Shown here piece by piece: positions 1-63,156 of a DNA stretch of 63,156 bases. Source of the stretch: an uncultured virus (IMG/VR IMGVR_UViG_3300046331_000190) (taxonomy: Duplodnaviria > Heunggongvirae > Uroviricota > Caudoviricetes); the IMG/VR virus record IMGVR_UViG_3300046331_000190; one strand, given 5' to 3'. The position numbers and the translations under genes are program-made. The number at the start of each line of letters is the position of its first letter. Positions within the stretch are counted from its first letter, which is position 1. The notes beneath the pieces are model-generated. The model made no database searches, was not told where the DNA came from, and saw nothing but the letters and a program-made list of their open reading frames with translations.

Positions 1-2048
1 GCTTGTTGTTGTGGAGTTGCAGCTTTTACTGGAGCTTTATACTCCTCATCTGTTACATAACCTTGTGGTATAGTACTTTGTGACTCATCAGGTAACTGAA
101 ACTGCTCGTTAGGATCTATTTCAGTAGGAAAGTAAGGGTTAACGTTTTGTTTTTTCAACTCTTCGTTTTTAAACTGATCCCAACGATATCCAAGTTTAGA
201 ATCAAACATACCTCCAGTTGGTTGTCCATACTGTTTATGTAACTCGTTGATTCTTGCTGCTCTTGCTGGATCTTGCATAATAAACTTTTGTAAAGCAAGA
301 TTATCACCAGAAGGTCCATTGTATCCAATAGATGCAGCATACTGATCCCATGAATTACTTGGAAACTTAGATGCATTCTTTACACCAGAATACTTATCAC
401 CAGGCCAAGATTGGAATCCTTTTACTTCACCACGTTTTTGATAATCAATAAGGCCGCCATATGCCATATTAGATGTAATCTTTTCTTGAACGTAATCTGG
501 TAAAGCTTTGAAGCCTGGGTTATTAATACCACCTTCTTGATACCATGCATTACCTGAGAATGTTGAACCACCACGCTTTTGGTATTCCATAGCTTCTGGT
601 GATTGCTCCATACCTTGAGGCTCTTGCATTCCTTGTAACTGTTCTGCAATCTCTGGAGGTAAAGCCATCATAGCAGCTTGAGGGATACCTTGAGGGAATC
701 CTTTCTTTGCTTCTTGAGCTAACGCTAACTGGGCAAGTTTTAACTTGTTGTTGTTCATCATCATCTCAGCAGTACGTTTCTGATACTGATCTGCATTTGG
801 ATCTGCTAAGATAGCTTTATATTTGTTTATTTCATACTGTTTAGCTAAATCAGCAGGAGTATATCCTTTGCTTGAACCAACAGATTTACCAAACTGAGCT
901 AAAGCTTGACCTTTTAACTTCATGCTTTTTGTATCAGAATAGATGAATGTACCTGGCTGCAAGTTTAACGGAGTACCACCTTGAGAGTGACGCTTACCGC
1001 CAATCTTTGAATGCTCCATCTCACCATCATTATCTAAGTCACCATAGGCAGTTTCACCACGCTCAGCTTCTAGATTAGCCATATCTCTTGGTACAGCTTG
1101 TAATGTATCCTTAACAGCATATGGATCTGGTTGACCCATCTCGTTATCAATAATACGAGAACCAAGGTCTAAACTATGACCATATTGACCACCGTAAGCC
1201 ATCATCTCACCACCTTCTTCTCTACCAATCATATTTTGTGGCATATAGAAAGGACGCTTTGAATCCCAACCATCACCCATCTGATCACCAGGGATTCTGT
1301 TACGAGTCCAGTTTGGTATATTAGTGACTACAGGTGTTTGCTTCTTACCTTTTTTTGCAGGCAAGTTTGGATAGAATACAGGACCTTGGATTATAGATTC
1401 CCAAACAGTTGGAGCATCATCCCAACCATCTCCATAGTTTGCAGCACCAACAAAAGGTTGTGGGATATATCTAATACCGCTTGCAGGAAGAGGTCCTTGA
1501 TCTTCCCAAGAGTTATCAGGTGCTACAGGTAAAGTAGAACGTTTGTTTTTTTTCACTGGTGCTTTACCCCAGCTATCATCATTGTTAGTAGCAGGTGCAA
1601 TATTACCAGTAGCTCCAAAAGGCTGAGGTATATATCTCATACCACTAGCAGGAGAAGGCATTGGCGTATTCCAAGATGGATCTGTCGCTGTTGGTAATGT
1701 AGATCTCTTATTTGTAGATTGAGGAGCTGCTTGTTCTTTTAATAAAGAAGATAAATCTTGTTGCTTTTTAAGCATCTCAAGCATCTGAAGATTTTGCTCT
1801 GCAGTACCTTTATAGTTTTTAATACCAAGGTTCTGAGCTATCTTCTTGCGAGATTGATAATCAGCATTAGCTGCTTGACCATGAGCCGCTAAATAATCAT
1901 AAACAGAAACATTAGTTGCTGCTTTTGGATATGCTGATTCAATACCTGTTGCCTGAGCCAATAACTCTTCTTGAGTAAACATTGGCTGACCACCAGTTTG
2001 ATACTGGTTAGGTTGATTAAGTGTAACTCTTACTTTATACTTCTTCAT
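1..2048 (-). CDS. Putative virion cargo/ejection protein, runs off the window edge (partial). Has a DUF3597-like putative peptidoglycan-binding domain and GG-delimited segments
   Basis: ATG at 2048 (MKKYKVRVTLNQPNQYQTGG...). Absent from the ORF track, presumably because there is no stop in the window. Hand translation gives SVYDYLAAHGQ..YQSRKKIAQNLGIKNYKGTAEQNLQMLEML (DUF3597-like) and NLEAERGE..IGGKRHSQGGTPLNL..FIYSD (resembles crAss-type cargo proteins). Phage promoter motif at 2069-2078. Confidence 0.7.
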   Translation of the reverse strand, partial: MKKYKVRVTLNQPNQYQTGGQPMFTQEELLAQATGIESAYPKAATNVSVYDYLAAHGQAANADYQSRKKIAQNLGIKNYKGTAEQNLQMLEMLKKQQDLSSLLKEQAAPQSTNKRSTLPTATDPSWNTPMPSPASGMRYIPQPFGATGNIAPATNNDDSWGKAPVKKNKRSTLPVAPDNSWEDQGPLPASGIRYIPQPFVGAANYGDGWDDAPTVWESIIQGPVFYPNLPAKKGKKQTPVVTNIPNWTRNRIPGDQMGDGWDSKRPFYMPQNMIGREEGGEMMAYGGQYGHSLDLGSRIIDNEMGQPDPYAVKDTLQAVPRDMANLEAERGETAYGDLDNDGEMEHSKIGGKRHSQGGTPLNLQPGTFIYSDTKSMKLKGQALAQFGKSVGSSKGYTPADLAKQYEINKYKAILADPNADQYQKRTAEMMMNNNKLKLAQLALAQEAKKGFPQGIPQAAMMALPPEIAEQLQGMQEPQGMEQSPEAMEYQKRGGSTFSGNAWYQEGGINNPGFKALPDYVQEKITSNMAYGGLIDYQKRGEVKGFQSWPGDKYSGVKNASKFPSNSWDQYAASIGYNGPSGDNLALQKFIMQDPARAARINELHKQYGQPTGGMFDSKLGYRWDQFKNEELKKQNVNPYFPTEIDPNEQFQLPDESQSTIPQGYVTDEEYKAPVKAATPQQQ

Positions 2049-2068
2049 AATAATATAGTATCTACTCT

Positions 2069-2078
2069 ATAATTTACT
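2069..2078 (-). promoter_or_regulatory. Putative phage promoter GTAWHTTAT(n2-4)GTAGA
   Basis: AGTAAATTAT-AGA-GTAGA upstream of the cargo gene. Confidence 0.6.
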
Positions 2079-2115
2079 AAAATATTGCTAGTTTAACAAG
2101 CTAAACTTCAAGGGT

Positions 2116-5100
2116 TTAACAGAACTCTACTTTACCACCCATTGCTTTAATCTGCTGTATCTCTTCCATAGTAAGTTCCATCTCACCACCAAACTGTGAT
2201 TTACCAAGTGCTTTCTTATAACTGCTTAGATTCTTGTTAAAGTTTTGACCCCATGTCATTTTATTACCATAGTCTGCTCTTGGTATCTGATTCATTACGG
2301 TCATATCTCCTTTTGCTGCTCTTGAAGCAAAGTCAGGATAGTACCATGCACCTAATGCATAAACACCATAGTTCTTAATATGATCAACAGCAAGTGATCT
2401 AGCAGCTTGATATTCAACCTGTGGATCTTTATCAAAGGCTGCTTTAAACGCATTAAACGTTGGGAAGGCATCATTAAACTGATCTTTCTTGTAAATCTGC
2501 TTAAGAGTACCGTCAGTGATTTGGAATGTACCTGAAGCACTAGCTCTTTTACCACCATCTCCAATAAGTTTAGTACGCATACCAACTTTTGATTGTCCTT
2601 TCTTTGAACCAGATTCTGTACCAGCAATAGCTTCAAGCATCTTATCTGGATCTAATTCTAAACCAGCAACATCAGTAGTAGGTGCTACACTATATGATTC
2701 AGGTGCTGCAGCTTCAGGTATTTTTGTTGCCGGCATATCAAAAGCAGCATAGTTTAAATCTGGAGTAAGATTAGGAACCATTGTTGGTGCCATACCTAAA
2801 GCAACATCAAGACTTGTTAAACCACCATCAGCAAAGAATCCAGGAACACTCATTTGATCTGGTTTATATAAACCATATGAGCTTGGTCCTTGAGAGTAAT
2901 CTCCACGATTCATCATTGAATCATACTGTTGATTCCATGTAGCATTCTGAGAACGTAACATCTGACGGTTTGCTTCTTCTCTTTTTGCTTGTGCATTAAG
3001 ATTAGCTCCACCAATAAATGTGTTAAGTGCAAAGAAAGGATTAAGCATAGGATTTGACTTCTGTTCTTTCTTTTGATTAGTAGTAGCAGTAGCTGTTGTA
3101 TTCTGTTTTAATATATTACTCTTCATCTGACCTGCAATACCTGCACCTTCTTGAGATACTGCATCATATATACCAAATGGATTTGTATCAGCTGGTAATT
3201 GAGCTTGAGCATCAGCTGCTTCTTGAGCTGGATTAAGATTAGGAAAGAATGGGTTTTGTTTACCAACTTGTGCTTTTACTAGACCGCCTTTCTTTTTATA
3301 AGCTAAACGTTGTACCATCTCATTATAAGCAGTACCACCTTGTTGCTTTATAAACTTAGCTTTGAAGTCATTAAATGCATCTGCTACAGAACCAGTAACA
3401 CTATTAAAAGTACTAGCTGCTCTGTCCATAAGACCAGGTTCTCCCATTGCATTAACAACGTTATACTTCGATATACCTGGTAAAGCAATACCATCTTCAG
3501 GATTATCAATAACATAAAATGCAGGATGATCTTTACTAGATGCTGTACCATGATACATCATACCATCACCAAAATAACCAATGTGTTCATGACCAGCATT
3601 ATTACCAGCATACAGCATGCGGTTAGCATAGTCTCTACTATCATTAGCTTCAGCCGTAGTTTTAGCCATCTTACCATCAAAATTATCTTTGCGGTTAAGA
3701 CCAACTAATACACCAGATAGTTGTTTAACTTCTTCTGGAAAAGCATAATTTCTTGGATCATGTAATGGCTTACCTGCATCTAATTCAGTTTGATAACCAG
3801 GAGAAGTGTATAACTCAGGAATATTACCTCTATATCCCCAAGCATTATTTCTGCCAAAGTCATATCCTTTTGCATCGCCAATCTGTCTTGCAATATCAGC
3901 ACATCCTTTTGCGGTACAAACAAACTTAGAACCAGGATACATCTTATTTAGCTCTTCAGCTTTTGCAATACCTTCAGCATCTAATGCGTTATAACCATAC
4001 TCTGATAGATCGATGTATCCTTTCTTTGGTTTAATGACTTGACCAGCTGTCTGATACTTCTGCATTCCACCATACTTCAACTCTGACATCTCTAAGAACC
4101 TCTGTTGGTTGTAAGCTACATCATCACGTCTAAAATCAGACATCATCTGTTTAGCAATCTCAGCACGATTTTGTGGATCTCTTACTTGAGCTAAGATATC
4201 AGCAATACCATTAACCATCTCCCGCTCATTACGTGTCTGACCACCTTCTTTATACCCACGACTTGGTGTAAAAGTATTCACTTGCCCTTGTACGTTTTGA
4301 AAGTTTAAAAACTTATTCAAATCTTGCTTAGGTACTCCATACTTTTGAATAATAACATCGTCCATCTGGTTTGCTATGTTCTTAAAACTTTGACTACCAT
4401 ATAAGTTTTCAAACCCTTTTCCTTTAACAAACCAGTTATCAACAGTAGGTACATCCATCCATTGACCAAATGCTTGCCAGTCACCTGGATTAATTTCTTT
4501 CTTACCACCCCAGGATGTTGACTTATAAAAATACTCTGGGCCATTTACGGTATTAACACCTACAATAGGTCTGCCACCATATGTACCAAAGTATTCAATA
4601 TCATCTTGATGAAGTGGTTTTTTAAAAGCCCCTCGTTGATCAAGAATTGTACCTCGTTCTGTAAGTGCATTAATCACATCATTACTTGATGCACCGTAAT
4701 GAGATATGTTACCAGGAACTGGGATTTTACTAACTGGTACTTGTTTTTGTAGCGTCGTTGCATTTGCAACTCGATCAGCAACGTCCAATACTTTAGCTGC
4801 TTTACCAGTTTTCTTTAATGTTTTAGCTAAAATACCTGCTGTTCCTGCACTAATCAAGTTTACTGGATCAGCAATAGCATTTATTGCAAATGCACCAATA
4901 GGGTTTTTAACACCCAATGCTTCAGATGGATCTTGGTATTTTCCTGTTAAACCTTTTACAACAGCTCTTGCAGGGATAGAAAGTATATCACTTGCAAAAG
5001 ATAAAGCCTTTTTTGCTGAATCAAGAAACGATGCATCTGGATCTATATTAGACTCACCACCTGTTTGCCAAGTAGCTCTAGCAAAAGCTCTGAAGTAAGG

Positions 5101-6246
5101 ATTACCATCTAAGTTCTTTTTATGACGTGCATAGAAAGCTGCTTTACGTTCTGGATCTTTTGGATGCTGGCCTAACTTAGAATCACCAAAGTATTTAACA
5201 GTTCCATCAGGACCAGTTACTTTGTGTGTCTTTCCTTTTCTATCAGAGCTTCTTGACACAGTGTAACCACCACCACCAAACTCAGGCATATATCCACCAA
5301 AGCTCATCTCTGATAATATCTTATGTTGAACATAATCAGGTAATGCTTGGAAACCAGGATTGTTTGTACCACCCTGTCCCATAACTTCTATACCGTATTG
5401 ACCTTTTCTCCAGCCACCACCTTTAGACTTATACCACTTAGCAGCCCAGCCATTAGCATATGCTGAAGGATATACATCATACTTAGCGCGAGCAGCAGAC
5501 TTTGCTCTTGACCATAATGCTGGATTAGTAGGAACATTTCCTCCTTTTGCCATTGTTAAAGCTTCTTGATAGCTTTCAAAATCTGTAGGGTAATCATAGT
5601 TATAATCCATTGTATCTCCACCATATTGTTTTCTTCTATGTTGATAGTTAATCCTTTCACTAGAAGTCTTTGATCTCTTAAACTTTTCACGTTCTGCAGG
5701 TGACAACTCGCTTGCTGTCTTTGGTGTATCAGAACTTACTCTTTTTGAAGGACGACATGCTGGATACCCAGCTCTACTTTCACCTTCTTGTCTACCACAT
5801 GGTTTACCACTCTTAACATCAACCCACTTTTCTGCAAACCATCTATCCAATCCACCATGTTGACCACCACTTTTCATCTTAACAGAACCTCCACACTTAT
5901 GACATGTCATAGGATCAGATCCACCATCAACTGCTTTCCAAGAATGACCACAACTAGAGCAAGTAACAGATCGACTTAATAGTCCACCATTCTGCATCAT
6001 TGGATACTCAGTAACGTTATCAGCATCAGGAAATAGATAGTCTTGATTAGGATACATCATTTGAGCTTGTCCAACATTAGGGACACCTAACACAGGATAA
6101 CTAACAGCATCCATCGTAATGTTATTAGATGGTATAGTAGTTATCTCACCAGGATGTTGCCATTGATTTTTTGGAACCTTTGGCTTACTTGGTTTCTTGT
6201 TTAAATCTTTTGTAATCTGTGATAGTAATGATCTGTTAAAACTCAT
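2116..6246 (-). CDS. 1376-aa multi-domain putative virion cargo polyprotein: Zn ribbon, small basic domains, NlpC/P60-like amidase, C-terminal lysozyme/SLT-like domain
   Basis: CSSC..CHKC; GCADIARQ..NAW..HIGYF..YHG (Cys/His peptidase-like); LEAIAGTESG..SASGTFQITDGT (transglycosylase motifs). About 15 [MYFWLK]xxGG linkers. Lies directly after the muzzle gene, where crAss-like cargo genes occur. Confidence 0.7.
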   Translation of the reverse strand: MSFNRSLLSQITKDLNKKPSKPKVPKNQWQHPGEITTIPSNNITMDAVSYPVLGVPNVGQAQMMYPNQDYLFPDADNVTEYPMMQNGGLLSRSVTCSSCGHSWKAVDGGSDPMTCHKCGGSVKMKSGGQHGGLDRWFAEKWVDVKSGKPCGRQEGESRAGYPACRPSKRVSSDTPKTASELSPAEREKFKRSKTSSERINYQHRRKQYGGDTMDYNYDYPTDFESYQEALTMAKGGNVPTNPALWSRAKSAARAKYDVYPSAYANGWAAKWYKSKGGGWRKGQYGIEVMGQGGTNNPGFQALPDYVQHKILSEMSFGGYMPEFGGGGYTVSRSSDRKGKTHKVTGPDGTVKYFGDSKLGQHPKDPERKAAFYARHKKNLDGNPYFRAFARATWQTGGESNIDPDASFLDSAKKALSFASDILSIPARAVVKGLTGKYQDPSEALGVKNPIGAFAINAIADPVNLISAGTAGILAKTLKKTGKAAKVLDVADRVANATTLQKQVPVSKIPVPGNISHYGASSNDVINALTERGTILDQRGAFKKPLHQDDIEYFGTYGGRPIVGVNTVNGPEYFYKSTSWGGKKEINPGDWQAFGQWMDVPTVDNWFVKGKGFENLYGSQSFKNIANQMDDVIIQKYGVPKQDLNKFLNFQNVQGQVNTFTPSRGYKEGGQTRNEREMVNGIADILAQVRDPQNRAEIAKQMMSDFRRDDVAYNQQRFLEMSELKYGGMQKYQTAGQVIKPKKGYIDLSEYGYNALDAEGIAKAEELNKMYPGSKFVCTAKGCADIARQIGDAKGYDFGRNNAWGYRGNIPELYTSPGYQTELDAGKPLHDPRNYAFPEEVKQLSGVLVGLNRKDNFDGKMAKTTAEANDSRDYANRMLYAGNNAGHEHIGYFGDGMMYHGTASSKDHPAFYVIDNPEDGIALPGISKYNVVNAMGEPGLMDRAASTFNSVTGSVADAFNDFKAKFIKQQGGTAYNEMVQRLAYKKKGGLVKAQVGKQNPFFPNLNPAQEAADAQAQLPADTNPFGIYDAVSQEGAGIAGQMKSNILKQNTTATATTNQKKEQKSNPMLNPFFALNTFIGGANLNAQAKREEANRQMLRSQNATWNQQYDSMMNRGDYSQGPSSYGLYKPDQMSVPGFFADGGLTSLDVALGMAPTMVPNLTPDLNYAAFDMPATKIPEAAAPESYSVAPTTDVAGLELDPDKMLEAIAGTESGSKKGQSKVGMRTKLIGDGGKRASASGTFQITDGTLKQIYKKDQFNDAFPTFNAFKAAFDKDPQVEYQAARSLAVDHIKNYGVYALGAWYYPDFASRAAKGDMTVMNQIPRADYGNKMTWGQNFNKNLSSYKKALGKSQFGGEMELTMEEIQQIKAMGGKVEFC

Positions 6247-9200
6247 CGTTGACTGATTTGTAGCTTAGTGCTTATTAGCTTAAATAACATTTTGGTTGAA
6301 CCACTCTTTATCTTACGTAAAAATACACGGTTTGCATAGTGTCTAAACTTCTTACGCTCAATCTCTGACTTCTTATAGTCAACATACTTTGGATTAAGAG
6401 CTCTTGTATATCCGTTTGACGATACATTAAACATTGGAACCTCGTTACCAACGAACTCACCTCTGTTCTTTGTAATATCCCAGAACTGGTTAAAGCGATA
6501 CTTGTTCTCTTCTTTTGAGTAGTTGATCTTTATACTATCAGATTGAACCATTGGATATAGTAACAAGCTTATAGGATCATTCTTTCTCTTTAAGTTAAGG
6601 TCTAAGTAACCTGATACTTGTTCTGAGTTATATACTAAAGCTCTATCAAAGTTATCATCAAGAAGATGGAACTTATCATTACCATCGTTCAGATACTTAA
6701 AGCACTCAAGGATGTATTCAACGTTCTTTACAGTAGCTACATTAACACCTGTTGATGCAACATACTCAACTTCAAATGGATAATCAACACCATAGAAATT
6801 ACAGTATAAGTCTGTTCTACTGTTATGTCTCCATATACCTTTATCTTGTACAGTCAAGAATGAACTTCTTGCTGGAATAATAAAGTTAGGATGCCAGTCA
6901 TGAACAGATAAAAACTGTTCGTTCTTAACATCATAACTCATTGTCCAAGATGCATTCTCAAAATGTAATGGATCACCAAGAGTTACAGCAGTCTTTGTTT
7001 GCTTAACAACACCGTTATCAATAAACTCTTCTCCTAGCGTATAGAAACCATTAATGGTATCATACTTAAGATTCTTGTTTATTGGCTTGTAATCCTTTTT
7101 AGTAATATATAAGATCTCATTAGTATTATCATAGGACATGTTACAGCCAACACCAATAAGAGGATTATCGTAGTGAGCAAAGTTTGGAAAAGCTTTGAGC
7201 AACTGAGAAGGAAGATACTTAGCAAACCACCACTTGTTACCGTTTCTTGAGATTTCTTTATACTGTCCTGCATACTGGAATATTTTACCTTGTTCCTGAG
7301 ATACCCAGAATACACCAGCTGGTATACCAACAATAGCATACTTACTCTGACATGAACCATATTGGTACTCGTCATCAGTATTCATAATGTTTCTCATTGG
7401 TTGGTTAAACAAACCGCCATCTCCAACAGTAATCTTAATACCTGCATCTGTTTGTAGTGAGTCAACACCTTGAATCATTATTGGTGATTCATTCTCTAAC
7501 ATAATTAAAGCTCCTGTATGACCAACAGACTTTAAAGCTGTTACTCTACCACTCATATCAATGTAGTTGTTAGGTAAGAAACGCACCCAGTTATCTTGCA
7601 TTTGCTCTTGCTCTTGTGGAAGAGAATACATGATTCTATTTGGTGAATAACTATAACATTGCTCAGCTACTTTTGGATCATAGCTACGAGACTGCATTGA
7701 TCCCCAACTAATATAGTTGTTGTATAACTTAGATACACTAAGAGAGTAATCATACTTGTAGTAGTTACCCTTCTTCATAATATCTGATCTAAACATTGAT
7801 GTAAGATCAGTATACTTATCTGGATCGTAGTGACGCTTATCAGGAGTCTCATCCCAATCACGATATGCTAAGTTTACTTCTGACTCTACAAAGAAGTCTC
7901 TAACCCCATTACAGAATAAGTAGAAGTGTCCTCTGTTAACATAAGAATCAACCTCATGTCTATCGTCAAGGTGTGAAAACGCTGTTGTACCATCTGTTAC
8001 TAAACGTTTTGCATCTGTATTCTCTAACCAATATCTTGGGTAAGCAACAGACATTCTTGCACGATAGTCATATAACAACTCATCTTGTTGATCGTATAAC
8101 CAATCGTGGAAGAATAAGAACGGATTTTTTTCTGTGTAACGACCAATATAGATATCTCCTCCAAATAACACATCAGTTGAATAAACCTTTGTTTTATCTG
8201 GTTGAGTTTGATACACACATGTATACACAGGAACTTGCTTTATAGATTCTAGCTGACCATACTGAGATGGAAACGCTGATTTAATGGCACCGTAGTATCC
8301 TGAGATCGCAGATTTAACCGTTGTATTAAGATCAGTCTGTAACTGAGTCTTTGTGTTTCTACTAGTATCAACTATTTTTGGAGCATCGAACTCACGAGTA
8401 GTATTAACTAATACATACTTACCTCTGTGCAAGTTATTTATTCTATACTCATTGTAAGACTGCAAGTTGTCTCCAATATAAAAGGCATCAGCTACTTTTC
8501 TACGAGCATTATCAACACCTGTGTTAATACTGTAGTTGCTATAGAATCCATGTGAGTCATACTGTGTTGCAAACTGACGCTTTGGTATCATGCTTGCAAC
8601 AACGTTTATTACCTTTTCACTATACTGATCTTTTAATAACTTAGCAGCATAGATTAAAGCAACAACGTTTGCTGTATAGATCGCAAGGTTTGCAACATAA
8701 GCAGCAATTGATATTGCACTTGTTGCAGCACCTGTAGCACCAAGAGCATCTGAAGCAGCGGCAGGAGGACCTGGTGTAGGAACACCACCGCCTAATGAGA
8801 ACTCAAACGGCTCACCTTCCGTGCCACCAAACTTAATAGTTTTCGCCGCATTTGTAAGGAGATTAGTTGCAATAAGAGTACTAAGTAATGCATCAATAGT
8901 TCCTTTTGCAGCTTCACTTAGAATCTTAAACTGTGGATGCTTGTATACATACTTGAAAGATCCTTCAGATGTACCATATACTTCACTGTAAACCTTAAGT
9001 TCAGATGCTGAAAGATATGGTTTAGAGAATGATGTGTCTGGACTATGGAAAGAGAACATGTCTTTTCTATACTCCTTAAGACCATCTTCTAAACGATTGT
9101 TTCTTGCACCACGATCAATAAAGCTCTTGTTTGACGTTAAGAAAAGATCTTCTCTTAAGTCATTGTATGGATAGTTCTGATACAAACCCTTTACTCCTGG

Positions 9201-10841
9201 TTGATCAGGCATATCATGTTGACGCATGTTGTTTAATAAACCTTTTGCAACAACAGTCTTATTACCTTCTCTTGAACCTCTAAGAATCTCATATCCGATA
9301 ATATCAGTTAATGGATTACCAGCATTATCTAATGGTACAGAAATATTCTCAAACTTAACCCCAAGAACACGTATCTTATCACCACCTTGTGATTGATGAT
9401 ATACTTGCTCAGCTAATGAGTTATCAGGAAACTTATGGTGTCTAATCTTTTCTCCACATAAGTTACCCCAGATGTCTGGTTTGTTATCTGGATAAATCTC
9501 TGTAGACTCCCAAAAGCCCATCTCTCCTTCAGCAATAAGAACACCACCATCTGCACGTTGTGTATTAGGAACAGATAAAACCTCAGCTGTGTTTTTTACT
9601 TTCCATACTTCTGGTGACTCATCTCCTTCAATAACACTTGCATCTGCAGAAAATAAGTAGTTACGCTCTTCAACACGTGGAGCTCTACCAGGAATATGGT
9701 ATGATGCAGACTTATCACCTGTATTGTATATCCATCTAATAAAGAAAGCATACTGCTCATCTCTCATGTACCCTGTATTGTTACCACCTTTTAAGTAGTA
9801 GTTTGCAGGATACTCAACACTTGCCCATTTAGTTTGGATCTTATTAGCTAATGGTTGATAGTTAAAGTCAAACTTGCTTTGTATACCAACTCTAACAAGA
9901 TAGTTGTTTAATCTAAATGTTGCATCAGATGCCTCAATTGCTGGAGTCACTAATGGGATAAGTTCAAGTGGTACTGTAATAAGATCTGGCTCAACAGAAT
10001 CAATGTAAACACGGTTCTGATTAACAGAGTATATACCTAATCTTTTGGCCGTAGTTTGATTATTTACTACTGAGATGAGTACTAACTCAAACTCATCAAA
10101 ATCTTGGTCTGTATTCGAGATATCAACAGTTAAACTACCTCCTTCTCCATCATGTTCAAACAAACCTTGTACTTCAGATACAACAAGATAGTCAGTAACA
10201 CGAATACTATTGATTGAATAAGCAATCGCTACTTGATAAGAACCGTTACGTAATGTACCAGCAGCTTTACCTTTCTCAATATTAACACAAGGTATGGTCA
10301 AGATCTGAGCAAGACGCATCTGCTCAACATCAAGAACTCCTGTTGACTGTTCAATGTAACACTCACCTTGCTTTACTTTCTTTATAACATAAGGGACGTT
10401 ATCAAGATCTAATACACGAGATGGGTTACGGCGAGCATCATCAAAGTATACTTTATATCCACAATCAAATCCTTTACGAGATGCTCCTGTAATAAGATTG
10501 TTCTTATGAAAGTTTAATCCACGATCATTAACAACAGTCTTGTATGTTCCAAGGTTAGCATCAAAAATACCTATCTCAGAATCAATGTTATCTGTTGTAA
10601 ATAAAGCCCACGTACCATCTGTAATAGGTATAGAACCAATTAACGAGTAGGGTAAATCAACTGTGTGTAAGTTAGCAGGCTCATTACCAAGAACACCAAC
10701 TTGCCCATCATGTGAGTTATTGACAGCGTTTCGTGCATGCAACCATACGCCTTCACCAACGAAGGTTTCGTTAAGGTCTTTCATCATACCTTTTGAGAAG
10801 GTATTGATTACACTAGCGTTATCTTTTGGTGATGTTGCCAT
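6243..10841 (-). CDS. Tail muzzle/stabilization protein (crAss-like Tstab, P22 gp10-like)
   Basis: 1532 aa; NTFSKGMMKDL..ARNAVN N-terminus; GYMRDEQYAFFIRW motif; C-terminal WTMSY..FLSVHDWHP; position after ring proteins. Confidence 0.8.
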   Translation of the reverse strand: MATSPKDNASVINTFSKGMMKDLNETFVGEGVWLHARNAVNNSHDGQVGVLGNEPANLHTVDLPYSLIGSIPITDGTWALFTTDNIDSEIGIFDANLGTYKTVVNDRGLNFHKNNLITGASRKGFDCGYKVYFDDARRNPSRVLDLDNVPYVIKKVKQGECYIEQSTGVLDVEQMRLAQILTIPCVNIEKGKAAGTLRNGSYQVAIAYSINSIRVTDYLVVSEVQGLFEHDGEGGSLTVDISNTDQDFDEFELVLISVVNNQTTAKRLGIYSVNQNRVYIDSVEPDLITVPLELIPLVTPAIEASDATFRLNNYLVRVGIQSKFDFNYQPLANKIQTKWASVEYPANYYLKGGNNTGYMRDEQYAFFIRWIYNTGDKSASYHIPGRAPRVEERNYLFSADASVIEGDESPEVWKVKNTAEVLSVPNTQRADGGVLIAEGEMGFWESTEIYPDNKPDIWGNLCGEKIRHHKFPDNSLAEQVYHQSQGGDKIRVLGVKFENISVPLDNAGNPLTDIIGYEILRGSREGNKTVVAKGLLNNMRQHDMPDQPGVKGLYQNYPYNDLREDLFLTSNKSFIDRGARNNRLEDGLKEYRKDMFSFHSPDTSFSKPYLSASELKVYSEVYGTSEGSFKYVYKHPQFKILSEAAKGTIDALLSTLIATNLLTNAAKTIKFGGTEGEPFEFSLGGGVPTPGPPAAASDALGATGAATSAISIAAYVANLAIYTANVVALIYAAKLLKDQYSEKVINVVASMIPKRQFATQYDSHGFYSNYSINTGVDNARRKVADAFYIGDNLQSYNEYRINNLHRGKYVLVNTTREFDAPKIVDTSRNTKTQLQTDLNTTVKSAISGYYGAIKSAFPSQYGQLESIKQVPVYTCVYQTQPDKTKVYSTDVLFGGDIYIGRYTEKNPFLFFHDWLYDQQDELLYDYRARMSVAYPRYWLENTDAKRLVTDGTTAFSHLDDRHEVDSYVNRGHFYLFCNGVRDFFVESEVNLAYRDWDETPDKRHYDPDKYTDLTSMFRSDIMKKGNYYKYDYSLSVSKLYNNYISWGSMQSRSYDPKVAEQCYSYSPNRIMYSLPQEQEQMQDNWVRFLPNNYIDMSGRVTALKSVGHTGALIMLENESPIMIQGVDSLQTDAGIKITVGDGGLFNQPMRNIMNTDDEYQYGSCQSKYAIVGIPAGVFWVSQEQGKIFQYAGQYKEISRNGNKWWFAKYLPSQLLKAFPNFAHYDNPLIGVGCNMSYDNTNEILYITKKDYKPINKNLKYDTINGFYTLGEEFIDNGVVKQTKTAVTLGDPLHFENASWTMSYDVKNEQFLSVHDWHPNFIIPARSSFLTVQDKGIWRHNSRTDLYCNFYGVDYPFEVEYVASTGVNVATVKNVEYILECFKYLNDGNDKFHLLDDNFDRALVYNSEQVSGYLDLNLKRKNDPISLLLYPMVQSDSIKINYSKEENKYRFNQFWDITKNRGEFVGNEVPMFNVSSNGYTRALNPKYVDYKKSEIERKKFRHYANRVFLRKIKSGSTKMLFKLISTKLQISQR

Positions 10842-11752
10842 TACTTAAAGGTAGTATTTGAAGCTGAACTAAACATTGCATAGTATCTATTGTATTGGGC
10901 TTTTCTGTTCTTAGCCCATAGATCATGCATCTCCTGGAAGTTAGGAGTATTAACTATTGATAAAGCATTGTTTCTTGCAGCTCTATACAACGGTTCAATA
11001 AGTTGAATCTGATTAGTAACGGTATTCTCACCGTTCATAAACAAGTTTTCAAGAATACGTTTCTTTAAAGCATACTCATAGTATTCGTTAATCATTGGAT
11101 GATCAAGAACTAATAAGTTACCATCTTCGTCTTCTAATGATCCTTCGTAGTTTATGTAGATCTTACCTTCTGTTAGATTGGTATGAATAAAACCATTCTT
11201 GATCTCTGCATGCCAAGCAGTGCTATCTCCTGCAAGCCCCATACTTTGAGCGTAACGAGATAAAAACTTACTTGGGTTCATATGTACTCTTTCGAAGTGA
11301 TCATAGATTCTAACCTCATTTCTGATCTTTTCAACAAGTACTACTTCTCCATGGTTATCACCATGTTGCTGAGTTGATGTAGTATACGTATCAGTACATC
11401 CACAAACAGTAGCTTCAGAGCCACATGATCTACAAACACCAGGATCAACAACAAGTGTTAATTCTTCTGTTTGACGACCAGCCATTACAGGAGTCTTTAC
11501 TTTATACTGACCTAACAACATTGCATTGTTAAGTACATAGAAGTCAAGAGGCAAACGAGCTTTTCCTTTTGTAATCTCAAGCACTGTCTCTTTTGTCTTA
11601 TTGATACGAAGACCAAGATCATAAGAAACCCGTTGAGCAACTTTGATAAGATCAGCTGGCTCAATCATCCCCTCAAGATTATACATACGAAAGTCAGATG
11701 ACACGGATGCCATTAACTCGTCAAAGGTGCGATATTGTAAGTCAGTATTCAT
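10841..11752 (-). CDS. Tail tubular/ring protein
   Basis: 303 aa; GKARLPLDF and NGFIHTNLTEGKIYINY..DEDG motifs; directly upstream of muzzle gene. Confidence 0.7.
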   Translation of the reverse strand: MNTDLQYRTFDELMASVSSDFRMYNLEGMIEPADLIKVAQRVSYDLGLRINKTKETVLEITKGKARLPLDFYVLNNAMLLGQYKVKTPVMAGRQTEELTLVVDPGVCRSCGSEATVCGCTDTYTTSTQQHGDNHGEVVLVEKIRNEVRIYDHFERVHMNPSKFLSRYAQSMGLAGDSTAWHAEIKNGFIHTNLTEGKIYINYEGSLEDEDGNLLVLDHPMINEYYEYALKKRILENLFMNGENTVTNQIQLIEPLYRAARNNALSIVNTPNFQEMHDLWAKNRKAQYNRYYAMFSSASNTTFK

Positions 11753-12429
11753 TATCTAAAGTTGCTTTGTTTATCAGCAGATACATCAGATGGTATCTGT
11801 AAAGTTATACCGAAGTCTTTCATTACGTTTGACTCAATCTCACCATGCAGGAAGTCAGGAACGTTAAAGGGTTCTAGTTGTCTAAAGTTACAGTCATCAG
11901 AAGGATCACAGTTCCAACATCCAACACTATCTTCAAAAGCGGCTTCAACTCTTACAGCATCCCAATCAAGATCTGGAAAGTATAAGTGATCGTTCAAGAA
12001 CCAGAAGTACTTTGTTTTATTATACTTATAGTTCTTCTGCTTTGCAATATTCAAGAACGTTGCAGGGGTTGTTGGTTGTAATGACTCACTACCATCAATA
12101 GAAGTTATCGAACGGATCAATGGTCCCCAGTATCCTTGCATGAATGCAGGTATCTTTGCCTTTGTACGTCTGAATGTAAGACCAGATTTAATACCTGTGC
12201 ACTGTGCCTCAACACGATCAATCTCAACAAGCTCAACATAGTCAAGCGTTTGAAAGATAGATGCAAAAGACATAATCTTATTCTTACCATCTTCACGCTT
12301 CATTAACCACTTAGCGTGTTTACTGATAAGACTATAAATAAAACGATCAGTTAAAAAGGCGTCTGATTTGACAGCCTTTAACTGATTACGTACTCGTGAG
12401 ATAACTTCTCCAATAGTGGTTCTTGCCAT
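11752..12429 (-). CDS. Tail ring/adaptor protein
   Basis: 225 aa; crAss-like ring pattern (SDAFLTDRFI..YFWFLNDHLY..VEAAFED); translationally coupled to the next gene. Confidence 0.65.
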   Translation of the reverse strand: MARTTIGEVISRVRNQLKAVKSDAFLTDRFIYSLISKHAKWLMKREDGKNKIMSFASIFQTLDYVELVEIDRVEAQCTGIKSGLTFRRTKAKIPAFMQGYWGPLIRSITSIDGSESLQPTTPATFLNIAKQKNYKYNKTKYFWFLNDHLYFPDLDWDAVRVEAAFEDSVGCWNCDPSDDCNFRQLEPFNVPDFLHGEIESNVMKDFGITLQIPSDVSADKQSNFR

Positions 12430-12436
12430 GATTGTA

Positions 12437-13021
12437 TTAATCTAAGTCGAACTCATCATAGTTAATGAGGTCTTCAGCTGTTTTCTTATCTTGTAGATCC
12501 TTTCGATTTGATATACGAAACATTCTAGAGACCTGCTGAAAGTTATCGATCACGGGATACTTCTTCCACTCAATCGGATAAGTCTTTGCAACAGTACGTT
12601 TAAAGTCTCTAACACCAGTAAAGCCCCACATATGATGAAACTTAAACCTGTACTTGACTTCAAAGTTGGTATAGAAGATCTTTGCTACGAACTGATCTGA
12701 CTCCCAGTTTTGTCTCTGCACTTTAACACCATAGATAGCAGACTTCTGATAGTCTGTATTATCTGTAATCTTTCGCTTACATGTACCTATGAATAAATAA
12801 CCAAGATGTTCTGGTAGTTCTACCCCATCTCTATTATCTATAACTGTTTCCCAGAGCTTGCCGTTTATTGCAATGACGATCTCTTTATACTCTTGGTATG
12901 TTAAAGAACGATACTTTGGATTCTTCTGTAAGAAGTTCCTGTAAGTATCCTGACTAAGTATGTTTAGTTTCTTTGGACGATACCGAGGAGCGTTTAAATC
13001 TGGTTGTTTATATACCTTCAT
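12437..13021 (-). CDS. HU/IHF-like DNA-binding protein (crAss-type)
   Basis: Basic 194 aa; helix then GVELPEHLGYLFIG, as in the IHF-like genes of crAss tail modules. Confidence 0.5.
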   Translation of the reverse strand: MKVYKQPDLNAPRYRPKKLNILSQDTYRNFLQKNPKYRSLTYQEYKEIVIAINGKLWETVIDNRDGVELPEHLGYLFIGTCKRKITDNTDYQKSAIYGVKVQRQNWESDQFVAKIFYTNFEVKYRFKFHHMWGFTGVRDFKRTVAKTYPIEWKKYPVIDNFQQVSRMFRISNRKDLQDKKTAEDLINYDEFDLD

Positions 13022-13039
13022 ATAGAGGCTCTTCTACTA

Positions 13040-13049
13040 ATAATTTACA
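13040..13049 (-). promoter_or_regulatory. Putative phage promoter
   Basis: TGTAAATTAT-TA-GTAGA. Confidence 0.6.
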
Positions 13050-13067
13050 AAAAATATGCCAAGTTTC

Positions 13068-14342
13068 CTATGAAAACATGATGTTCCCTTCAAGTATGCG
13101 TTCTGTATACTTCTCAACAATCTCATAACTACAACCTGGTCTGTTAGGTCCAAAGTTTGTTCCTATCCACTTACTGCCTCCAAATAAAGATAATACGTTA
13201 CGGTATCTAAATCCATAAGCTCCTTGACTAGCTGACATATGAAGATCCCCTTTAACTAAAGATACGTAACATGTATCTGGGTCAATCTTATTATACATCA
13301 AATACTTACGCAAGTAATTCTCAACCTTATCATTTAGATGTAAAGGTAAACCATGCTTCATATCAGCATCATCTTTACCATGAGTAAACATAAAGCAATG
13401 ATCTCCATACTGTACATGTTCAATAAATCTCTGAAAGATCTTTGTACTTACTTGTGGATACTTTGTATTTACATATATCTCTAAAGCTCTATTAACCATA
13501 TAGTCGAAGTCACCACCATGGTTTGAGTTAGCATTCTGATAAACATGATAGTTGTTTGCTACATCTGATGCAATCACTGAGTCTATAAACTCTTTTTCTG
13601 CTTCAACAGCTACTTCAAATGCTTCGCGGTTATTCATATTCTGAGGAAGCTTGTGACCACCTCTAGTTGTATAACCATCAAGACCATCCATCTTATCTCC
13701 CAAATCGATAATGAATACGTCCTCGAACTTGCCGAATATACTTTTCTGATAATGTATTTCATGTAATACTTCTGCTAAACGTTTTTTGTATACTGTTTTA
13801 TCATATGAGTTTGCATACATAGCAACCCCACCAACATACGCAGCGATATGTCTGTCAGATAAATAAACAAATAATGCTTTTTGATTTGATATCGATGGGT
13901 AGAGAGTGACAGGTTTGAAGTTTTTGTCTTGGAATACTCTCGCAATTATATGCTCTGCGTCTTCTATTGATAAGTCGCCGTCTTTTTTCTTTACTACTAA
14001 TGCTGATACTAACCAGCCGTTCTTCTTTTGTTTGTTCCAGAATCGATTAAGTTCCCACTTTGATAAATCGATCTTCAGTACTCTAATGATCTCTTCTGCT
14101 GATTGAGGTTGTTCTGTTGTAGTACCTGTTATCTTTGCAGTACCATCCTTTACATTCTCTTCAATCTCGATATCGTAAGCTAAGTCAGGGGCATCTGGAT
14201 TGAACTTCTGGTCTAAAAGGACTTGTCGTTTTAACTTCTTGTATTGTAAAAGCGATAGTCCTAGTTTGTCAGCACAATACATGTTACTCTTCTTCCAGGT
14301 AATGCTGTGTGCTACTAATTCATTGATAGATTTAGTACTCAT
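13068..14342 (-). CDS. Calcineurin-like metallophosphoesterase with N-terminal extension
   Basis: SDRH, LGDKMDG, SNH, THG and GDLH metal-binding motifs. Confidence 0.8.
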   Translation of the reverse strand: MSTKSINELVAHSITWKKSNMYCADKLGLSLLQYKKLKRQVLLDQKFNPDAPDLAYDIEIEENVKDGTAKITGTTTEQPQSAEEIIRVLKIDLSKWELNRFWNKQKKNGWLVSALVVKKKDGDLSIEDAEHIIARVFQDKNFKPVTLYPSISNQKALFVYLSDRHIAAYVGGVAMYANSYDKTVYKKRLAEVLHEIHYQKSIFGKFEDVFIIDLGDKMDGLDGYTTRGGHKLPQNMNNREAFEVAVEAEKEFIDSVIASDVANNYHVYQNANSNHGGDFDYMVNRALEIYVNTKYPQVSTKIFQRFIEHVQYGDHCFMFTHGKDDADMKHGLPLHLNDKVENYLRKYLMYNKIDPDTCYVSLVKGDLHMSASQGAYGFRYRNVLSLFGGSKWIGTNFGPNRPGCSYEIVEKYTERILEGNIMFS

Positions 14343-14430
14343 AAGTTACTCTTTTTGTTGTTAGTTACACTTATGGAAGATAAAACTGATAAAAATATTC
14401 CATACTTCCAAGCTTTTGTTAGTTTAATAC

Positions 14431-14465
14431 AAAATAAAGACCCCCGCCATTTCTAGCAAGGGGTC
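14431..14465 (-). terminator. Intrinsic terminator
   Basis: GACCCC..GGGGTC stem followed on the minus strand by TTTATTTT. Confidence 0.55.
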
Positions 14466-14506
14466 CCGTTTGTCAGAAGAAAACCAACAAAACTTCAGAC
14501 AATGTC

Positions 14507-15469
14507 TTATAAACCAGGTGATGTATCCGATATAGGAAGAGTTATACTCTTTGTTATCCCTGGTGATGTTAATGTCAATAAAAAGTTTTCGACTCCTTCT
14601 GTTGTTACATCGTTTACGAATGTAAAGACCTTTGAAGCTGTACCATTATTAACTGTAAATGTTCCTGTTAATCCTGCAGAACCAACTGATAAGTCAGCAG
14701 ACTGAATACCAGTCACCTCATAGTTAATGTTTGTTCCGTTAGATACGTTTGTTGTTGTTAATACAACAGTAATAGTTTGACCTTCAGCTCCTACGTTTGT
14801 TTGTGTACCGTAGATATAAGCTTTAAGATCGTAAGTTGGAGTTAGTGTACCACCACCAACTGCACATCCTAATGTTACTTGCCAACTATCTGTTATTGTT
14901 GCATGACCGGCATGCTCAACAATAAGATAAAAGAAGCGACCATCTCCAGATGCTTTTGGAAACGTTAATGTTCCTGAGATGTCTGTATTCAAAGAAGATC
15001 CCCAAGGACCAGCGTAATCTGCAACACCAACCCAGTTTGAGTTAGCAACTATATTATTATCTGAGTTATATACAGTAAATCTATTTGGCGTATCGTTTGC
15101 TATATAGTTTAAAGATATATTTGTTGATGATGAGTTGTCAACATCAATAAGTTCTTTTGGGTAGATATAAAAGCTAGGAGATAACTTACTTCTAACAAGT
15201 ATGTTTGCACATTTTGTTGATGCTAGTGCAGGCACTGACCATAGAGTCGAAGAACTATAATCATTATTGCCACAACTGTTCTCTATAGTACCTTCAACTG
15301 CAACACACATTGGGATGTTTGGTAACACTACTGGTGAACTAGTAAAGTTACCAGCAATAATATAGTTTGCACTACCAACGTTTCTCCAACGTACTCTGTA
15401 TCCGTTTGCAGGAGCAGGAGTAGATGGGTTAAAGTTAATCGTTATAGTTCTAGTAACAGGGCAAGCCAT
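14507..15469 (-). CDS. Fn3 + Calx-beta/Ig-like virion decoration protein
   Basis: GYRVRWR..EGTIENSC (Fn3-like); EGQTITVVL..DVTTEGVENFLLTL (Calx-beta-like). Start placed at MACPV. Confidence 0.6.
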   Translation of the reverse strand: MACPVTRTITINFNPSTPAPANGYRVRWRNVGSANYIIAGNFTSSPVVLPNIPMCVAVEGTIENSCGNNDYSSSTLWSVPALASTKCANILVRSKLSPSFYIYPKELIDVDNSSSTNISLNYIANDTPNRFTVYNSDNNIVANSNWVGVADYAGPWGSSLNTDISGTLTFPKASGDGRFFYLIVEHAGHATITDSWQVTLGCAVGGGTLTPTYDLKAYIYGTQTNVGAEGQTITVVLTTTNVSNGTNINYEVTGIQSADLSVGSAGLTGTFTVNNGTASKVFTFVNDVTTEGVENFLLTLTSPGITKSITLPISDTSPGL

Positions 15470-15471
15470 AA

Positions 15472-16464
15472 TTAACAAGTAGGAGTTGTAGGGCAGAATA
15501 CTAAACCTGCAGTATTACTAACCGCACAGTTAAAGTTAATATCTTCTGGAACACAGTTTGCTTGACCACAGTCAACAACATCATATTTCCAATAGTCTAA
15601 ATAAGCAGTTGGTTGTCCAGCTGGAATAGTAATCGTTTGAGTATATACAGGATCAACACCACCCCAACACTGGTTATACGTAAATCGTAGTACTACATCT
15701 GTTGATGATGTTCTTGTGGTGTTTAATCCGTTTTGATCTTTTATAGTAACACGTACTCTGTTAACTATTCTATTATAAGATGTTGCTGGATTAGTTCCAG
15801 TACATTCTTGTTGACTATCACTTAACCATCCGTCTTCAACAAGAATACATGTAGGTACAGGAGTAGGTTGACTACCGCCTGAGATAGATGTATCAACAAT
15901 AGTACAAGACTTGCTTACAGTTAATCCATCAAGAGTAATTGTAAACGTCTCTGTTCCTTCTGTTGTTAAGTCAGCCGCAATAGCAAAAGACTTTGTATCA
16001 CTATGTCCTGTGTTCTCAATAACAAAGTTACCTGCTAGTGGAGCAGAACCTGGTCCTAAATCTGCAAGTTGTAATCCAGTTACTGTATAAGGTATCTGAG
16101 TACCGTAACTTATATTTTCTGTAACTAGTTTTGCTAAAATAACAGAACCTTCGTTTGCAGTTGTAATAGGATAACCATTACCATCAGTTAATGTCAATGT
16201 ATATCCTGGAACAGTTGGTCCTGGAGGAGTTATTTGTCCTGCAGTTGTAAAGTTAGTCTTTGCTCCAGTAACACCCGCACACTCAACTTGTATATAACCT
16301 TCATATTGAGCTGTTGGATCAACACCAGTAATAATAGCTGGACTAGTAAAGATATTTGCAGGTAAGAAACTATAAGAAGAATCTGTAGTCTTCTTATAAG
16401 CTACCTTATATCCTAGCACTGGTACAGTACCGTTAATAATAAAGTTGACTGTTAATGTTGCCAT
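15472..16464 (-). CDS. Fn3 + Calx-beta-like, Cys-rich decoration protein (paralog of 14507..15469)
   Basis: GYKVAYKK..YEGYIQVEC; DLTTEGTETFTITL; Cys-rich C-terminus. Confidence 0.6.
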   Translation of the reverse strand: MATLTVNFIINGTVPVLGYKVAYKKTTDSSYSFLPANIFTSPAIITGVDPTAQYEGYIQVECAGVTGAKTNFTTAGQITPPGPTVPGYTLTLTDGNGYPITTANEGSVILAKLVTENISYGTQIPYTVTGLQLADLGPGSAPLAGNFVIENTGHSDTKSFAIAADLTTEGTETFTITLDGLTVSKSCTIVDTSISGGSQPTPVPTCILVEDGWLSDSQQECTGTNPATSYNRIVNRVRVTIKDQNGLNTTRTSSTDVVLRFTYNQCWGGVDPVYTQTITIPAGQPTAYLDYWKYDVVDCGQANCVPEDINFNCAVSNTAGLVFCPTTPTC

Positions 16465-16727
16465 TAGTAAGTATTACCAGCTGAAATTGAACTAAAAGGA
16501 GTTGGGTTTGTATAAGTTGTTACACCATTAGTAACACAGATGCCTTCAACAGTACCCTCATATAAAACTGTGTTATCGTTTATAGGGATTGTAATAACGT
16601 TTCCTGCACCAGTATGGATATATTCTGTATAAGAAGTTGTTCCTTCTTTTCTATACCGTATACGCAAACCTCCTGAAAAGTTAGAAGGTGACGTAGTTAA
16701 TGATATAGTCAAGAATCCGTTAGCCAT
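16464..16727 (-). CDS. Single Fn3-like domain protein
   Basis: RIRYRKEGTTSY..YEGTVEGIC, the same pattern as neighbouring Fn3 domains. Confidence 0.55.
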   Translation of the reverse strand: MANGFLTISLTTSPSNFSGGLRIRYRKEGTTSYTEYIHTGAGNVITIPINDNTVLYEGTVEGICVTNGVTTYTNPTPFSSISAGNTY

Positions 16728-16729
16728 TG

Positions 16730-17248
16730 TTAAGCAGCTTTTGTTGTTACACTAATAGTTACTGAAGAACAGTTTGTAGCACCAGCACTAACACTAGCTA
16801 CTTTGAAGTAATAAGTTGTAGCTGCTGTTAATCCAGTAATCTGTTTTGTTGATAATCCAGTAACAACTACATCAGTCCATGCAGAAGCTGATGATGTTTT
16901 GTATTGTAATGTTAAACTAGTAGTATCAGCAGCTGTATTCCAAGCAACAGTAATTGCACTAGCTGTAATTGCAGTTGAGCGTAACTTAGTTACACACTTT
17001 AAGGTTGGGCTAATACACTCTGGAGCAGTAATACCAACAATAAGCTTTTGCAAGATCTCATCTAAACGTTCTCCGTTTGTAATCTTTGCTTCTAAGATAT
17101 TATCTCCTGAGTATTTAACACAACCAAGTAATGCTAACTCTTCGCATGGTTCTCCATCAACACAAGCAGTTGTTATTGCTGGTACTGGAGGACAACCTGC
17201 GCATGGGTTGCAATTAGATAAAGGCAAAGATGAATCGCTGCAGCTCAT
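16730..17248 (-). CDS. Cys-rich N-terminus + fibronectin type III protein
   Basis: ITVAW..LQYK..ITGLTAATTYYFKVAS is a canonical Fn3 signature. Confidence 0.7.
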   Translation of the reverse strand: MSCSDSSLPLSNCNPCAGCPPVPAITTACVDGEPCEELALLGCVKYSGDNILEAKITNGERLDEILQKLIVGITAPECISPTLKCVTKLRSTAITASAITVAWNTAADTTSLTLQYKTSSASAWTDVVVTGLSTKQITGLTAATTYYFKVASVSAGATNCSSVTISVTTKAA

Positions 17249-17260
17249 AGTTTAGTGGTA

Positions 17261-18766
17261 TTAAGATACTGTTGGTGTTCCTGCAATCGTTGGAGGTAAT
17301 CCGCAAGTTGTAGAACCAGTGTCAGTGTTTAAAGTAGTGTATGGAGCAGATGGACAAACTACAGGAGCTAGGCTACCAATAGTTGTTGTTGCTCTAACTT
17401 TGTATGCAGTTCCTTGTAACAAGTTAGTGAATACATCAGATACGATTGCTTGTGGGTTGTTAAAGGTCTTTGTTGAAAGAACAACATCACCACTTGATAA
17501 CAATTCGATCTTGTATACTGCGTTGTCGTTAATAGGAGGAGCAAACGAGAATGCCATTGTTGTTGCTCCTGGAACTACAGTTAATGTAGGGCAAGAGTTT
17601 GTAGCACTATCAGATCCTTTTGTAATAGTCTTGTTACACTGAACACCAGAGTTTGTCAATGATGAAGCAAGTGTAAATGTTAACTTAGTAGCTAAGTTCA
17701 ATGGTGTTCCAGATAACTGAATCACAAGTGGGTTAGCAGAGTTAACAACACCAATAACGTCAACGTAGATTGGGTGTGAGTTACCAAGAGCATCAGTGAT
17801 GGTTAACTTAGATCCTTTTGAATCTGTGTTAGTCCATCCAGTAGGTACAGAACTGTAACCACTAAAGAACAAGTTAACCGCAGTACCATTGTTAATCATT
17901 GCTGGAGCAAAGTCAACAATAACGTTTGCACAATCTGGCTTGATTAAGTCTTTTATGTTATTGAATGCTGTACGTAAGTCAATAAGAGTAACCCATAAGT
18001 TAGAGATAGTATCTGCAACTGTACTAACTGTTGGTTTCCAACCAGTTAAAGCAGACATAGTACCTGTAACAGATAATGCAGGAGAAGTACTTAATGAACT
18101 TGGTTGTAATCCAGCAGCACTTGTTAATGCTGAGTTAGTACCTAATGCTGTACGAATACCACAAACCTGAGCTTGTAGATTTAATAAAGCATCACTAATA
18201 GATTGTGTAGTAGTTGTACCACCACAAGTTAAAGTAACTTGACCTTCTGTAGCTGAGTTTCCTAATACTGCTTGTTCTAATACAGTAATACGATTACCAT
18301 AAGAACTAAGAGTTGAAGTATGTGCACTAACAGTACCATCAATAGTACAAACCTTAAGCCCAATAAGACGTGTATATTCAGTATGCTGTTTTGTTGTTAT
18401 TGGATCTCCATTACTATCTGTTGTTCTGAAACATTGTGCAATAGTAATGAGAGGATCTTCAACAGTAGGTCCAGCACCGATATCATTAATAAGATCTTCT
18501 AGTGTACACGTCTTTGTAATCAAAAGAGTTAAGATGTTCTCGATTGATTTATCTGTAACGTTAACGCTTGTTAAACAAGACAAGTCAACGTCTAAGTTTT
18601 GATTACCTGAGTTACAGATAAAATCTGCAAGCTTGTATATAACAGATGATACAGTGTCTCCTGTGCATAAACTTAAACATGGTAAGGCAGGACCTTGCCA
18701 AATAACGCAGTTTGATGATACTGGAGAGCACCCTTGATCTGCTGTATTAGAACGTGTGGGTAGCAT
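17261..18766 (-). CDS. Head/tail fibre-like protein (Cys-containing N-terminus, coiled coil, C-terminal Fn3)
   Basis: SSNCVIWQGPALPCL N-terminus; heptad segments; FTNLLQGTAYKVRA. Confidence 0.55.
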   Translation of the reverse strand: MLPTRSNTADQGCSPVSSNCVIWQGPALPCLSLCTGDTVSSVIYKLADFICNSGNQNLDVDLSCLTSVNVTDKSIENILTLLITKTCTLEDLINDIGAGPTVEDPLITIAQCFRTTDSNGDPITTKQHTEYTRLIGLKVCTIDGTVSAHTSTLSSYGNRITVLEQAVLGNSATEGQVTLTCGGTTTTQSISDALLNLQAQVCGIRTALGTNSALTSAAGLQPSSLSTSPALSVTGTMSALTGWKPTVSTVADTISNLWVTLIDLRTAFNNIKDLIKPDCANVIVDFAPAMINNGTAVNLFFSGYSSVPTGWTNTDSKGSKLTITDALGNSHPIYVDVIGVVNSANPLVIQLSGTPLNLATKLTFTLASSLTNSGVQCNKTITKGSDSATNSCPTLTVVPGATTMAFSFAPPINDNAVYKIELLSSGDVVLSTKTFNNPQAIVSDVFTNLLQGTAYKVRATTTIGSLAPVVCPSAPYTTLNTDTGSTTCGLPPTIAGTPTVS

Positions 18767-18806
18767 AGGGCTTAATATTAGTGTCTGGATTACTTCAGTC
18801 TACACT

Positions 18807-18816
18807 ATAATATACT
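18807..18816 (-). promoter_or_regulatory. Putative phage promoter
   Basis: AGTATATTAT-AGT-GTAGA. Confidence 0.6.
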
Positions 18817-18840
18817 TAAAACTGAGGTACTTTACAAATA

Positions 18841-18876
18841 AAAACAAAGAAGCCATGAATAATATACTCATGGCTT
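18841..18876 (-). terminator. Intrinsic terminator (its loop matches the phage promoter motif)
   Basis: Perfect 9-bp stem AAGCCATGA/TCATGGCTT; minus-strand tail CTTTGTTTT. Confidence 0.65.
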
Positions 18877-18910
18877 ACTTATACTATATGAGGAATAATA
18901 AGGGTTAGAA

Positions 18911-19426
18911 TTACTCAACTGATGCAGTTGGCTTTTCCTCTTTTTTTGTCTTCAAGAGTTTGAAGAGCACGGGGTAGGACTCGTCTGTTTTAAAATCAAA
19001 CGCGGCAATCGTAAATGGATAGTGAGAAACATCTTTTGTTTCACCGAATAATTTGTTCATATCTTCGTTAAACTCAACAAACTTAGGGTTGAACTGCTTT
19101 AACTCTTTACCGTCTTCTCCTAACTTTGGTTGACCTTCTTCGTCAAGAACTGGAATAGTCATTGGTAAGTTGTATCCACCTTTATCATCAGCTTCACCAA
19201 GCTTCGTGATTAACTCCTCACGTAACTTATCAACTGTCTTTTTGTGAGCAGCGATGGTGTCTGATAAATCAGTTAACCAATAACGGTGAACCATTGATAA
19301 AGGATGACCAAGAACTCCTTTTGTAACTTTCTCACCAGTCTGTTGATCGACTTGTCCGTTGATCTCTGACTCAAGTAAGTAAATCTCCCCAATGCTTAGG
19401 GTAGTAACTAGATTGTTTTTTGACAT
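18911..19426 (-). CDS. Hypothetical protein (DUF1617-like), independently transcribed
   Basis: 171 aa helical and acidic; has its own promoter motif (19463-19472) and terminator. Confidence 0.5.
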   Translation of the reverse strand: MSKNNLVTTLSIGEIYLLESEINGQVDQQTGEKVTKGVLGHPLSMVHRYWLTDLSDTIAAHKKTVDKLREELITKLGEADDKGGYNLPMTIPVLDEEGQPKLGEDGKELKQFNPKFVEFNEDMNKLFGETKDVSHYPFTIAAFDFKTDESYPVLFKLLKTKKEEKPTASVE

Positions 19427-19462
19427 GATGGTTGTATTTGGTTTGTAAATATATACTACATT

Positions 19463-19472
19463 ATAATATACC
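19463..19472 (-). promoter_or_regulatory. Putative phage promoter
   Basis: GGTATATTAT-AAT-GTAGT. Confidence 0.55.
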
Positions 19473-19486
19473 TATAATCTGGCAGA

Positions 19487-21787
19487 CTAGCAAGGCCCCA
19501 GCTCATTAGGTGTTGAGTAACTGTATGATACGCTTGTTCCTTCTTTGAAACAGATTGTCAAGAATGAACCATCTGATATAGCATCTGATTGTAAATGGTT
19601 ACTGCAATCAGTCCACTCAATGTAATCAGTTAAGCCAAATCCGTTATAGTTATCCATTCTCCATGATATACAAGCAGGTGGAGGAGTATAGCAACCATTG
19701 CTTACTGAGTTGTATTCAATAACTCTAACACCACAACTTGTTGAAGAACAAGGGTTTTGTTGAGCTTGATTAATCACCCAATTAGGACCTTGACAGTATG
19801 CAGAACCAGTATCCTGGCAGTTAGATGTATAGTTACAAGAAACTCCTGTTGGTTGACCTCCCACATAAACTTTATTCCCTGCTTGATTCTCAACATAGTA
19901 TTGACCATTTGTTGATGAGCAGCTATTTGTGTCTTTATAAACAGGAGCGTTATAGCATTCGTAACAGCTTGTATAATTCTGATAAGTAAATATTGGTGCA
20001 GTGTTTCCAGCACATGGATCATAACAACCGTTAGCCACAGAGTTATACTCAATAACACGAACACCACAAGATGCTGATGAACAACTATTTGCTTGATACT
20101 GATTAATAACCCAGTTTGATCCTTGGCAATAAGCTGATCCTGTATCTTGACAGTTAGATGTTGTTGATGGGTATGAGTTAGATGGGTTATAAGATAGCCA
20201 CGTACCGTTTAATAAATAGATATATGGTCCACCATAACAAGTATTGCTATTTTGATATACAGAAGTTTGATTAACTGTACCATTACTACAAGTATGATAT
20301 GTACCAATCGCATTAGGTCCTGCTACTTGTGAAGTTGATTGTCCACAACATCCACCACAATCTGCTGAGTTATATTGATAAACAGCTCCTTGTCTTGTTT
20401 GTCCGTTTGTTGATGAACAAGGACCAGCTATATCTGTCTGAACATAATACTTATCACATGTACCATAGCAATCATACGTGCCATTATTCTGCCAGTTAGG
20501 GACATCGTCACAACAATTATAAGAGGTTGTGCGTTGGATTGATCCATTATAAGCTGGAGGAACTGTACACTGAGTTACTGTACCACCTGCATAAGTATAG
20601 AAAGCACCATTTGATGGTAACACATATCTATTATTTATACCAAGAGGTACAATCGTTGTAAACGCATAATCAGAAGGACTACAACCGATTAACTCATAAT
20701 ACGTTACTGATGGTATTGTAGTATAAGAACTTGTGTTTGTTGTACTTGCTGTAAACGTACCACTAGTAATTGCTGCAGATACAGTGTGATCAGCTGTACC
20801 AGAATAAGCATAAAAGAACAATGTGTAATTAAAACCAGAGCTAATTGGTTTCTTTAAAGTAATGCTGATATTACCACCACTTTGATTCTGTTGATATGTA
20901 TCTAAAGTATAATAGTCACTGGTAGGTGCTGGGCATAGTTGATCGTCATAGAAAATCTTTTCGAATGCATCCAGGTATAAACCAGCTGGTAAATCAACAG
21001 TTAAAGTACCACCACTAACTTTACAACCAGTGTTTGTAACATTAACAATATATCTCTTTAATGTTGTGCAGTCAACAATCGTCGATTGATCTGTTGTAAT
21101 GCTAATACCAAGAGTTGTTGGACTTATAGTAAATGTTTTTGCTGCTTCAATAGTAACTAAACCATCACATCCTAATGCAAAAAAACTAGCTGTATTAGTA
21201 TAAGTTGCACCACCTCCTGTTACTCTAGCATTAAAAGCTACTGTATAGTTATGACCATCGCCAATTGGTTTATATAAAGCAATATCAATATGTGAACTTG
21301 TTAGTGTAACTACATCATAATAATCAGACGTTGGTAAAGGCCAATCATTAGCACCAGGACCAATAGCTTTACCATCATAGTAGACATATCTAAAAGATGT
21401 AATCTCAATACCAGCAGGAATATAGTTAACAAATCTAGGTACTCCTCCAGGTTTCCATGTTCCGGCTCCAGCACTAATCTGAAACTTATAAACAAAATCA
21501 TCTGTACAATCTGGTGTTATTGCTTCTCCATTTATTGGAGATACAATAGTCTGTGTCATTGTAGGAACAAACGGAGTACATGCAATTGCAACTAGATCTT
21601 GAAATCTAGGACATCTATTATCTGTATAAGTAGAGAAAGGACTAACTGTTGTATCAACTGTATAGTAAGTATTAACCTCCCCCTTTGTAACACACTTGTT
21701 ATTTATAGGAGGATTAGTACCTGCTTTTACAGGAAAACCCATTGTGCTGAGTTCTTCAAATGTTACAAGAGCGTCATTAACCTTCAT
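19487..21787 (-). CDS. Cys-rich adhesin/decoration protein with two Ig-like repeats and a duplicated 47-aa Cys module
   Basis: 766 aa, about 39 Cys. TSNCQDTGSAYCQG.NWVINQ...CGVRVIEYNSV.NGCY occurs twice; LP.G....F...Y.D..PTSDYY..I.I.L.KPI..G.NYT occurs twice. Confidence 0.6.
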   Translation of the reverse strand: MKVNDALVTFEELSTMGFPVKAGTNPPINNKCVTKGEVNTYYTVDTTVSPFSTYTDNRCPRFQDLVAIACTPFVPTMTQTIVSPINGEAITPDCTDDFVYKFQISAGAGTWKPGGVPRFVNYIPAGIEITSFRYVYYDGKAIGPGANDWPLPTSDYYDVVTLTSSHIDIALYKPIGDGHNYTVAFNARVTGGGATYTNTASFFALGCDGLVTIEAAKTFTISPTTLGISITTDQSTIVDCTTLKRYIVNVTNTGCKVSGGTLTVDLPAGLYLDAFEKIFYDDQLCPAPTSDYYTLDTYQQNQSGGNISITLKKPISSGFNYTLFFYAYSGTADHTVSAAITSGTFTASTTNTSSYTTIPSVTYYELIGCSPSDYAFTTIVPLGINNRYVLPSNGAFYTYAGGTVTQCTVPPAYNGSIQRTTSYNCCDDVPNWQNNGTYDCYGTCDKYYVQTDIAGPCSSTNGQTRQGAVYQYNSADCGGCCGQSTSQVAGPNAIGTYHTCSNGTVNQTSVYQNSNTCYGGPYIYLLNGTWLSYNPSNSYPSTTSNCQDTGSAYCQGSNWVINQYQANSCSSASCGVRVIEYNSVANGCYDPCAGNTAPIFTYQNYTSCYECYNAPVYKDTNSCSSTNGQYYVENQAGNKVYVGGQPTGVSCNYTSNCQDTGSAYCQGPNWVINQAQQNPCSSTSCGVRVIEYNSVSNGCYTPPPACISWRMDNYNGFGLTDYIEWTDCSNHLQSDAISDGSFLTICFKEGTSVSYSYSTPNELGPC

Positions 21788-21790
21788 GTA

Positions 21791-23524
21791 TTACTTAAGC
21801 TTTTCTTGTAGTTCCTGAACTGCTTTTAAAAGTATTGCAATAGTTGATGGGATATCCATCGTGTCGTGATTAACTGTTGCCAGTTCTGCTGGAGTATCTT
21901 CTGCTATAAATCCTATATGTTTTACTGTAGGATCAGCTTTATACACAAAGTTTACAATCTTAGTCTTGTTGATAATATCTAAAGCAGAAGATGTAAAGTC
22001 ACTAATATCTGTCTTCTTTGTTCTTGATGATGTTTGATAGAAAGCTCCTGCATATAAGTTGTTACCACTAACATAGATATTAGGGTTTGTAAATGCAGCT
22101 GTTTCTGTACCGTTTGATATAACAAGAGCGTTATTAGTTGCTGGAAAAATAGCATCAAAACCAGTACCAGCATCACCTTTGTCGCCTTTGTCACCTTTAA
22201 TACCTTGGGGTATTGTAAAATCAAATATTGCAGCTACATTAGTACCACTGTTTGTTATTGCTGCAGCACTTCCAGCTGCACCTGTAGTAACAGTACCTAA
22301 ACTAATAGTAGCTGCTGTTCCTATATCACCTTTAGCTCCTCTTGGAATAGTAAAGTTGAATATAGCAGCAGCTGTTGTACCAGAGTTTGTAATAGCAGCA
22401 TCTGTACCAGCAGCTCCAGTTGTTACAGTACCAAGAGCAATAGTTGCAGCAGCACCGTTATTACCAGTGTCCCCTTTATCCCCTTTTGCTCCAGTATCAC
22501 CTTTAACACCTGCAATACCTTGATCTCCTTTATCTCCCTTAACACCTTGAATACCTTGTGGTCCTTGCGGTCCAACAATGTTACCAACGTTTTCCCATAC
22601 ACCAGCAGATGCACTCCATACATATAAGTCACCATTAGGACTCGTAACAATGTATGCATCACCTTGTGTGTTACCAGATGTAGGTAAAGAAGCAACGTCT
22701 GCAACAGTACCGAGTAAAGTTAATCCAGTACCTGATGCACCAATAGAACCCTGTATACCTTGAACACCTTGTGCACCATCATTACCTTTATCCCCTTGAG
22801 GACCTCTTGGACCCACAAGTCCTTGTATACCTGTTTCCCCTTTATCACCCTTGTCTCCTTTTGGTCCTTGCAAACCTGTAGCTCCTTGTGGTCCAACAGG
22901 GCCAACAGGACCTTGTGGTCCTATAGCACCTTCTGCACCAGAACATCCTGGGATACCTTGTAGTCCTTGAGGACCGGTAGCACCAGTTGCACCTGTATTA
23001 CCGCGGTCTCCTTTGTCTCCTTTAAGTCCTTGTGAACCTTGAGGACCTACAGGGCCTGGAACTGTACTAGCTGCACCAGTATCACCTTTTGGACCAGCAG
23101 GACCTGTTAATCCAATAGGTCCTTGAGGACCAGTTAAACCTGTATCTCCTTTTAATCCTTGCGGACCAGCTGGACCAGTATTACCTGCAGGACCTTGACC
23201 ACCGACAATTGTACCCTTTACTACCCATGAGTCACTTTCTTTTCTATAGAAAGTACCTGACATAGTAATAAGGTACATGTCGTTGTTCAAACCAAATGAG
23301 TCTTGTGGAGCCGTTGTACCTGTATACCACTTACTTCCTGTACCAACATTATATGTTGATAATACATCTCTAACCCAAGCTGTTGTAGGAACAGTATTTG
23401 AGTCATCAAATACAGATGGAGTATGGGCTTTTATAAACTTTGTAACAGTAAGATTCCCTGGTAATACTACATCACCATTGCAATCTTTCTTTATAAAGTC
23501 TTTTAGGTTTAACGGCTTATTCAT
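21791..23524 (-). CDS. Collagen-like tail fibre with C-terminal intramolecular chaperone (peptidase S74)
   Basis: Long Gly-X-Y runs (GPQG, GDKGD); C-terminal [23 protein letters not shown]. Confidence 0.85.
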
Positions 23525-23542
23525 TATCAACTAGGGTATACT

Positions 23543-23552
23543 ATAAGATACT
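23543..23552 (-). promoter_or_regulatory. Putative phage promoter
   Basis: AGTATCTTAT in the 35-bp gap before the collagen fibre gene. Confidence 0.5.
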
Positions 23553-23558
23553 TATTTA

Positions 23559-23990
23559 TTAGCAGTCAACTACGTTCTCTGCTCCAAATAAACCAACTAA
23601 CTTAGCCTTTAAGTGTGAGTATCCAAATGCAAAGATATCAACACCTTCTGCAGAAGATAAGTCTGGTACTGAAACTGTAATAGTTTCAACACGATCAGGT
23701 AGTTGATTACCATCAGCATCTAAACCTACTGTTGGATAGCTCATTGTACGCTCTTCTTGCTTAGTAAGTTGAACATAGATTGTATCACCAATCTGTTGGT
23801 TACGAGCTTGTCCTGCAAGCATTCCTGGCATACCATTAGTTGCTGGTGTTGCATCTTCTTCTGATTGGAAGATTTCTACTTGGAAGTTAGCTGAACCAAA
23901 CTTAGATAGTTGGTAGTTTGAGATACGCACATAAGCTTCTGATGTGATGCCTTTGTCTGTCCCGATTTGGGTAGTGATTTTTAATGCCAT
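23559..23990 (-). CDS. Putative tail-fibre assembly protein
   Basis: Between fibre genes; paralog of the next ORF (MA.KI.T.IGT..GI...AYVRIS.Y). Confidence 0.45.
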   Translation of the reverse strand: MALKITTQIGTDKGITSEAYVRISNYQLSKFGSANFQVEIFQSEEDATPATNGMPGMLAGQARNQQIGDTIYVQLTKQEERTMSYPTVGLDADGNQLPDRVETITVSVPDLSSAEGVDIFAFGYSHLKAKLVGLFGAENVVDC

Positions 23991-24002
23991 AATATGTTTT
24001 GT

Positions 24003-24422
24003 TTAAACTGTTTCAATGTTTTCTTCTCCGTATAAAGATGCTAGTTTTTCACCAAGCTTTTCATATCCTACTTCAAAGATAGTCTTTGTTTCAAATACTG
24101 ACAAGTCAGATACTTTCTTATAGAAGGTTTCTTCCATCTCTGTATCAACTCCATCAACTTGCTTAGTAATAGTCTTTATATAAGCAATACGATTAGTCAT
24201 CTTTAGATCTAATGATATACCAATCTCTTTTGACTGTAGTTTATTAGGGTGAATAACTGGGATATATGCAGTTTCATGCATTGATGAATCTTTATCTTTA
24301 AAGATGTCAATAATAAAAACTACATTACCGTTTTTGTTTACATCATATCCACTTATGCGTACATACGCCCCAGTAACGATTCCCTCATTTGTGCCTATAG
24401 GCGTGTTAATCTTAAATGCCAT
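24003..24422 (-). CDS. Putative tail-fibre assembly protein (paralog of 23559..23990)
   Basis: Shared N-terminus and C-terminal IF..GY..L..KL..L.G.EN. Confidence 0.45.
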   Translation of the reverse strand: MAFKINTPIGTNEGIVTGAYVRISGYDVNKNGNVVFIIDIFKDKDSSMHETAYIPVIHPNKLQSKEIGISLDLKMTNRIAYIKTITKQVDGVDTEMEETFYKKVSDLSVFETKTIFEVGYEKLGEKLASLYGEENIETV

Positions 24423-24426
24423 ATGT

Positions 24427-26976
24427 TTAGTTGTTAGTTAATTGTTCTACCAATGATTCTAGTCTTGTAATCTTTGCATTTTGCTCTTTTATAGCTTCTG
24501 CTAAAACAGATACGATTTGGGCATATTCTACGCTGTATTCATCAATCTCTTCTGCGTATCTAACTGCTTCAGGCAATACCTGTTCTAGTTCTTGAGCAAT
24601 AAATCCTACGCGTTTATTTTTAGCTTCGTCTTGAATGTAGTTAAAATATACTCCGCGCATTGCAAGTACCGTATCTAATGCTCCTGTAATACTAGCAATA
24701 TTTTCTTTTGCGCGTCTATCAGACCAAGTAGTCCAACCGTATTGCGCAGAACCATATTTAATACAACGGAAACCATCTCCTGAATATGTATTGTCTGTTC
24801 CTATACCCCAACAGTTATTACCGTTGTTATAGAATAAGTTCCACCAATTACCATTCTCAGTTAAGAAACCATAGTCTCCACTTGTATTAAGCATTAAAGA
24901 GAGAATGTAATTATGATTAGTTACATGACCTCCCCATCCATTTCTACTACCATGTATTTTCCAAGTTCCATAGGAATTATCATTTGGATACCAGTGAGCT
25001 CCATTTGTTGGATTATAGTGCCCTGAATATCCAGTACTCCTAAACCAACCGTTAGCATAAACTTCTTGAAAAGTAGGTGATGCATTAACTGTAACAGCCT
25101 GATTCATATGGTAGCCATCAACAGTATCAGAGTTTCCAGCAGAACCTGCAGAACCTGCACTACTTGCATAACCAGCCGAAGCCGCATATCTCACACCTAA
25201 GTCAGATGGCTCTATCCAACCTGAACCTGAGTATGCTCCGTTGTTATAAACATAACGAGAGTAGTCAACATAGTTTGAACCTTCCCCTCTGTGAGTAGCT
25301 TTTGCACCTAATAAATTAGACAACCAGTCTCCAGCCCAACGCATCCAAAGATTACCATCTCCTCCACCAAAATAAGCCTGAGTTACTGCACCTTTTGAGA
25401 AAATCCAATCGCTATTTTCAATACCAAATACCATTGAACCACTAGGACGATACAAACCTGCACCACCCCACATATCTCCACAACGAATGCTTCCTGAACC
25501 ATAGAAATAACCACTTGTTGCGTTTACGTTTGTATTTGCATTTAAGCTACCTCTTGTCCAAATATTAGATGAAATAGAAGCATAAGTAAGCCCGTTTACC
25601 ATTACAAGCAAACCGTGGTCATTTAGATACCCTGCTTGACCACCTGCATTAGGATGAGACCATGCTAAACCATACAAAGAGCCAGGTGATGAACCATTTA
25701 ATGGGAGCTTATAAGCATCTCCCATTGCAAAAACACCTTGATAAACAGTAGATGAATAAGCACCTACTATTGTAGATCCGTAGTTGTTATTAAGATATAA
25801 GTGCTGATTAATAAAAACATTATCTCCTGAATCCCATCTTAGATTCCAACCATTCTGTGCAGTCTGTGAACCTCTACCTAATCGCCAATCATTAGTAGCC
25901 ATATTCCACATTAATCCCCAGTATTGTCCACCATTATTCATAGCAAAACCACCGTTGTTATTGTAGCCTCCTGCAACAAATGAATAACCTCCATTTACAG
26001 TAACTGTTCCAGTTAATGTTCCTCCTGATAAAGGTAAATATGCCCCTAATGCAGAACTTGTAATATAGCCTGAGTTATTAGTAAATCTCGATATATTCAT
26101 ATCAAAAAGTGCATCTGCATAATCAGCTCTATATGCAGTATTGACTAACACGGCAGTTGCATCTGTACGACCTACTCCCCAAGCTCCTAAGTGTAAATAT
26201 GCTCCATAAGTATTTTCTACCGTTTGGTCATTACCGCTAATACTTACAAGTCTTAGATTTCCAGTCATATTACCACCTGATAATGGTAAGTATGAAGTTA
26301 AAGCAGAAGCAGTAATATATCCAGCAGGATTGCTAGAATTGTAAGGAGTATATCCTAAAGCATTTGTTACCATCAAAGATGTAATGCCTGAGATATAACC
26401 ACTAGGATTTGACGAATTATATGGAGTATAACCAAGTGCTCCAGTAACCATTGCACTTGTAATTCCGCTAATATATCCACTTGGATTTGTTGCGTTGTAA
26501 GGAGTAAATCCTAATGCTCCAGTAACATCACCTGAAGTTAATGTAATAGCTCCAGTTCTAGTGTTAAACGATGTAACACCTGATGCAATAGTCCAAGCTC
26601 TATCCGCAGATAAATCGTATGCAGTTCCGTTGATAGTTATTGTTCTTGACTGAGGTACTTTAGTCCCTATTGATGTGGTAATAGTAGTAGCAAAGTTTGG
26701 ATCATTACCCAAAGCTGTTGCTAACTCGTTTAATGTATTAAGAGTAGTAGGTGCTGATGCAACAAGATTTGCCATTGCAGTTTCAACAGATGAAGCTGTA
26801 GCATAAGATAACGATCCTACATACGCACGTATCCAAGCAGTAGTGGCAACTTTTGTCGAGTTGTCAGTACTATCTGGTGTAGGTAATGATAAACCAGCTG
26901 GAAGCGTTACTGCTCCAGTAGTATGATCATATTGAAATACGTTAAGTATATGGGAGGTCTTCCTTTGTTTGTTCAT
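24427..26976 (-). CDS. Tail fibre with C-terminal peptidase S74 chaperone
   Basis: APTTLNTLNELATALGNDPNFATT (phage fibre repeat); ALGYTPYN.SNP.GYI x3; WSDRRAKENI..GFIAQE. Confidence 0.85.
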   Translation of the reverse strand: MNKQRKTSHILNVFQYDHTTGAVTLPAGLSLPTPDSTDNSTKVATTAWIRAYVGSLSYATASSVETAMANLVASAPTTLNTLNELATALGNDPNFATTITTSIGTKVPQSRTITINGTAYDLSADRAWTIASGVTSFNTRTGAITLTSGDVTGALGFTPYNATNPSGYISGITSAMVTGALGYTPYNSSNPSGYISGITSLMVTNALGYTPYNSSNPAGYITASALTSYLPLSGGNMTGNLRLVSISGNDQTVENTYGAYLHLGAWGVGRTDATAVLVNTAYRADYADALFDMNISRFTNNSGYITSSALGAYLPLSGGTLTGTVTVNGGYSFVAGGYNNNGGFAMNNGGQYWGLMWNMATNDWRLGRGSQTAQNGWNLRWDSGDNVFINQHLYLNNNYGSTIVGAYSSTVYQGVFAMGDAYKLPLNGSSPGSLYGLAWSHPNAGGQAGYLNDHGLLVMVNGLTYASISSNIWTRGSLNANTNVNATSGYFYGSGSIRCGDMWGGAGLYRPSGSMVFGIENSDWIFSKGAVTQAYFGGGDGNLWMRWAGDWLSNLLGAKATHRGEGSNYVDYSRYVYNNGAYSGSGWIEPSDLGVRYAASAGYASSAGSAGSAGNSDTVDGYHMNQAVTVNASPTFQEVYANGWFRSTGYSGHYNPTNGAHWYPNDNSYGTWKIHGSRNGWGGHVTNHNYILSLMLNTSGDYGFLTENGNWWNLFYNNGNNCWGIGTDNTYSGDGFRCIKYGSAQYGWTTWSDRRAKENIASITGALDTVLAMRGVYFNYIQDEAKNKRVGFIAQELEQVLPEAVRYAEEIDEYSVEYAQIVSVLAEAIKEQNAKITRLESLVEQLTNN

Positions 26977-27032
26977 AACCTACTCTTATCTATTTATGTA
27001 ATCTTATTTTTATACTATCTGTATAGTATAAG

Positions 27033-27380
27033 TTAACTAAAAACTTCCCAGTCATCAAGAACATAGTTGTAAATATATTCTTGTCCATCATCTGGTTTTG
27101 GAGGATATGACCATAAACAAGTCTCCTCATCAAATGTAAATCTAGGACTAGGTTGTGGAAAATAAAAGGCATCTCTTACTCTATCATAAAACATACCAAC
27201 ACCAGCAAAGTTCTTTCTTAGTGGTGTTCCTCCTAATCTATGTTGTCCTCCGTAAGTATTGTAAGATGTTTGTATCCATCTTGAGGGATCTCCTACAGCA
27301 CCTGAGTCAATAAAATCTTGTTCAGCAACTATTACGTTAACAACTATATCATCCTTATCTACTAATGCAAAATGTGACAT
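27033..27380 (-). CDS. Conserved phage tail-associated protein
   Basis: MSHFALVD..VNVIVAEQDF..WIQTSYN..LRKNFAG..YD..RDAF pattern, adjacent to the Gly-rich adhesin. Confidence 0.55.
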   Translation of the reverse strand: MSHFALVDKDDIVVNVIVAEQDFIDSGAVGDPSRWIQTSYNTYGGQHRLGGTPLRKNFAGVGMFYDRVRDAFYFPQPSPRFTFDEETCLWSYPPKPDDGQEYIYNYVLDDWEVFS

Positions 27381-27381
27381 A

Positions 27382-28344
27382 TTATAATACGTATCTAATT
27401 AAAACTATTCCTGATCCACCTGAACCACCAATACCATTCCCTTGTGTTCCACCGCCTCCACCGCCTGTATTCGTGTCCCCACTATTAGCAGTTCCTCCTG
27501 CTACCGCACCGTTACCTCCACCACCTTGACCACCCATTACAGGTCCGCCACATCCAGTGTTATAAGCGTTGGTTCCAGGTTCTCCTCCCCCACCTCCTCC
27601 TCCACCATAGTAGATAGAGTTAGAGTTTAACCATGTATGTGATTTACCGCCACCACCATTACCACCTCGTCTACCATAACCATTACAGTTTGTTCCAAGT
27701 GCACCAGCAGCATTAGTACCACCACCTCCACCACCACCTCGTGATGTGTTATTAGATTCTCCACCAGCTCCACCACCGTTTCCTCCTTGGCTTCCTAAAC
27801 CACCGTAACTCCAGTTAGAGTGTCCACCACCACAACCACCATTTGCTTGAGCTTGTGATTGACTTTGATATGGACCATAAACAGCAGATCTACCACCACC
27901 TTCGGCAGTTATACTTGCTCCTCCTCCACTAACTGTTGTATTACCACCTTTTGTATCAACTCCCCCACCACCTCCAATAGTTACAGTAACATTACCAGTA
28001 ACAGTTGGATAAGATAAAACCCAGCCGCCTCCACCACCGCCACCACCAGATTGTGTGCTACCATTACCTCCTCCACCTCCGCCACCAATAGCAATAATTT
28101 CCATACCTTTGGTACCATTAACTGTTAATGTACCAGAAGATGTAAACACGTGGACTCTGTAGCCTAAATAATCAACAACACTTCCACCACTTGCACTAAA
28201 TGAAGAGTATCCGTAGAACTCACTCATAGAGTCAGGCGTACCTTTACCTGCTGCAGCACTAAGCGTTCTTAATGAGTATGAACCAGACCCTAACTCAGCT
28301 CTGATTTGATTAATACTAATAGCTCCTGATGATTGTAACGGCAT
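27382..28344 (-). CDS. Glycine-rich fibre-tip adhesin (polyglycine-II type)
   Basis: MPLQSSGAIS..I.AELG N-terminus; many GGGGG runs; ends GGSGIVLIRY. Confidence 0.7.
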   Translation of the reverse strand: MPLQSSGAISINQIRAELGSGSYSLRTLSAAAGKGTPDSMSEFYGYSSFSASGGSVVDYLGYRVHVFTSSGTLTVNGTKGMEIIAIGGGGGGGNGSTQSGGGGGGGGWVLSYPTVTGNVTVTIGGGGGVDTKGGNTTVSGGGASITAEGGGRSAVYGPYQSQSQAQANGGCGGGHSNWSYGGLGSQGGNGGGAGGESNNTSRGGGGGGGTNAAGALGTNCNGYGRRGGNGGGGKSHTWLNSNSIYYGGGGGGGGEPGTNAYNTGCGGPVMGGQGGGGNGAVAGGTANSGDTNTGGGGGGTQGNGIGGSGGSGIVLIRYVL

Positions 28345-28345
28345 C

Positions 28346-31300
28346 TTAGAATCCTTTCATTGTTTTTACAATAGCAACTAACTCATCTATCTGAGCTTTT
28401 TGTTCAGTGATTTGAGCTTGTTGTTCTTTTACTGCTTCAATAAGAACTGCTGTAAGACCTTGATATCTAACAGACATCCAACCATCTTCTCCTGTTCGAG
28501 CAAGCTCAGGAAAAACTTCTTTAACCTCTTGCGCAATTACTCCAATATCTTCAATAAAAGTAGTAATCTTTACCTCTCTTTCTTTCCAGTCAAATCGATA
28601 ACCATTAAGTTTACATACACCATCTAAGGCATTAGGTACTTTCTCTTTAATAGTTTTTAATCTTACATCTGATTGAGCTCCATAAGCTGTTACATCACCA
28701 GTACACCAAATATTACCAGATGTATCTATAATAAAACGACCTCCTTGGCTCCAGTTATGACCAACACCATAATGAGGATTATTATTATTATCAGCCCATC
28801 CTATAGAAAAATGACTAGGGTTTGTATTTGCTATACCCATTCCCCATCTACGGTAACCACCTGCCGTTAATATTCCAGTCATTGATATTACAGGACCGTG
28901 AGTATCGTTACTAGCGTTATTCAGTGAGTTTATATCAAGATGTGGGTAATACGGTGCATTTATAACTAAACCATGTCTATCAGAATCAGGATAAGCTCTG
29001 GAGTAATCAATACTACCCAACATTAGATTTACTCCAGATGGAGCTTTCTGCATTGATACAAGACCTGCTTTAGTTAATCTAATTATACTATCGTTTTGAG
29101 TGCCTCCATTATTAGCTCCAAATACTAAATCATCAGAACTATCTAATGCTGTAAATCCTACATACCAGTTTCCGTCCGCATTACTTCTTTCTCTTCGCCA
29201 TCTTAATCCACCCCAAGTTGAAGTAGTAGCCATACTGAAAGCTAAACCTTCAGCCCATGATGCTGACGATGGTGTTATAGAAACGTTATTACCAAAGTTT
29301 ACTGATCCTCCGCCACTATATATTAATGGTGTAACAACATAAGAACTAGCTCTTAAAATAGCATGTGTCACATCAGAGCCAGTAGTTAAGTTTTGGTTTA
29401 AACTAGAAGCATATGAATAAGCAGAAAAACCACTATGAAATATATCTCTCCATGGATACCACGTACCTGAATAACCTGCTCTCCATTTTAACGTTGAACT
29501 TGAACTATAATCACCTTGAATCTGCCACATTGTATCTGAAGCAGCTAAATGTAGGACTGGTGCATAACTCATATTACCACCATTCGCGTTCTCATTCCTA
29601 ATAACTCTAGAGAATCCACTGCTGATATTAGTTGAACCAGTATCTAAGAATGTAGTATTTAATCCAGCAACATTTGAACTACTGGTAATATATCCTGGAC
29701 CATTAGTAAGTTGGTTAAGGTTAGTTAAATTACCTGCATGCCATACAGTGTTACCGTTTACTGCTAATATAGCTACTCCACCATTTTCTGTACTTGGAGA
29801 TACAACATTTATAACTCCAGCTGAAGTCATAAGTATGTGTCGTGTAGCTAATCCTTCATAATGCCAAGTTAAGCCTGGAGGATTTTCAGAACCCGTACTT
29901 CGTATCTCTACAGTATTATTAATTGTTAATCCCGCAATATTACCGTTGAAAGCTGCAGATGTTCTGTTACCTAATGTAACTTTTCCTGTTAATGCAGTTA
30001 ATCCTGTAACAACCCCGCCAGAAAGCGGTAAAGCGTAAGAAGAATAGTTTCCAGCATGTAATACCTGGTTGCCATTCTGTTGTAAAGCTACTAGTGAGTT
30101 TACAACACTACCATTTAAAGTAACCCAAGGTGACTCATATCCTGCACCAATCCATGCCCACGTTAAACTATTATTTGCACCAAGTGCTCCAAATCCTGCT
30201 AAGATGGTATCGCCATTTCCTCTAAAATAAGTACCCATGGACCAACCTCCAGAACCAGCTTTTATAAAGATTCCTCCTCCACTATTATCTAAAGTGATTG
30301 GTCTACCTCCACCAGTACTTGATCCTCTTGCAACTACAGTAGCTAATGTGTCCGTTTCAGTATAACTAGTAATATAACCTGAAGGGTTCGTACTATTATA
30401 AGGGGTATATCCTAACGCTCCTGTGACATCTCCTGACGTTAAGGTGATTGCACCAGTTCGTGTATTAAAGCTCGTTACACCCGCAGCAATGGACCAAGAT
30501 CTATCTGCTGAAAGATCATAAGCTGTACCATTGATTGTAATAGTTCTAGTCTGTGGTACTTTTGTTCCAATACTAGTTGCTATTGTTGTTGCAAAGTTAG
30601 GATCGTTACCTAATGCAGTTGCAAGTTCATTAAGTGTATCAAGTGTTGTTGGAGCAGAAGCTACTAAGTTTGATATTGCAGTGTTTACATATCCTTGTGT
30701 AGCGTAAGAGTTTGCTGTTAGATATGCAGCAACACGAGCAGCTGTGTAATAAAGATTTGTACCTTCAACAATATTTGTTGTTGATGCAGCAATCTTTGTC
30801 CATAAACCAGTTGATGCGACATACTTAATCATGTCGCCATCCGATGCATTCTTTACAGAAAGATCGTGTAGCTCATCTAACTCAAAACCGTTTTGTACTT
30901 TAACAAAGATCTCACCATTATTAGATTGTACACGTGTAACAACACCAATAAATACTAAATGAGCAGGAGCAACTGGTTTATTAGCTAAACCAAAGATAAG
31001 ATTACCGTTCGTACCTAACCATACTGGATCCCCAGCATTAGCTGTTGATGTATCTAAACCTGCAAGTAAACCTTCAGTTACAACAAAACCTTGACCGTTT
31101 ATTGCTAAATTTTGAGAAACTAGTCCTAGTGTTTTACTAGATGTTTGTTCAGAAGCATTAGATGCTTTAGAAACAATCATATTAGTACCATCAGCAGATG
31201 ATACATAAACTGCTTGACCTTTTGTTAAAGCAACTGCTGCTTTTACAGTATGTTGTACAGTACTTGTAAAATTAGGAATCCATGTAGTATTATAATCAGT

Positions 31301-31990
31301 ACCATCTACCTTAGCTAGGATGTCTCCAGCTATACCACCAGAAGGAACTAATCCTTGGTAGTTAGGAATATTAAATACTCCCGTAAGATTGTTATATGTT
31401 GCTGCACCTGATACACCAGTTGTTGTTAAAGAGATTGCTGTGCGAACTCTTGCTGGAGTATAATAAAGATTAACCGTACCTTCTGGAAGACTATCAGTTG
31501 TTGCTATTGATCCTTCGCCAATAGGAGATGTGATGATAACATCAATAACGTCACCTAATATTGCAGGATCTAGTAATGTTACAGTACTTCCGTTTGTTGC
31601 AGTTGTTTGTCCTGGTGATAGATACACACCATTAAGAAAGACATCAATAAGACCTGGAGTATATCCGTTTGCAATAGTGAATATACTTTGACCTTCTGTT
31701 GCAGTAAATGTCTGAGTTGACTTTAAAGATACTGATCCACCTGATACTGATAGAACTCCAGTAAGTGCATCGATAGCTAAACCTGTACCTACTTTTATAC
31801 CACCAAGAACGGTAGAAGAAGCAATAGGTAAAGTATATGGTTGAACAAATGATCTTACCCATGCAGTTGTTGCAAACTTGGTAGAATTATCATTCGTTGC
31901 TGGAGTCTGACCTGTTGCACTACTGTTGAATACAGCAGCACCATCAACAATCAGACCAGCTTTAGCTAGTATGTCAGACAAAAATCTCAT
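28346..31990 (-). CDS. Long tail fibre with C-terminal peptidase S74 chaperone
   Basis: 1214 aa; fibre repeats shared with 24427..26976; SDVRLKTI..GVIAQEV..EAVKEQ. Confidence 0.85.
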   Translation of the reverse strand: MRFLSDILAKAGLIVDGAAVFNSSATGQTPATNDNSTKFATTAWVRSFVQPYTLPIASSTVLGGIKVGTGLAIDALTGVLSVSGGSVSLKSTQTFTATEGQSIFTIANGYTPGLIDVFLNGVYLSPGQTTATNGSTVTLLDPAILGDVIDVIITSPIGEGSIATTDSLPEGTVNLYYTPARVRTAISLTTTGVSGAATYNNLTGVFNIPNYQGLVPSGGIAGDILAKVDGTDYNTTWIPNFTSTVQHTVKAAVALTKGQAVYVSSADGTNMIVSKASNASEQTSSKTLGLVSQNLAINGQGFVVTEGLLAGLDTSTANAGDPVWLGTNGNLIFGLANKPVAPAHLVFIGVVTRVQSNNGEIFVKVQNGFELDELHDLSVKNASDGDMIKYVASTGLWTKIAASTTNIVEGTNLYYTAARVAAYLTANSYATQGYVNTAISNLVASAPTTLDTLNELATALGNDPNFATTIATSIGTKVPQTRTITINGTAYDLSADRSWSIAAGVTSFNTRTGAITLTSGDVTGALGYTPYNSTNPSGYITSYTETDTLATVVARGSSTGGGRPITLDNSGGGIFIKAGSGGWSMGTYFRGNGDTILAGFGALGANNSLTWAWIGAGYESPWVTLNGSVVNSLVALQQNGNQVLHAGNYSSYALPLSGGVVTGLTALTGKVTLGNRTSAAFNGNIAGLTINNTVEIRSTGSENPPGLTWHYEGLATRHILMTSAGVINVVSPSTENGGVAILAVNGNTVWHAGNLTNLNQLTNGPGYITSSSNVAGLNTTFLDTGSTNISSGFSRVIRNENANGGNMSYAPVLHLAASDTMWQIQGDYSSSSTLKWRAGYSGTWYPWRDIFHSGFSAYSYASSLNQNLTTGSDVTHAILRASSYVVTPLIYSGGGSVNFGNNVSITPSSASWAEGLAFSMATTSTWGGLRWRRERSNADGNWYVGFTALDSSDDLVFGANNGGTQNDSIIRLTKAGLVSMQKAPSGVNLMLGSIDYSRAYPDSDRHGLVINAPYYPHLDINSLNNASNDTHGPVISMTGILTAGGYRRWGMGIANTNPSHFSIGWADNNNNPHYGVGHNWSQGGRFIIDTSGNIWCTGDVTAYGAQSDVRLKTIKEKVPNALDGVCKLNGYRFDWKEREVKITTFIEDIGVIAQEVKEVFPELARTGEDGWMSVRYQGLTAVLIEAVKEQQAQITEQKAQIDELVAIVKTMKGF

Positions 31991-31998
31991 TAAGTATA

Positions 31999-33108
31999 TT
32001 ATTTCTTGATAACTACACGATACGCATTAGAAGCTGGAGCAACTGCAAAGTTTACAGTAACAACACTTGTTGATGTTAATACAACATCAGTAATAACTTC
32101 TTCGTATGTGGCATTATCATATATTGCAACAATAAGGTCTCTTGTACCTAATCCGTGAGTCAAAGCAAATGAAGTGCTTGTTGTATCTCCAACGTTTGCT
32201 GCATAACCTCCTGTACGATTATCTAATAAAGTTTTTAACTTTAAAGGAGTAATAATACGTTGATCATCAGTACCAGCATCTGTTTCAACTTGTGTTGCAA
32301 TCTCAGCTAAACCTAAAACTGTTTCTGTTGCTTGATCACGATTAACTTCTAACTGAATCCAATCTGAAGCAAGTGTTTGAGAAGCATCATTTACCTTGGC
32401 AATAATAACGTCGCCAATGTTAAAACTTACTCCACCTGTTGTACCAGCAACTGTTACATACCAATAGTCTCCTTTTTTTGTACCAGCAACAGGATCTGTA
32501 CCTACTGGAAAATATCCACTTGATGCTGCCCAAGCACCTTCTAAGTTACCAAGTCCACCAATATTAGCATCAACATATGACTTAATAGCAGAGGATGTAG
32601 CAAGAGTTGTTGATGAAGCATTTGCTAAATCTGTAATAACTGTTACTTCAGAAACATTACCAGTAGCACCTGACATGTTACCAAGAACACGTAAGTTTGC
32701 TATCTGAGCAATCTTATCAAGAGTAACTGCATTGCCATTAATCTTAACAGTTGTTACTGCACTATTAGCTAACTTACCAGTAGTAATACCAAGATCTTTA
32801 ACTTGGATAGAGTCACCACCAGAAACTTCGATAGTTGCGTTGTCAACGTTGATATCAAGAGTAATGACATCTCCATTAGCTGAAGTCGTTGCAGTTAAAC
32901 CAGCACCGCCTAAAACGTCTTGAATGTCACCTGACATATCAACCCAAGTAGTGCCATCCCAGAAGAACATTCTAAGAACGTTTGGAGTAGTATCAAAATA
33001 GATCTGACCAACAACAGGATTTGCTATTGGACCAGCGTTATTGTGTACTGCAACGTTTAGTATCTGATTTTTTACAAGATCCAGATTGGTTAAAAACTTC
33101 TTTGCCAT
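31999..33108 (-). CDS. Tail fibre/baseplate-associated structural protein
   Basis: GITTGKLANSAVTTVKI repeats; QATETVLGLAEIAT; C-terminal THGLGTRD..VTVNF. Confidence 0.6.
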   Translation of the reverse strand: MAKKFLTNLDLVKNQILNVAVHNNAGPIANPVVGQIYFDTTPNVLRMFFWDGTTWVDMSGDIQDVLGGAGLTATTSANGDVITLDINVDNATIEVSGGDSIQVKDLGITTGKLANSAVTTVKINGNAVTLDKIAQIANLRVLGNMSGATGNVSEVTVITDLANASSTTLATSSAIKSYVDANIGGLGNLEGAWAASSGYFPVGTDPVAGTKKGDYWYVTVAGTTGGVSFNIGDVIIAKVNDASQTLASDWIQLEVNRDQATETVLGLAEIATQVETDAGTDDQRIITPLKLKTLLDNRTGGYAANVGDTTSTSFALTHGLGTRDLIVAIYDNATYEEVITDVVLTSTSVVTVNFAVAPASNAYRVVIKK

Positions 33109-33116
33109 GATTAATA

Positions 33117-33644
33117 TTAGTTAAGGTAAGCTTCACCACTAAAGGCAGCTGTAAATCTTATTGTTAATGAGTTTAAGTCAGTGTATGAGATATCTCCAAT
33201 AACTTCTGTTTTTGTTGCATCAACAACTGTAACAGAAGGATAACAGTTTAAGTCATGGATAATATTCCATTCTGTTACTGCAACAGCTTGAACATGTATA
33301 TGCTTAAACTTTATAGAGCTTGATACCGCAGTATCATCTCTCTTTGTTATAGTTAGAAGTAAGTTCTCATCATTAGAACTAAGACTAACACTTGCAATAG
33401 TTGAGTTATAAGCTTGTGCAAGCATTGATAACTCTGCATCTGTAAGACCTATTCGTTGCCAAGCATTGCCATCCCAACCATAAAAACTTGCTGCTGTTAT
33501 ATCGTAAACTACAATACCTTTATCATTAGAGTTATAACTATTACCAAGAGTAGTCCTTTCTGCTGTTGTTACAGGATGTAACCTAGCATTAAGTAACTGA
33601 TTCTTGTTAAGATCAATATCGTAATAATATACTGAAGCACCCAT
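33117..33644 (-). CDS. Tail structural protein
   Basis: N-terminus like 31999..33108 (DL.KNQ.LN...H); C-terminus W.I.H.L...PSV.V.D..F...G.AYL like 33644..34243. Confidence 0.55.
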   Translation of the reverse strand: MGASVYYYDIDLNKNQLLNARLHPVTTAERTTLGNSYNSNDKGIVVYDITAASFYGWDGNAWQRIGLTDAELSMLAQAYNSTIASVSLSSNDENLLLTITKRDDTAVSSSIKFKHIHVQAVAVTEWNIIHDLNCYPSVTVVDATKTEVIGDISYTDLNSLTIRFTAAFSGEAYLN

Positions 33645-34243
33645 TATGATAAGTAAGCTTTACCAGCTACTGGAGTATTAAAGTTAATACGTAAGTTGTT
33701 ACTGTCAACGATTTCAATAATACCTTGAATATCATTACCGTTAAGATCTTCTGCAAATACGTTTGGTGTAATACCCATATTATGCTGAATAACCCACTGA
33801 GTTGACGGAGTCTCTTGTGTAAACAAGAAAGATGTATTGTTATTGATTGTAATGCATGGATTCAAGTTTATTCTAGTTACTGCACCGTTTGCATTAACCT
33901 GAATAATGTTTTGAGATCCATTACTATACTCATAGAATACACCAAGATTATCTGGACTACGAGGATTACTGTATTGATATCCTAAAGCTTCGTTATCAAA
34001 TAATAACTCAGAATCATACATACCCGTTGGTAACCAAGTCTTGTACTGAATATTCTCTTCGCTTAATGCACCAGCATCATCGTTTGCTTGCCAATCAACA
34101 ATAGCTTTTTTGATCTCTGCCATCAAGACATAATCGTCAGAAATAGCTTTACCTAATCCATAACGAGATCTACGAAACTTGCTAAAGATGCTTGTTGCGT
34201 AGTTCTTATATATCTCAACTTTTTTTGGCAGTAAGTTCTTCAT
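33644..34243 (-). CDS. Putative tail hub protein
   Basis: RYG motif near the N-terminus; C-terminal WVIQHNMG..P.V...D..G.AYL domain; synteny. Confidence 0.45.
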   Translation of the reverse strand: MKNLLPKKVEIYKNYATSIFSKFRRSRYGLGKAISDDYVLMAEIKKAIVDWQANDDAGALSEENIQYKTWLPTGMYDSELLFDNEALGYQYSNPRSPDNLGVFYEYSNGSQNIIQVNANGAVTRINLNPCITINNNTSFLFTQETPSTQWVIQHNMGITPNVFAEDLNGNDIQGIIEIVDSNNLRINFNTPVAGKAYLS

Positions 34244-34244
34244 C

Positions 34245-34406
34245 TTAGTTTTTGTTTGCCTGAGTATTTCTGATCAAATGTAACTGTTGTTCGTAAGTAC
34301 CAATACAGTTTGTGCAGGCTTGTGCTCCGTTTGAAGCAGTTCTTTGCTGACAACCACATGTGATTACAGTACCACAGTTAGGACAGGTAGTTTGGTTTTG
34401 TGACAT
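34245..34406 (-). CDS. 53-aa Cys-rich small protein (below the ORF-track cutoff)
   Basis: MSQNQTTCPNCGTVITCGCQQRTASNGAQACTNCIGTYEQQ..; AAACCAAC leader; fills the gap between flanking genes. Confidence 0.7.
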   Translation of the reverse strand: MSQNQTTCPNCGTVITCGCQQRTASNGAQACTNCIGTYEQQLHLIRNTQANKN

Positions 34407-34428
34407 AATATTGTTGGTTTAGTTAATA

Positions 34429-34983
34429 TTAGCAGTACTGGCCGTATGTTTCTGAGTATGCGTTTAGCTTCTTCTGTGCATAGATTAATAACTCCATGCC
34501 TTCATCTGCTTGATGACAATACTCAACCTTTACTTTTGCAGCATCGATGTAGTTCTTTATTGTCTGTAACTGACCAAACTTTTCTTTTACGTCAGCATCA
34601 GGTTCAGAACCATTGATTTCAAGCTTGCAAAGCTCGTTGTAATACTTGTTTAATGTTTGAGTAACACGAAGATGATTATATTCAGAATATACTTTATCGT
34701 TTGGAGCAACTGAGTAACGAATCACATAGATACCGTCAGGAATGCACTGCAAGCTATCCCCACATCCAGTCTTTTGTAAACCTAATGAACATGCATTAAG
34801 AACGATGTTATAATATGGCAATACCTCAACATTAACTGGTAAGTTAAATCCTGGAGATGTAATCTGTAGTGTGCCACACTCTTTGTCTAAACCTTCACCA
34901 TACGTACTGGTGTCAAAGATCCTTAATACTTTGCAGTTATTTGTATCAGGAGTCTCAAGGCTTAACTGATGTTTGATAGCCAT
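34429..34983 (-). CDS. Putative tail hub/ring protein
   Basis: IFDTSTY..LQITSPGF..IPDGIYVIRYSV pattern of crAss-like hub proteins. Confidence 0.55.
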   Translation of the reverse strand: MAIKHQLSLETPDTNNCKVLRIFDTSTYGEGLDKECGTLQITSPGFNLPVNVEVLPYYNIVLNACSLGLQKTGCGDSLQCIPDGIYVIRYSVAPNDKVYSEYNHLRVTQTLNKYYNELCKLEINGSEPDADVKEKFGQLQTIKNYIDAAKVKVEYCHQADEGMELLIYAQKKLNAYSETYGQYC

Positions 34984-35028
34984 AAACTTCTATTGTTTTG
35001 AATAAGATGATCGTAGTTGTACTCAATA

Positions 35029-35038
35029 ATAATATACT
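35029..35038 (-). promoter_or_regulatory. Putative phage promoter
   Basis: AGTATATTAT directly after the capsid-operon terminator. Confidence 0.55.
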
Positions 35039-35057
35039 AAAAATCAAGCACAAACAC

Positions 35058-35094
35058 AAAAAAGAAAGGGCAGGCACCGCAAAGTACCTACCCT
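35058..35094 (-). terminator. Intrinsic terminator of the capsid operon
   Basis: Minus strand AGGGTAGGTAC-TTTGCG-GTGCCTGCCCT-TTCTTTTTT. Confidence 0.8.
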
Positions 35095-35116
35095 CGTCTT
35101 CTTTATTTCTATCTGA

Positions 35117-36265
35117 TTAGATAGTCTCTAACGCGATCGCTTGACCAGCTGCAACAGCAGAAGCAACAATGAAGTTAGTGATCTCAGTTGTAGCAGTTCC
35201 AGCAGGAACGTTGATAACAACTAAATATTGATCATTGTCAAATGTGCTAGATGGGTTGTTGAAACGAGGTACGTTATGTAATACCATTACTTGATCGTAT
35301 AATCCGTTACGGTTGATTGTTGCTAAACCTGGGTTAGCTTCGATCTCACGCATACGAATTGAATCAACATGTCCACCATCTGGATAAGCTTCTTGACGGT
35401 AACGACCGTCTAAGATCATCTCACGTAATACAGTCTCACCAACACCTGATGCTTGACGAGCAGCTTGTGTTTCAACAGAAGAGATTCCATTTACTGCACA
35501 TGGCTCACCTGAATCATCAACAAATGAAGTGTAGATTGATAACGGAGCAAGATCGTAGTTATCAGTTGGAGTAAAAGTAGCATCACCAAACTTAGTATCA
35601 ACATAAGCTGCAGTAATAACTAACTTTGCAACATCAGAAGATGTAGCAGCAACACCTGCAAAAGTATCATAATCTCCAGCAGCTACAGCATCACCTGCAG
35701 TATCTTTAACAGCAACAGAGATAAACTTACCTAAGTAAGGAGACTCGTTTATTTGTTTTGCCCAAGCGATAGCAACTTTAGTTGGATCGATTACAGCAGC
35801 AACATCTCCAGCAGCACATCCTGTAAAAGCATCTAATGTCTTGTACAAGTTGTGAGATAAGAAACGTAATGCAGGAGAACCTTTCAAGTCAACACGTAAG
35901 CGGTAAGTAGCATCTTCTAATACATTAGAGATAGATACTTCAACTACTTGATTTTGAGCAGTCTTAGAAGCAACTTTAAATACACGAGAGATGTACTTAG
36001 GATTAATCGTCTTTGACTTAACAGACTCTTGGTATCCACCGTGTACAGGACCAATCTTATCAGATGTAAAATAAGAACCTTGAGCGATGATGAATGGAGC
36101 AGTTCCAGCAGTAGTTAATGCAGCATATGTAGACGCATTAAATACTCCTAACTCTCCAGCAGACAAACCAGCAGTTGTTCCGCTAGCTGCCAAAGCAACA
36201 GCGTTTCCGTCAAGTCCATTAGGACCTACTAAAAACGCTTTTTTAAATGCATTAGGAAAATACAT
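35117..36265 (-). CDS. Putative auxiliary capsid protein
   Basis: 382 aa, Ala/Thr-rich, codon usage like the major capsid gene; position matches the crAss-like capsid accessory gene; strong terminator follows. Confidence 0.5.
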   Translation of the reverse strand: MYFPNAFKKAFLVGPNGLDGNAVALAASGTTAGLSAGELGVFNASTYAALTTAGTAPFIIAQGSYFTSDKIGPVHGGYQESVKSKTINPKYISRVFKVASKTAQNQVVEVSISNVLEDATYRLRVDLKGSPALRFLSHNLYKTLDAFTGCAAGDVAAVIDPTKVAIAWAKQINESPYLGKFISVAVKDTAGDAVAAGDYDTFAGVAATSSDVAKLVITAAYVDTKFGDATFTPTDNYDLAPLSIYTSFVDDSGEPCAVNGISSVETQAARQASGVGETVLREMILDGRYRQEAYPDGGHVDSIRMREIEANPGLATINRNGLYDQVMVLHNVPRFNNPSSTFDNDQYLVVINVPAGTATTEITNFIVASAVAAGQAIALETI

Positions 36266-36301
36266 AGTTAATTGTGTTTATGGGTTATAGATAAATAAAA
36301 A

Positions 36302-36712
36302 CTATTTTAAGAACAGTAACTTATACTTAGCACTATTAAGGCTAGACTTAATCATATCTAAGTCGTTTACTATTTCACTGTAAGGCATCATACCTTGTAA
36401 AGATGTAACCATCTGGTATACATCTCTAATATAAGATAACGCTTCTTGTACACTATTCAAAGGACGCGGTGCATTATCTTCATATGTTAACAACTTCTCA
36501 GCAGCTCCTTGGAATCCTTCAGCTAGTGCATCAGCATGTCCAGGTAAAGCATCATATAACTCATTAAGAGCTTTGTGTGCTGAGAATGAACCTAAGTCTT
36601 TTACTTTTAGGTGTAGTTTATGGAAACTAGTTGCAGCATTCATTAACTCGCTAACGCAAGCAGCTGTCTTTGATTCTAAAGACCCATTTGGTCTTTGTAG
36701 TTTTTGTACCAT
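36302..36712 (-). CDS. Ferritin/Dps-like four-helix protein (DUF5856-like)
   Basis: HKLHL..SFSAHKALNELYDAL..D.LAE..QG..EIVNDLD....KYKLLFL. Confidence 0.7.
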   Translation of the reverse strand: MVQKLQRPNGSLESKTAACVSELMNAATSFHKLHLKVKDLGSFSAHKALNELYDALPGHADALAEGFQGAAEKLLTYEDNAPRPLNSVQEALSYIRDVYQMVTSLQGMMPYSEIVNDLDMIKSSLNSAKYKLLFLK

Positions 36713-36718
36713 GTTTTA

Positions 36719-37420
36719 TTAACTGTTTCTACCTGCGTTTTGAACCTCTCTTTGGTATTGATTCATTGACTCTATATCACCAGCCAAGATTGCAGCTGTC
36801 TCATCACATAAGATCTCAGCAACATCATCTTTAAACTCACATGTCACATCATACTGAATAACAGTATTAGTTTCAATATCTATAGATCCTTTGAACTTAA
36901 TAGCTCTTGGTTTTCTATAGTAGGTAAGCTTTGGAGCTTCAATACTAAACTCACCGTTCGTATAGATCTTGATCTTGTTACTCATGATTGTGCAGAAAGT
37001 CTCTCCCCATTGAAAAGAAGGAGACTTAAAGTTATCTGATAGTAATTCATCAGCATTAGCTTCTTCAGCTAAATACACTGACATGATTCTACTTGGGCAA
37101 CATGACGTAATAGCTCTTGTGCTAACACGAGTAAAGTGCATGTAATCAACTGGGATATCAGATGTTTCAAAGTATAGATCTCTCTCAATACCGCTAAGAT
37201 TAACTTCTTCTAATAATATCTGTAAGTCATCAACAATGTTAGATGACTGTTCAGGCATTAATGCTCTTGGTGTTAAACCATGAATAACCCGTCTTGTCCA
37301 CTCAAGCTGCGCCTTATTAAAAGCTTCTTGAATCTGCCAACTTTCAATGTTGTCATAATCAAAACTTGCTAACTTGTTCAGACGTTGCTTAATCTTAAGC
37401 TGTATAAGTTTGTTATCCAT
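36719..37420 (-). CDS. Head-tail adaptor ring protein
   Basis: FNKAQ..DDLQIL..IP.DY..LTYYRKP..EI.D motif pattern; synteny. Confidence 0.65.
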   Translation of the reverse strand: MDNKLIQLKIKQRLNKLASFDYDNIESWQIQEAFNKAQLEWTRRVIHGLTPRALMPEQSSNIVDDLQILLEEVNLSGIERDLYFETSDIPVDYMHFTRVSTRAITSCCPSRIMSVYLAEEANADELLSDNFKSPSFQWGETFCTIMSNKIKIYTNGEFSIEAPKLTYYRKPRAIKFKGSIDIETNTVIQYDVTCEFKDDVAEILCDETAAILAGDIESMNQYQREVQNAGRNS

Positions 37421-37574
37421 AGTCTTTAAAAAGACCTAGGTGCAGATCTTACGGTATGCAACCTAGGTACATCTTGTTTTAAAGTGCTGCACTATAGCAT
37501 AGTATAGAGGGGCACTACTTGAAACATCTTTTCAGATGTCGGTCCAAGGATACTATCCAAGGAGGAGAATATTA

Positions 37575-38591
37575 TTACTGTTGCCAGTATTTCTCAACAC
37601 GTTCTGTCACGTCTCTTAAGATCTCTTCGTTTAAAGGATTCTTCAAGAACTCAACACAGTCTGACGGTGTACGTCCTAACATTGTTGATGTTGACATGTG
37701 ATAGATAAATCCATCAGCTTTTGTTGCAATCATCTTGTAATATGTAGAATCTTTAACAATAGCACGAAGCTTCAAAGTTTCCATATCAAGAGCAGCTACC
37801 TCAATAAAGCGTTCTGCTGTTTTACGCTTGTTCTTATCAACATACTCTCCGTTAATGTATTTATCCATATTGTCATAGATAATGTCTGTAGGAGTAGATT
37901 TGCGATACTGAGCAGAGTTTACGTCGATCACTTTTGCAACGTAGAACAACTTATTTGTATTCTTATTAAATAACTTCTCAAGTTCAGATAATGCTTTGTT
38001 ACGAAGTTTCTTAACCTCTGTATTTGTCGAAGCAGTTTCTTCTAACTTATCTAAGTAGAACTTTGGTGGGACTGGAGTTGTCTTTGCATCATCAAGCGAC
38101 TTTGCAACAATACTAAATCCACCTGCTTCAATAGCATACATACGAATCAAATCATAAGGATCTTTATCAGGCTCTAAGAAGAGTGGCTCGTTTCCACATC
38201 TAATCTTTATCTTATCCCAGAAATCATCGTTGTTTGGTTTTAGCAAAACGACTTTATTCCAGAAGTCAGGATCAGTAGGATCAATGATATTCGCAGCTAA
38301 CTCTTTTTCTAACTGACAAACAACAGCACGAATCTGTTTAATCTTTGCTTCTGCTTCTTCAGGATTTAAGTCCTTTATCTCTGGAGCATATTCATTCAAA
38401 CCAGTCTTATACCGTTTGATTCCATTAATCTCAAGGCATGCAATCGACTCTTCGTGGAAAGCTCCTTCAAACAAAGTTAAACCGTATTTTTGAAGACCCA
38501 TGTTATCAACACTAGGATCAAAGTATGGTCTAATAGCAATCGTTGATCGCTTATTTTGTGGATAACGTTCCACAATAGTTACTGAACTCAT
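37575..38591 (-). CDS. Conserved crAss-like structural protein downstream of the major capsid gene (portal-vertex-like)
   Basis: 338 aa; FW...L.P..P.D.I and FLKNPLN motifs; synteny. Confidence 0.55.
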   Translation of the reverse strand: MSSVTIVERYPQNKRSTIAIRPYFDPSVDNMGLQKYGLTLFEGAFHEESIACLEINGIKRYKTGLNEYAPEIKDLNPEEAEAKIKQIRAVVCQLEKELAANIIDPTDPDFWNKVVLLKPNNDDFWDKIKIRCGNEPLFLEPDKDPYDLIRMYAIEAGGFSIVAKSLDDAKTTPVPPKFYLDKLEETASTNTEVKKLRNKALSELEKLFNKNTNKLFYVAKVIDVNSAQYRKSTPTDIIYDNMDKYINGEYVDKNKRKTAERFIEVAALDMETLKLRAIVKDSTYYKMIATKADGFIYHMSTSTMLGRTPSDCVEFLKNPLNEEILRDVTERVEKYWQQ

Positions 38592-38650
38592 GTTTGGTTT
38601 GGTTTGGTTTATAATAAGACTTACTAGACTTCTAGTAAATATCGTATTTC

Positions 38651-38875
38651 TTAATCTAATATCAAAGAGTTTAAGCTTCGTTCTGTAAGATCCTCTGGGT
38701 TCTTACTAGCTCTCAACTCTGCTTTTGCTAAATCTGTTTCAGTAAAGAGCAAACACTTATGACCGTGGCCATCTTCGTCTTTTACCCATACAGCAAAATA
38801 AGCATCATTAACGTTAGGGAAGTTTTGCTTCTTGCTATTCTTCACCTTTACTAACTGTCCTAGTCTAGCTTTCAT
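38651..38875 (-). CDS. Hypothetical protein, 74 aa
   Basis: ATG at 38875 follows the AAACCAAACCAAC leader; the upstream extension in the ORF track overlaps a structured RNA. Confidence 0.6.
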   Translation of the reverse strand: MKARLGQLVKVKNSKKQNFPNVNDAYFAVWVKDEDGHGHKCLLFTETDLAKAELRASKNPEDLTERSLNSLILD

Positions 38876-38981
38876 TGTGTTGGTTTGGTTTATAGAACCT
38901 GTTGAGAGTTGCAAGCTCTCCGCATGATCAGTACGGTTTGCGTACAACAGGTTGAGGGTTGACACTTTTGATGTCTATAGT

Positions 38982-39010
38982 AAAACCTGGAGAGTATTTC
39001 ATCTCCAGGT
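38982..39010 (-). terminator. Terminator/attenuator after the major capsid gene
   Basis: 9-bp stem ACCTGGAGA/TCTCCAGGT with a short T tail on the minus strand. Confidence 0.6.
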
Positions 39011-39022
39011 CTACTAGTACTA

Positions 39023-40642
39023 TTAGAATGATCCGCCAGTAACAGGGTTACGCATCACAATCTTCAATACCTTAGTTGGGTCTTTAACCCAGATTGCTGG
39101 CATTGTTTGTGACATGAACACACGGTATCCGTTGAACTGTCCAGATGACTGGAAGCCTTGAGAACGACCCATGTAATCCATTGTACCGTTTTGGTAGAAC
39201 CACTTCAATTGATTATCCCAAGATAACTTCAATAAGTAGATGTTATCGTTAGTGTTATCAGTGATATCAAAGATAACGAAGTTGTAAGAAGATAATGGGA
39301 AACCATCGATGATAGGGTTCTCAATATCGTTTGTGTGTACGTTATCAAACGCAGGGTTTAATACAAACTTAACGTTAGCTAAGAATGGAATAACGTATTG
39401 AGTATACGCAAAACCGAAATTTAAGTCCATTCCTTTACCAGTGATAGCACCAACCTCAGAAGCATTGATTACTAAGCCAGAGTTGATCGCCTCTTTCTTA
39501 ATAGCTTCGTTGATTAACTTCATACCACCCATACCTGTTTGAACAACTAATTCACGACGAGGATCTGGTCCCTGGAACTCAACCTTACCATTGAAGAAGT
39601 TGAAGATCTCAGATTTGAACAAGTCTAAGTTGAATGAACCTTTGTTGTAGATACGCTTGTAAGAGTTATCTAACTGCTTCCAAAGACCAACTGATAAACG
39701 AATATCATCTGGACCATCTTGCTTAACGCGACCACCTTGTCCCCACATTAAGTAAGACTCAATGTCAGTAGAGATTTTAGATAAGTGAGCAGCTTCTAAA
39801 GTTGTTAAGAATGTACGAGTCAATTGACCTGATTCGTATGCTTTCTTAACATAGTCCTTACCCATTTTGTTAGCTAAACCTTGTAAGTCTGTAACCGCAG
39901 GATCGATAGACTTATCAAATGAACGCCATAACTCAACAACTGGTACAGTACCATCTGCTTTCATTCCACCTTTCATCATCAAATCAGCACGAGATGATAC
40001 AGAATAGTGAACGTGTGCTTCAGCACCACCAACGTAGTTATAGAACTCACGGTGTCCAGCATTAACTTGACCTAAGTCAGAGAAACGCTCACCATACTCT
40101 CCACGTGCAGAACCTTTACGGAAGATCTTTGTTCCTTGCTTTACATACTTGTTGTCTAAGAACTTCAAGTTGTCGTTGTTTACTAACTGAACTGTGTAGA
40201 TGAAACCGTCACCTGCAGGGATAATATCATCTGCTGTTACGTACATCTCAGCTCCGTTGTACTTGTCATAAGTGATGATATCACCATGACCGAACTGACG
40301 CTTGTTCAATTTGATCTTGAACGACTGTCCGTCAATACCTTTTGTAGCATTTGCAGATTCAATATCTTCTAAGATATAAGGAAGATCTTGAGCTACAGGG
40401 ATTTGCCACTTGTACTCACCACGAGAGTTATCAACGTTGATAACGTTTTTACCTCCGAAAGAAGACATCTGGTACAAAGGCATTTCTACCTTTTGTGCCA
40501 TTGCCCACAAATCCACTGGACCTAAGTCCATTGGCTCTGAGCTCTTAAGAAGGTTTGATAAGTGGTATGAATCAACGTGAGATGAAGCTGCATAGCTCGT
40601 ATCACGCAAAAATATACCATTATTCAAAACTGGAGTTGCCAT
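39023..40642 (-). CDS. Major capsid protein (crAss-like)
   Basis: 539 aa; EYKW, SARGEYGE, GLWKQL, TGMGG, F..NPAFD motifs; portal-scaffold-capsid order; strong codon bias. Confidence 0.85.
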   Translation of the reverse strand: MATPVLNNGIFLRDTSYAASSHVDSYHLSNLLKSSEPMDLGPVDLWAMAQKVEMPLYQMSSFGGKNVINVDNSRGEYKWQIPVAQDLPYILEDIESANATKGIDGQSFKIKLNKRQFGHGDIITYDKYNGAEMYVTADDIIPAGDGFIYTVQLVNNDNLKFLDNKYVKQGTKIFRKGSARGEYGERFSDLGQVNAGHREFYNYVGGAEAHVHYSVSSRADLMMKGGMKADGTVPVVELWRSFDKSIDPAVTDLQGLANKMGKDYVKKAYESGQLTRTFLTTLEAAHLSKISTDIESYLMWGQGGRVKQDGPDDIRLSVGLWKQLDNSYKRIYNKGSFNLDLFKSEIFNFFNGKVEFQGPDPRRELVVQTGMGGMKLINEAIKKEAINSGLVINASEVGAITGKGMDLNFGFAYTQYVIPFLANVKFVLNPAFDNVHTNDIENPIIDGFPLSSYNFVIFDITDNTNDNIYLLKLSWDNQLKWFYQNGTMDYMGRSQGFQSSGQFNGYRVFMSQTMPAIWVKDPTKVLKIVMRNPVTGGSF

Positions 40643-40685
40643 AATGTTTTATTTTTGTTAAAGGGTTATAATATAATCGTTTTGT

Positions 40686-41939
40686 TTAACGCTGGAATAT
40701 GTTTGTTGGACGAGGGGCTTTTCTTACAGAAGGACGTTTGTCTTCTTCTTCAGCATAGCTTGATCCAACTTTTCTTGACTGTTCAGTTTTTAACTGACGC
40801 ACAGTCTGTTCAACGGCTTGGTTCTTTGCATTCTTTGCAATGTTTTGACGATACGCTTCAGGATCTGAAAGTAACCACAATGCTTCTGCAACTAACGGGT
40901 AGTTTGGCTCAACAAACTGAAACTTCTCTAAAAGGTGTCCTAACTGATTTGTTGGACGTCCTGATATTGACGGATAGTTTGGTTGTACTAAACCTGCATA
41001 CAAAGATGCTTGTGTTTTCTTGTCTAACTTAAGACCATTGATCTCAGCTGGACGTAAAGCTTCAAACACATTCTCCATGTAAGCTTCTGCCGCTTGTTTT
41101 TGTTGACGATTGCGAGATTCTTGTTCAGCTAATTGAGACTGAACGATCTCTGCTTGCATGCTATCTAACTTAGGTTTAAACTGCTTTGCTTTCTTTTCAA
41201 GCACACCTAAGTCTTTCCATGTCGTCAACTCTTCTTCTATTTCTTCTGTATCACCAAAGTTTGTTGCTTGTAAGTATGAACGAACGATAGACTCTTGATC
41301 ATTCTCATCTGTAGGATTAAGTTCACGAACTTGTTCTACTTGAGCTAAGGCTTGAAATAAACCTTTAAGATCTTGTCCTCCATCAGCAACATACTTTGCT
41401 GCAACTTGTAACTCTTCTGGTAAAGACTCAAAAAACTCTTGAGGAGTATTTGAAGCAACTTCGTTCTTTAAGTTATCGATGTTTGCTTGCCATAACTCTT
41501 CGTAGTCTTTTTCGGCTAACGTACCTAAGTAATCATCAAGAGTTTGTTTTGACTCATCAAAGTCATCAAATGCAAACATCTCTTTTGACTCGATACGTTT
41601 CTTGAAGAAATCAACTAAGCCAGACTTTTCTGTCTTAGGTCGACCACCTTTGTTTGGTTTTTGATCTTCATCATCTGCTGGCTCATCACCAAGCTGATTA
41701 AATAGTTCATCAACCTTTATAGGTTCGTCTTTTTTGTCATCACCGTTATCCGGATCATCTGACGTGTCATCATCTTTCTTATCAATAAAAGAAAGATCTG
41801 TTTTGTCTTGACTAAACATTGATGGCTTTGCAGACTCAGCAGAAGCAGGTGTAATAATACTATCTGCTCCTGGGGCTGATAACCAGCTATCAATATCCAA
41901 GTCTACTGTACCAGTAGTTGGTTCGTTATTTGTTGACAT
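40686..41939 (-). CDS. Putative scaffolding protein
   Basis: Highly acidic N-terminus, coiled-coil C-terminus, between portal and major capsid gene. Confidence 0.55.
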   Translation of the reverse strand: MSTNNEPTTGTVDLDIDSWLSAPGADSIITPASAESAKPSMFSQDKTDLSFIDKKDDDTSDDPDNGDDKKDEPIKVDELFNQLGDEPADDEDQKPNKGGRPKTEKSGLVDFFKKRIESKEMFAFDDFDESKQTLDDYLGTLAEKDYEELWQANIDNLKNEVASNTPQEFFESLPEELQVAAKYVADGGQDLKGLFQALAQVEQVRELNPTDENDQESIVRSYLQATNFGDTEEIEEELTTWKDLGVLEKKAKQFKPKLDSMQAEIVQSQLAEQESRNRQQKQAAEAYMENVFEALRPAEINGLKLDKKTQASLYAGLVQPNYPSISGRPTNQLGHLLEKFQFVEPNYPLVAEALWLLSDPEAYRQNIAKNAKNQAVEQTVRQLKTEQSRKVGSSYAEEEDKRPSVRKAPRPTNIFQR

Positions 41940-41974
41940 ATGTTGGTTGGTTTATTTTCTGTATCTCTACAATT

Positions 41975-41984
41975 ATAATATACA
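41975..41984 (-). promoter_or_regulatory. Putative phage promoter for scaffold/capsid genes
   Basis: TGTATATTAT-AATT-GTAGA. Confidence 0.6.
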
Positions 41985-42052
41985 TAATATTATCAGATAA
42001 ACTTCTGATGTGTACTATGTATTTATCTTACCCTAGGATTATATCGCTATGG

Positions 42053-44791
42053 TTAATCTTTCTTTTTCGGCTCATCATACTTATTTTTGTTTTCACGTGC
42101 AATCTGAAGGGCTGTATCTATTTTTTCACGCTCTACACCTATTTTTTCACGCTCTAGAGATAACTGATCTTGATTCTTACGAGTCTTGTTAATTTCTTGC
42201 TCGCGTTTAAAGCTCATTTGCTCGTTGTATTGATCTTGAGATCTTATATCTTTTAAAGCATCTTGATAGTCAGACTGCATATTTTGATTGATATCAAATC
42301 CAGATCCTCTACCAGCAGCATTAATCTCTGCTACTGTAATATCTTTCTGAACCATTTTATCATCACGCTCAGATTGAGCTTGAATCTCCATCTGTTTAGC
42401 TTTTTCAGCAGCAGCTAGTTGTTCTTGTTGCATCTGTTGTTGAGCTTGTTGCTCTTGCTGCTTCATTTGAGTAACCTTGTTCTCAGCCTCTTTTAATACT
42501 CCAGTTAACTCTGCGATCGATTCAGACTTAATAATGTTTCCTAGGTCATATATCGAAGCCCCAGTAGTATTATTATTTAAAGCTAACTGCTTTAACTGAT
42601 CCATTATTTGACGTTGATTAGTCTTTGTTGTACAAAAGATATTCAACTCACGTAATAATAAATCTGTACCGTTCATCTGGAAGTTAACGCGCTCATCTGT
42701 TGATGTAATATATTGTAATCTAACAGATGGTTTCTTTGAGTGATAGTACTGAGCTAAGTCAGTTCTCATCTCATGAACACGTGGCATTAAGTAATCACTA
42801 TGTTGAGTAAAGTAAACTTCAGTCTGTGCATAAGATGCATTAACAGCTTGCTCAATACCTGTCGCAGTTTGTTGTGAAATCTGCTGACCCATACGTTGAG
42901 GATTAATACCAATCGTTTCAAACGCTTGATTCTTAAAGTGATTAGCTAACTGAATACGTGACATTAAACGATTTGTCTGCTCAAGATTAAGAACCTGATA
43001 ATGCTGGAAAGATAAAGGATTCTCAGTATTTGTAATCGTTGTATCCAACGGTAACATCTGGAAGTTCTTCATTGCAACGTATGCTTTCTCAAGGTTATTC
43101 TTACCCCAATCTTCACCCATCGAGTGACGCGGTAAAGCATTTTGATCAAACATAATCACTGTTCCTAGTTCATCAACTAAGATATCTGCTATCTGATTGT
43201 TAACAATATTGTATCCAATCTGATAAGGTTTCATCATATCAACAAGAGATGTTGATCGTGTGTTTCTATCACCAAATACAGACCCTTCAACAGGTAACTT
43301 GCATCCATAAAGAGTAGAGTCACCTTTGAACTGGAATGGAAGACGTGATGGTTTACCACCATTCAATCCCATGTAAATAGGATTAAGACCTCCTGGATTA
43401 TTCATGCCCCAGAATGCAGGACGATTAGGTCCAATTTTAATACCACCCCATGTTTCGTTAATCCAGATCCAATCAAGATGCTCACCAAAGATCAAGTTTT
43501 CTTTTGTCTTGTTCTTTACAGTTGATGTATTATATAGAGGCTTTTCTGTAATCTTATAAGATTCATCAACAATATCTTGAATCATCTCACCTTCTTCAGT
43601 AATCTTTACTAAGTGACCAAGTTTACGTTGTGACTTCCAATAGATAGTTGATACACGTAATAAGTGTGTCTTACCAAAATCAACAGTATCTTCTGAATCT
43701 GCTAAGATCCACTCAACTATATCTCCTGTACCAAACTGTGAATCATATTGAGATGTAAACTGGCGATAAGCTAAAGATGGCATCTGTGTATTCCACTCAT
43801 GTGAGCGAGTACCATCATAGTATGATCCATCATTTTGTTGACCACCAATAGCATAACCAGCAGCACGAACAGGATATAAAGTCTCAAGAGACTCCATCTG
43901 ATCTGCTGTCATCATCCAACCAAACTTATCAATAACATCTGATACAGACATTAAATCAATCTTACCTACCCAGTTACCTTGTGATACGTAACGAACATCT
44001 GGAGATTTATGATAGAAAGTAAGCAATGGGTTCCATAACTCCACTTCATAATCATCTTCTCTCATCTGGAAGTGCCAGAACTCACGGTCAGTAATTAAAC
44101 TATCTCTAAAAGCACGCTCTTCAAGCTCTTGCATTTTAAAGCGTTCAACATCAACCATCATTTGATGGGATGCCCACTGTTCAATCATTGAACGATAATC
44201 TTTTCTAAAGAAGTCTTCAATACCAGGAAGAGTCATTAAGTTTTCTCTACTTAGTTGTTGCTGACTTTCTTCTGACTCCATATCAACTCCCATGTTAACC
44301 ATCTCCATGCGAATCTTTTGCTCAGCTTGCTGTAGTAATACTTTTTCTACCATTGCACGCTTTTCTTCTAACATCTCATTATGAGAGATGTCATCAACAG
44401 CACGGAAAGTTATTTTGTTAACACGCTTTGCAAACTCTGAACAGAGTACGTTTATAACATTTGGGATGATAGGATAAAACTTTAACTCTAAAGCTGTTTG
44501 ATCCTCTTGAGTTAACATATCAACAATGTCAGACATGTCATTACCATCTTCAACGATGTAATCTGTCTTGTCAATGATACCTTTTGCAAGCTTATAGTTT
44601 TTCATCAATCTACGCGAGTTTCTGCGTAGTTGTTTCATTCCCTGGAACTCGAGCCAGTCTAAGTTATGAGCTTTCCACTCATCGTCTTTATCTTTTGCGG
44701 GTATAAACTGAATAGGCTGGGTTAACGTACCCATCTTGTTATTTTCAGTCTTCTTACCTGCCTTGGCGTCAAGGGCATTTATAATCTGCAT
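42053..44791 (-). CDS. Portal protein
   Basis: 912 aa; FYPIIPNVINVL..E, SLVDMMKPYQ..YN motifs; Q-rich coiled-coil tail; downstream of terminase. Confidence 0.85.
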   Translation of the reverse strand: MQIINALDAKAGKKTENNKMGTLTQPIQFIPAKDKDDEWKAHNLDWLEFQGMKQLRRNSRRLMKNYKLAKGIIDKTDYIVEDGNDMSDIVDMLTQEDQTALELKFYPIIPNVINVLCSEFAKRVNKITFRAVDDISHNEMLEEKRAMVEKVLLQQAEQKIRMEMVNMGVDMESEESQQQLSRENLMTLPGIEDFFRKDYRSMIEQWASHQMMVDVERFKMQELEERAFRDSLITDREFWHFQMREDDYEVELWNPLLTFYHKSPDVRYVSQGNWVGKIDLMSVSDVIDKFGWMMTADQMESLETLYPVRAAGYAIGGQQNDGSYYDGTRSHEWNTQMPSLAYRQFTSQYDSQFGTGDIVEWILADSEDTVDFGKTHLLRVSTIYWKSQRKLGHLVKITEEGEMIQDIVDESYKITEKPLYNTSTVKNKTKENLIFGEHLDWIWINETWGGIKIGPNRPAFWGMNNPGGLNPIYMGLNGGKPSRLPFQFKGDSTLYGCKLPVEGSVFGDRNTRSTSLVDMMKPYQIGYNIVNNQIADILVDELGTVIMFDQNALPRHSMGEDWGKNNLEKAYVAMKNFQMLPLDTTITNTENPLSFQHYQVLNLEQTNRLMSRIQLANHFKNQAFETIGINPQRMGQQISQQTATGIEQAVNASYAQTEVYFTQHSDYLMPRVHEMRTDLAQYYHSKKPSVRLQYITSTDERVNFQMNGTDLLLRELNIFCTTKTNQRQIMDQLKQLALNNNTTGASIYDLGNIIKSESIAELTGVLKEAENKVTQMKQQEQQAQQQMQQEQLAAAEKAKQMEIQAQSERDDKMVQKDITVAEINAAGRGSGFDINQNMQSDYQDALKDIRSQDQYNEQMSFKREQEINKTRKNQDQLSLEREKIGVEREKIDTALQIARENKNKYDEPKKKD

Positions 44792-44802
44792 CTTTGAACT
44801 GT

Positions 44803-45198
44803 TTATTCTTGTGAATCTACTTTCTGTAGATAATCTTGTAATATCTCGTCTGTTGTCATTTTACCACTTAGATCTCCTCCGTTAATACGTTGAGATAAAG
44901 TAGAAACTACTCCTGTAGTATCAGTATATGTTGCTGATCCAAAACCATTACCAGAAACATATGGACTAGTATGTGGTGCAGTTGTATAAAAATAAGGACT
45001 TGTACTTGGTAGTAGTGGAATAGGACTTCTAACACCTGGTGGGTATTGTATAGAAGGATTATTTTGTACCACTGGTTCCTCAGTATTTGATAATAAAAGT
45101 AATGCCTCTGTTAGATTTATTACTTTTTCGTCAATAAGCCTTGATAACAACTCAATCTTATCTTTATGCTTTTGTTGCTGACTTGTTAGTTTTTCCAT
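44803..45198 (-). CDS. Hypothetical protein
   Basis: 131-aa ORF in operon; Pro/Ser/Thr-rich middle. Confidence 0.5.
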   Translation of the reverse strand: MEKLTSQQQKHKDKIELLSRLIDEKVINLTEALLLLSNTEEPVVQNNPSIQYPPGVRSPIPLLPSTSPYFYTTAPHTSPYVSGNGFGSATYTDTTGVVSTLSQRINGGDLSGKMTTDEILQDYLQKVDSQE

Positions 45199-45907
45199 GG
45201 TTTATAGTTTCTTCTAGTTCCTCGTATTTTAATAACATAGACTCAACAACTGGATGTCTGTGATTTGTCTTTAAAGTAAATGAATCAGCATCCTTTACTT
45301 TATTTGCAACAGATAGTAAAAACTTAAACCCGCTTTCGTTTCTATATTTTAAGTCAACCTGTGCTGTATCTCCACATATAACCATCTTTGATCTAAGACC
45401 AAGTCTGGATATGATCATAATCATGTTTTCGTTTGTACAGTTTTGAGCTTCGTCAACAATAACAAACGTATCCAAGAATGTACGACCTCTCATAAAAGCA
45501 AGCGGTACAATCTCTAACTGATCTTTAAGAACAGAATCTATCTTGTCTTTATTGTACAACTGGTACAAGTTAGCATAGATAGGTTGCATCCATGGTTCCA
45601 TCTTTTCCTTTAAGTCGCCTGGTAAAAAGCCTATCTCTTCTTTTGAGACAGTTGGTCGTGTAATCACGATCTTCTTTACCTGTTTCTTAAATAACATATC
45701 AAGAGCTACCTGACAAGCTAATAAAGTTTTACCACTTCCTGCTGCTCCTGATAATACAGTAACCGCATTCTGTAGTATTATTTCTTTTGCTTGCTTCTGC
45801 TCCTCATTCAACTGTAGCTGAAAGTTAACTGGACGTTTCTTTTCAGCCTTTTGCTCTTGGATTGTCTTCGTTATTTCAGCATGACGCTCCGATCGGTTTT
45901 GAGCCAT
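45164..45907 (-). CDS. phoH: PhoH-family ATPase
   Basis: GAAGSGKT, ITRP, GFLPGDL.EKM.PW, FMRGRT, DEAQN, GD..Q.D, RHP motifs. Confidence 0.95.
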   Translation of the reverse strand: MAQNRSERHAEITKTIQEQKAEKKRPVNFQLQLNEEQKQAKEIILQNAVTVLSGAAGSGKTLLACQVALDMLFKKQVKKIVITRPTVSKEEIGFLPGDLKEKMEPWMQPIYANLYQLYNKDKIDSVLKDQLEIVPLAFMRGRTFLDTFVIVDEAQNCTNENMIMIISRLGLRSKMVICGDTAQVDLKYRNESGFKFLLSVANKVKDADSFTLKTNHRHPVVESMLLKYEELEETINHGKTNKSATKA

Positions 45908-45912
45908 AAAAC

Positions 45913-48123
45913 TTATTTTATGTTTCTGAATGGGTTTCTTGGCTTACGCATAGTTGTTGAACTACCGTTGCCACCTCCAATATGTCTAAAAGGAGATCTC
46001 ATAGTTAATTTACTCATTTTTTGCGAGTTCTGCAACTTATCGTCCTCGACTTCAACACGTTTTGACATACCTCTGTTTGACTCTTGCACCTTAACAAAAG
46101 ATACTAAAGCACAGAAAGTTACTAGTCTATCGACGTTAAGCCCTGGTTGGTAAGCTAACATCTCTTTTAGAATCATTGGATCTGGTATTCTTTCAACACC
46201 AAATGTTACGCTAGTAATATCTCCGTTATCATTTACCTCTGAATCAATCTCCTCTTTTACAAACTCAACGCCGTAAGATAACATGTGACTCTTAAAGATA
46301 GTACCAGTATTCTTCCAGCCGTACTCTTGGAATACAGATTTGTTTGCACCAATATCTTTCAAGAATAATATCATGTCTTTTGGTACAAGATACTTCTGCT
46401 TTCTCTTACTAATCATGTGCTGAATAAAGTGTGAGATGTTATTCTCACAGATTGTCCATGCATTATAGTACTCGATAAGCAGTTCTAATCGCTCGTGTGT
46501 TTTATTTATATCATCAAAACGTCCACACCAACTAGCAACAATAGTTCCTGGCTCTACATAGTTTGACATTGAACCAGACTGATCAATCTTTGATATCTCA
46601 ACCGAGTTCTTGTAGATTATGATAGAGCACAATGAGTCAGATGTTGTTGTCTTTCCTTCACCAACGGGGTCAATAGAACCATAATATGTACCCCATGAAG
46701 CATTCTTCATTGGTCTTTCCCAGATACAAACAACGGCTTCTTTATCTTCAGTCTTCTTTGATATTGGAAACTCCATGATTGGAAGCTTTCTTGACTCTTT
46801 TGCTTCTACTTTACCTTCAGCATTCCTAAACAACTCAACATACTCAACAGGATATTCTTTATCTGCGATACGTTGTAACTGCTTGGTAATCAAGTGTGTA
46901 GGGAACTTTGCTTCTTTTCTTGTTGCAAAAGCCTCCTCGATATTTCTTGGAGACTGTGATACTTCAAGCTGATAAGCCTCTGGTTCTAGTTCTCTCTTTG
47001 CTTTTTCAAAACGTTTCTCAAGAGCATCAAGAGCTTCTTTAACTAATGAGTTACCATAAGCATCAATGTACGGTGGCATTGACCACTGCTCTGGAATAAA
47101 CAAACCTGTTTTACCAATAGTCCCATCTTTATCTATAAGATTAGATGATACTGCATAGAACTCATTTGCTTCTGGATTTAGTACGTAGTTCTTTAGAGGT
47201 TCACACTGATCCAAGTCACCGACTGATCCTGCTGCAATAAACTGACCTGTTGTAATATCACCAGATCGTAAGGCAGGACGCATGAAACCATATGTATCGT
47301 CCATCTTTGGGGCAATACCAGCCTCTTCATGAAAGAAGTAAACAACTGGACCACCGACACCATTTGTTGGGTCTTTCTCAAAAGAGTATGACGTGATTGT
47401 TGATTTCAAACCTTTATAAGTATCACGACCATTTTGACGTACTTTAATACGCTGTTGCCATGCTCCTACCTTATCTGGTTCGTTTGGTCTATACCAAGCT
47501 GTATGCTCATTAAGAAAGTTTTTGTATTCGTCCAAGAACTTCCAAGAGCCTTTCTCGTTTATATAATCTTTTAAAGATGCACCAAGTTTTAATACAGCCC
47601 CTGATTCAAACCAGTATGTATTTATAAACTTACCCATGTGGTAATACGACGATGCTATCTGACGTTTCTTTAAGATTATTGCATGTCTATAATGCAACTC
47701 TGCAAGATGTTCATACAAAGCCATGTGATACTGGGCATCTCTAACCTTTGCAAAACCAAACTTTTTTTCTTCTTTATCGTAGATAGGTAAGAAGTTCAGC
47801 CACATGTAGTATTCTCTACATAGATACCAAACAAGATCTCCTGATCTGTAGATTACGCCATTTCTGCACTTATCTTTTTCAGTATCCCAATAGTAAACGA
47901 AGTCTGCTGACTTAAATGGAGCATCACAGTAGTATCCATTCTTGTTAAAGTTTGTTGCTTCTTGATTAAAGATATCACTAGTTTCATTGAACTGATACTC
48001 ACCAGGCTCTTTAAAGACAGAAAGGACAAACTCTACATACTCTTCTTTCGTTGAGAATATAGTGGTTGTCCAGCTTCCATCTACCCAAGTTGGTACTTCT
48101 TTATATAATGCTTGATTACTCAT
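45913..48123 (-). CDS. terL: Terminase large subunit
   Basis: KKRQIASSY Walker A variant, FFHEEAG Walker B, GSIDP..SDSL nuclease motif, ENN, NVDR. Confidence 0.9.
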   Translation of the reverse strand: MSNQALYKEVPTWVDGSWTTTIFSTKEEYVEFVLSVFKEPGEYQFNETSDIFNQEATNFNKNGYYCDAPFKSADFVYYWDTEKDKCRNGVIYRSGDLVWYLCREYYMWLNFLPIYDKEEKKFGFAKVRDAQYHMALYEHLAELHYRHAIILKKRQIASSYYHMGKFINTYWFESGAVLKLGASLKDYINEKGSWKFLDEYKNFLNEHTAWYRPNEPDKVGAWQQRIKVRQNGRDTYKGLKSTITSYSFEKDPTNGVGGPVVYFFHEEAGIAPKMDDTYGFMRPALRSGDITTGQFIAAGSVGDLDQCEPLKNYVLNPEANEFYAVSSNLIDKDGTIGKTGLFIPEQWSMPPYIDAYGNSLVKEALDALEKRFEKAKRELEPEAYQLEVSQSPRNIEEAFATRKEAKFPTHLITKQLQRIADKEYPVEYVELFRNAEGKVEAKESRKLPIMEFPISKKTEDKEAVVCIWERPMKNASWGTYYGSIDPVGEGKTTTSDSLCSIIIYKNSVEISKIDQSGSMSNYVEPGTIVASWCGRFDDINKTHERLELLIEYYNAWTICENNISHFIQHMISKRKQKYLVPKDMILFLKDIGANKSVFQEYGWKNTGTIFKSHMLSYGVEFVKEEIDSEVNDNGDITSVTFGVERIPDPMILKEMLAYQPGLNVDRLVTFCALVSFVKVQESNRGMSKRVEVEDDKLQNSQKMSKLTMRSPFRHIGGGNGSSTTMRKPRNPFRNIK

Positions 48124-48128
48124 AGTTA

Positions 48129-48317
48129 TTATTCATCAATACCTAAAGCATCAAGAAGATCACAAAGCTTACCCATCGTAATAATACGATCATCTTCTTT
48201 TGGATCATTGTTCCAATATTCTTGATACACTTCTCTTGGTATTGCATGCCAGAGTTTTGTATATTGATTATAATGTATCACATAGTTGTGACTATTAATC
48301 TTCTTTAGCATATCCAA
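48129..48317 (-). CDS. Hypothetical small protein
   Basis: 62 aa, fills the gap between thyX and terL (HYNQY.KLW.AIPR..Y..YWN). Confidence 0.55.
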   Translation of the reverse strand: MDMLKKINSHNYVIHYNQYTKLWHAIPREVYQEYWNNDPKEDDRIITMGKLCDLLDALGIDE

Positions 48318-49011
48318 ATGCAGTTAGTGAGTGTTTGAATGGTTCCCAAGGCAACTCCTGCACAATGGTTAACATTTGATTAGCTATATCTCTTATCTCA
48401 ACTTGTGCATGCTCGTCGTTTCTAAGCTTCTGAAATAACATAAAGCTTCTAAAGTTAAACATAACGTCAGCAGTAATCTGAGAGTTATATCCTTTGAAAA
48501 ATCTTGCAGATTCTTTTGCCCGTTTTCTTCCAAGTATAGGTGTTAAATCTTCTAAACAGTTGTGATACAAATAGTTACCTATCTCTGAGTAGTCTTGTAA
48601 TACACTAGCCCAAGTAGTTCCTTGTTTCCAAGATAACTCTCCGCCTTCATCATTGCCATTTGAATCTTCATCATGGATAAACAAAGGCTTTGAAAGTTTG
48701 ATATCAGCCCAGTCTTCTGGTACAAATATCTTATCTTCTTTTAGTTCTTTGTATCGAGCAGATTCCCCATTAACAGCAACACCAATACGGTGTTTAAGAA
48801 TGTGTATATGTGAGGCAATATCTGATGTAACCAGAAAGTGAAGGGATGATTTTTCAAACGGTGTGTGATGCCCTTCTTTTGCCAGCATATTAAGTAATGC
48901 AGGCATTCGATCTTTCTTTTCTTCAAAGTCTCTTGAAGTTGAGGTCCAAGCTGATAACGCATGCGTTTGATCGCCTCCATAAAATCCTATAAGTTCTACT
49001 GTATTATCCAT
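48295..49011 (-). CDS. thyX: FAD-dependent thymidylate synthase
   Basis: GHHTPFE, KHRIGVAVNGESARY (RHR..S.RY motif), KESAR, NFRS, HAQVEIR. Confidence 0.9.
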   Translation of the reverse strand: MDNTVELIGFYGGDQTHALSAWTSTSRDFEEKKDRMPALLNMLAKEGHHTPFEKSSLHFLVTSDIASHIHILKHRIGVAVNGESARYKELKEDKIFVPEDWADIKLSKPLFIHDEDSNGNDEGGELSWKQGTTWASVLQDYSEIGNYLYHNCLEDLTPILGRKRAKESARFFKGYNSQITADVMFNFRSFMLFQKLRNDEHAQVEIRDIANQMLTIVQELPWEPFKHSLTAFGYAKED

Positions 49012-49255
49012 TTGTTACTGGGGTCCAATCGTCTGCTAACATATCCGTTTGTGATGCCAACCAAGGTACTCTTGATTTTGGTGCGTCTGGATTTGTTGTA
49101 TCCAAACCTGTTGTATCAATGTAGATATACGGGGATGTCATCTTCGACTCCGCAGTTGGTAGTTGTAACTTAATAAAGATACCCTTACCATTCCATCCAG
49201 CTCTGGCCATCTTGTGACCATACTTTAGTTGCTCTAACGCTTCTCCAAATGTCAT
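49004..49255 (-). CDS. DUF2829 / Tad2-like anti-defence nucleotide sponge
   Basis: MTFGEALEQLK.G.KMARAGWNGKG.F..PWLASQTDMLADDW family signature. Confidence 0.85.
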   Translation of the reverse strand: MTFGEALEQLKYGHKMARAGWNGKGIFIKLQLPTAESKMTSPYIYIDTTGLDTTNPDAPKSRVPWLASQTDMLADDWTPVTNG

Positions 49256-49272
49256 TATCTTGTTGGTTTATA

Positions 49273-49557
49273 TTAGTACTGTAAAGTTAAAGTTTTAACT
49301 ACCATCATCTGTGCAGCAAGGATATCCATTAATGCACGTTTGGTCAAATCTTCTTTTAGAGAAGTTAATGTACCGTGTCGGTAGCTATCTAACTGCGAGT
49401 TATAAATTAAGTCTGCTAACTCAGCGCAAAGAGCTTTTGCTTTTGCAACCTTGTCATCACCTGATGGATTAAATGTTTTACCAACTAGTTTTTCTCCATG
49501 AGTTAATTCTGTTGGATGGGGAGTTGCTTCAAGATCAGTGTAGGTTTCTTGTGTCAT
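49273..49557 (-). CDS. Acb2/Tad1-like helical-hairpin protein (candidate anti-CBASS/anti-Thoeris sponge)
   Basis: GEKLVG.TFNPSGDDKVAKAK..CAELADLI..RA...I..AQMMVVK; the C-terminal A.M..VK helix resembles the Acb2 family. Confidence 0.6.
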   Translation of the reverse strand: MTQETYTDLEATPHPTELTHGEKLVGKTFNPSGDDKVAKAKALCAELADLIYNSQLDSYRHGTLTSLKEDLTKRALMDILAAQMMVVKTLTLQY

Positions 49558-49610
49558 TTTGGTTTGGTTTATACTATTATCAAAACTTGCAGTTTTTACA
49601 AGTTTTGCTG

Positions 49611-49752
49611 CTGTAGTGGAAGGATTCGAACCTCCAAGTGGACTTTAGCTATAGGACATTGCGCGCTTGTGGTCAACCCATTACCCTACGTTTATCAGTA
49701 GCTCCACACCCCCGAGACAGGAGGGCACGTCTGCCAATTTCATCACACTACA
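49611..49752 (-). tRNA. tRNA-Asp(GUC)-like gene with a 73-nt variable arm
   Basis: Acceptor TGTAGTG/CACTACA; D-arm ATG-AAATTGGCAGA-CGT; anticodon arm CCCTC-CTGTCTC-GGGGG; T-arm GGAGG-TTCGAAT-CCTTC; discriminator G; insert at 49636-49708. Confidence 0.75.
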
Positions 49753-49775
49753 GTATGTTATGCAAGATAAAACAA

Positions 49776-50288
49776 TTATCCGTCATACGCAAGATTCTGG
49801 CCCCCGCGTACAGAACTCTGCTGTTCTTCTTGTAAATCTCTATAAGTTGACTTAAAGCTTTGTCTGATTTGGTCAAACTTTGCAGCAGCATTTATCACAG
49901 CAGTAATGTTACCATCTCTACCATGCTCAATATCTGTCACCTCCATGTATTTTGCCAATCGATCAAGCATTGACTTCATACCCATATAGGCTCTAAAAGT
50001 TGGCGTCTGATACATTTGCTCACATCTTTTCTTTGCGTGCAGTATCATGTCATCATCAAGAGAAAAATCAGCTCCAACCTCTTTTAAGATCATTGCTTCT
50101 TTGTCCTTTTCTGGAACATCAAAGAACGGATTAAGATCTGGATTAGGACAAGTTGAGTAAAACAAATATGTATAGATCTTTATTGCTTCATCCCCATACT
50201 CATCCATGATGTTCTTCAAGAACTCAAGTGTGTAACAATGCTCGGAAGGGATTACCTTACCGTTCTGTACATCAAATAATCTGACCAT
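49776..50288 (-). CDS. Conserved hypothetical protein
   Basis: 170-aa helical ORF ending in VRGG; possibly small-terminase-like, unverified. Confidence 0.55.
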   Translation of the reverse strand: MVRLFDVQNGKVIPSEHCYTLEFLKNIMDEYGDEAIKIYTYLFYSTCPNPDLNPFFDVPEKDKEAMILKEVGADFSLDDDMILHAKKRCEQMYQTPTFRAYMGMKSMLDRLAKYMEVTDIEHGRDGNITAVINAAAKFDQIRQSFKSTYRDLQEEQQSSVRGGQNLAYDG

Positions 50289-50797
50289 TAATCCCAGTGT
50301 TTATTGTATTCTTCGTAGTAGAAAGTAAGGTCTTGCGTTTTATCATCGTAATACTCACCAACTACATCACTCTTAAACTTACTATGCACGTTTTCAAACA
50401 AGGCAGTAGTAATAATTCTACTATCAGATGGAATGTAATCCTTCATTAGATCACAAATCCAAGTGTAGTTACCTCCTCTAATAATACCAGCTTCTGCAAG
50501 TACGTAATTATCGTAGGTTTTTGCAGAGATTGTTAATGTCCTTTTTAACTGAGACATGAACCAATCAGCTTGTTGATCAGGAAACGGAACATCAACCATC
50601 ATTAGATCACACATCTCACCATCTTTACTTAGCTTATGAGCCATATGCATGGCCACTGTGGCACTATAATCAGGTGAGACCATAAGAACTACCGTGTTGC
50701 TTGGATTAAGCTCAGGAAAGCGAACTTTGAGCATGGTTAACATTTCTTCTAAAACGTCTCCTTCTCTTTGTCTAGTAACTAATAATGGTTCTCTCAC
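50288..50797 (-). CDS. Phosphoribosyltransferase-fold protein
   Basis: YVLAEAGIIRGGNY resembles a degenerate PRPP loop; typical PRTase ending TALF..SD..G......F.YE. Confidence 0.55.
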   Translation of the reverse strand: MREPLLVTRQREGDVLEEMLTMLKVRFPELNPSNTVVLMVSPDYSATVAMHMAHKLSKDGEMCDLMMVDVPFPDQQADWFMSQLKRTLTISAKTYDNYVLAEAGIIRGGNYTWICDLMKDYIPSDSRIITTALFENVHSKFKSDVVGEYYDDKTQDLTFYYEEYNKHWD

Positions 50798-51633
50798 TTC
50801 TTTTTCTTTTTAAACTTGGGTCTGAACTCTTGTAAGTAATCTAACAAAGCAACAACCTCATCTTTTAAATACGGCACTTCATACGCCGTAATCTCCTCAA
50901 CGATTGGATTACCTTCGTTGTCAAGTGCTGCAATTGGATATCCAAATCTGTCCTCTCCCGCTTTTTCAAACTTGATATGTCTTAGAGTTAACTTGCCAGG
51001 ATCAAGTTTTGGATTATGTCTTAGTATAATATAAAGATACAAAGATAATTGCAAAGCATAGTGATTAAAGTTACAATCATCAAGATGTGCCACTGGATAT
51101 TTCATCTTTTGAGATATCCCCTCCCAGTTTTTATAGGAGGCCATGTTTATTTCTTTGTTTGTCTTGTAGTCATCAATGTTTACTTTATTCATGATCACCT
51201 CTGTAAAGTCAGACTGTCCACAAATACCAAAAGATTTCAAGTAAACAAAGTGCTCTGGATAAACACCTTCTCCAAGTTTCTGAGATGGTGCATATTTCAA
51301 TCCATCAACAACAACTGGTGGATATACAGGAACTTCAACACCTTCTCTAACAATTGTATTCAACGAGCATAGATCTTCCTCACGTTGATTGTGATACCAT
51401 GTTCCTAAATCAGTTGCTCTCTTTGCTTCAGAAGACCATGCATTCAAGATCTCCTCTTCGCTCATCCCGTACCACTTTGATTTCTTGTTCTTTGCAGATT
51501 TTTGAGCTTGCTTTGGAGCATCAAAATCCTGTTTAAAGAATCCAATAAAACTAGTTGCACTGATCCAATCAATTTGTTCTTCTTCGCCAACAGACGAATA
51601 CTCGTGATTGTCTGCTTTAAATATTAACGCCAT
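50794..51633 (-). CDS. PD-(D/E)xK RecB-family exonuclease
   Basis: GT..H, PEH, GQSD, IDDYKT, HYALQLSLY motifs. Confidence 0.8.
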   Translation of the reverse strand: MALIFKADNHEYSSVGEEEQIDWISATSFIGFFKQDFDAPKQAQKSAKNKKSKWYGMSEEEILNAWSSEAKRATDLGTWYHNQREEDLCSLNTIVREGVEVPVYPPVVVDGLKYAPSQKLGEGVYPEHFVYLKSFGICGQSDFTEVIMNKVNIDDYKTNKEINMASYKNWEGISQKMKYPVAHLDDCNFNHYALQLSLYLYIILRHNPKLDPGKLTLRHIKFEKAGEDRFGYPIAALDNEGNPIVEEITAYEVPYLKDEVVALLDYLQEFRPKFKKKKK

Positions 51634-51985
51634 TATTTTGTTGGTCTAAACGTTCTCTTAATACTTGCTCTTCAGCGGGTGATAATACTGCTACCCATAG
51701 TGGATGTTCACCAATGTCTTTTAGGTAACAATCACATGCCATACAGCGTGTCTTTAGTTGTATATTACAGCCACATCCTCCACACGCTGGAGATCCTTTA
51801 ACAAAAGCCTTCTCTGAAGACCCATCTTTGTCATACAAACCACAGGTATTTGATTCACAAATACTTGCTCTCTCAATCGCTACTGCTTCAATATCATCCT
51901 GTTTGAATATATTGTTTACAATACCTTCCAAGATTTGACCCTTACTCTTCCATATCTTGAGTAGGTTCTCCCTGTTTATTCGCAT
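51617..51985 (-). CDS. Zn-binding Cys-rich hypothetical protein
   Basis: R..IC...C..CGGCGC...K..C..C.C..W. Confidence 0.6.
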   Translation of the reverse strand: MRINRENLLKIWKSKGQILEGIVNNIFKQDDIEAVAIERASICESNTCGLYDKDGSSEKAFVKGSPACGGCGCNIQLKTRCMACDCYLKDIGEHPLWVAVLSPAEEQVLRERLDQQNNGVNI

Positions 51986-52352
51986 ATGCTGTTTTCTTAT
52001 GGTTTTCAATAAACTCTTTTCTTGCCATCTCCTCCTCGTATTGTTTCTTTAACTGTAAAAGATCATAATACTTCTCTGCTGTCCTGTAAATATTCTGAGC
52101 TTTCTGGTCACCCTTCTGCTCATTCATTTCCTGAGCAGCCTGTTTCTTTGCAAGCTCCTTATCAATCAACCAGTGCTTTATGGTAAAGTCACCAAAGTTT
52201 TCAATATGAATCCTAACGTGCTTTAACCTTGATAAAGACTCTCTGGTAACAGACCAAAAATGATTACCAATATCAGCAATCATATCCTGGTTCAACTTCA
52301 AGTCATCTGCAACTTGATCGTATACGGTCTTAGGCTTCTTGGGACGGAGCAA
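51942..52352 (-). CDS. HU/IHF-like protein
   Basis: Two helices followed by RIHIENFGDFTIK (HU beta-arm-like). Confidence 0.5.
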   Translation of the reverse strand: MLRPKKPKTVYDQVADDLKLNQDMIADIGNHFWSVTRESLSRLKHVRIHIENFGDFTIKHWLIDKELAKKQAAQEMNEQKGDQKAQNIYRTAEKYYDLLQLKKQYEEEMARKEFIENHKKTAYANKQGEPTQDMEE

Positions 52353-52704
52353 CGGCTGCGAATTTATAGTCTAATAACACATTACCAGAAGAGAACACTT
52401 TCAAAGCTGGATTCAGAGCAATCTTTTTCTTTGCCTTTCCATCTTTTACAATCAAGTTCTTCTTCTCAGCCTTTGTCAACGCATTCCTTACCGTCTGTGC
52501 AGAAGAGAATATTCCACGTTCCGCACATCTTGTACAGAATACAGTCAACTCCTGTTCACCAGATAAAGCCAAAAACGTTAAGCAGTCCAAGTCTGACTCA
52601 GACACTGCCACCTTCTCAAGATAGCAGTAAGTTAGAATCTGAAACTTTATAGCGTCCCAGTATTCTAACTTTGCTTTTCTTTCAACAAGATTAAACTGAG
52701 CCAT
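52330..52704 (-). CDS. Putative winged-HTH protein
   Basis: SAQTVRNALTKAEKKNLIVK..I.LNP. Confidence 0.5.
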   Translation of the reverse strand: MAQFNLVERKAKLEYWDAIKFQILTYCYLEKVAVSESDLDCLTFLALSGEQELTVFCTRCAERGIFSSAQTVRNALTKAEKKNLIVKDGKAKKKIALNPALKVFSSGNVLLDYKFAAVAPSQEA

Positions 52705-52969
52705 CAGTTCTCTTTAACTTCTTTTCAAAGTTCTGTTGAATCGGAGCATTATCTTCCTCTTCAGATTCTTCATCCTCTTGAGGTGACATCATTTGTCCAA
52801 TAAAAGCAGTTGCTTGAATCTCTTCAGCCTTTGCCTTTATAAACAGTGTGTTTAACTCTTGCAACTTAACCTGCAATTCTTTTAACTCGATCTGATCATT
52901 ATAAAACTTGATCATCTCTTCTCTTGATGGAGCCTTTGACTCATCTTGTACTTCTTGTTCTACTGACAT
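52691..52969 (-). CDS. Hypothetical acidic coiled-coil protein
   Basis: 92 aa; AAACCAAC leader. Confidence 0.55.
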   Translation of the reverse strand: MSVEQEVQDESKAPSREEMIKFYNDQIELKELQVKLQELNTLFIKAKAEEIQATAFIGQMMSPQEDEESEEEDNAPIQQNFEKKLKRTDGSV

Positions 52970-52982
52970 ACTATTGTTGGTT

Positions 52983-53264
52983 TTAAAGTTTTGCTTTTGT
53001 TTCCTTTTTTACTCGGGCTTTCCCCCTCCATACAGAGAGCATAATGTGAAACGGTGTGTCAATAACAAACACATCCGTATTATCCATATACACAGTCGTT
53101 GCATAATACTCATCATTCGTCTTTTCAGGAGACTTACGCTTTATTGCAATGATTCCATCCGTCTCAATCGCAGCATCAACCCACACCCCTGGATCAGAAA
53201 TCCCCAAGTCCTCAAGCTGCTCTTCTTGCATTGTATTGCACAGTACTTTACACTCGTGTATCAT
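52983..53264 (-). CDS. Hypothetical protein (first gene of the leftward unit)
   Basis: 93 aa; promoter-like ACTATCTTAT at 53277-53286. Confidence 0.55.
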   Translation of the reverse strand: MIHECKVLCNTMQEEQLEDLGISDPGVWVDAAIETDGIIAIKRKSPEKTNDEYYATTVYMDNTDVFVIDTPFHIMLSVWRGKARVKKETKAKL

Positions 53265-53389
53265 ATCGCCCTAATAATAAGATAGTTAATCGGTTTAAAC
53301 TTACCAAATTTAACTAGACCGCCACTAATATGCAAGTATTTCAGCAAGTTTTTTAATAACGCTGTTTAGAGCAAACTGAGGGGGTACAG

Positions 53390-53459
53390 TCATAGCTGTG
53401 AGACCCTATTATAATAAGTACTATATATACTATTATATTAACCTCTCATAGCTGTGAGA
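53390..53459. repeat. Two 14-bp direct repeats (TCATAGCTGTGAGA) flanking an AT-rich spacer
   Basis: Exact copies at 53390-53403 and 53446-53459, near-palindromic, at the strand switch. Confidence 0.85.
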
Positions 53460-53548
53460 TAACCCCCCCCATTTATCTTATACTAAACTACCCCCGGCTA
53501 TTGGCACCAAGTATGTTACGCTTCATGTGGGGGACATGATATGTTGAT

Positions 53549-53625
53549 CCCCTACTCTGTTTTGAGCAGGTGTATCCCCCTATTCAATGTTTGGGTTTTA
53601 TTTCCCTTACTTTGTTTAGAGCAGG
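53549..53625. repeat. Imperfect 22-bp direct repeat CCCYTACTYTGTTTWGAGCAGG
   Basis: 53549-53570 and 53604-53625 (19/22 identical); core TGTTTAGAGCA also at 53363-53373. Confidence 0.7.
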
Positions 53626-53671
53626 ATAATCTTGACTCGTTAATCATTTATTCATCTAACCGTTTACTAAC

Positions 53672-53974
53672 ATGAACAAGATTAAATTCACCGTAGCAAA
53701 AGTATCAGCTATCACAGAAAAAGGCAACTACATCCATACTATCAAGACTGAAGGCAAGTCCGTTAAGTTTGCGGGTATGGATATGAAAGGTGCAGGTCAG
53801 ACTTATTTCGTCGCTTTACAACAACCAATCGCGGTTGACGGTAAAGGTCACGAGACTGATTTGGACTTGTTCGATATCGTTGAACGTAAAGCTATGTTGG
53901 AGTATACCGACGAAGCAACGGGCGACGTACTCGAGCGTGAGTATGCTTTCAAATGGTTATTCCCGAAACGTTAA
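53672..53974 (+). CDS. Hypothetical protein (first rightward gene; beta-rich, possibly OB-fold)
   Basis: 100-aa ORF with strong codon bias. Confidence 0.6.
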   Translation: MNKIKFTVAKVSAITEKGNYIHTIKTEGKSVKFAGMDMKGAGQTYFVALQQPIAVDGKGHETDLDLFDIVERKAMLEYTDEATGDVLEREYAFKWLFPKR

Positions 53975-54126
53975 TCGGGGGTAACCATCAAGTAGGAACA
54001 CCTACGGGAGAGGCTTCGCGCCTTTCCCAAAAAGGTGTCTCATCTACTCAGCGCTCTCACTTCAAATAGGTGTCTTATCAGCTCAGCGTCTACTCAGTCT
54101 CTCGTGTCTCTATCTTGTTATGTACT

Positions 54127-54200
54127 CATTCTTAGAATAGTACAACAGTTTTGAGTATAATCCCTGGAGATTCTCTGACACATTCTTAGAATAGTACAAC
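54127..54200. repeat. Two exact 20-bp direct repeats CATTCTTAGAATAGTACAAC
   Basis: 54127-54146 and 54181-54200; 34-bp spacer; internal palindrome ATTCT-T-AGAAT. Confidence 0.85.
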
Positions 54201-54431
54201 GATGTGTGTGTTAGTTTGAGTGTGGGTGACAGTATATACGGTAAATGATTAACTTGTCTTATGTGCTTTAAACACACATATGAGGTGGATCAAATGGCTA
54301 TACGTCATTAGGCTTGTTCTTTCTCAGTCTTGTACACTTGACCTAGTATCTTATTACTATCTCTTATAGTGTATTACTTATTAGTTGCTTCTTCTTCTTT
54401 TAGATAACCCGAATCTTATGTTGTTCGCAAT

Positions 54432-54554
54432 CCAGGATCAAGACCTGGCATCACAGGCAGGTGTGGTGTTAAATATTCTAAGAGATCCTGCTAGTCTCTT
54501 TGTTTCACCTGGCAGAGTGACGGTAGCCCAATATGTGTGGCTACCAAATCTGCT
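54432..54554 (+). ncRNA. Candidate structured RNA: five hairpins, a kissing loop and a pseudoknot
   Basis: Loop GGCAGG (54456-61) is complementary to loop CCTGCT (54487-92); loop GGCAGA (54511-16) is complementary to TCTGCT (54549-54). Confidence 0.55.
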
Positions 54555-54569
54555 TTAATCTTTTATCAA

Positions 54570-54794
54570 ATGATTGTATTTAATACGCTTAAGAAAGCTC
54601 AGCACTATGTGAAGCACAAGACAGCTCAGTACAGGTCGTATCTTAACAAGTCACGTTACTACAACGACGAAGAGTTTATGTCTTACCAAATCAGTGAGAA
54701 CATGGTTCTTTGTGTGTCTGGTTGGCAATGTGGCTGCGGTTGTGACCGTGGAAGTACAAGTGCTACTGTTATTGGTAGAATCAAATCAGTTTAA
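54570..54794 (+). CDS. Hypothetical protein with CGCGC motif
   Basis: ATG at 54570; 74 aa. Confidence 0.55.
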   Translation: MIVFNTLKKAQHYVKHKTAQYRSYLNKSRYYNDEEFMSYQISENMVLCVSGWQCGCGCDRGSTSATVIGRIKSV

Positions 54795-54813
54795 TAACCA
54801 ATCCAACATACAC

Positions 54814-55134
54814 ATGAAAACAAACCAATCAACCAACATTAAAGACTGTATATTAAAAGGTCTTAGTCATTCGTTAGTTAAAGATAAAACCATTTTATGT
54901 ATGACAACCTCAATAGGTTCAAACTCAAAAAGAGAATATGATCTAAAAAGAGGATATATTACTGAAGAGTTTGATAAATATCTTCAAGATGTAAACTTTA
55001 CTATATATCCTAGCTCTTTAACTGGTATCATTATTTGGTACCAAGATGGTTCTTATTCTTGGGCTGGTGATGAAGAAGACCATATTACATGGGAACATCA
55101 TCGTAGACCTAATCCAGATTCATTTAATCTTTAA
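54814..55134 (+). CDS. Hypothetical protein
   Basis: ATG at 54814 after an A/C-rich leader; G.IIWY.DGSYS..WEHH..P. Confidence 0.6.
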   Translation: MKTNQSTNIKDCILKGLSHSLVKDKTILCMTTSIGSNSKREYDLKRGYITEEFDKYLQDVNFTIYPSSLTGIIIWYQDGSYSWAGDEEDHITWEHHRRPNPDSFNL

Positions 55135-55272
55135 TCTTTTACACACAGAAACTCTATTGTATTACTAAAGATGACAAAAGAAAAACAGCTAAGTAAAATA
55201 AACAACAAAGACCAAGCTTACAAGCAGTGGTTGCTAAAAGAATATAATCAATAATCCATAACTCTTATTATC

Positions 55273-55488
55273 ATGATTACTCCAGAATTAATTAAGAAAG
55301 CTCAAGAAGAGCGTAAGCAAGCACTAAAAAGAGGTGCTATCATTATCATGGCTTTAGGTACAGCTGTGTCATTGTTTGGATTCGTTAGAATCTTTACTGT
55401 TGGTAATCTTGCCGACCATGTAGTGTTCCTGTTTGGTGGTGTTGTTACCTGTATTGGTATATACTTTGAAACTCTAAACAATCGTTAA
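55273..55488 (+). CDS. Small membrane protein (2 TM)
   Basis: Two hydrophobic segments. Confidence 0.6.
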   Translation: MITPELIKKAQEERKQALKRGAIIIMALGTAVSLFGFVRIFTVGNLADHVVFLFGGVVTCIGIYFETLNNR

Positions 55489-55489
55489 C

Positions 55490-55768
55490 ATGTTGACATT
55501 CAAAGACTTAGAGTTTAGCGATGCCTTTGGTGGTGAAGCTTTTGGACTACGTGCTTATGTTGCTTTTCCAAACGGTTATGGTATATCTGTTGTCATTGGT
55601 CCATATACATATGGTGGTCCAGAAGGATTATATGAAGCAGCTGTCTTAGACAGAAATGGTTCTTTAACCTATGATACACCAGTAACTGATGATGTTATCG
55701 GTCATTTAACTGAAGAAGGAGTAACTGATGTTATGCGTCAGATCCAAGAGTTAAGTCCAGCCGAGTAA
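55490..55768 (+). CDS. Conserved phage protein
   Basis: FPNGYGISV..TYGG..GLYE.AVL..YDTPVTDDVIGHLT pattern, common in phage early regions. Confidence 0.7.
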   Translation: MLTFKDLEFSDAFGGEAFGLRAYVAFPNGYGISVVIGPYTYGGPEGLYEAAVLDRNGSLTYDTPVTDDVIGHLTEEGVTDVMRQIQELSPAE

Positions 55769-55831
55769 GAACCTATCCTAAGCATGATATAAAAAGGCTT
55801 TTTAGAATGTTTAATCCCTTAATCTACAACA

Positions 55832-56047
55832 ATGTCAAGACGTAAAAAAATCTTATTGATGCTAACGGTATTGTTTGCATCATACTCTGTTATCGCAATG
55901 GTATACGTAAACGTATGCTACAACTCAACACCTGGTATCCAAGAAGGTGAGCCTAGTCAGAATCTGTTTCAGATTATATTAGGTTCTGCTATAGTCTCAG
56001 CTTTGATTGGCAAAGTTACGTTCTGTAAATACGATGATGCTTACTAG
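55832..56047 (+). CDS. Small membrane protein (2 TM)
   Basis: Basic N-terminus plus two hydrophobic helices. Confidence 0.55.
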   Translation: MSRRKKILLMLTVLFASYSVIAMVYVNVCYNSTPGIQEGEPSQNLFQIILGSAIVSALIGKVTFCKYDDAY

Positions 56048-56048
56048 T

Positions 56049-56231
56049 ATGAAGGTATTAACAGGTGCTCCGAAACGAGGTGCTTTTTATCATGTTGTAT
56101 GGACAGCAAATAAAAAGACAATAGCTCGTGTGACAAACGTCTATCCTGATGGGTTAGTCGCTGTTGCAAATCCAAAGACGGGTGTCTTATGGAATACATT
56201 AGTTAAATGGTCAGACTTAAGATTAGTGTAA
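56049..56231 (+). CDS. Hypothetical SH3/KOW-like small protein
   Basis: 60 aa from ATG at 56049, coupled to both neighbours. Confidence 0.5.
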   Translation: MKVLTGAPKRGAFYHVVWTANKKTIARVTNVYPDGLVAVANPKTGVLWNTLVKWSDLRLV

Positions 56232-57667
56232 TGGAAAATCAAGTAATAGTAATAGATTCGATACCAGATTGGGCAATAGAGTTTACTCAAAAGCCCAACG
56301 GTATCAAGAAAGCTTTAGAGTACAATCGTACTGATAGGCTAAAGAGTCAATTCGTACATAACACGAACATCAAGATTGAAGATGGTGTTATATACTTCTC
56401 TCAACTTCCTTATAGAATAGCAAAGCGTCCTAATAACGTATATCATCTAGCTAAATCTAAGAAAGGTATGCGTGGTTTTACTGTTAACAAACGCGGTACT
56501 CTTCAAGTATGGTGGAATCAAGACTTTAACACAGCATTTGGTACTAAACTGTTAGTTACTATAGCTGGTGTACTTAACATCACTTGGTTTACTCAAGCTA
56601 CGTATTTGCATGCATTCATGTCAAAAGGTAACTATGGTAAGATACTACAGGGTAAGATAAAGAATCCAAGCGAACTTGCTGAACAGATTGTTAAGTCTCA
56701 TAAACTTGATGTTAACACAACTTTGTTCTTGAAGTTAGTAAAGATTATGAAGTGTGCTAGTTCAAACCTATACGATAGTCCTGATAAACACAAGATTATC
56801 AGACTGTTACGTCATAGTATAAACGCTGATGCATTTATTGAAAAGCTTGTTGACTATCATGCAAAAGAAAAAGCACGTTATGAAGCTGCAATGCTTGCTA
56901 AGTTTGAGAAAAAAGATACTGAAGATGGGATTAGATATAGCTTTAGTAATACTATATTTAATCCAGAGTACGAAGAGTCTAATGCATATGTACACTTTGG
57001 TAACTTCTTTTCAAGAAGCTTTAGATATGATAAACCAGAAACAGACTGGAGACTTATCGGTGACGTGTTAGATCAGCTTGAATTACTTGGTCATAAGATG
57101 AACTTACTTTGGTCTTACAAGAGACTAAACGAAGAGCATAACAAGTGGTCAGCTGAACTACTATCTTATGAGATAGATGATATGGAAGATGAGAATGCAT
57201 ATCCTTTTCGTTTCTGTGAGTTCTTTGATGATTTCGAAGATGAGTTTACTTCTATTGTTGATACAAAGAAGAAAGCTTTCACTGAAGGTAAAGTAATGAA
57301 GCACTGTTTCTATACTAGCTATTGGCCTAAAGTAATGAAAGGCAGGTATTTAACCTATCATACTACGTATGGTGGTATTGATGGCACTCTTAGTATCATT
57401 GAAACGTTTGGTTTAACAAATACTAGTAAGTTTACTGCTCAAGAATTAGATCTTAGAGGTACTAGTCAACCTTTTAAAGCGTTTAAGATCGATCAGTTCT
57501 ACGGTAAATCAAATAAGAATATGCCTGAAGAAATAATAGCTTATTACAAACAAAAAGTAGATAAGGCAAATGATGCTTTTATCACTAAGCTAAGAAAAGA
57601 AGGCGAAGTTAATGTAATGTCTAATCCACTAGAAGTTGATGGTAATATACAGTTTAACTTCTGGTAA
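56231..57667 (+). CDS. PcfJ-like domain protein
   Basis: L.EEH, EGKVMKHC..SY and QFYGKSN motifs at the C-terminus. Confidence 0.65.
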   Translation: MENQVIVIDSIPDWAIEFTQKPNGIKKALEYNRTDRLKSQFVHNTNIKIEDGVIYFSQLPYRIAKRPNNVYHLAKSKKGMRGFTVNKRGTLQVWWNQDFNTAFGTKLLVTIAGVLNITWFTQATYLHAFMSKGNYGKILQGKIKNPSELAEQIVKSHKLDVNTTLFLKLVKIMKCASSNLYDSPDKHKIIRLLRHSINADAFIEKLVDYHAKEKARYEAAMLAKFEKKDTEDGIRYSFSNTIFNPEYEESNAYVHFGNFFSRSFRYDKPETDWRLIGDVLDQLELLGHKMNLLWSYKRLNEEHNKWSAELLSYEIDDMEDENAYPFRFCEFFDDFEDEFTSIVDTKKKAFTEGKVMKHCFYTSYWPKVMKGRYLTYHTTYGGIDGTLSIIETFGLTNTSKFTAQELDLRGTSQPFKAFKIDQFYGKSNKNMPEEIIAYYKQKVDKANDAFITKLRKEGEVNVMSNPLEVDGNIQFNFW

Positions 57668-57679
57668 AATAAATCTCAC

Positions 57680-57859
57680 ATGAAAGAATCAAAACAAGAG
57701 GTCGTTGTCGACTTCATCTTTAATCTATTAGCACTAATCTTATTAGTTGCTGCAATGGTTCAGTATTTCTATACTGACCACATGTATATGTCAATGGCAG
57801 CAGCTGTTGCTACGTTAGTATGGACGATTGTTGTCATCATCAAATATTCAAGATCATGA
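57680..57859 (+). CDS. 59-aa membrane protein (below the ORF-track cutoff)
   Basis: MKESKQEVVVDFIFNLLALILLVAAMV..ATLVWTIVVIIKYSRS; ATGA overlap with the next gene. Confidence 0.65.
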   Translation: MKESKQEVVVDFIFNLLALILLVAAMVQYFYTDHMYMSMAAAVATLVWTIVVIIKYSRS

Positions 57860-58080
57860 AATCAATAATCCTGATTAGCATATACATCGCATCGTTCATG
57901 CTGTTCTACTTGATGTTAAGTCTCCTTGCTGTGGTATTTATACCATACCAGGAAGTCATATCTGATAGAGGATGGTTTGTTATCTATACTTTATTCATTG
58001 GTTGGTGGCTTGCGCTATTTCCAGCATTAGAATACTGTCAACGTAACAAAGAGTACTTTGATAAGTACACAGGTTTTTAA
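57856..58080 (+). CDS. Small membrane protein (2 TM)
   Basis: 74 aa from ATG at 57856; hydrophobic. Confidence 0.6.
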   Translation: MKSIILISIYIASFMLFYLMLSLLAVVFIPYQEVISDRGWFVIYTLFIGWWLALFPALEYCQRNKEYFDKYTGF

Positions 58081-58116
58081 AGTTAACATAGTTGATAAGT
58101 AGAGGGTTAATGTAGT

Positions 58117-58148
58117 AAAGGGGCTAGTTATGCTGGTCCCTTTCTTTT
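58117..58148 (+). terminator. Intrinsic terminator
   Basis: AAAGGGGCTAG-TTATG-CTGGTCCCTTT-CTTTT. Confidence 0.7.
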
Positions 58149-58202
58149 ACCTACTACATCTAAAGTCGTAAAATAATTAATAAACAATAAATCTCTCACA
58201 AG

Positions 58203-58544
58203 ATGAAAGTAACAACAAAAAAAGTGAAGAAGAATCTTCCAACTGAAAGAATCGAAAGATGGTTCAGACGCGGCATGCCAACAAGCATGATTGCAAAAAA
58301 CTTAAACGTTGATTATAACGCAGTATACTACGAGATTGCTCGTATCAAAAAGCGTGACAACGAAGCGTACAAAGACGCACAAAAGATTACTGAGGAGTAC
58401 ATCGAACAAGTTGGTGTTGATACAACAATTGTTGATATACCTGTAAAGGTTAACTTCTCAATGAAGATATACGGTATCTCCATCAAGGTTACTCGTGTAC
58501 CATCTGAGATTATCTTTGATGAGGATTATATCGAAATCAACTAA
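58203..58544 (+). CDS. HTH-domain protein
   Basis: GMPTSMIAKNLNVDYNAVYYEI. Confidence 0.6.
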   Translation: MKVTTKKVKKNLPTERIERWFRRGMPTSMIAKNLNVDYNAVYYEIARIKKRDNEAYKDAQKITEEYIEQVGVDTTIVDIPVKVNFSMKIYGISIKVTRVPSEIIFDEDYIEIN

Positions 58545-59000
58545 ATGATGGAGATGTCAGAACACAAAGTGTTTAACTTCTTTACAGGAGAAGATGGCCC
58601 GTCACGTATTATTGTAAAGACGGGTAGTTATAGTGATGGATCAGCAAAGATTGAGATTGTCAATCTGCAGAATCAAGTGTTTATCGAAGCAACTGCATGC
58701 TGTAACAACTTTGGATTAGACTCAAATGATGCTATTATAGCGTCAGATGGGTCTGTTCCAGGGTTAATGAGTTTCTTAGAATCTCATAACATAGTAAGAC
58801 AACAAGATGAGTACATAAACATCGAAGATGGAATGCATCCTGTTGTTAAACTATTACCTGAATCAGAGTGGATTACTGAGATAGAGAACGGCAAACTGTT
58901 TATTATAAACGAATTTACTATCTTTGCAAAAGACCCACATCAAGCTTTTCAACTGTATCTGTTTGCCCTTCAAGCAGATGCCCAAACTATTGAGTATTAA
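58545..59000 (+). CDS. Hypothetical protein (weak DUF4313-like)
   Basis: 151-aa ORF in operon. Confidence 0.5.
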   Translation: MMEMSEHKVFNFFTGEDGPSRIIVKTGSYSDGSAKIEIVNLQNQVFIEATACCNNFGLDSNDAIIASDGSVPGLMSFLESHNIVRQQDEYINIEDGMHPVVKLLPESEWITEIENGKLFIINEFTIFAKDPHQAFQLYLFALQADAQTIEY

Positions 59001-59001
59001 C

Positions 59002-59559
59002 ATGAGCTATATATTTAATCATGAAGATAAAGAGATGCACGTAGCATTCTGTATCGACCAAGAGACGGCAGATAAAATCATTGGCCGTATCATATTTGAG
59101 ACCTTAAAGTCTAACTGTATTGAGAAAGACTTTGAAGAGATTGGTGAAGAAGCACCAGCTAATCTAATGAAAAAGACTGCTGTACTAGAAACAGTACTTA
59201 AGTCTATTACATCAAAGCAAGAAGAGTTATTTGCAGCTGTCTTCTTCTTAGTATGGCATGAAAAGACAAACTATGTCTGGAGAAAGCAAGGTGAAGTTAA
59301 ATCAAAACTTAGTAGTTCAGCCGTAATGGATAAGCTAAAAGAAGGTGCATCTGAAGTATTTTCTCATATCTCAGAATCTGTGTTACAAAACAAGATTGAT
59401 GAGTTTGCAAAAGAAAAAATGGCTGAGTTTAAAGGCTATAACCGTATTGTAAAGCAAGTTATTAACTCTAACTATGACTTTGATTTGTTTTCTGCTATTA
59501 TTGATCATGACTTTGATTATGTATCTGATGTAGTTGATAAGGCAGTACAAGAGGTATAA
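59002..59559 (+). CDS. Hypothetical protein
   Basis: 185 aa from ATG at 59002. Confidence 0.55.
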   Translation: MSYIFNHEDKEMHVAFCIDQETADKIIGRIIFETLKSNCIEKDFEEIGEEAPANLMKKTAVLETVLKSITSKQEELFAAVFFLVWHEKTNYVWRKQGEVKSKLSSSAVMDKLKEGASEVFSHISESVLQNKIDEFAKEKMAEFKGYNRIVKQVINSNYDFDLFSAIIDHDFDYVSDVVDKAVQEV

Positions 59560-59581
59560 GATATTTGTGTGAGAAAGAGGT

Positions 59582-59617
59582 AAGGGTTAGGTTGTGTAAA
59601 AGCAATCTAGCCCTTTT
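59582..59617 (+). terminator. Intrinsic terminator/hairpin
   Basis: AAGGGTTAGGTTGT-GTAAAA-GCAATCTAGCCCTT-TT. Confidence 0.6.
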
Positions 59618-59629
59618 AACCTAATTAGT

Positions 59630-59911
59630 ATGAGCAAGCAAAAAGGATTTGGTAAGTATCCACGATATGTAGCTGATGACCCAACACTTACTCATATTGA
59701 GAAAGCAATGGTTGGTATAATCGCTTGTTATACAAACGAACAGTTAGGCTACACATGGATATCTGTAAAAGAGTTATCTCTACGTCTTTGTTGCTCAGAT
59801 GCAACAACACAGAGATGTTTAAAATCGTTAAAAGAAAAAGGCGTCATAAGTCGTGACGGCTATCATGTTACAAAACAGGGTGCATCAAGAATTACCCGCT
59901 TAATAATCTAA
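59630..59911 (+). CDS. Winged HTH protein (HTH_36-like)
   Basis: D..LT..EK.M...I..Y....GY.W.S..EL..RL..S..T.QR.LK.L.EKG.I.R. Confidence 0.7.
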   Translation: MSKQKGFGKYPRYVADDPTLTHIEKAMVGIIACYTNEQLGYTWISVKELSLRLCCSDATTQRCLKSLKEKGVISRDGYHVTKQGASRITRLII

Positions 59912-59915
59912 AATC

Positions 59916-60224
59916 ATGGCAAAAAAACTTAACAGAGCTGTTGAACCAGCACCAAAAAGAGCTTACAACAAGAAACCAAAAGCTCCAGTTGAACAACAAC
60001 TAAAAGATGAATCAAAGTGCACAAACTGTGTACCTCTTGATATATTAAATGAGATATCATTACAGCATAATGCTGAATCAGCAAGACGTATTGCATATCA
60101 CTTAGAAAGAGTAAAAGAAACTACTGGTGAAACATTACCAGAAGACACTGCTTATGTCATTGCATTATCGCAGAGAGAGTTATTGTATAAGTTAAAAACT
60201 CATACAGCAGATAATATCTTATAA
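59916..60224 (+). CDS. Hypothetical protein
   Basis: 102 aa; basic N-terminus; CTNC. Confidence 0.55.
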   Translation: MAKKLNRAVEPAPKRAYNKKPKAPVEQQLKDESKCTNCVPLDILNEISLQHNAESARRIAYHLERVKETTGETLPEDTAYVIALSQRELLYKLKTHTADNIL

Positions 60225-60258
60225 AGGGTCCTTGCAAAAGATCTATATTTAAGATACA

Positions 60259-60345
60259 GAGAAGGTAGTATAGGGCATTACGAGTAACTACTGAACGAGA
60301 AATGATGTAGTATACTAGACATGGGTTCGATTCCCATACTTCTTG
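60259..60345 (+). ncRNA. tRNA-like RNA lacking a D-arm (GAC + T-arm as in the tmRNA tRNA-like domain)
   Basis: T-arm ATGGG-TTCGATT-CCCAT; acceptor GAGAAG/CTTCTT; helix TAGTATA/TATACTA. Confidence 0.5.
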
Positions 60346-60346
60346 C

Positions 60347-60532
60347 AAAACCAGTGATGACTGAGGTGCAACCCCTCGGTATATAAAATGCAAAAAGGTC
60401 TTGTTGAATCCGGAATAGTCATACAAGTCAGCAGAGAGTTACATATAAACAGGGAGTAATTAACCCATCGTGAAAATGTAACCACCAATGAAAGTTGGTT
60501 ATGATGTACAATGTGTACAATAAACTGGTTTT
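60347..60532 (+). ncRNA. Candidate 186-nt multibranched structured RNA
   Basis: Closing stem AAAACCAGT/ACTGGTTTT; hairpins ACTGAGG/CCTCGGT, GTTACAT/ATGTAAC, ACCAAT-GAAA-GTTGGT, GTACA/TGTAC. Confidence 0.55.
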
Positions 60533-60536
60533 ATTT

Positions 60537-60628
60537 AGCTAAGTAGAGTAAAAGTAACTCGTGGGTGAGTAATCCGATTATGTCGGAACCAAAAGACCAA
60601 GCAACAGGGGCAGTACCTGTCTTAGCTA
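60537..60628 (+). ncRNA. tRNA-like RNA with an extended, non-canonical anticodon arm
   Basis: Acceptor AGCTAAG/CTTAGCT; D-arm GAGT-AAAAGTA-ACTC; T-arm ACAGG-GGCAGTA-CCTGT; central TCCGA-TTATG-TCGGA. Confidence 0.6.
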
Positions 60629-60629
60629 C

Positions 60630-60730
60630 ATAAAGAGAGATGAGTGAAGCTGTGTTCGGACTCTAGATCAAAGGCAAAGGTTAGCCTCTAGTATAGCAGT
60701 AACCTCGAAAGACCCGAAGTCTCTCTTTAT
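60630..60730 (+). ncRNA. Candidate 101-nt double-pseudoknot RNA
   Basis: 11-bp closing stem ATAAAGAGAGA/TCTCTCTTTAT; AGGTTA/TAACCT and TTCGG/CCGAA pseudoknot pairings. Confidence 0.55.
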
Positions 60731-60812
60731 AGTATTAGTATACCTATAAGGTATACAATTGATTACTCTTTTAAGAAAGAGTCTGTTTAATCAGACAGAG
60801 ATAAAACTGATT

Positions 60813-60928
60813 TGTATGGTTTGCCGAGTGGGACTCGGGTGAAACTCAGTATGACTATCCATGATTGAGTGCACTCATGATTAGAAAAAGCAATACACAG
60901 TAATAGGGTTCGATGCCCTTCCATATAT
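60813..60928 (+). ncRNA. tRNA-like RNA (acceptor + T-arm, remodelled centre)
   Basis: TGTATGG/CCATATA; AGGG-TTCGATG-CCCT; CCGAGT/ACTCGG; palindrome TGAGTGCACTCA. Confidence 0.5.
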
Positions 60929-60931
60929 CTT

Positions 60932-61005
60932 GGACTTGTAGCTCATTTGGTTAGAGCAACTGACTCATAATCAGTAGGTAATAGGTTCGATCCCTATCTG
61001 GTCCA
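60932..61005 (+). tRNA. tRNA with CAT anticodon (Ile2- or elongator Met-type); no encoded CCA
   Basis: GGACTTG..CTGGTCCA; GCTC-ATTTGGTTA-GAGC; ACTGA-CTCATAA-TCAGT; ATAGG-TTCGATC-CCTAT. Confidence 0.9.
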
Positions 61006-61006
61006 C

Positions 61007-61144
61007 AATAGTAACTTCAAGATACAAGCTAGTCAGTGTAAAACGCTTGTAGAACGAGAGATGATAAACATAGTTTGCATATGGCCACGAGATGCGTCAT
61101 ACTGAGCCATTATCGCTAGTTGCATACTTGAACTCTCAACTATT
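61007..61144 (+). ncRNA. Candidate 138-nt structured RNA
   Basis: AATAGT/ACTATT, TTCAAG/CTTGAA, TACAAGC/GCTTGTA, ATGGC/GCCAT, GAGAG/CTCTC. Confidence 0.45.
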
Positions 61145-61149
61145 ACTCA

Positions 61150-61176
61150 ACCTGTATAAATCATACAGGTTTTTTT
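61150..61176 (+). terminator. Intrinsic terminator of the RNA array
   Basis: ACCTGTAT-AAATC-ATACAGGT-TTTTTT. Confidence 0.8.
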
Positions 61177-61207
61177 GTTTATTTCTCACACTTTAACAGT
61201 TTAAACT

Positions 61208-61402
61208 ATGGCTGAAGTAAAACCCAGAAACCCATTTGGGATCTCGTACAATCAATGGATAGCAAGATTGAACGAAGAAATCGTAAAAGATCAAACAAAG
61301 TTGGCAACAAAAAAGGATCATATCCCACTGTCACAAATCAACTCTCACTCACAATTAAAACTTAACAGAAAACATGTCAGAGAAAGTATTACGTCGAAAT
61401 AG
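61208..61402 (+). CDS. Hypothetical protein
   Basis: 64 aa; SYNQW motif. Confidence 0.5.
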   Translation: MAEVKPRNPFGISYNQWIARLNEEIVKDQTKLATKKDHIPLSQINSHSQLKLNRKHVRESITSK

Positions 61403-61769
61403 TCCAAAGTACAGCTTATTAGTATACATTGCTTTAACTGGCATGATGACAAACTTCATTGAAGAACACGTTATCCCAGATAAATCAATGAACAAGCAAA
61501 AGATTAAGCTTTTAACTAGTCAGTTGCATGCAGAGTTATTAAAAGTTGTTGATAACTTCTTCTTGAGAATTAAAAACGATGATGACTACGATAAGTTAGA
61601 GATAACTGAGCAGTTTCATATAGCTACTATTGCTATGGAGCACTTCTTTAGATTATCGTTGCAGATAGAAGATCTTGATGATATGAAGAAACAAGGTTTA
61701 GTTACGCAGTTGAATATCTTACTTGTATCTTATGGCCTAGAAACTATTGAAATCCCAGTTGGTATATGA
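61374..61769 (+). CDS. Hypothetical helical protein
   Basis: 131-aa ORF with ATGA overlap to the next gene. Confidence 0.55.
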   Translation: MSEKVLRRNSPKYSLLVYIALTGMMTNFIEEHVIPDKSMNKQKIKLLTSQLHAELLKVVDNFFLRIKNDDDYDKLEITEQFHIATIAMEHFFRLSLQIEDLDDMKKQGLVTQLNILLVSYGLETIEIPVGI

Positions 61770-62431
61770 AAAAACTAAAGCTTTTAAACTCAGTAGATAG
61801 TAAAGTATACTTTACTTCTGATACCCATTATGGGCATAAGAACATATGTAAAGGTGTAACATCATGGCAAGATGCAAATGACTCAACAAGAGACTTTAAA
61901 ACACTGGAAGATATGAATGACGCGCTTATCCATGGCATCAACTTACTTGTAAAACGACAAGATATACTTATTCATCTTGGAGACTGGTCTTTTGGGGGCT
62001 TTGAAAACATCAGAAAGTTTAGAGAAAGGATATGGTGCGAAAACATACATCTTGTTCTTGGTAATCATGACCATCATATTGAAAACAATCGCGAAGGTAT
62101 ACAAGATATCTTTACATCTGTTAGTGATATGCTTGAGATTGAGATAAACTATGTTGCTGGTGGTCAAGTAACTGCAAGCTATATGGTTCAAGCATGTCAT
62201 TATCCTATGATGTCTTGGAAAGATATGAACAAAGGAGCTATGCATCTTCATGGACATGTTCATTTACCAGGACATAATAAGCACGCAGGTGACGGGCGTA
62301 TCATGGATGTTGGCGTTGATGCAAATAGTATGCTTCCTGTTGCGTTTAGAGCTATTGCTATGATGCTAAAAAACAGAGAACCTATATCATCATTACCTTT
62401 TCCAGATCATCACTCAAAAAACATACGATGA
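61766..62431 (+). CDS. Calcineurin-like metallophosphoesterase
   Basis: SDTHYGH, HLGD, GNHD, CHYP, LHGHVH, DVGVD. Confidence 0.9.
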   Translation: MKKLKLLNSVDSKVYFTSDTHYGHKNICKGVTSWQDANDSTRDFKTLEDMNDALIHGINLLVKRQDILIHLGDWSFGGFENIRKFRERIWCENIHLVLGNHDHHIENNREGIQDIFTSVSDMLEIEINYVAGGQVTASYMVQACHYPMMSWKDMNKGAMHLHGHVHLPGHNKHAGDGRIMDVGVDANSMLPVAFRAIAMMLKNREPISSLPFPDHHSKNIR

Positions 62432-62667
62432 AAGAAACATTAAAACTATTTGCTATCATTGCATTGATATGCACACCTGTATTCTTTGTAGCTCGTTGTG
62501 CTGCAACACCAGATGTTCAGTATAAGTATGACATATATGTAACAAATGGAGGAACTTATCATACAAACTCGTTTAGATTATACGGTAGAAGTATTATCTT
62601 TGACACTGATACTAAGAGAGTTATAGTTAGTGGTGACTATGTCATCGTATCAAAGCTTGAGCAGTAA
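62428..62667 (+). CDS. Putative membrane-anchored/lipoprotein
   Basis: Signal-like hydrophobic N-terminus with Cys. Confidence 0.5.
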   Translation: MKETLKLFAIIALICTPVFFVARCAATPDVQYKYDIYVTNGGTYHTNSFRLYGRSIIFDTDTKRVIVSGDYVIVSKLEQ

Positions 62668-62670
62668 CAA

Positions 62671-62698
62671 AGCTAGTCACAAAGACTAGTTCTTTTTT
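62671..62698 (+). terminator. Intrinsic terminator
   Basis: AGCTAGTC-ACAAA-GACTAGTT-CTTTTTT. Confidence 0.65.
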
Positions 62699-62716
62699 AA
62701 TCTTTAAAACCATATT

Positions 62717-63115
62717 ATGGAAAATCTATTACCTGTTGTTGGTCGTGTATTATCATTATGTTTATTGATATACACGGTTAGTGCTTTAGTTATAACTATC
62801 GCATTTTGGGACATGTTTAAAAGCTTGCCAAAAACGTATGCTGCATTAAGAGATGGTCACTATACCTTACAAGAAAACTTCAATGGCACAAGGTACTTTA
62901 TGAAGAAAGAGACACACCTTAGATGGTGGCAGAGATGGGGCGGTACAGATACTATTATTATCTTTGATGACAATGCTGTAAAGTTATTAGGAAAAGACCT
63001 ATATCTTCATGGTTACCCATTAGTTCTTTTTCATCCATATTATACATACTGGAAAATCCGTTATGACCGTTTAATCAAACATAAAGAAGATGAGTGGAAT
63101 AAAGTACAACCGTAG
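62717..63115 (+). CDS. Hypothetical membrane protein
   Basis: N-terminal TM helix; 132 aa. Confidence 0.55.
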   Translation: MENLLPVVGRVLSLCLLIYTVSALVITIAFWDMFKSLPKTYAALRDGHYTLQENFNGTRYFMKKETHLRWWQRWGGTDTIIIFDDNAVKLLGKDLYLHGYPLVLFHPYYTYWKIRYDRLIKHKEDEWNKVQP

Positions 63116-63156
63116 AGTAGTAGAAATATTACTACTATGCCTAGTTGCAATAACAA

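What the first reader, a model, noticed from the sequence alone, without database searches (positions are those of the whole stretch)
2116..6246. GG-punctuated payload polyprotein: a string of unrelated small domains separated by [MYFWLK]xxGG
Seen: about 15 linkers (MQNGG, MKSGG, KQYGG, MAKGG, MGQGG, MSFGG, FGGGG, WQTGG, YKEGG, LKYGG, KQQGG, KKKGG, FADGG, SQFGG, plus variants YQTAG and AQVG) fall at apparent domain boundaries. The modules are a Zn ribbon, two Trp/Lys-rich mini-domains, a basic K.H..FGD..AFYARH domain, an unknown ~270-aa domain, a helical module, an NlpC/P60-like amidase and an SLT-like muramidase. Known: adenain cleaves (M/L/I)xGG-X and ASFV pS273R cleaves GG-X in viral structural polyproteins; crAss-like phages package large cargo proteins. 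Inference: a capsid-packaged polyprotein is matured at GG sites into many injected effectors. No obvious protease gene lies in this window.
Basis: partly seen in the sequence, partly recalled or inferred. Interest (0 to 1): 0.85.

Follow-up and report, generated by a model that had tools for sequence, protein, structure and literature searches.

The report
Gly-Gly seams in phage cargo polyprotein
A crAss-like phage builds a large protein that it probably packs into its particle from swappable mini-modules joined by one short peptide ending in Gly-Gly; other phages put a known head-protease cut site at the same joint, so the peptide is most likely a processing signal, but cutting has not been shown.

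Summary
Observation confirmed: a 1376-aa ORF (minus strand), just downstream of a crassvirus muzzle gene, carries all listed motifs. In 94 relatives [MYFW]xxGG occurs 555 times against 96 shuffled; 179 of 256 well-supported module breakpoints lie within 5 aa of GG (41 expected). Near-identical strains gain or lose modules exactly at the motif. Refined consensus: [MYFWK]-[AQKE]-x-(G)-G. For cleavage: in 41 of 52 other phage proteins sharing one module the same joint ends in Glu, and 38 read [I/L]xE, the T4 gp21 site. Also, my re-analysis of published crAss001 band spectra finds no full-length gp45, which carries the motif. Against: the cryo-EM model of gp45 starts inside a motif and appears to run through it, motif-free gp46 is also missing from the gel, and no clan CE protease was found. 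The only candidate protease is a zincin outside the window. Verdict: T4-like processing/targeting seam, cleavage about 0.55, uncut docking tag about 0.33. The adenain analogy and 'many effectors' are overstated. The scan noted this motif before in eight other crAss-like genomes.

The parts
2116..6246 (-). 1376-aa modular cargo-position protein (first gene after muzzle)
   Evidence: 100% identical copy in G003
5983..6246 (-). N-terminal module aa 1-88 ending in seam MQNGG; found in 30 of 64 loci
5863..5982 (-). Zn-ribbon module aa 89-128 ending MKSGG; 13 of 64 loci; absent from L002/P0251/P0252
5617..5862 (-). Basic module aa 129-210 (C-terminal half of DUF5872) ending KQYGG; stand-alone gene in T7-like P-SCSP2
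5539..5616 (-). Acidic spacer aa 211-236 ending MAKGG
5368..5538 (-). Basic module aa 237-293 (N-terminal half of DUF5872), with the variant KGQYG then MGQGG; preceded by [I/L]xE in other phages
5272..5367 (-). 25-aa module aa 294-318 ending MSFGG (a copy also lies in the next gene) and 7-aa spacer to FGGGG
5056..5271 (-). Basic K.H..FGD module aa 326-397 ending WQTGG (weak DUF5754); 16 of 64 loci, moves position between relatives
4240..5055 (-). Unknown 272-aa module aa 398-669 ending YKEGG; cleanly deleted (P0257, P0258) or replaced (P0252, P0253) at its two seams in near-identical strains
4039..4239 (-). Helical module aa 670-727 ending LKYGG, followed by variant seam YQTAG
3334..4038 (-). 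NlpC/P60/CHAP-type papain-fold module aa 737-971 (conserved C782, H888, H899) ending KQQGG; 5 of 64 loci
   Evidence: best Z 5.0, rmsd 4.2, 110 aligned
3259..3333 (-). Seam cluster aa 972-996 (KKKGG, KAQVG) at the point where relatives split the gene in two
2821..3258 (-). Q/N/A-rich module aa 997-1142 ending FADGG
2185..2820 (-). Module aa 1143-1354 ending SQFGG; lysozyme-like motif by eye only, not confirmed
2119..2184 (-). Conserved acidic C-terminal tag (E.ELT.EEI...GG.VEF); its GG is part of the tag, not a seam
   Evidence: termini list
3..2048 (-). Next gene: cargo protein 1 (gp45)-like, cut by the window edge (961 aa in G003); basic N-terminal leader K.RV then YQTGG; 4 [MYFW]xxGG motifs in the window part
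699..1202 (-). Conserved MAYGGQ seam and CARG1-like portal-binding domain of the next gene (invariant E327, E329, E332, H354), with its two halves apparently in reverse order relative to gp45
   Evidence: (7qog_M Z 5.7, rmsd 4.2, 94 aligned)
6243..10841 (-). Crassvirus muzzle protein (context; motif not enriched)

Best explanation
The gene encodes a virion cargo polyprotein of a crAss-like phage. The seam peptide [MYFWK]-[AQKE]-x-(G)-G is this lineage's counterpart of the T4 [L/I]xE signal. Proposed mechanism: (1) the chain is made in one piece and recruited into the prohead, probably tethered to the portal through the neighbouring C1 protein (inferred from crAss001). (2) A virion protease cuts at or beside the seams, freeing small basic head proteins, a peptidoglycan hydrolase and other modules for storage and ejection (inferred, not shown). 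(3) Because any module flanked by seams is still packaged and released correctly, modules are swapped freely at the seams (swapping shown; the reason is inferred). The best protease candidate is the zincin HExxH domain of the 2829-aa RNAP-associated cargo protein outside the window. If a zincin acts, the cut could fall before the hydrophobic residue rather than after GG.
For: Module exchange at seams. Information sits on the N-terminal side of GG: P5 1.8 bit, P4 1.2 bit, P1' 0.6 bit; Gly codons match background, so selection is on the peptide. The module at aa 237-293 is preceded by Glu at one fixed position in 41 of 52 distinct proteins, 38 of them [I/L]xE by my reading; one is a 67-aa protein whose leader resembles a T4 capsid-targeting sequence. 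gp21 cuts after L/I-X-E (PMC9026906 passage). Named Kyanoviridae S-BM3 and P-TIM68 show the same; T7-like P-SCSP2 encodes the modules as separate genes between scaffold and capsid. Where relatives split the gene, the stand-alone N-terminus maps to the residue after GG. crAss001 gp45 has 8 such motifs by my reading. Its two resolved pieces, 214-245 in the tail and 425-552 on the portal, 420 A apart (PMC10172136), each match one seam-bounded segment (the second also includes 4 seam residues). Fingerprinting the 13 published band peak lists assigns 12 bands clearly or plausibly (portal, gp22/23/25/26, gp47/49/50 among them) but finds gp45 at decoy level in every band, although it has 24 tryptic peptides in range. 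A zincin HExxH domain is present in G003, G004 and G005, matching the gp65 zincin noted in bioRxiv 2020.03.07.982082.
Against: 7QOG chain M is modelled from residue 425 (PMC10172136), i.e. from inside the motif at 423-428, with 126 of 128 residues built, so a cut right after that GG is unlikely in mature crAss001. gp46, which has no motif, is also missing from the gel fingerprints, the portal band is weak (6 peptides) and only 13 bands were cut, so absence of gp45 is soft evidence. No peptidase family reached E 0.01 in Pfam scans of 50 window proteins or 71 G004 proteins. The zincin hits are weak (best E 0.009). crAss001 MCP is intact from residue 8 and gp47/49/50 run full length, so there is no general head proteolysis. 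Degenerate seams (YQTAG, KAQVG, YQKRG) keep only the last Gly. Some seams are clustered 4-9 aa apart, which suits multivalent binding as well as cutting. The lineage of the 41 Glu-seam loci was not checked, and 27 of 80 loci were dropped because my anchor pattern did not match.
Confidence: 0.55

Rival explanations
1. The seam is an uncut, repeated docking or targeting peptide, like the targeting half of the T4 CTS without processing. It binds the prohead interior, portal, tail tunnel or a chaperone so that an intact chain is packed and threaded out through the tail module by module.
For: Motif apparently intact in the 7QOG model. Strong conservation of MAYGGQ at a fixed, never-swapped position before the C1 domain. 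Clustered and degenerate copies (26% of spacings are 15 aa or less). No convincing protease. Bayfield et al. model gp45 as a continuous chain. Acidic C-terminal and basic N-terminal tags appear at gene borders and vanish where genes are fused, which suggests the chains need to stay linked.
Against: Does not explain why other phages use exactly the gp21 cut consensus at the same joint while T7-like phages keep the modules as separate proteins, nor the missing 90-kDa gp45 band.
Confidence: 0.33
2. The seam is mainly a recombination joint or flexible linker: a short shared sequence that lets modules be exchanged, with no specific protein partner.
For: Breakpoints coincide with it; GG is a common flexible linker.
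Against: Gly codon use at motifs equals background (GGT 0.73/0.53 vs 0.71/0.54 at non-motif GG), so no DNA word is conserved beyond the peptide. A hydrophobic P5 and small/polar P4 are kept. The motif is conserved at sites that are never swapped.
Confidence: 0.07
3. Adenain/pS273R-like clan CE protease cutting GG|X, or a double-glycine C39-type protease inside the protein.
For: Di-glycine consensus. The papain-fold module at aa 737-971 has C39 peptidases among its tied fold matches (6mpz Z 4.3, 3b79 Z 4.5).
Against: No C5/C48/C39/C57 hit. The hydrophobic residue is at P5 and the first Gly varies. The papain-fold module is in only 5 of 64 loci and its top matches are NlpC/P60 cell-wall enzymes.
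Confidence: 0.05

Closest known systems
T4 internal and core proteins processed by prohead protease gp21 (L/I-X-E; capsid targeting sequence), and SPN3US gp245 (AxE)
   Same: A short peptide code on head-packaged proteins; the very same modules are joined by [I/L]xE in Kyanoviridae proteins (PMC9026906 and PMC10052503, passages).
   Different: Different consensus; repeated inside one long chain; no gp21-type protease found; crAss001 MCP is not processed.
Cargo protein 1 (gp45) of Bacteroides phage crAss001 (PF25725, PDB 7QOG)
   Same: Same gene neighbourhood after the muzzle; gp45 carries the same motifs and seam-bounded modules; the next gene in the window has a CARG1-like domain.
   Different: Here the cargo-1 region is spread over two or three genes with far more modules. 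The window protein itself has no CARG1 domain. The paper's text has no mention of cleavage, protease or proteolysis (0 hits).
Polyvalent proteins of phages and conjugative elements (Iyer et al. 2017, PMC5512222)
   Same: Mosaic multi-domain proteins packaged in heads, with lysozyme/peptidase modules and zincin MPTase domains proposed to release domains (passages).
   Different: No conserved junction code appears in the passages read ('glycine' 0 hits). The modules here are mostly tiny basic domains, and the zincin is in another gene.
Adenovirus adenain and ASFV pS273R polyprotein processing (recalled, not checked here)
   Same: Di-glycine-centred motif in a virion polyprotein.
   Different: Hydrophobic residue at P5, first Gly variable, no clan CE enzyme found.
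Lambda tape measure protein gpH
   Same: FATGG (733) and YATGG (778) flank a conserved element; gpH is cut near its C-terminus by an unknown mechanism at an unknown site (PMC12617516).
   Different: A cut after G737 gives 12.2 kDa, the paper says about 14 kDa; profile comparison with the CARG1-like domain is not significant (probability about 1%). A lead only.

Membership tests
Crassvirus cargo-region protein | Encoded between muzzle and C2/RNAP genes of a crAss-like phage | tested here: met
   PF25731 muzzle, ring proteins and PF23898 capsid in the window; order muzzle - this gene - C1 - C2 in relatives
Crassvirus cargo-region protein | Present in the virion | not testable with these tools
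   Uncultured phage; inferred from position and from gp45 in crAss001 (PMC10172136)
Cargo protein 1 (PF25725) | Contains the portal-binding CARG1 domain | tested here: not met
   No PF25725 hit in the 1376-aa protein; the CARG1-like domain lies in the next gene
Prohead-protease-processed head proteins (T4 gp21 type) | Short consensus at module junctions | tested here: met
   positional equivalence with [I/L]xE
Prohead-protease-processed head proteins (T4 gp21 type) | A gp21/HK97-type prohead protease in the genome | tested here: inconclusive
   No such Pfam hit among 50 window and 71 G004 proteins; many conserved genes remain unannotated and ORFs under 90 aa were not scanned
Prohead-protease-processed head proteins (T4 gp21 type) | Cleavage observed in virions | tested here: inconclusive
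   gp45 absent from published bands but so is gp46; 7QOG model starts inside a motif
Adenain/pS273R (clan CE) polyprotein system | Clan CE cysteine protease encoded by the virus | tested here: inconclusive
   None found by Pfam; remote members could be missed
Adenain/pS273R (clan CE) polyprotein system | (M/L/I)xGG consensus with hydrophobic P4 (recalled) | tested here: not met
   Hydrophobic residue is five positions before the end of GG; P4 is A/Q/K/E
Polyvalent proteins | Many unrelated domains in one mosaic polypeptide | tested here: met
Polyvalent proteins | Embedded zincin MPTase or LPD domains in the same protein | tested here: not met
   No HExxH and no LPD Pfam hit in this protein; a zincin lies in a separate cargo gene
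NlpC/P60 / CHAP (module aa 737-971) | Papain-like fold with Cys-His-His/polar triad | tested here: met
   Conserved C782, H888, H899 in at least 93% of 30 sequences; most of the top 46 fold matches are papain-like, best Z 5.0 (modelled on homolog P0256, low Z)
SLT/lysozyme (module aa 1143-1354) | Lysozyme fold with catalytic Glu | tested here: inconclusive
   No Pfam or PHROG hit; model unreliable there

The most novel reading that the evidence does not exclude
Crassvirales use an undescribed, order-wide maturation code, [MYFWK]-[AQKE]-x-(G)-G, read by a virion protease (the RNAP-linked zincin, or the His/Glu-bearing portal-bound CARG1 domain itself). The code turns cargo polyproteins into separate injected proteins without touching the capsid protein. 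crAss001 gp45 would then sit in the virion as fragments (tail piece and portal piece), not as one chain threaded through the portal. The same code may extend to tape measure proteins and mark the still-unmapped cut in lambda gpH.
Probability: 0.3. Interest if true: 0.9.

Novelty: new variant of a known kind. Interest (0 to 1): 0.68.

Why it matters
Crassviruses dominate gut viromes and are common in water, and how their several megadaltons of cargo are packed and ejected is open. A defined seam code gives (i) an objective way to split thousands of unannotated cargo proteins into modules, (ii) a direct test on a cultured phage, crAss001, with existing mass-spectrometry data, and (iii) a different reading of the published structure, in which gp45 pieces 420 A apart need not be connected. 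Either outcome, cut site or uncut docking tag, would be a new packaging rule parallel to the T4 capsid targeting sequence.

Tried and rejected
Only G004 was scanned broadly with Pfam (71 proteins outside the part syntenic with the window); G005 only for HExxH and one domain. PDB sequence searches of the window protein and the C1-like protein gave nothing relevant. Idea that the CARG1-like domain is the protease: confident model (pLDDT 85), but fold searches gave only 7QOG (Z 5.7, tied with unrelated helical hairpins) and no protease; left open. Idea that the lambda gpH FATGG element is homologous to it: hhalign probability about 1%, hmmsearch not significant; even the two C1 arrangements match each other at only 3%, so the test is weak. 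The lambda scan of viral contigs returned 80 identical copies and added nothing. A DNA-level recombination word was rejected on codon use. No GG-cut gp45 fragments can be seen in the published bands: predicted sizes are 1.5-29 kDa and only 15 and 35 kDa bands were cut there. A complex prediction for the acidic C-terminal tag with the basic N-terminal leader of the next protein never ran, so that pairing is untested. Literature searches returned no description of this motif in phage cargo; the library covers open-access PMC and bioRxiv only.
Full report
Context. The window is a crAss-like phage: capsid PF23898, muzzle PF25731, ring proteins, portal and terminase. The finding is a 1376-aa ORF on the minus strand at 2116-6246, directly after the muzzle gene. 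In crAss001 this position holds cargo protein gp45. No whole genome is held; IMG/VR record G003 has an identical copy and G004 and G005 are complete relatives.

Observation. All listed motifs are present and exceed shuffles. Because the residue class was chosen post hoc, I tested it on relatives. From 75 loci found through the neighbouring gene I took 127 proteins at this position and dereplicated them to 94. [MYFW]xxGG occurs 555 times against 96 in shuffles; 187 against 49 in 56 C1-like proteins; and not above chance in C2-like or muzzle proteins.

Modules change at the seams. All-against-all local alignments gave 550 internal breakpoints, 302 within 5 aa of a GG (null 88). Of 256 seen with two or more partners, 179 were (41 expected), and GG was the top of 400 dipeptides. 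Fifty of the 256 lie more than 8 aa from any GG; several of these end in variant seams such as KAQKG or FAQQG. Strains 92-96% identical in one module delete the 272-aa module cleanly from WQTGG to YKEGG or replace it with unrelated modules, and gain or lose the Zn ribbon the same way. The logo from 234 distinct breakpoint GG sites gives P5 M39/Y17/K11/W7/F6 (percent), P4 A/Q/K/E and little preference after GG; Gly codons equal background. The variants (YQTAG, KAQVG, KGQYG) align if only the last Gly is fixed, which gives [MYFWK]-[AQKE]-x-(G)-G (my inference).

What the seam corresponds to elsewhere. Two basic modules occur in unrelated phages. In Kyanoviridae S-BM3 and P-TIM68, where the gene lies between or beside the terminase genes, and in Synechococcus phage Sf-CH8, the modules are chained by Glu-ended linkers. 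In T7-like P-SCSP2 they are separate small genes between scaffold and capsid. A scan of viral contigs with one module returned 595 relatives, of which the best 80 were kept. My anchor pattern failed on 27 and one was a duplicate. Of the remaining 52, 41 have Glu four residues before the module core (38 [I/L]xE, 2 FxE, 1 MxE, counted by eye), 2 have GG, 4 start the protein and 5 are other. I did not check the lineage of these 41. T4 gp21 cuts after L/I-X-E, and the 10-residue CTS combines targeting and processing (PMC9026906, passages); SPN3US gp245 cuts after AxE (PMC10052503, passages). A known cut site at the same joint of the same module is the strongest argument that the Gly seam is a processing signal. 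It is an argument by analogy, and the CTS shows that such a peptide can target without being cut.

Evidence from the cultured relative. crAss001 gp45 carries the motif eight times by my reading, with seam-bounded modules. Bayfield et al. (PMC10172136; passages; peer-review file passages; supplementary file 1, figures and Extended Data tables not seen) resolved residues 214-245 in the tail and 425-552 on the portal, assumed a continuous chain, and never mention cleavage. The four MS peptides named in the text do not span a motif, but the full coverage figure was not visible to me. Against cleavage after GG: chain 7qog_M begins at residue 425 with 126 residues built, so it includes AFGG and very probably the bond after it. 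A cut upstream of the motif would be compatible. I re-analysed the MALDI peak lists of the 13 virion bands in Shkoporov et al. (PMC6235969; section 7 read whole, passages, supplementary file 8 parts 70-74 and 173; gel image not seen). At 70 ppm against 33 crAss001 proteins, bands resolve to gp44, gp47/50, gp49/44, portal gp20, gp26/22, gp22/25, gp25, gp23, MCP, gp36 and (one peak) gp29; band 10 is uninformative. gp45 scores 0-2 matches, at decoy level, in all 13, including every band holding 77-97 kDa proteins, although it has 24 peptides in range and the same copy number (12) as the portal. Caveats: gp46 (no motif) is also unseen, the portal band is weak and contaminated, and my contaminant list is recalled. 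MCP is intact from residue 8 and the RNAP subunits are full length, so any processing is cargo-specific.

Protease. No peptidase family was found among 50 window proteins or 71 proteins of G004. A HExxH zincin-like domain lies in the 2829-aa cargo protein of G003 (outside the window), in its G004 ortholog and in a 1928-aa protein of G005, with weak Pfam support (best E 0.009). This fits the gp65 zincin proposed to cleave the RNAP polyprotein (bioRxiv 10.1101/2020.03.07.982082, passages) and the MPTases of polyvalent proteins (PMC5512222, passages). The next gene's conserved domain has invariant Glu and His residues, folds confidently and resembles the gp45 portal-bound domain, but matches no protease fold. 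The papain-fold module within the protein matches NlpC/P60 enzymes best, with C39 double-glycine peptidases tied at low Z; it is in only 5 of 64 loci, so it cannot be the general processing enzyme.

A wider lead. Lambda gpH and many tape measure proteins carry F/Y-A-x-G-G on both sides of a conserved element; 1225 phage records match it. gpH is cut near there at an unknown site by an unknown enzyme (PMC12617516, passages). The size fit is imperfect (12.2 vs about 14 kDa) and homology to the crAss domain was not detected. I keep this only in the novel case.

Verdict. Shown: the motif, its restriction to the first cargo genes, its position at module seams, selection on the peptide, and its positional equivalence to [I/L]xE. 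Inferred: virion location, cleavage (about 0.55 against about 0.33 for an uncut docking tag) and the identity of the protease. Nine literature searches found no description of the motif. Earlier notes of this scan report it in eight other crAss-like genomes with split verdicts; one had already pointed to the T4-like equivalence, which I tested here independently. It works like the T4 head-protein code; it is not shown to belong to that system or to the adenain system.

Noticed in passing
window 2119-2184 and 1989-2048: An acidic C-terminal tag on this protein and a basic K.R(V/I) leader on the next recur at gene borders across relatives and are missing where two genes are fused (e.g. window aa 972-996 against L004/L006), suggesting head-to-tail docking of cargo chains. 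The complex prediction did not run.
   Followed up: partly
window 699-1103 against L032/L036/L037 and crAss001 gp45: The CARG1-like domain occurs in two arrangements: E.E.GE before H..GG here, the reverse in gp45 and in L032/L036/L037; possibly a circular permutation.
   Followed up: partly
L118:2541-2855 (Roseobacter phage CRP-2 gp68): A small basic protein made of repeated M/Y-x-x-G-G motifs in a non-crAss marine phage, next to homologs of the same modules: the code may extend beyond Crassvirales.
   Followed up: no
L201 (Arthrobacter phage Zucker tape measure protein): An M23-like peptidase domain (by eye) begins right after a YAKGG motif, the same seam-then-enzyme layout.
   Followed up: no
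L037, L036, L059, L063, L112 cargo proteins: A second recurring terminal tag, WL(D/N)KY, at N- or C-termini beside the GG motif.
   Followed up: no
window 50288-50797: A 169-aa gene (phrog_29004) present in the window and G005 but not listed at that position in G004.
   Followed up: no
window 36302-36712: Ferritin/Dps-like protein (DUF5856) inside the virion gene block.
   Followed up: no
L014:9150-10326 (G004): FkbM methyltransferase and DXD glycosyltransferase beside the lysis genes.
   Followed up: no

What the first reader, a model, noticed from the sequence alone, without database searches (positions are those of the whole stretch)
49611..49752. tRNA-Asp with a giant 73-nt variable arm inside an anti-defence block
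Seen: an intact cloverleaf with GUC anticodon, C38 and G73, but with U37, a 3-bp D-stem with a Leu-like D-loop, and a 73-nt insert. The insert folds as a long bulged hairpin (GTGGA/TCCAC, GCTA/TAGC, TAGGGTA/TGTCCTA). Known: GUC, C38 and G73 are AspRS identity elements; tRNA-Asp normally has a 4-5-nt variable loop, and class II arms are about 10-24 nt. The insert is too short for a group I intron and is not in the anticodon loop. It lies alone, immediately upstream of the Acb2- and Tad2-like genes. Inference: a chargeable tRNA scaffold displaying an RNA domain, a nuclease decoy, or a non-canonical intron.
Basis: partly seen in the sequence, partly recalled or inferred. Interest (0 to 1): 0.8.

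Follow-up and report, generated by a model that had tools for sequence, protein, structure and literature searches.

The report
Giant-armed aspartate tRNA look-alike, host-derived
This phage carries a working copy of a previously undescribed tRNA-shaped RNA of Bacteroidota bacteria, which bears aspartate-loading marks and a conserved 70-base extra arm, travels in the bacteria with an asparagine-type regulator gene, and probably carries an amino acid without reading codons.

Summary
Window 49752..49611 (minus strand) encodes a 142-nt cloverleaf with a GUC loop and a 70-nt arm. ARAGORN and Rfam miss it.

It is not a decaying insertion or an intron:
- At least 119 viral contigs and 60 Bacteroidota genome loci carry the family.
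- All helices covary, the arm's included (97.4% of cells paired, 28 of 34 pairs compensatory).
- Contigs from RNA libraries run from the anticodon stem into the arm. No spliced joint was seen.

Invariant positions are the five aspartate identity marks (G73, G34, U35, C36, C38) plus G2-C71. The first pair is U1-A72, the pair that lets bacterial GatCAB amidate tRNA-bound Asp. U37 is invariant, and C33 replaces U33 in 25 of 59 phage copies.

In a sample of 151 Bacteroidota genomes, 16 have the RNA. All 16 have an AsnC-like regulator, which is divergent and adjacent in 11, and all 16 have GatB.

Phage copies sit in tRNA arrays and carry a covarying palindrome in the arm tip, which suggests dimers.

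Best reading (about 0.35): a non-decoding carrier that AspRS charges and GatCAB may amidate, taken over by phages.

The scan had noted other giant-armed phage tRNA mimics on other DNA.

The parts
49611..49752 (-). Whole tRNA-shaped RNA, 142 nt. RNA position n = window 49753-n.
   Evidence: Model R1 scores 157.9 bits and is the only hit in the window.
49746..49752 (-). Acceptor stem 5' strand (U1 G2 U3 A4 G5 U6 G7). U1-A72 and G2-C71 are near-invariant in the family.
   Evidence: U1-A72 in 58 of 59, G2-C71 in 57 of 59; both in 69 of 69 bacterial copies.
49611..49618 (-). Acceptor stem 3' strand (49612-49618) and discriminator G73 (49611). No encoded CCA; C follows.
   Evidence: G73 in 58 of 59; 69 of 69 end in CAG.
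49727..49743 (-). D arm: 3-bp stem and an 11-nt class II, tRNA-Leu-like loop with G18 G19.
   Evidence: 2 of 3 pairs covary. T4 tRNA-Leu is the best non-family match to R1.
49709..49725 (-). Anticodon arm. Loop CUGUCUC at 49714-49720, GUC at 49716-49718, U37 at 49715, C38 at 49714.
   Evidence: G34, U35, C36 in 59 of 59; U37 in 58 of 59; C38 in 56 of 59; position 33 is U 33, C 25, A 1.
49638..49707 (-). Extra arm, 70 nt: P1 (49704-49707 with 49638-49641), 4-nt bulge, P2 (49697-49699 with 49642-49644), conserved internal loop GAUAAA / CUAA (49691-49696 and 49645-49648), P3 (49684-49690 with 49649-49656, one bulged A), apex.
   Evidence: P1 3 of 4, P2 3 of 3, P3 7 of 7 pairs with compensatory changes.
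49669..49674 (-). Invariant apex motif GACCAC, within GGGUUGACCAC. It contains GAC, the complement of the GUC loop.
   Evidence: a search that put no constraint on the arm gave 65 of 65 distinct sequences with GACCAC (45 UUGACCAC, 19 GUAGACCAC, 1 AAUGACCAC).
49661..49666 (-). Self-complementary GCGCGC in the apical loop (context AAGCGCGCAA). Candidate kissing or dimerisation site, typical of phage copies.
   Evidence: palindrome >=6 nt in 97 of 109 phage copies, with 27 different palindromes; no more frequent in bacterial copies than in the shuffles of phage copies.
49619..49635 (-). T arm GGAGG-UUCGAAU-CCUUC.
   Evidence: 3 of 5 pairs covary. The loop was part of the search patterns, so its invariance is not a finding.
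49581..49607 (-). 11-bp A/U-rich hairpin just 3' of the RNA. Possible terminator or processing signal, shared only with the closest relatives.
   Evidence: -11.7 kcal/mol, z = -3.67. Not called by the terminator scan.
49004..49255 (-). Neighbouring gene, Tad2-like. Context only, not part of the RNA system.
   Evidence: PF11195, 85.4 bits.

Best explanation
SHOWN. Window 49752..49611 encodes a member of a conserved, structured, expressed RNA family. The family is a chromosomal gene of Bacteroidota (Dyadobacter, Aquirufa, Chitinophaga, Flammeovirga, Saprospiraceae and others). Many of their phages have copied it into their tRNA arrays. It is a complete class II-type cloverleaf plus a 70-100 nt covarying arm.

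INFERRED mechanism. The cell handles it as a tRNA, with RNase P-type end processing and CCA addition. AspRS loads it with aspartate, because it keeps all five strong aspartate determinants and G2-C71. Its U1-A72 pair replaces the G1-C72 of real bacterial tRNA-Asp. That makes the bound Asp a substrate for the GatCAB amidotransferase, so the RNA would carry Asp that is converted to Asn. The giant arm and the invariant U37 (plus C33 in many phage copies) keep it out of decoding, so Asn is not put at Asp codons. In the bacteria an AsnC-type regulator, encoded divergently next to the RNA gene, would set its level according to amino-acid supply. The phage copy escapes that control: it has its own context in a late operon or tRNA array. 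It has also gained a self-complementary apical loop that should pair two molecules head to head. That symmetry would suit the two-fold symmetric AspRS dimer. The benefit to the phage, whether asparagine supply or capture of AspRS/GatCAB, is not known.
For: Family and structure
- 12 exact-tail loci, 50 loci, 114 and at least 119 viral contigs.
- 60 of 80 fetched genome loci score 93-147 bits with R1, and all 60 are Bacteroidota by record title.
- Phage set: 97.4% of cells paired, 28 of 34 pairs compensatory. Bacterial set: 97.4%, 23 of 34.

Identity marks
- G73, G34, U35, C36, C38, G2-C71 and U1-A72 as counted.
- These are the aspartate determinants listed in PMC9976931 (passage read).
- U1-A72 promotes amidation by bacterial AdT, while G1-C72 prevents it (PMC1635274, abstract read).

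Signs that it does not decode
- U37 in 58 of 59 phage copies and 69 of 69 bacterial copies; C33 in 25 of 59 phage copies.
- One phage array (L021) also holds a canonical tRNA-Asp with G1-C72, U33 and A37.

Regulator link
- An AsnC-like gene lies next to the RNA, divergent, in 29 of 60 loci. Its best NCBIfam match is AsnC itself (157 bits, against 56 for Lrp).
- In 151 sampled Bacteroidota genomes, the RNA is in 16 and the regulator ortholog (>=53% identity) is in 17. Those 17 are the 16 RNA genomes plus one. The two genes are adjacent in 11 of 16.

Pathway
- GatB is in 16 of 16 RNA genomes.
- AsnRS is in 5 of 5 and GlnRS in 4 of 5 tested RNA genomes. This is the AsnRS+GlnRS+GatCAB combination that PMC4206432 links to Asn synthesis on tRNA (passage read).

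Expression and retention of the arm
- All 4 RNA libraries laid, from 4 studies, hold family-specific contigs.
- These run from the anticodon stem into arms of several variants.
- One exact 116-nt contig spans 49617-49732.
- No joints were reported.

Dimer idea
- A perfect palindrome >=10 nt follows GACCAC in 64 of 109 phage copies, against 2.3% of shuffles and 2 of 62 bacterial copies. There are 27 distinct palindromes.
Against: - No charging, amidation or dimer was measured. The whole mechanism is inference from identity marks and gene neighbourhood.
- The RNA does not replace asparagine synthetases. Asn_synthase-domain genes occur in most RNA-bearing genomes: at least 13 of 16 at E<=1e-70. 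AsnA is rare in the phylum whether or not the RNA is present (4 of 151). So there is no complementary distribution.
- GatB is in 126 of 151 genomes, so its presence in 16 of 16 discriminates little.
- Bacterial copies keep U33 in 64 of 69, so decoding by them is not excluded.
- The RNA-regulator co-occurrence may partly reflect shared ancestry. The taxonomy of the sampled genomes was not shown.
- The D loop is Leu-like. Whether it carries the D-loop antideterminant for GatCAB could not be judged.
- The RNA-library evidence comes from assembled contigs. These cannot show strand, ends or level, and may include DNA carry-over.
- 12 of 109 phage copies have a palindrome of only 4 nt or none.
Confidence: 0.35

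Rival explanations
1. It is a real, decoding tRNA-Asp isoacceptor. Its odd loop (U37, Y33) and bulky arm make it resistant to a host tRNA-cutting defence, so GAY codons can still be read when host tRNA-Asp is destroyed.
For: - The GUC anticodon, C38 and G73 are invariant.
- The frame is a canonical cloverleaf, called tRNA-Asp once the arm is removed.
- The RNA sits in phage tRNA arrays: 26 of 31 loci have tRNA genes within 1.5 kb.
- Bacterial copies keep U33 in 64 of 69.
- tRNA-cutting defences and phage tRNA countermeasures are established (passages of PMC12916289 and its references 50 and 59).
- Engineered tRNAs tagged with a small hairpin aptamer are reported translationally active (PMC7590224, start of abstract only).
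Against: - C33 or A33 in 26 of 59 phage copies, and a pyrimidine at position 37 in all but one.
- U1-A72 instead of the G1-C72 said to be strictly conserved in bacterial tRNA-Asp (PMC9976931).
- A canonical tRNA-Asp coexists in one array.
- This reading does not explain the chromosomal copies with their own AsnC-like regulator.
- It does not explain the invariant loops of the arm.
Confidence: 0.2
2. It is a decoy or sponge. It binds AspRS, GatCAB or an anticodon nuclease that recognises the tRNA-Asp loop, without itself being used. The phage version is made bivalent by dimerisation.
For: - The invariant GUCUC loop and the tRNA shape.
- The palindromic loop is specific to phage copies.
- Family-specific words reach very high word depth in RNA-library contigs: up to 20,400, against 150 and 70 for flanking contigs in the same run. 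This is only a weak hint, because the values come from contigs.
- In this window the RNA lies beside a Tad2-like anti-defence gene.
Against: - A nuclease decoy would have no need for invariant G73, G2-C71 and U1-A72 at the acceptor end.
- Host chromosomes encode the RNA under their own regulator, which does not suit a purely anti-defence tool.
- The anti-defence neighbourhood is not conserved in relatives.
Confidence: 0.2
3. It is a regulatory RNA rather than a carrier. It would be either a partner of the AsnC-like protein or a T-box-like sensor whose invariant GAC in the arm tip pairs with a GUC anticodon, its own or that of host tRNA-Asp.
For: - The RNA and the regulator co-occur tightly even when unlinked: 16 RNA genomes against 17 regulator genomes of 151.
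- GACCAC in the arm tip and GUC in the loop are both invariant and complementary over 3-4 bases.
- T-box specifier-anticodon pairing is an established precedent (PMC12990946, passage read).
Against: - Both partners are invariant, so no covariation can support the pairing.
- I know of no Lrp/AsnC protein that binds RNA (recalled, not searched).
- This reading does not explain the acceptor-end identity marks.
Confidence: 0.1
4. The 70-nt insert is an intron, or a decaying insertion in a dead tRNA gene.
For: With the arm removed the remainder is called tRNA-Asp. ARAGORN and Rfam do not call the intact gene.
Against: - All arm helices covary in two independent sets.
- The arm's loops are invariant.
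- 70 nt is too short for a group I or group II intron, and there is no bulge-helix-bulge layout.
- RNA-library contigs continue from the anticodon stem into the arm, with no skipping joint.
- The family is kept in at least 119 viral contigs and 60 bacterial loci.
Confidence: 0.03

Closest known systems
Class II bacterial tRNAs, especially tRNA-Leu (within Rfam RF00005)
   Same: 7-bp acceptor stem, 3-bp D stem with the AAUUGG(U/C)AGA-type D loop, 5-bp anticodon stem with a 7-nt loop, canonical T arm, and an extra arm leaving between positions 45 and 48. T4 tRNA-Leu is the best non-family hit of model R1 (45.6 bits).
   Different: The arm is 70-100 nt, with three helices, a conserved internal loop and a branched tip, instead of one hairpin of about 10-24 nt. 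The RNA has an Asp anticodon, G73, U1-A72 and U37. The tRNA model and ARAGORN do not detect it.
tRNA-Asn as cofactor of tRNA-dependent asparagine synthesis (ND-AspRS + GatCAB, the transamidosome)
   Same: G73, G34 and U35, together with the U1-A72 pair that bacterial GatCAB needs (PMC1635274 abstract). The host genomes hold GatB (16 of 16) together with AsnRS and GlnRS, as in the bacteria discussed in PMC4206432.
   Different: C36 (the Asp type), so even a discriminating AspRS should accept it. It also has a giant arm, U37 and its own AsnC-like regulator. No evidence that it decodes. Charging and amidation are untested.
Phage T4 species 1 RNA (rnaC), the stable RNA of the T4 tRNA cluster
   Same: About 140 nt, encoded in a phage tRNA cluster. 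It has a tRNA-like T arm and acceptor stem at its 3' end (my reading). Its function is listed only as 'small, stable RNA'.
   Different: Not homologous: 18 bits to R1, from the T arm alone. No Asp-type anticodon loop and no comparable arm.
GOLLD and ROOL RNAs of phage and prophage tRNA arrays
   Same: Structured non-coding RNAs placed in tRNA arrays that self-assemble through kissing loops (PMC12990946, passages read).
   Different: Those are 550-830 nt, form cages of 6-14 copies and are not tRNA-shaped. Here the RNA is a 142-nt cloverleaf with one self-complementary loop, which suggests a dimer.
Engineered aptamer-tagged tRNAs (PMC7590224; listing and start of abstract only)
   Same: [quoted passage not shown]
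   Different: Synthetic, small hairpins, translationally active by design. The natural RNA has a far larger arm and marks that argue against decoding.
HIV-1 dimerisation initiation site loop (recalled, not from a tool)
   Same: A 6-nt GC-rich palindrome flanked by A residues in a loop. The window reads AAGCGCGCAA.
   Different: Unrelated molecule. The resemblance is a lead for the dimer idea only.

Membership tests
Canonical elongator tRNA-Asp (RF00005) | Cloverleaf with acceptor, D, anticodon and T arms | tested here: met
   all four arms pair and covary. ARAGORN calls tRNA-Asp(gtc) once the arm is removed.
Canonical elongator tRNA-Asp (RF00005) | Recognised by tRNA gene models on the native sequence | tested here: not met
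   ARAGORN (also 0 of 31 and 0 of 38 related loci). Rfam at gathering score and at E<=10.
Canonical elongator tRNA-Asp (RF00005) | Variable region of 4-5 nt (class I), or one hairpin up to about 24 nt (class II) | tested here: not met
   70 nt in the window; family members are 109-171 nt overall.
Canonical elongator tRNA-Asp (RF00005) | Aspartate identity set G73, G34, U35, C36, C38 (PMC9976931) | tested here: met
   58, 59, 59, 59 and 56 of 59; 69 of 69 bacterial copies have G73, GUC and C38.
Canonical elongator tRNA-Asp (RF00005) | G1-C72, strictly conserved in bacterial tRNA-Asp (PMC9976931) | tested here: not met
   U1-A72 in 58 of 59 phage copies and 69 of 69 bacterial copies.
Canonical elongator tRNA-Asp (RF00005) | U33 and a purine at position 37 in the anticodon loop | tested here: not met
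   The window has U33, but 26 of 59 phage copies have C or A at 33. U37 is in 58 of 59 and 69 of 69.
Canonical elongator tRNA-Asp (RF00005) | Aminoacylation, EF-Tu binding and decoding | not testable with these tools
   Needs biochemistry.
Substrate or cofactor of bacterial GatCAB (tRNA-Asn-like) | U1-A72 base pair | tested here: met
   The rule is from the PMC1635274 abstract.
Substrate or cofactor of bacterial GatCAB (tRNA-Asn-like) | No supernumerary D-loop nucleotide (U20A antideterminant) | tested here: inconclusive
   The D loop is of the class II type, and some copies carry 10-30 nt hairpin inserts. It cannot be mapped onto the tRNA-Asp numbering.
Substrate or cofactor of bacterial GatCAB (tRNA-Asn-like) | GatCAB encoded by the organisms that carry the RNA | tested here: met
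   GatB in 16 of 16 RNA-bearing genomes, but also in 110 of the other 135.
Substrate or cofactor of bacterial GatCAB (tRNA-Asn-like) | Asp on the RNA is amidated to Asn | not testable with these tools
   Needs an enzyme assay.
tRNA intron (group I, group II or bulge-helix-bulge) | Intron core or BHB motif, and a spliced RNA product | tested here: not met
   70 nt; no Rfam intron hit. Helix layout is P1, 4-nt bulge, P2, internal loop. No joint in 4 RNA libraries, and the arm is contiguous with the anticodon stem (contigs only).
Kissing-loop or palindrome-mediated RNA homodimers | Exposed self-complementary sequence maintained through sequence change | tested here: met
   >=6 nt in 97 of 109 phage copies, 27 distinct palindromes; shuffles give 32%.
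Kissing-loop or palindrome-mediated RNA homodimers | Physical dimer | not testable with these tools
   Needs native gel, SEC-MALS or cryo-EM.
Known tRNA-like RNAs in Rfam (tmRNA, YrlA/Y RNA and others) | Match to the family model | tested here: not met
   No family at E<=10 on 49300-50100 except a chance snoRNA hit outside the element.

The most novel reading that the evidence does not exclude
Bacteroidota possess a dedicated, translation-insulated RNA cofactor. It is a tRNA-shaped scaffold that AspRS loads with aspartate and GatCAB converts to asparagine, kept off the ribosome by a giant arm and U37, and switched by its own AsnC-type regulator. Phages have stolen it, freed it from that control and turned it into a symmetric dimer that fits the dimeric synthetase. 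This would be an amino-acid biosynthetic or carrier RNA separate from the decoding tRNA pool, a kind of molecule not described before.
Probability: 0.3. Interest if true: 0.95.

Novelty: new variant of a known kind. Interest (0 to 1): 0.85.

Why it matters
The family is unannotated: ARAGORN and Rfam 15 miss it. Five full-text searches found no description. It nevertheless occurs in about one in ten sampled Bacteroidota genomes and in well over a hundred phage contigs, and it appears in freshwater RNA libraries.

It is a natural tRNA frame displaying a large folded domain. It combines the aspartate synthetase code with the single base pair that licenses amidation by GatCAB, and it has a dedicated AsnC-like regulator.

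That makes an open question directly testable: what is GatCAB for in bacteria that already have AsnRS and GlnRS, and can tRNA-shaped RNAs serve as amino-acid carriers outside translation?

The phage copies add a second question: why do phages carry a dimer-prone version in their tRNA arrays?

The family also gives a clean covariation-based structure for cryo-EM and a natural template for tRNA-scaffold engineering.

Tried and rejected
- **Known phage genomes.** blastn of 49560-49800 against 50,697 records found no match.
- **Own assembly.** Not held. I used the near-identical record G001 instead.
- **Single-sequence folding.** Not more stable than shuffles (z = 0.2), so the case rests on covariation.
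Rejected.
- **Hairpin U73-A85 / G74-C84 / G76-C82 in the arm tip.** The 73-85 pair is U-A or G-C in most members, but A-A, A-C, U-C or U-U in others (read). G76 becomes A in 6 of 59. Left unpaired.
- **D-loop AGAC pairing with GUCU of the anticodon loop.** Rejected. D-loop variants GGCAAAC and GGCAGCC keep GUCU unchanged.
- **csRNA DNAVirus_1850 of PMC10690425.** It overlaps a tRNA-Asp call but is 66 nt and marine, so not this family. Supplement files 1, 2 and 4 of that paper could not be searched and may hold this family under another name.
- **T4 rnaC as a homologue.** Rejected (18 bits).
- **Long-armed 88-nt tRNA-Asn and tRNA-Thr in the same phage arrays.** Not related to this family.
- **'The RNA replaces asparagine synthetase'.** No complementary distribution with AsnA or Asn_synthase.
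- **Asn_synthase genes in large RNA-carrying phage records.** Over the cut-off in 1 of 5, uninformative.
- **More distant paralogs of the regulator (39-47% identity).** They sit in other contexts (HemD / Zn-peptidase). Two are divergent from asparagine synthase B genes, in G120 and G112. This is suggestive only.
- **RNA libraries.** The stretch 49636-49683 has little or no cover, and the flanks are covered only by diverged relatives. Because these are contigs, I draw nothing from those gaps.
- **Sigma-70 promoter and terminator scan.** Nothing useful found. Bacteroidota promoters are not covered by that tool.
Full report
**1. What is in the window**

The element lies on the minus strand. The RNA runs from 49752 (U1) to 49611 (G73) and is 142 nt long. 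Read by eye it has:
- a 7-bp acceptor stem
- U8 and G9
- a 3-bp D stem with an 11-nt loop of the tRNA-Leu type
- a 5-bp anticodon stem with loop CUGUCUC
- a 70-nt insert (RNA 46-115)
- a canonical T arm
- G73 followed by C, with no encoded CCA

ARAGORN finds only a tRNA-Met elsewhere in the window. Rfam finds that tRNA and one weak tRNA at 60259-60345. Even at E<=10 nothing in Rfam 15 matches the element. With the arm removed in a script, ARAGORN calls the rest tRNA-Asp(gtc). The single-sequence fold energy is ordinary (z = 0.2).

**2. The element is a family, and its structure covaries**

Four pattern scans of IMG/VR retrieved relatives:
- An exact search for the last 25 nt found 12 contigs whose flanks differ.
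- A gapped motif search found 50.
- A search that left the anticodon free found 114.

I aligned 31 distinct members with MAFFT. I left out L050, whose 5' half is replaced, and two copies cut by contig ends.

My 34-pair structure gives 97.4% of cells paired and 28 of 34 pairs with changes on both sides. 0 of 500 shuffles reach this, and slid controls give 44-56% paired.

The arm consists of:
- P1: 4 bp, 3 pairs covary
- a 4-nt bulge
- P2: 3 bp, all covary
- an internal loop with near-invariant (G/A)AUA(A/G)A opposite (C/U)(U/G)AA
- P3: 7 bp with one bulge, all covary
- a tip holding the motif GACCAC

A covariance model (R1) separates the family (99.7-168 bits) from ordinary tRNAs (49.5 bits or less) in 81 sources.

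**3. What is invariant**

Counts in 59 distinct sequences retrieved without any anticodon constraint:

| Position | Count |
|---|---|
| U1-A72 | 58 of 59 |
| G2-C71 | 57 of 59 |
| G73 | 58 of 59 |
| G34, U35, C36 | 59 of 59 each |
| U37 | 58 of 59 |
| C38 | 56 of 59 |
| Position 33 | U 33, C 25, A 1 |

The T loop, the GACCAC motif and the D-loop motif were each fixed by one or another of the search patterns. I therefore checked GACCAC with a search that did not require it: 65 of 65 distinct sequences have it.

G73, G34, U35, C36 and C38 are the five strong aspartate determinants. G2-C71 is a minor one. G1-C72 is described as strictly conserved in bacterial tRNA-Asp (PMC9976931, passage read). 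Here that pair is U-A. According to the abstract of PMC1635274, U1-A72 promotes amidation of tRNA-bound Asp by the bacterial amidotransferase, and G1-C72 prevents it.

**4. Context in phages**

The window is the late operon of a distant crAss-like phage:
- The large terminase is about 25% identical to crAss-like terminases.
- PHROGs identify portal, major head protein, terminase, PhoH, ThyX and tail fibres.

The RNA lies between a 170-aa ORF and a 94-aa ORF, both without family matches. A Tad2-like gene follows (PF11195).

In relatives, 26 of 31 loci have tRNA genes within 1.5 kb, on the same strand as the RNA where I checked. ARAGORN never calls the RNA itself. One array (L021) also contains a canonical tRNA-Asp with G1-C72, U33 and A37. 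The anti-defence neighbourhood is therefore local to this phage.

**5. Expression**

18 freshwater DNA runs and 5 freshwater RNA runs hold words of the stretch. I laid four RNA runs from four studies.
- All four have short contigs on 49703/49707-49742. This is the D loop plus anticodon arm, a part specific to the family.
- Where those contigs branch, at the start of the arm, the loose ends read as arms of other family variants.
- One exact 116-nt contig (depth 2) spans 49617-49732, covering part of the D loop, the anticodon arm, the arm and the T arm.
- No joint skipping the arm was reported.

Word depth on the conserved part is very high: up to 20,400 in one run, against 150 and 70 for flanking contigs. 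These are contigs, so strand, ends and level are not established and DNA carry-over is possible. I take this as support for a retained arm and for expression of the family, not as proof.

**6. The RNA is a Bacteroidota gene**

A motif scan of one genome per species gave at least 120 matches. R1 confirmed 77 copies in 60 of the 80 fetched loci. All 60 are Bacteroidota by record title:
- eleven Dyadobacter genomes
- four Aquirufa
- Chitinophaga, Arachidicoccus, Ravibacter, Runella
- Flammeovirga pacifica, with five tandem copies
- many Saprospiraceae, with 2-3 copies

The 20 matches in other phyla fail the model. The structure covaries again: 97.4% paired, 23 of 34 pairs compensatory, on a model-fitted alignment.

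The bacterial copies stand alone, with no tRNA gene within 1.5 kb in the 20 loci checked. The Bacteroidota promoter motif TAnnTTTG occurs upstream in 33 of 73 distinct upstream regions, most often about 43 nt before the mature 5' end.

The 5' 45 nt of the window's RNA differ from the Aquirufa copies at one position (read). This fits a freshwater Cytophagales host.

**7. The AsnC-like partner**

- Pfam shows an Lrp/AsnC-family regulator divergent from the RNA in 7 of 7 Dyadobacter, Aquirufa and Chitinophaga loci examined.
- An HMM built from these finds the regulator next to the RNA in 29 of the 60 loci and in none of the phage loci L002-L063.
- Its best NCBIfam match is AsnC itself: 157 bits, below the equivalog cut-off of 227, with Lrp at 56 bits.

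In an even sample of 151 Bacteroidota genomes:
- The RNA is present in 16. Fourteen are strong. G064 and G048 are weaker, and both also have a copy beside the regulator gene that is cut by the end of the fetched stretch.
- The regulator ortholog (>=53% identity) is present in 17: those 16 plus G022.
- The two genes are adjacent and divergent in 11 of 16.

In E. coli, asnC is divergent from asnA and activates it in response to asparagine (recalled).

**8. Testing the asparagine idea**

For the idea:
- GatB is in 16 of 16 RNA genomes. G022, the one genome with the regulator but no RNA, lacks GatB.
- AsnRS is in 5 of 5 and GlnRS in 4 of 5 tested RNA genomes. This is the AsnRS+GlnRS+GatCAB combination that PMC4206432 reports in 68 of 547 genera and links to asparagine synthesis on tRNA. 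That paper lists Bacteroidetes among the 18 genera that also lack an asparagine synthetase.

Against or neutral:
- GatB is in 126 of 151 genomes overall.
- AsnA is rare everywhere (4 of 151; 0 of 5).
- Asn_synthase-domain genes are present in most RNA genomes, although absent from the Chitinophaga and Arachidicoccus genomes tested.

So the RNA does not simply replace an asparagine synthetase. The idea survived one test that could have refuted it (GatB) but is not proven.

**9. Phage-specific changes**

- **Palindrome.** The 24 nt after GACCAC hold a perfect palindrome in most phage copies. Bacterial copies resemble the shuffles. The table counts the longest palindrome:

| Longest palindrome | Phage copies (of 109) | Shuffles | Bacterial copies (of 62) |
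|---|---|---|---|
| >=6 nt | 97 | 32% | 25 |
| >=8 nt | 80 | 9% | 9 |
| >=10 nt | 64 | 2.3% | 2 |

  There are 27 different palindromes, among them GCGCGC, GCAUGC, GCUAGC, UGUACA, GCUUGCAAGC and GCCGGCCGGC.
- **Control within the same molecules.** D-loop insert hairpins in the same molecules mostly lack self-complementary loops (read). The palindromy is therefore selected and specific to the arm tip. The simplest reading is symmetric RNA-RNA pairing.
- **C33.** It is mainly a phage trait: 25 of 59 phage copies against 5 of 69 bacterial copies. Two of those five sit in loci that carry phage-type palindromes.

**10. Conclusion**

Shown:
- a new, structured, expressed tRNA-shaped RNA family of Bacteroidota and their phages
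- the aspartate identity set combined with U1-A72
- a conserved giant arm
- a co-inherited AsnC-like regulator

Inferred: AspRS charges it with Asp, GatCAB may amidate the Asp, it does not decode, and phage copies dimerise.

Not found in print. Searches and Rfam gave nothing. The catalogue of PMC10690425 could be searched only in part.

Earlier notes of this scan describe other giant-armed phage tRNA mimics on other DNA. None mentions this family's bacterial copies or the regulator.

Noticed in passing
window 60259-60345 (+): A second odd tRNA. Rfam tRNA scores 36.3 bits on an 87-nt stretch with 22 nt where the 5 central loop positions should be. ARAGORN does not call it. A normal tRNA-Met lies at 60932-61006.
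   Followed up: partly
L132:390-527(-), L125:390-525(-), L083:535-696(-): Other tRNA-shaped RNAs in phage contigs with a Leu-like D arm and A73. L132 and L125 share the UUGACCAC motif but lack a normal anticodon arm (36-44 bits to R1). L083 has neither the motif nor the arm (25 bits). Possibly sister families.
   Followed up: no
window 49736, 49741, 49742 (RNA positions 17, 12, 11): In RNA runs X19 and X20, Illumina adapter sequence directly follows these positions in several contigs. Many cDNA fragments therefore end in the D arm. This could be a reverse-transcriptase stop at a modified base or a frequent fragment end.
   Followed up: no
L360:1490-2432 (Flammeovirga pacifica): Five tandem copies of the RNA with a 197-nt period. 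Saprospiraceae loci hold 2-3 copies, including short 109-121 nt versions that keep P1, P2 and the internal loop but lose the tip (L319:1347-1455, L358:1682-1795, L305:1050-1170).
   Followed up: partly
L356:1588-2388(+), L376:605-1342(-) (Chitinophaga): A TrmB-type tRNA (guanine-N7) methyltransferase gene (PF02390) lies directly downstream of the RNA, on the same strand, in both Chitinophaga genomes.
   Followed up: no
L003:1749-2105: ARAGORN calls a phage-encoded tmRNA next to the tRNA array that holds the RNA.
   Followed up: no
L044:258-345, L056:717-804 and 810-897: 88-nt tRNA-Asn(GTT) and tRNA-Thr genes with long variable arms in the same phage arrays. They are not related to this family (G1-C72, different D arm).
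   Followed up: partly
L021, L023, L025, L054, L059 (T stem): 5 of 31 family members have one extra U bulged in the 5' strand of the T stem (GAG-U-GG, ACA-U-GG, GGA-U-GG).
   Followed up: no
L050:1490-1629(-): A family member whose 3' two-thirds match L016 but whose 5' acceptor and D region are replaced by unrelated sequence. Likely a recombination scar or a dead copy.
   Followed up: no
L178:2909-3047 (T4 rnaC): The 3' ~90 nt of T4 species 1 RNA can be drawn as a tRNA-like domain: a 7-bp acceptor stem, a canonical T arm, a roughly 20-nt extra hairpin, and no proper anticodon stem.
   Followed up: partly
G022 (L425): The one sampled genome that has the AsnC-like ortholog (59% identity) but no RNA hit. 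It is also one of the 25 genomes without GatB.
   Followed up: partly
many phage and some bacterial copies, D loop (e.g. L188, L036, L064): Hairpin inserts of 10-30 nt between A15 and G18 of the D loop. One (L014) is capped by a GAAA tetraloop.
   Followed up: no

Follow-up and report, generated by a model that had tools for sequence, protein, structure and literature searches.

That phage tRNA clusters can also encode RNAs other than tRNAs was first recognized in T4. Its RNAC and RNAD are stable, small non-tRNA products of the phage tRNA cluster, with no known role (PMC3014915). GOLLD and ROOL, phage and prophage RNAs of function not known, often lie near tRNA islands (PMC12286853), and theta ribozymes occur within a few nucleotides of the 3′ ends of CCA-less tRNAs in Bacteroidota phages (PMC10879173). 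In plant mitochondria, t-elements form noncanonical tRNA-like cloverleaves with a T arm that are substrates of RNase P and RNase Z, and their ends coincide with the ends of adjacent RNAs (PMC1920247).

We analysed a 63,156-nt stretch of phage DNA, called the window at its full length, which carries an array of three tRNA-shaped elements (t1, t2 and t3), a tRNA-Met, and the domains R186, PK101, a block of three hairpins and R138 (Table 1). Like RNAC and RNAD, R186 and PK101 are non-tRNA RNAs inside phage tRNA arrays, a likeness of context, and both were also found as members of tRNA clusters in other phages. The array differs from the T4 case in host and phage group, in that tRNA-shaped surrogates replace most tRNAs, and in that R186 is common to many uncultured phages. 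The resemblance to GOLLD and ROOL is again one of context: R186 and PK101 are 3–8 times smaller, and neither the GOLLD (RF01998) nor the ROOL model matched the window, whether at the gathering score or with the threshold relaxed to E ≤ 10. The theta fold is a minimal HDV-like one, whereas R186 and PK101 match no ribozyme family and, as modelled, have another topology; an HDV-like nested double pseudoknot with a catalytic C was not found, nor was any HDV-type match at E ≤ 10.

The t-elements offer a structural comparison. Their T-arm motif GGTTCRANYCC (PMC1920247) is fitted by t1 and tRNA-Met, and by t3 at 10 of 11 positions. In the predicted structures of t1, t2 and t3, the acceptor stem stacks on the T arm, or on a T-position stem without a canonical loop in t2, and the element ends lie 0–4 nt from the neighbouring RNAs. 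Organelle t-elements flank mRNAs, whereas the phage elements flank structured non-coding RNAs and carry conserved inserts; cleavage has been shown for t-elements, and the array elements are likened to them by predicted structure and position. The array belongs to none of the RNAC/RNAD, GOLLD/ROOL and theta families. We read it, with a probability of roughly 0.6, as a phage tRNA array that has been reduced, and whose tRNA-shaped elements would keep RNase P and RNase Z processing of cargo RNAs.

Organization of the array

The crAss major capsid protein, muzzle protein and both tail ring proteins are encoded in the window (Pfam), and all 24 listed sequencing runs that contained the stretch or part of it carried a freshwater metagenome label. 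On these markers and labels, the source is a crAss-like phage from fresh water. No ORF of more than 57 aa lay wholly within 60225–61207, and an 89-aa minus-strand frame at 60157–60426 overlaps the start of the array. The first-pass annotation had described the region as almost fully tiled by self-closing domains with no credible ORF. This was confirmed for the plus strand of 60259–61176, where separately folding domains follow one another and no ORF is credible; their coordinates were nearly as first assigned, and MFE folds closed each listed domain on itself at those positions.

Fold-energy z-scores were modest across the domains (−0.4 to −3.9), and since the real tRNA itself reached only −0.9, thermodynamics decides nothing here. 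Two matches in the window attained the Rfam gathering score, both to tRNA (60259–60345 and 60932–61005), with no other credible family within 60100–61300 at E ≤ 10. In the proposed Rfam and ARAGORN check, the first of the two was thus a weak tRNA and the second a good one, and the possibility that the whole region was one known Rfam family was not borne out to E ≤ 10. The model for the Y RNA-like YrlA (RF02553), a family that combines a tRNA-like module with a Ro-binding stem, scored 16.7 bits across t3 and tRNA-Met, far short of its cut-off of 69. A distant blastn comparison of the array with 50,697 phage records returned matches via tRNA-Met only, and the nearest record (G001) is without the array region. 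Close relatives were obtained through flanking-protein searches: L001 (identical to L086), L002, L004, L006, L085, L087 and L088.

Table 1. Features of the array and its borders, with fold-energy z-scores and sequence identity to the relative L006
Feature	Position	Strand	Description	z-score	Identity to L006
Upstream neighbour ORF, 102 aa	59916–60224	+	Bounds the gene-free stretch		
t1, tRNA-derived element	60259–60345	+	Rfam tRNA, 36.3 bits (cut-off 29)	−1.0	
R186, multi-branch RNA	60346–60533 (188 nt)	+	Covariance model R1, 222 bits	−2.4	83%, with compensation
t2, cloverleaf-like element	60537–60628	+	MFE structure equals centroid	−1.96	
PK101, 101-nt RNA	60630–60730	+	12-bp closing stem, ~84-nt core	−1.5	93%
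Three hairpins	60738–60799	+	0/200 shuffles as stable	−3.86	90%
t3, tRNA-shaped element	60813–60928	+	Fold and comparison with relatives	−1.6	91.5%
tRNA-Met, anticodon CAT	60932–61006	+	ARAGORN; Rfam 67.2 bits (60932–61005)	−0.9	100% (also in L088)
R138, conserved 138-nt stretch	61007–61144	+	6-bp closing stem (predicted)	−0.43	85%
Intrinsic terminator	61149–61176	+	9-bp stem, 5-nt loop (61149–61171), T run		
Downstream neighbour ORF, 64 aa	61208–61402	+	Bounds the gene-free stretch		

R186 is a structured RNA family

R186 is predicted to fold into a closing stem and five stem-loops. In a first set of six sequences of three types, 12 of the 47 predicted pairs were compensatory and none was broken, and covariance model R1 was built on these six. 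A search of viral contigs, seeded with the exact 15-mer of the apical hairpin, returned at least 120 stretches; among the 120 matches listed, at least 29 copies were full or nearly full length (105–214 bits), two of them being contigs already known. In the R186 alignment (31 sequences, 28 distinct), which had been fitted to the covariance model, 96.9% of cells paired and 28 of the 47 pairs changed on both sides, compared with 4–7 in controls slid by 1–3 columns. None of 500 shuffles attained the observed values in four of five measures, and RNAalifold gave 40 pairs on the same alignment, 23 of them compensatory. Pairs of the G-U type at several positions agree with the plus strand only. The lack of variation in the GGG/CCC apical stem follows from the choice of that hairpin as the search seed. 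The apical loop is invariant as well and contains the palindrome UAAUUA. Homolog collection and a covariation check had been proposed for this domain at the outset, and the covariation found was strong.

Comparison with Rfam produced no R186 match at E ≤ 10 in the window and none at E ≤ 0.5 in five divergent members. Across 185,579 bacterial and archaeal species genomes, 12 pattern matches were obtained, none of them real. The seed 15-mer and a second 15-mer had no match in a literature search, and R186 15-mers were absent from the searchable supplements of PMC10690425, three files aside; since those three files lay outside the search, R186 may be among the 10,006 unnamed candidates of that study. 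Likenesses to RNase P, k-turn and box C/D RNAs were considered by eye and dropped, there being no match. Two carriers of R186, 176 kb and 207 kb long, are nearly complete genomes. The capsid protein of the window was absent from both, while the positive control G001 was matched, which indicates that R186 is common to unrelated phages. On this comparative evidence, we consider it solid that R186 is a real RNA family that Rfam lacks.

Genomic context of R186

Among the matches listed, 29 distinct contexts were compared. In 24 of them a T arm and acceptor 3′ strand lay 0–3 nt ahead of R186, and in one further context a 23-nt hairpin separated the tRNA end from R186. The remaining four had no upstream tRNA, so tRNA-type 5′ processing of R186 would not be obligatory. 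In three of those four (L092, L190 and L095), TATATTTG or TATCTTTG occurred a few nucleotides upstream of R186, sequences which we take to resemble the Bacteroidota −7 promoter box.

ARAGORN scans of 16 loci placed a tRNA end flush with R186 in eight, tRNA-Thr(UGU) in seven of them and tRNA-Glu in one. A tRNA, mostly tRNA-Asp, started 2–8 nt past R186 in 11 of the 16, giving a usual order of tRNA-Thr, R186, tRNA-Asp. The unit flush upstream of R186 in L125, L117 and L135 was a tRNA-shaped element with an insert of ~100 nt. R186 and PK101 lying flush with tRNA ends is the arrangement required if RNase P and RNase Z were to release them.

The tRNA-shaped elements are conserved without decoding capacity

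ARAGORN called a single tRNA over the whole window, tRNA-Met, and the real CAT tRNA proposed for this position was thus recovered by both ARAGORN and Rfam. It does not encode CCA, and neither does t1, t2 or t3, none of which was called by ARAGORN. An anticodon stem with a 7-nt loop was present only in 60932–61006; t2 and t3 have other hairpins in its place. In L001/L086 the acceptor stem and T arm of tRNA-Met were retained while the D and anticodon arms were replaced, leaving an element that scores 26.2 bits in Rfam and is not called by ARAGORN.

Most of a tRNA is recognizable in t1: the acceptor stem, U8-A9, a GG-containing D arm and a T arm of canonical form. The departure is in the anticodon arm, where a lengthened stem carries a 15-nt loop (22 nt where the Rfam model has 5). 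Identity to t1 was 93–99% in five relatives, in which the upstream ORF was 80–90% identical at third codon positions, and two compensatory pair differences were present in the T stem of L002. In L085, the 3′ end of t1, comprising one strand each of the T stem and the acceptor stem, derives from another element, as if two T arms had recombined within the T stem; this hybrid has a mismatched acceptor and scores 27.7 bits, under the Rfam cut-off. Synteny and one MAFFT alignment hinted that t1 could be an insertion-bearing tRNA-Thr(UGU), which is a lead only, as the anticodon stem mispairs even with 16 nt removed.

In t2, an acceptor-like stem of 7–8 bp is followed by U8-A9 and a 4-bp D-like stem, with no anticodon arm; the 5-bp stem at the T position is flush with the acceptor strand and carries the loop GGCAGUA, which is not a T-loop. 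It was 98–100% identical in five relatives, and no pair varied among them. L006 is without t2 and has another tRNA-shaped element at this position (Rfam tRNA, 39.2 bits). The element t3 has an acceptor stem of 7 bp and a canonical T arm, and between them a D hairpin of class-II-like form and an inserted hairpin domain of ~60 nt. Its acceptor pairing survived two-strand changes in L006, L001/L088 and L085/L087, and the insert was almost invariant. Neither t2 nor t3 had an Rfam tRNA match at E ≤ 10. Outside the lineage, nhmmer and blastn searches of all other loci with t1, t2 and t3 matched T arms only, and a pattern search for t3 returned the known lineage only. The initial description of three mimics, each with acceptor stem and T arm retained and the normal anticodon arm lost, therefore holds for t1 and t3, and for t2 with the exception of its noncanonical loop. 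The mimics are probably more than punctuation, judging from the t3 insert being better conserved than the t3 acceptor stem.

A decaying tRNA array would have left the mimics as tRNA pseudogenes, with only the real tRNA, and perhaps R186, of any importance. Just one of the four tRNA-shaped units decodes, the canonical tRNA-Met was lost in L001/L086, the t1 hybrid of L085 falls below cut-off and related phages have full arrays, all as decay would have it. Against decay, the mimics were 93–100% identical among relatives (third codon positions, 80–90%), and t3 remained at 91.5% in L006, where third codon positions of the flanking ORFs were 59–70% identical. With the compensatory change in the t3 acceptor stem and the T-loop consensus retained in t1 and t3, we consider decay unlikely.

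The same tRNA shapes could serve as decoys that titrate host defence enzymes attacking tRNAs. Such a role is in keeping with several tRNA-shaped RNAs having intact acceptor/T halves, and with a metallophosphoesterase gene 600 nt downstream of the array. Having no anticodon stem-loop, the mimics could not imitate the targets of anticodon nucleases; CCA is not encoded and no defence or counter-defence gene was identified near the array, which together make the decoy explanation very improbable.

PK101, the hairpin block and R138

A 17-mer scan for PK101 found two further phages. In L213, PK101 lies right behind a Leu-type tRNA-shaped element with an insert of ~90 nt, and in L211 an ordinary array has it, with an extra hairpin, between tRNA-Asp and tRNA-Ser. 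The core was invariant across nine sequences. Of the 12 closing-stem pairs, 7 changed on both sides, although slides of ±2 also yielded 4–6 two-sided pairs, the stem being a purine/pyrimidine tract. The two predicted pseudoknots could be drawn in PK101; their helices were invariant or had one-sided changes, all compatible, with no covariation. A search of 99 loci with covariance model R2 yielded no additional PK101, and a second PK101 pattern and an R138 pattern gave chance matches only (L231, L235 and L239).

Within the hairpin block, the first hairpin is variable and the second and third are conserved; L006 has a different hairpin in place of the first, and homology begins again from 60756. 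R138 was 85–97% identical in seven relatives and is taken to be non-coding, given a single-base indel between relatives; its candidate helices were invariant among them, so that neither covariation nor fold energy supports the predicted structure. No homologs of R138 were found outside the lineage. Searches of all other loci with PK101, the hairpins and R138 (nhmmer and blastn) matched nothing past T arms.

The position of PK101 and R186, which start 0–3 nt past a tRNA or tRNA-like 3′ end, is the one occupied by theta ribozymes (PMC10879173). One of the two could accordingly be a self-cleaving ribozyme that trims the adjacent tRNA end, and the invariant ~84-nt core of PK101, with its possible nested pseudoknots, would suit a catalytic RNA. 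Ribozyme families, HDV-like, twister, hatchet and pistol among them, had no match in the window at E ≤ 10 or in R186 members at E ≤ 0.5. As modelled, the 5′ and 3′ ends of PK101 pair together, which is not an HDV-like topology, and in L006 PK101 follows an ORF and not a tRNA-shaped element. Self-processing of this kind seems highly unlikely.

Exchange and conservation of the modules

Relatives of the locus differ at domain borders, which marks the modules as real units of evolution. In L002, L087 and L088, an insertion of 1.0–1.3 kb starts exactly past 60345 and holds an ORF of 294–295 aa followed by further tRNA-shaped elements; after this ORF, the acceptor stem is constant and the interior of the element varies. 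The insertion in L002 takes the place of the 186-nt domain, with homology again from 60536, and a breakpoint right past 60345 was likewise present in an RNA-library contig. The order in L006 is PK101, a tRNA-shaped element, R186, the 39.2-bit tRNA-shaped element and then the remainder. Single elements appear replaceable, as seen from the replaced tRNA-Met interior of L001/L086 and the mismatched t1 acceptor of L085.

These features would also be explained if the tRNA-shaped elements were chiefly DNA sites of recombination or insertion for gene cassettes. Such sites would account for the 294–295-aa ORF arriving with its own tRNA-shaped element exactly past t1, for the T-stem crossover in L085, for the changed module order in L006, and for the constant acceptor stem after the ORF with its differing interiors. 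They would leave the RNA-level covariation of R186, of the PK101 closing stem and of the t3 acceptor unexplained. As a replacement for RNA processing the cassette explanation is improbable; it is compatible with processing by RNase P and RNase Z and fits alongside it.

In every comparison the direction was consistent, the RNA modules being far better conserved than synonymous sites at the sequence level, though mosaic recombination blurs this comparison. The proposal that the non-tRNA domains are genuine RNAs was borne out in these comparisons, which point to selection.

Transcription of the array

The phage promoter proposed ahead of the array, AATATCTTAT, was not upheld: these letters close the upstream ORF at its 3′ end, and enrichment of the sequence is not clear (21 matches against 12.9 ± 3.6 expected, with 2 of 100 shuffles reaching 21). 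Sites of sigma-70 type numbered 31, where 29.1 were expected. For TTTG-N17-23-TANNTTTG, which we take to be the Bacteroidota-type promoter consensus, 3.2 matches were expected and 2 were obtained, both away from the array. The terminator proposed at the end of the array fared better, its stem-loop and T run being present and kept in relatives at 94–100% identity. The preceding terminator-like site on the plus strand is at 58117–58143. Because none occurs between 58143 and 61149, the array may be, to judge from sequence, the tail of an operon of small genes at 58203–60224.

Parts of the array are covered by metatranscriptome contigs, from four runs belonging to four studies, with DNA carry-over possible. 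One RNA-library contig of 344 nt covers 60264–60607 with a single difference, and another of 5163 nt bridges the flanking genes, where DNA carry-over is again possible. This evidence consists of assembled contigs, which demonstrate neither RNA ends nor transcription, and the uncovered parts carry no weight.

Implications for phage RNA biology

In the reading we prefer, the locus would be a phage tRNA array cut down to one decoding tRNA, Met-CAU, and retained because it expresses the cargo RNAs R186, PK101, the hairpin block and R138. Neighbouring positions, held by ordinary tRNAs elsewhere, would here be held by three non-decoding tRNA-derived elements. Transcription would run rightward and stop at the terminator. 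Each tRNA-shaped element would be cut twice by host enzymes, at its 5′ side by RNase P and past its discriminator base by RNase Z. The cargo RNAs would thereby be freed, each with its two ends paired in a terminal stem. The conserved inserts suggest that the tRNA-shaped elements are themselves probably stable RNAs built on a tRNA frame, in addition to being cutting signals. Shared T-arm and acceptor sequences would act as patches for recombination, by which modules could move between phages. The constant association of the cargo RNAs with tRNA arrays points to a role in translation or tRNA biology during infection.

A wider proposal is more tentative, and we would put it as possible but doubtful. 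Freshwater Bacteroidota phages might share a modular RNA platform in which tRNA enzymes mature both cargo RNAs and domains grafted onto a tRNA frame, with T-arm and acceptor recombination shuffling them between unrelated phages; R186 would then be a new class of RNA acting on translation or tRNA metabolism, perhaps as a dimer or oligomer given the palindrome in its apical loop, and PK101 might be a new catalytic or ligand-binding fold.

R186 is a well-supported new RNA family common to a crAss-like phage and to unrelated phages of 176–207 kb, and PK101 is a second, rarer family with an invariant core. The lineage also provides a natural experiment, having lost almost all decoding tRNAs while keeping the tRNA-shaped neighbours of the cargo RNAs. 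This suggests that selection preserves the cargo RNAs together with their tRNA-type maturation.

tRNA-shaped elements

The tRNA-Met variant shared by two identical loci, L001 and L086, retained the acceptor stem and T arm, while its D and anticodon arms were replaced by other sequence. The replaced interior still contained the loop CUCAUAA, closed by a stem of 4 bp. ARAGORN made no tRNA call for this variant, and its Rfam score was 26.2 bits.

Three loci carried an optional ORF behind t1, a tRNA-derived element, and the encoded 294–295-aa product had no match in Pfam or PHROG. The tRNA-shaped element that followed the ORF had a constant acceptor stem and a variable interior. In L087 and L088 it was 70 nt long and had a loop of 6 nt, and in L002 it contained a Leu-type D arm and a large insert.

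The element abutting R186, a multi-branch structured RNA, in L125, L117 and L135 had a tRNA-like shape with a 7-bp acceptor stem and an insert of ~100 nt, and its canonical T arm matched the t1 T arm exactly. The L125 copy, the one checked, was undetected by Rfam at E ≤ 0.5. These phages also carried 4–11 normal tRNAs, as counted within stretches of 2.3–3.0 kb.

Coordinates of features in the window and in the viral contig loci compared with it
Feature	Location	Strand	Position or annotation
tRNA-Met variant	L001 4019-4096 = L086 2556-2632		
Optional 294–295-aa ORF	L002 3468-4352; L087 628-1515; L088 937-1824		Insertion point exactly 3′ of t1
tRNA-shaped element with insert	L125 ~1246-1395; equivalents in L117, L135		Flush 5′ of R186
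Conserved stem-closed module, ~85 nt	L133 940-1033; L154 1340-1432	-	Directly 3′ of R186
Conserved ~220-nt stretch, two long hairpins	L164 1588-1810; L092 1578-1806		Between R186 and tRNA-Glu
Metallophosphoesterase gene	Window 61766-62431		Downstream of array; PHROG 547; Pfam Metallophos, marginal

Surroundings of the arrays and of R186

Homologs of the window's metallophosphoesterase gene were found in other viral contigs (L035, L075 and L077), 1–2 kb 3′ of arrays with 4–12 tRNAs. Elsewhere in the window, 4.5 kb with no ORF of at least 150 aa (51633-56207) separates a leftward structural block from a rightward block of small genes.

The stem-closed module also occurred behind R186 in L188, L191 and L207, and is a further uncatalogued RNA of phage tRNA arrays. 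The two-hairpin stretch recurred in L190 and L186. At the 5′ end of R186, L092, L190 and L095 had no tRNA upstream and carried a TATATTTG or TATCTTTG box ending 3–4 nt before the RNA. These boxes are similar to the −7 promoter element of Bacteroidota, a likeness that points tentatively to the host phylum and suggests that transcription may begin where R186 does.
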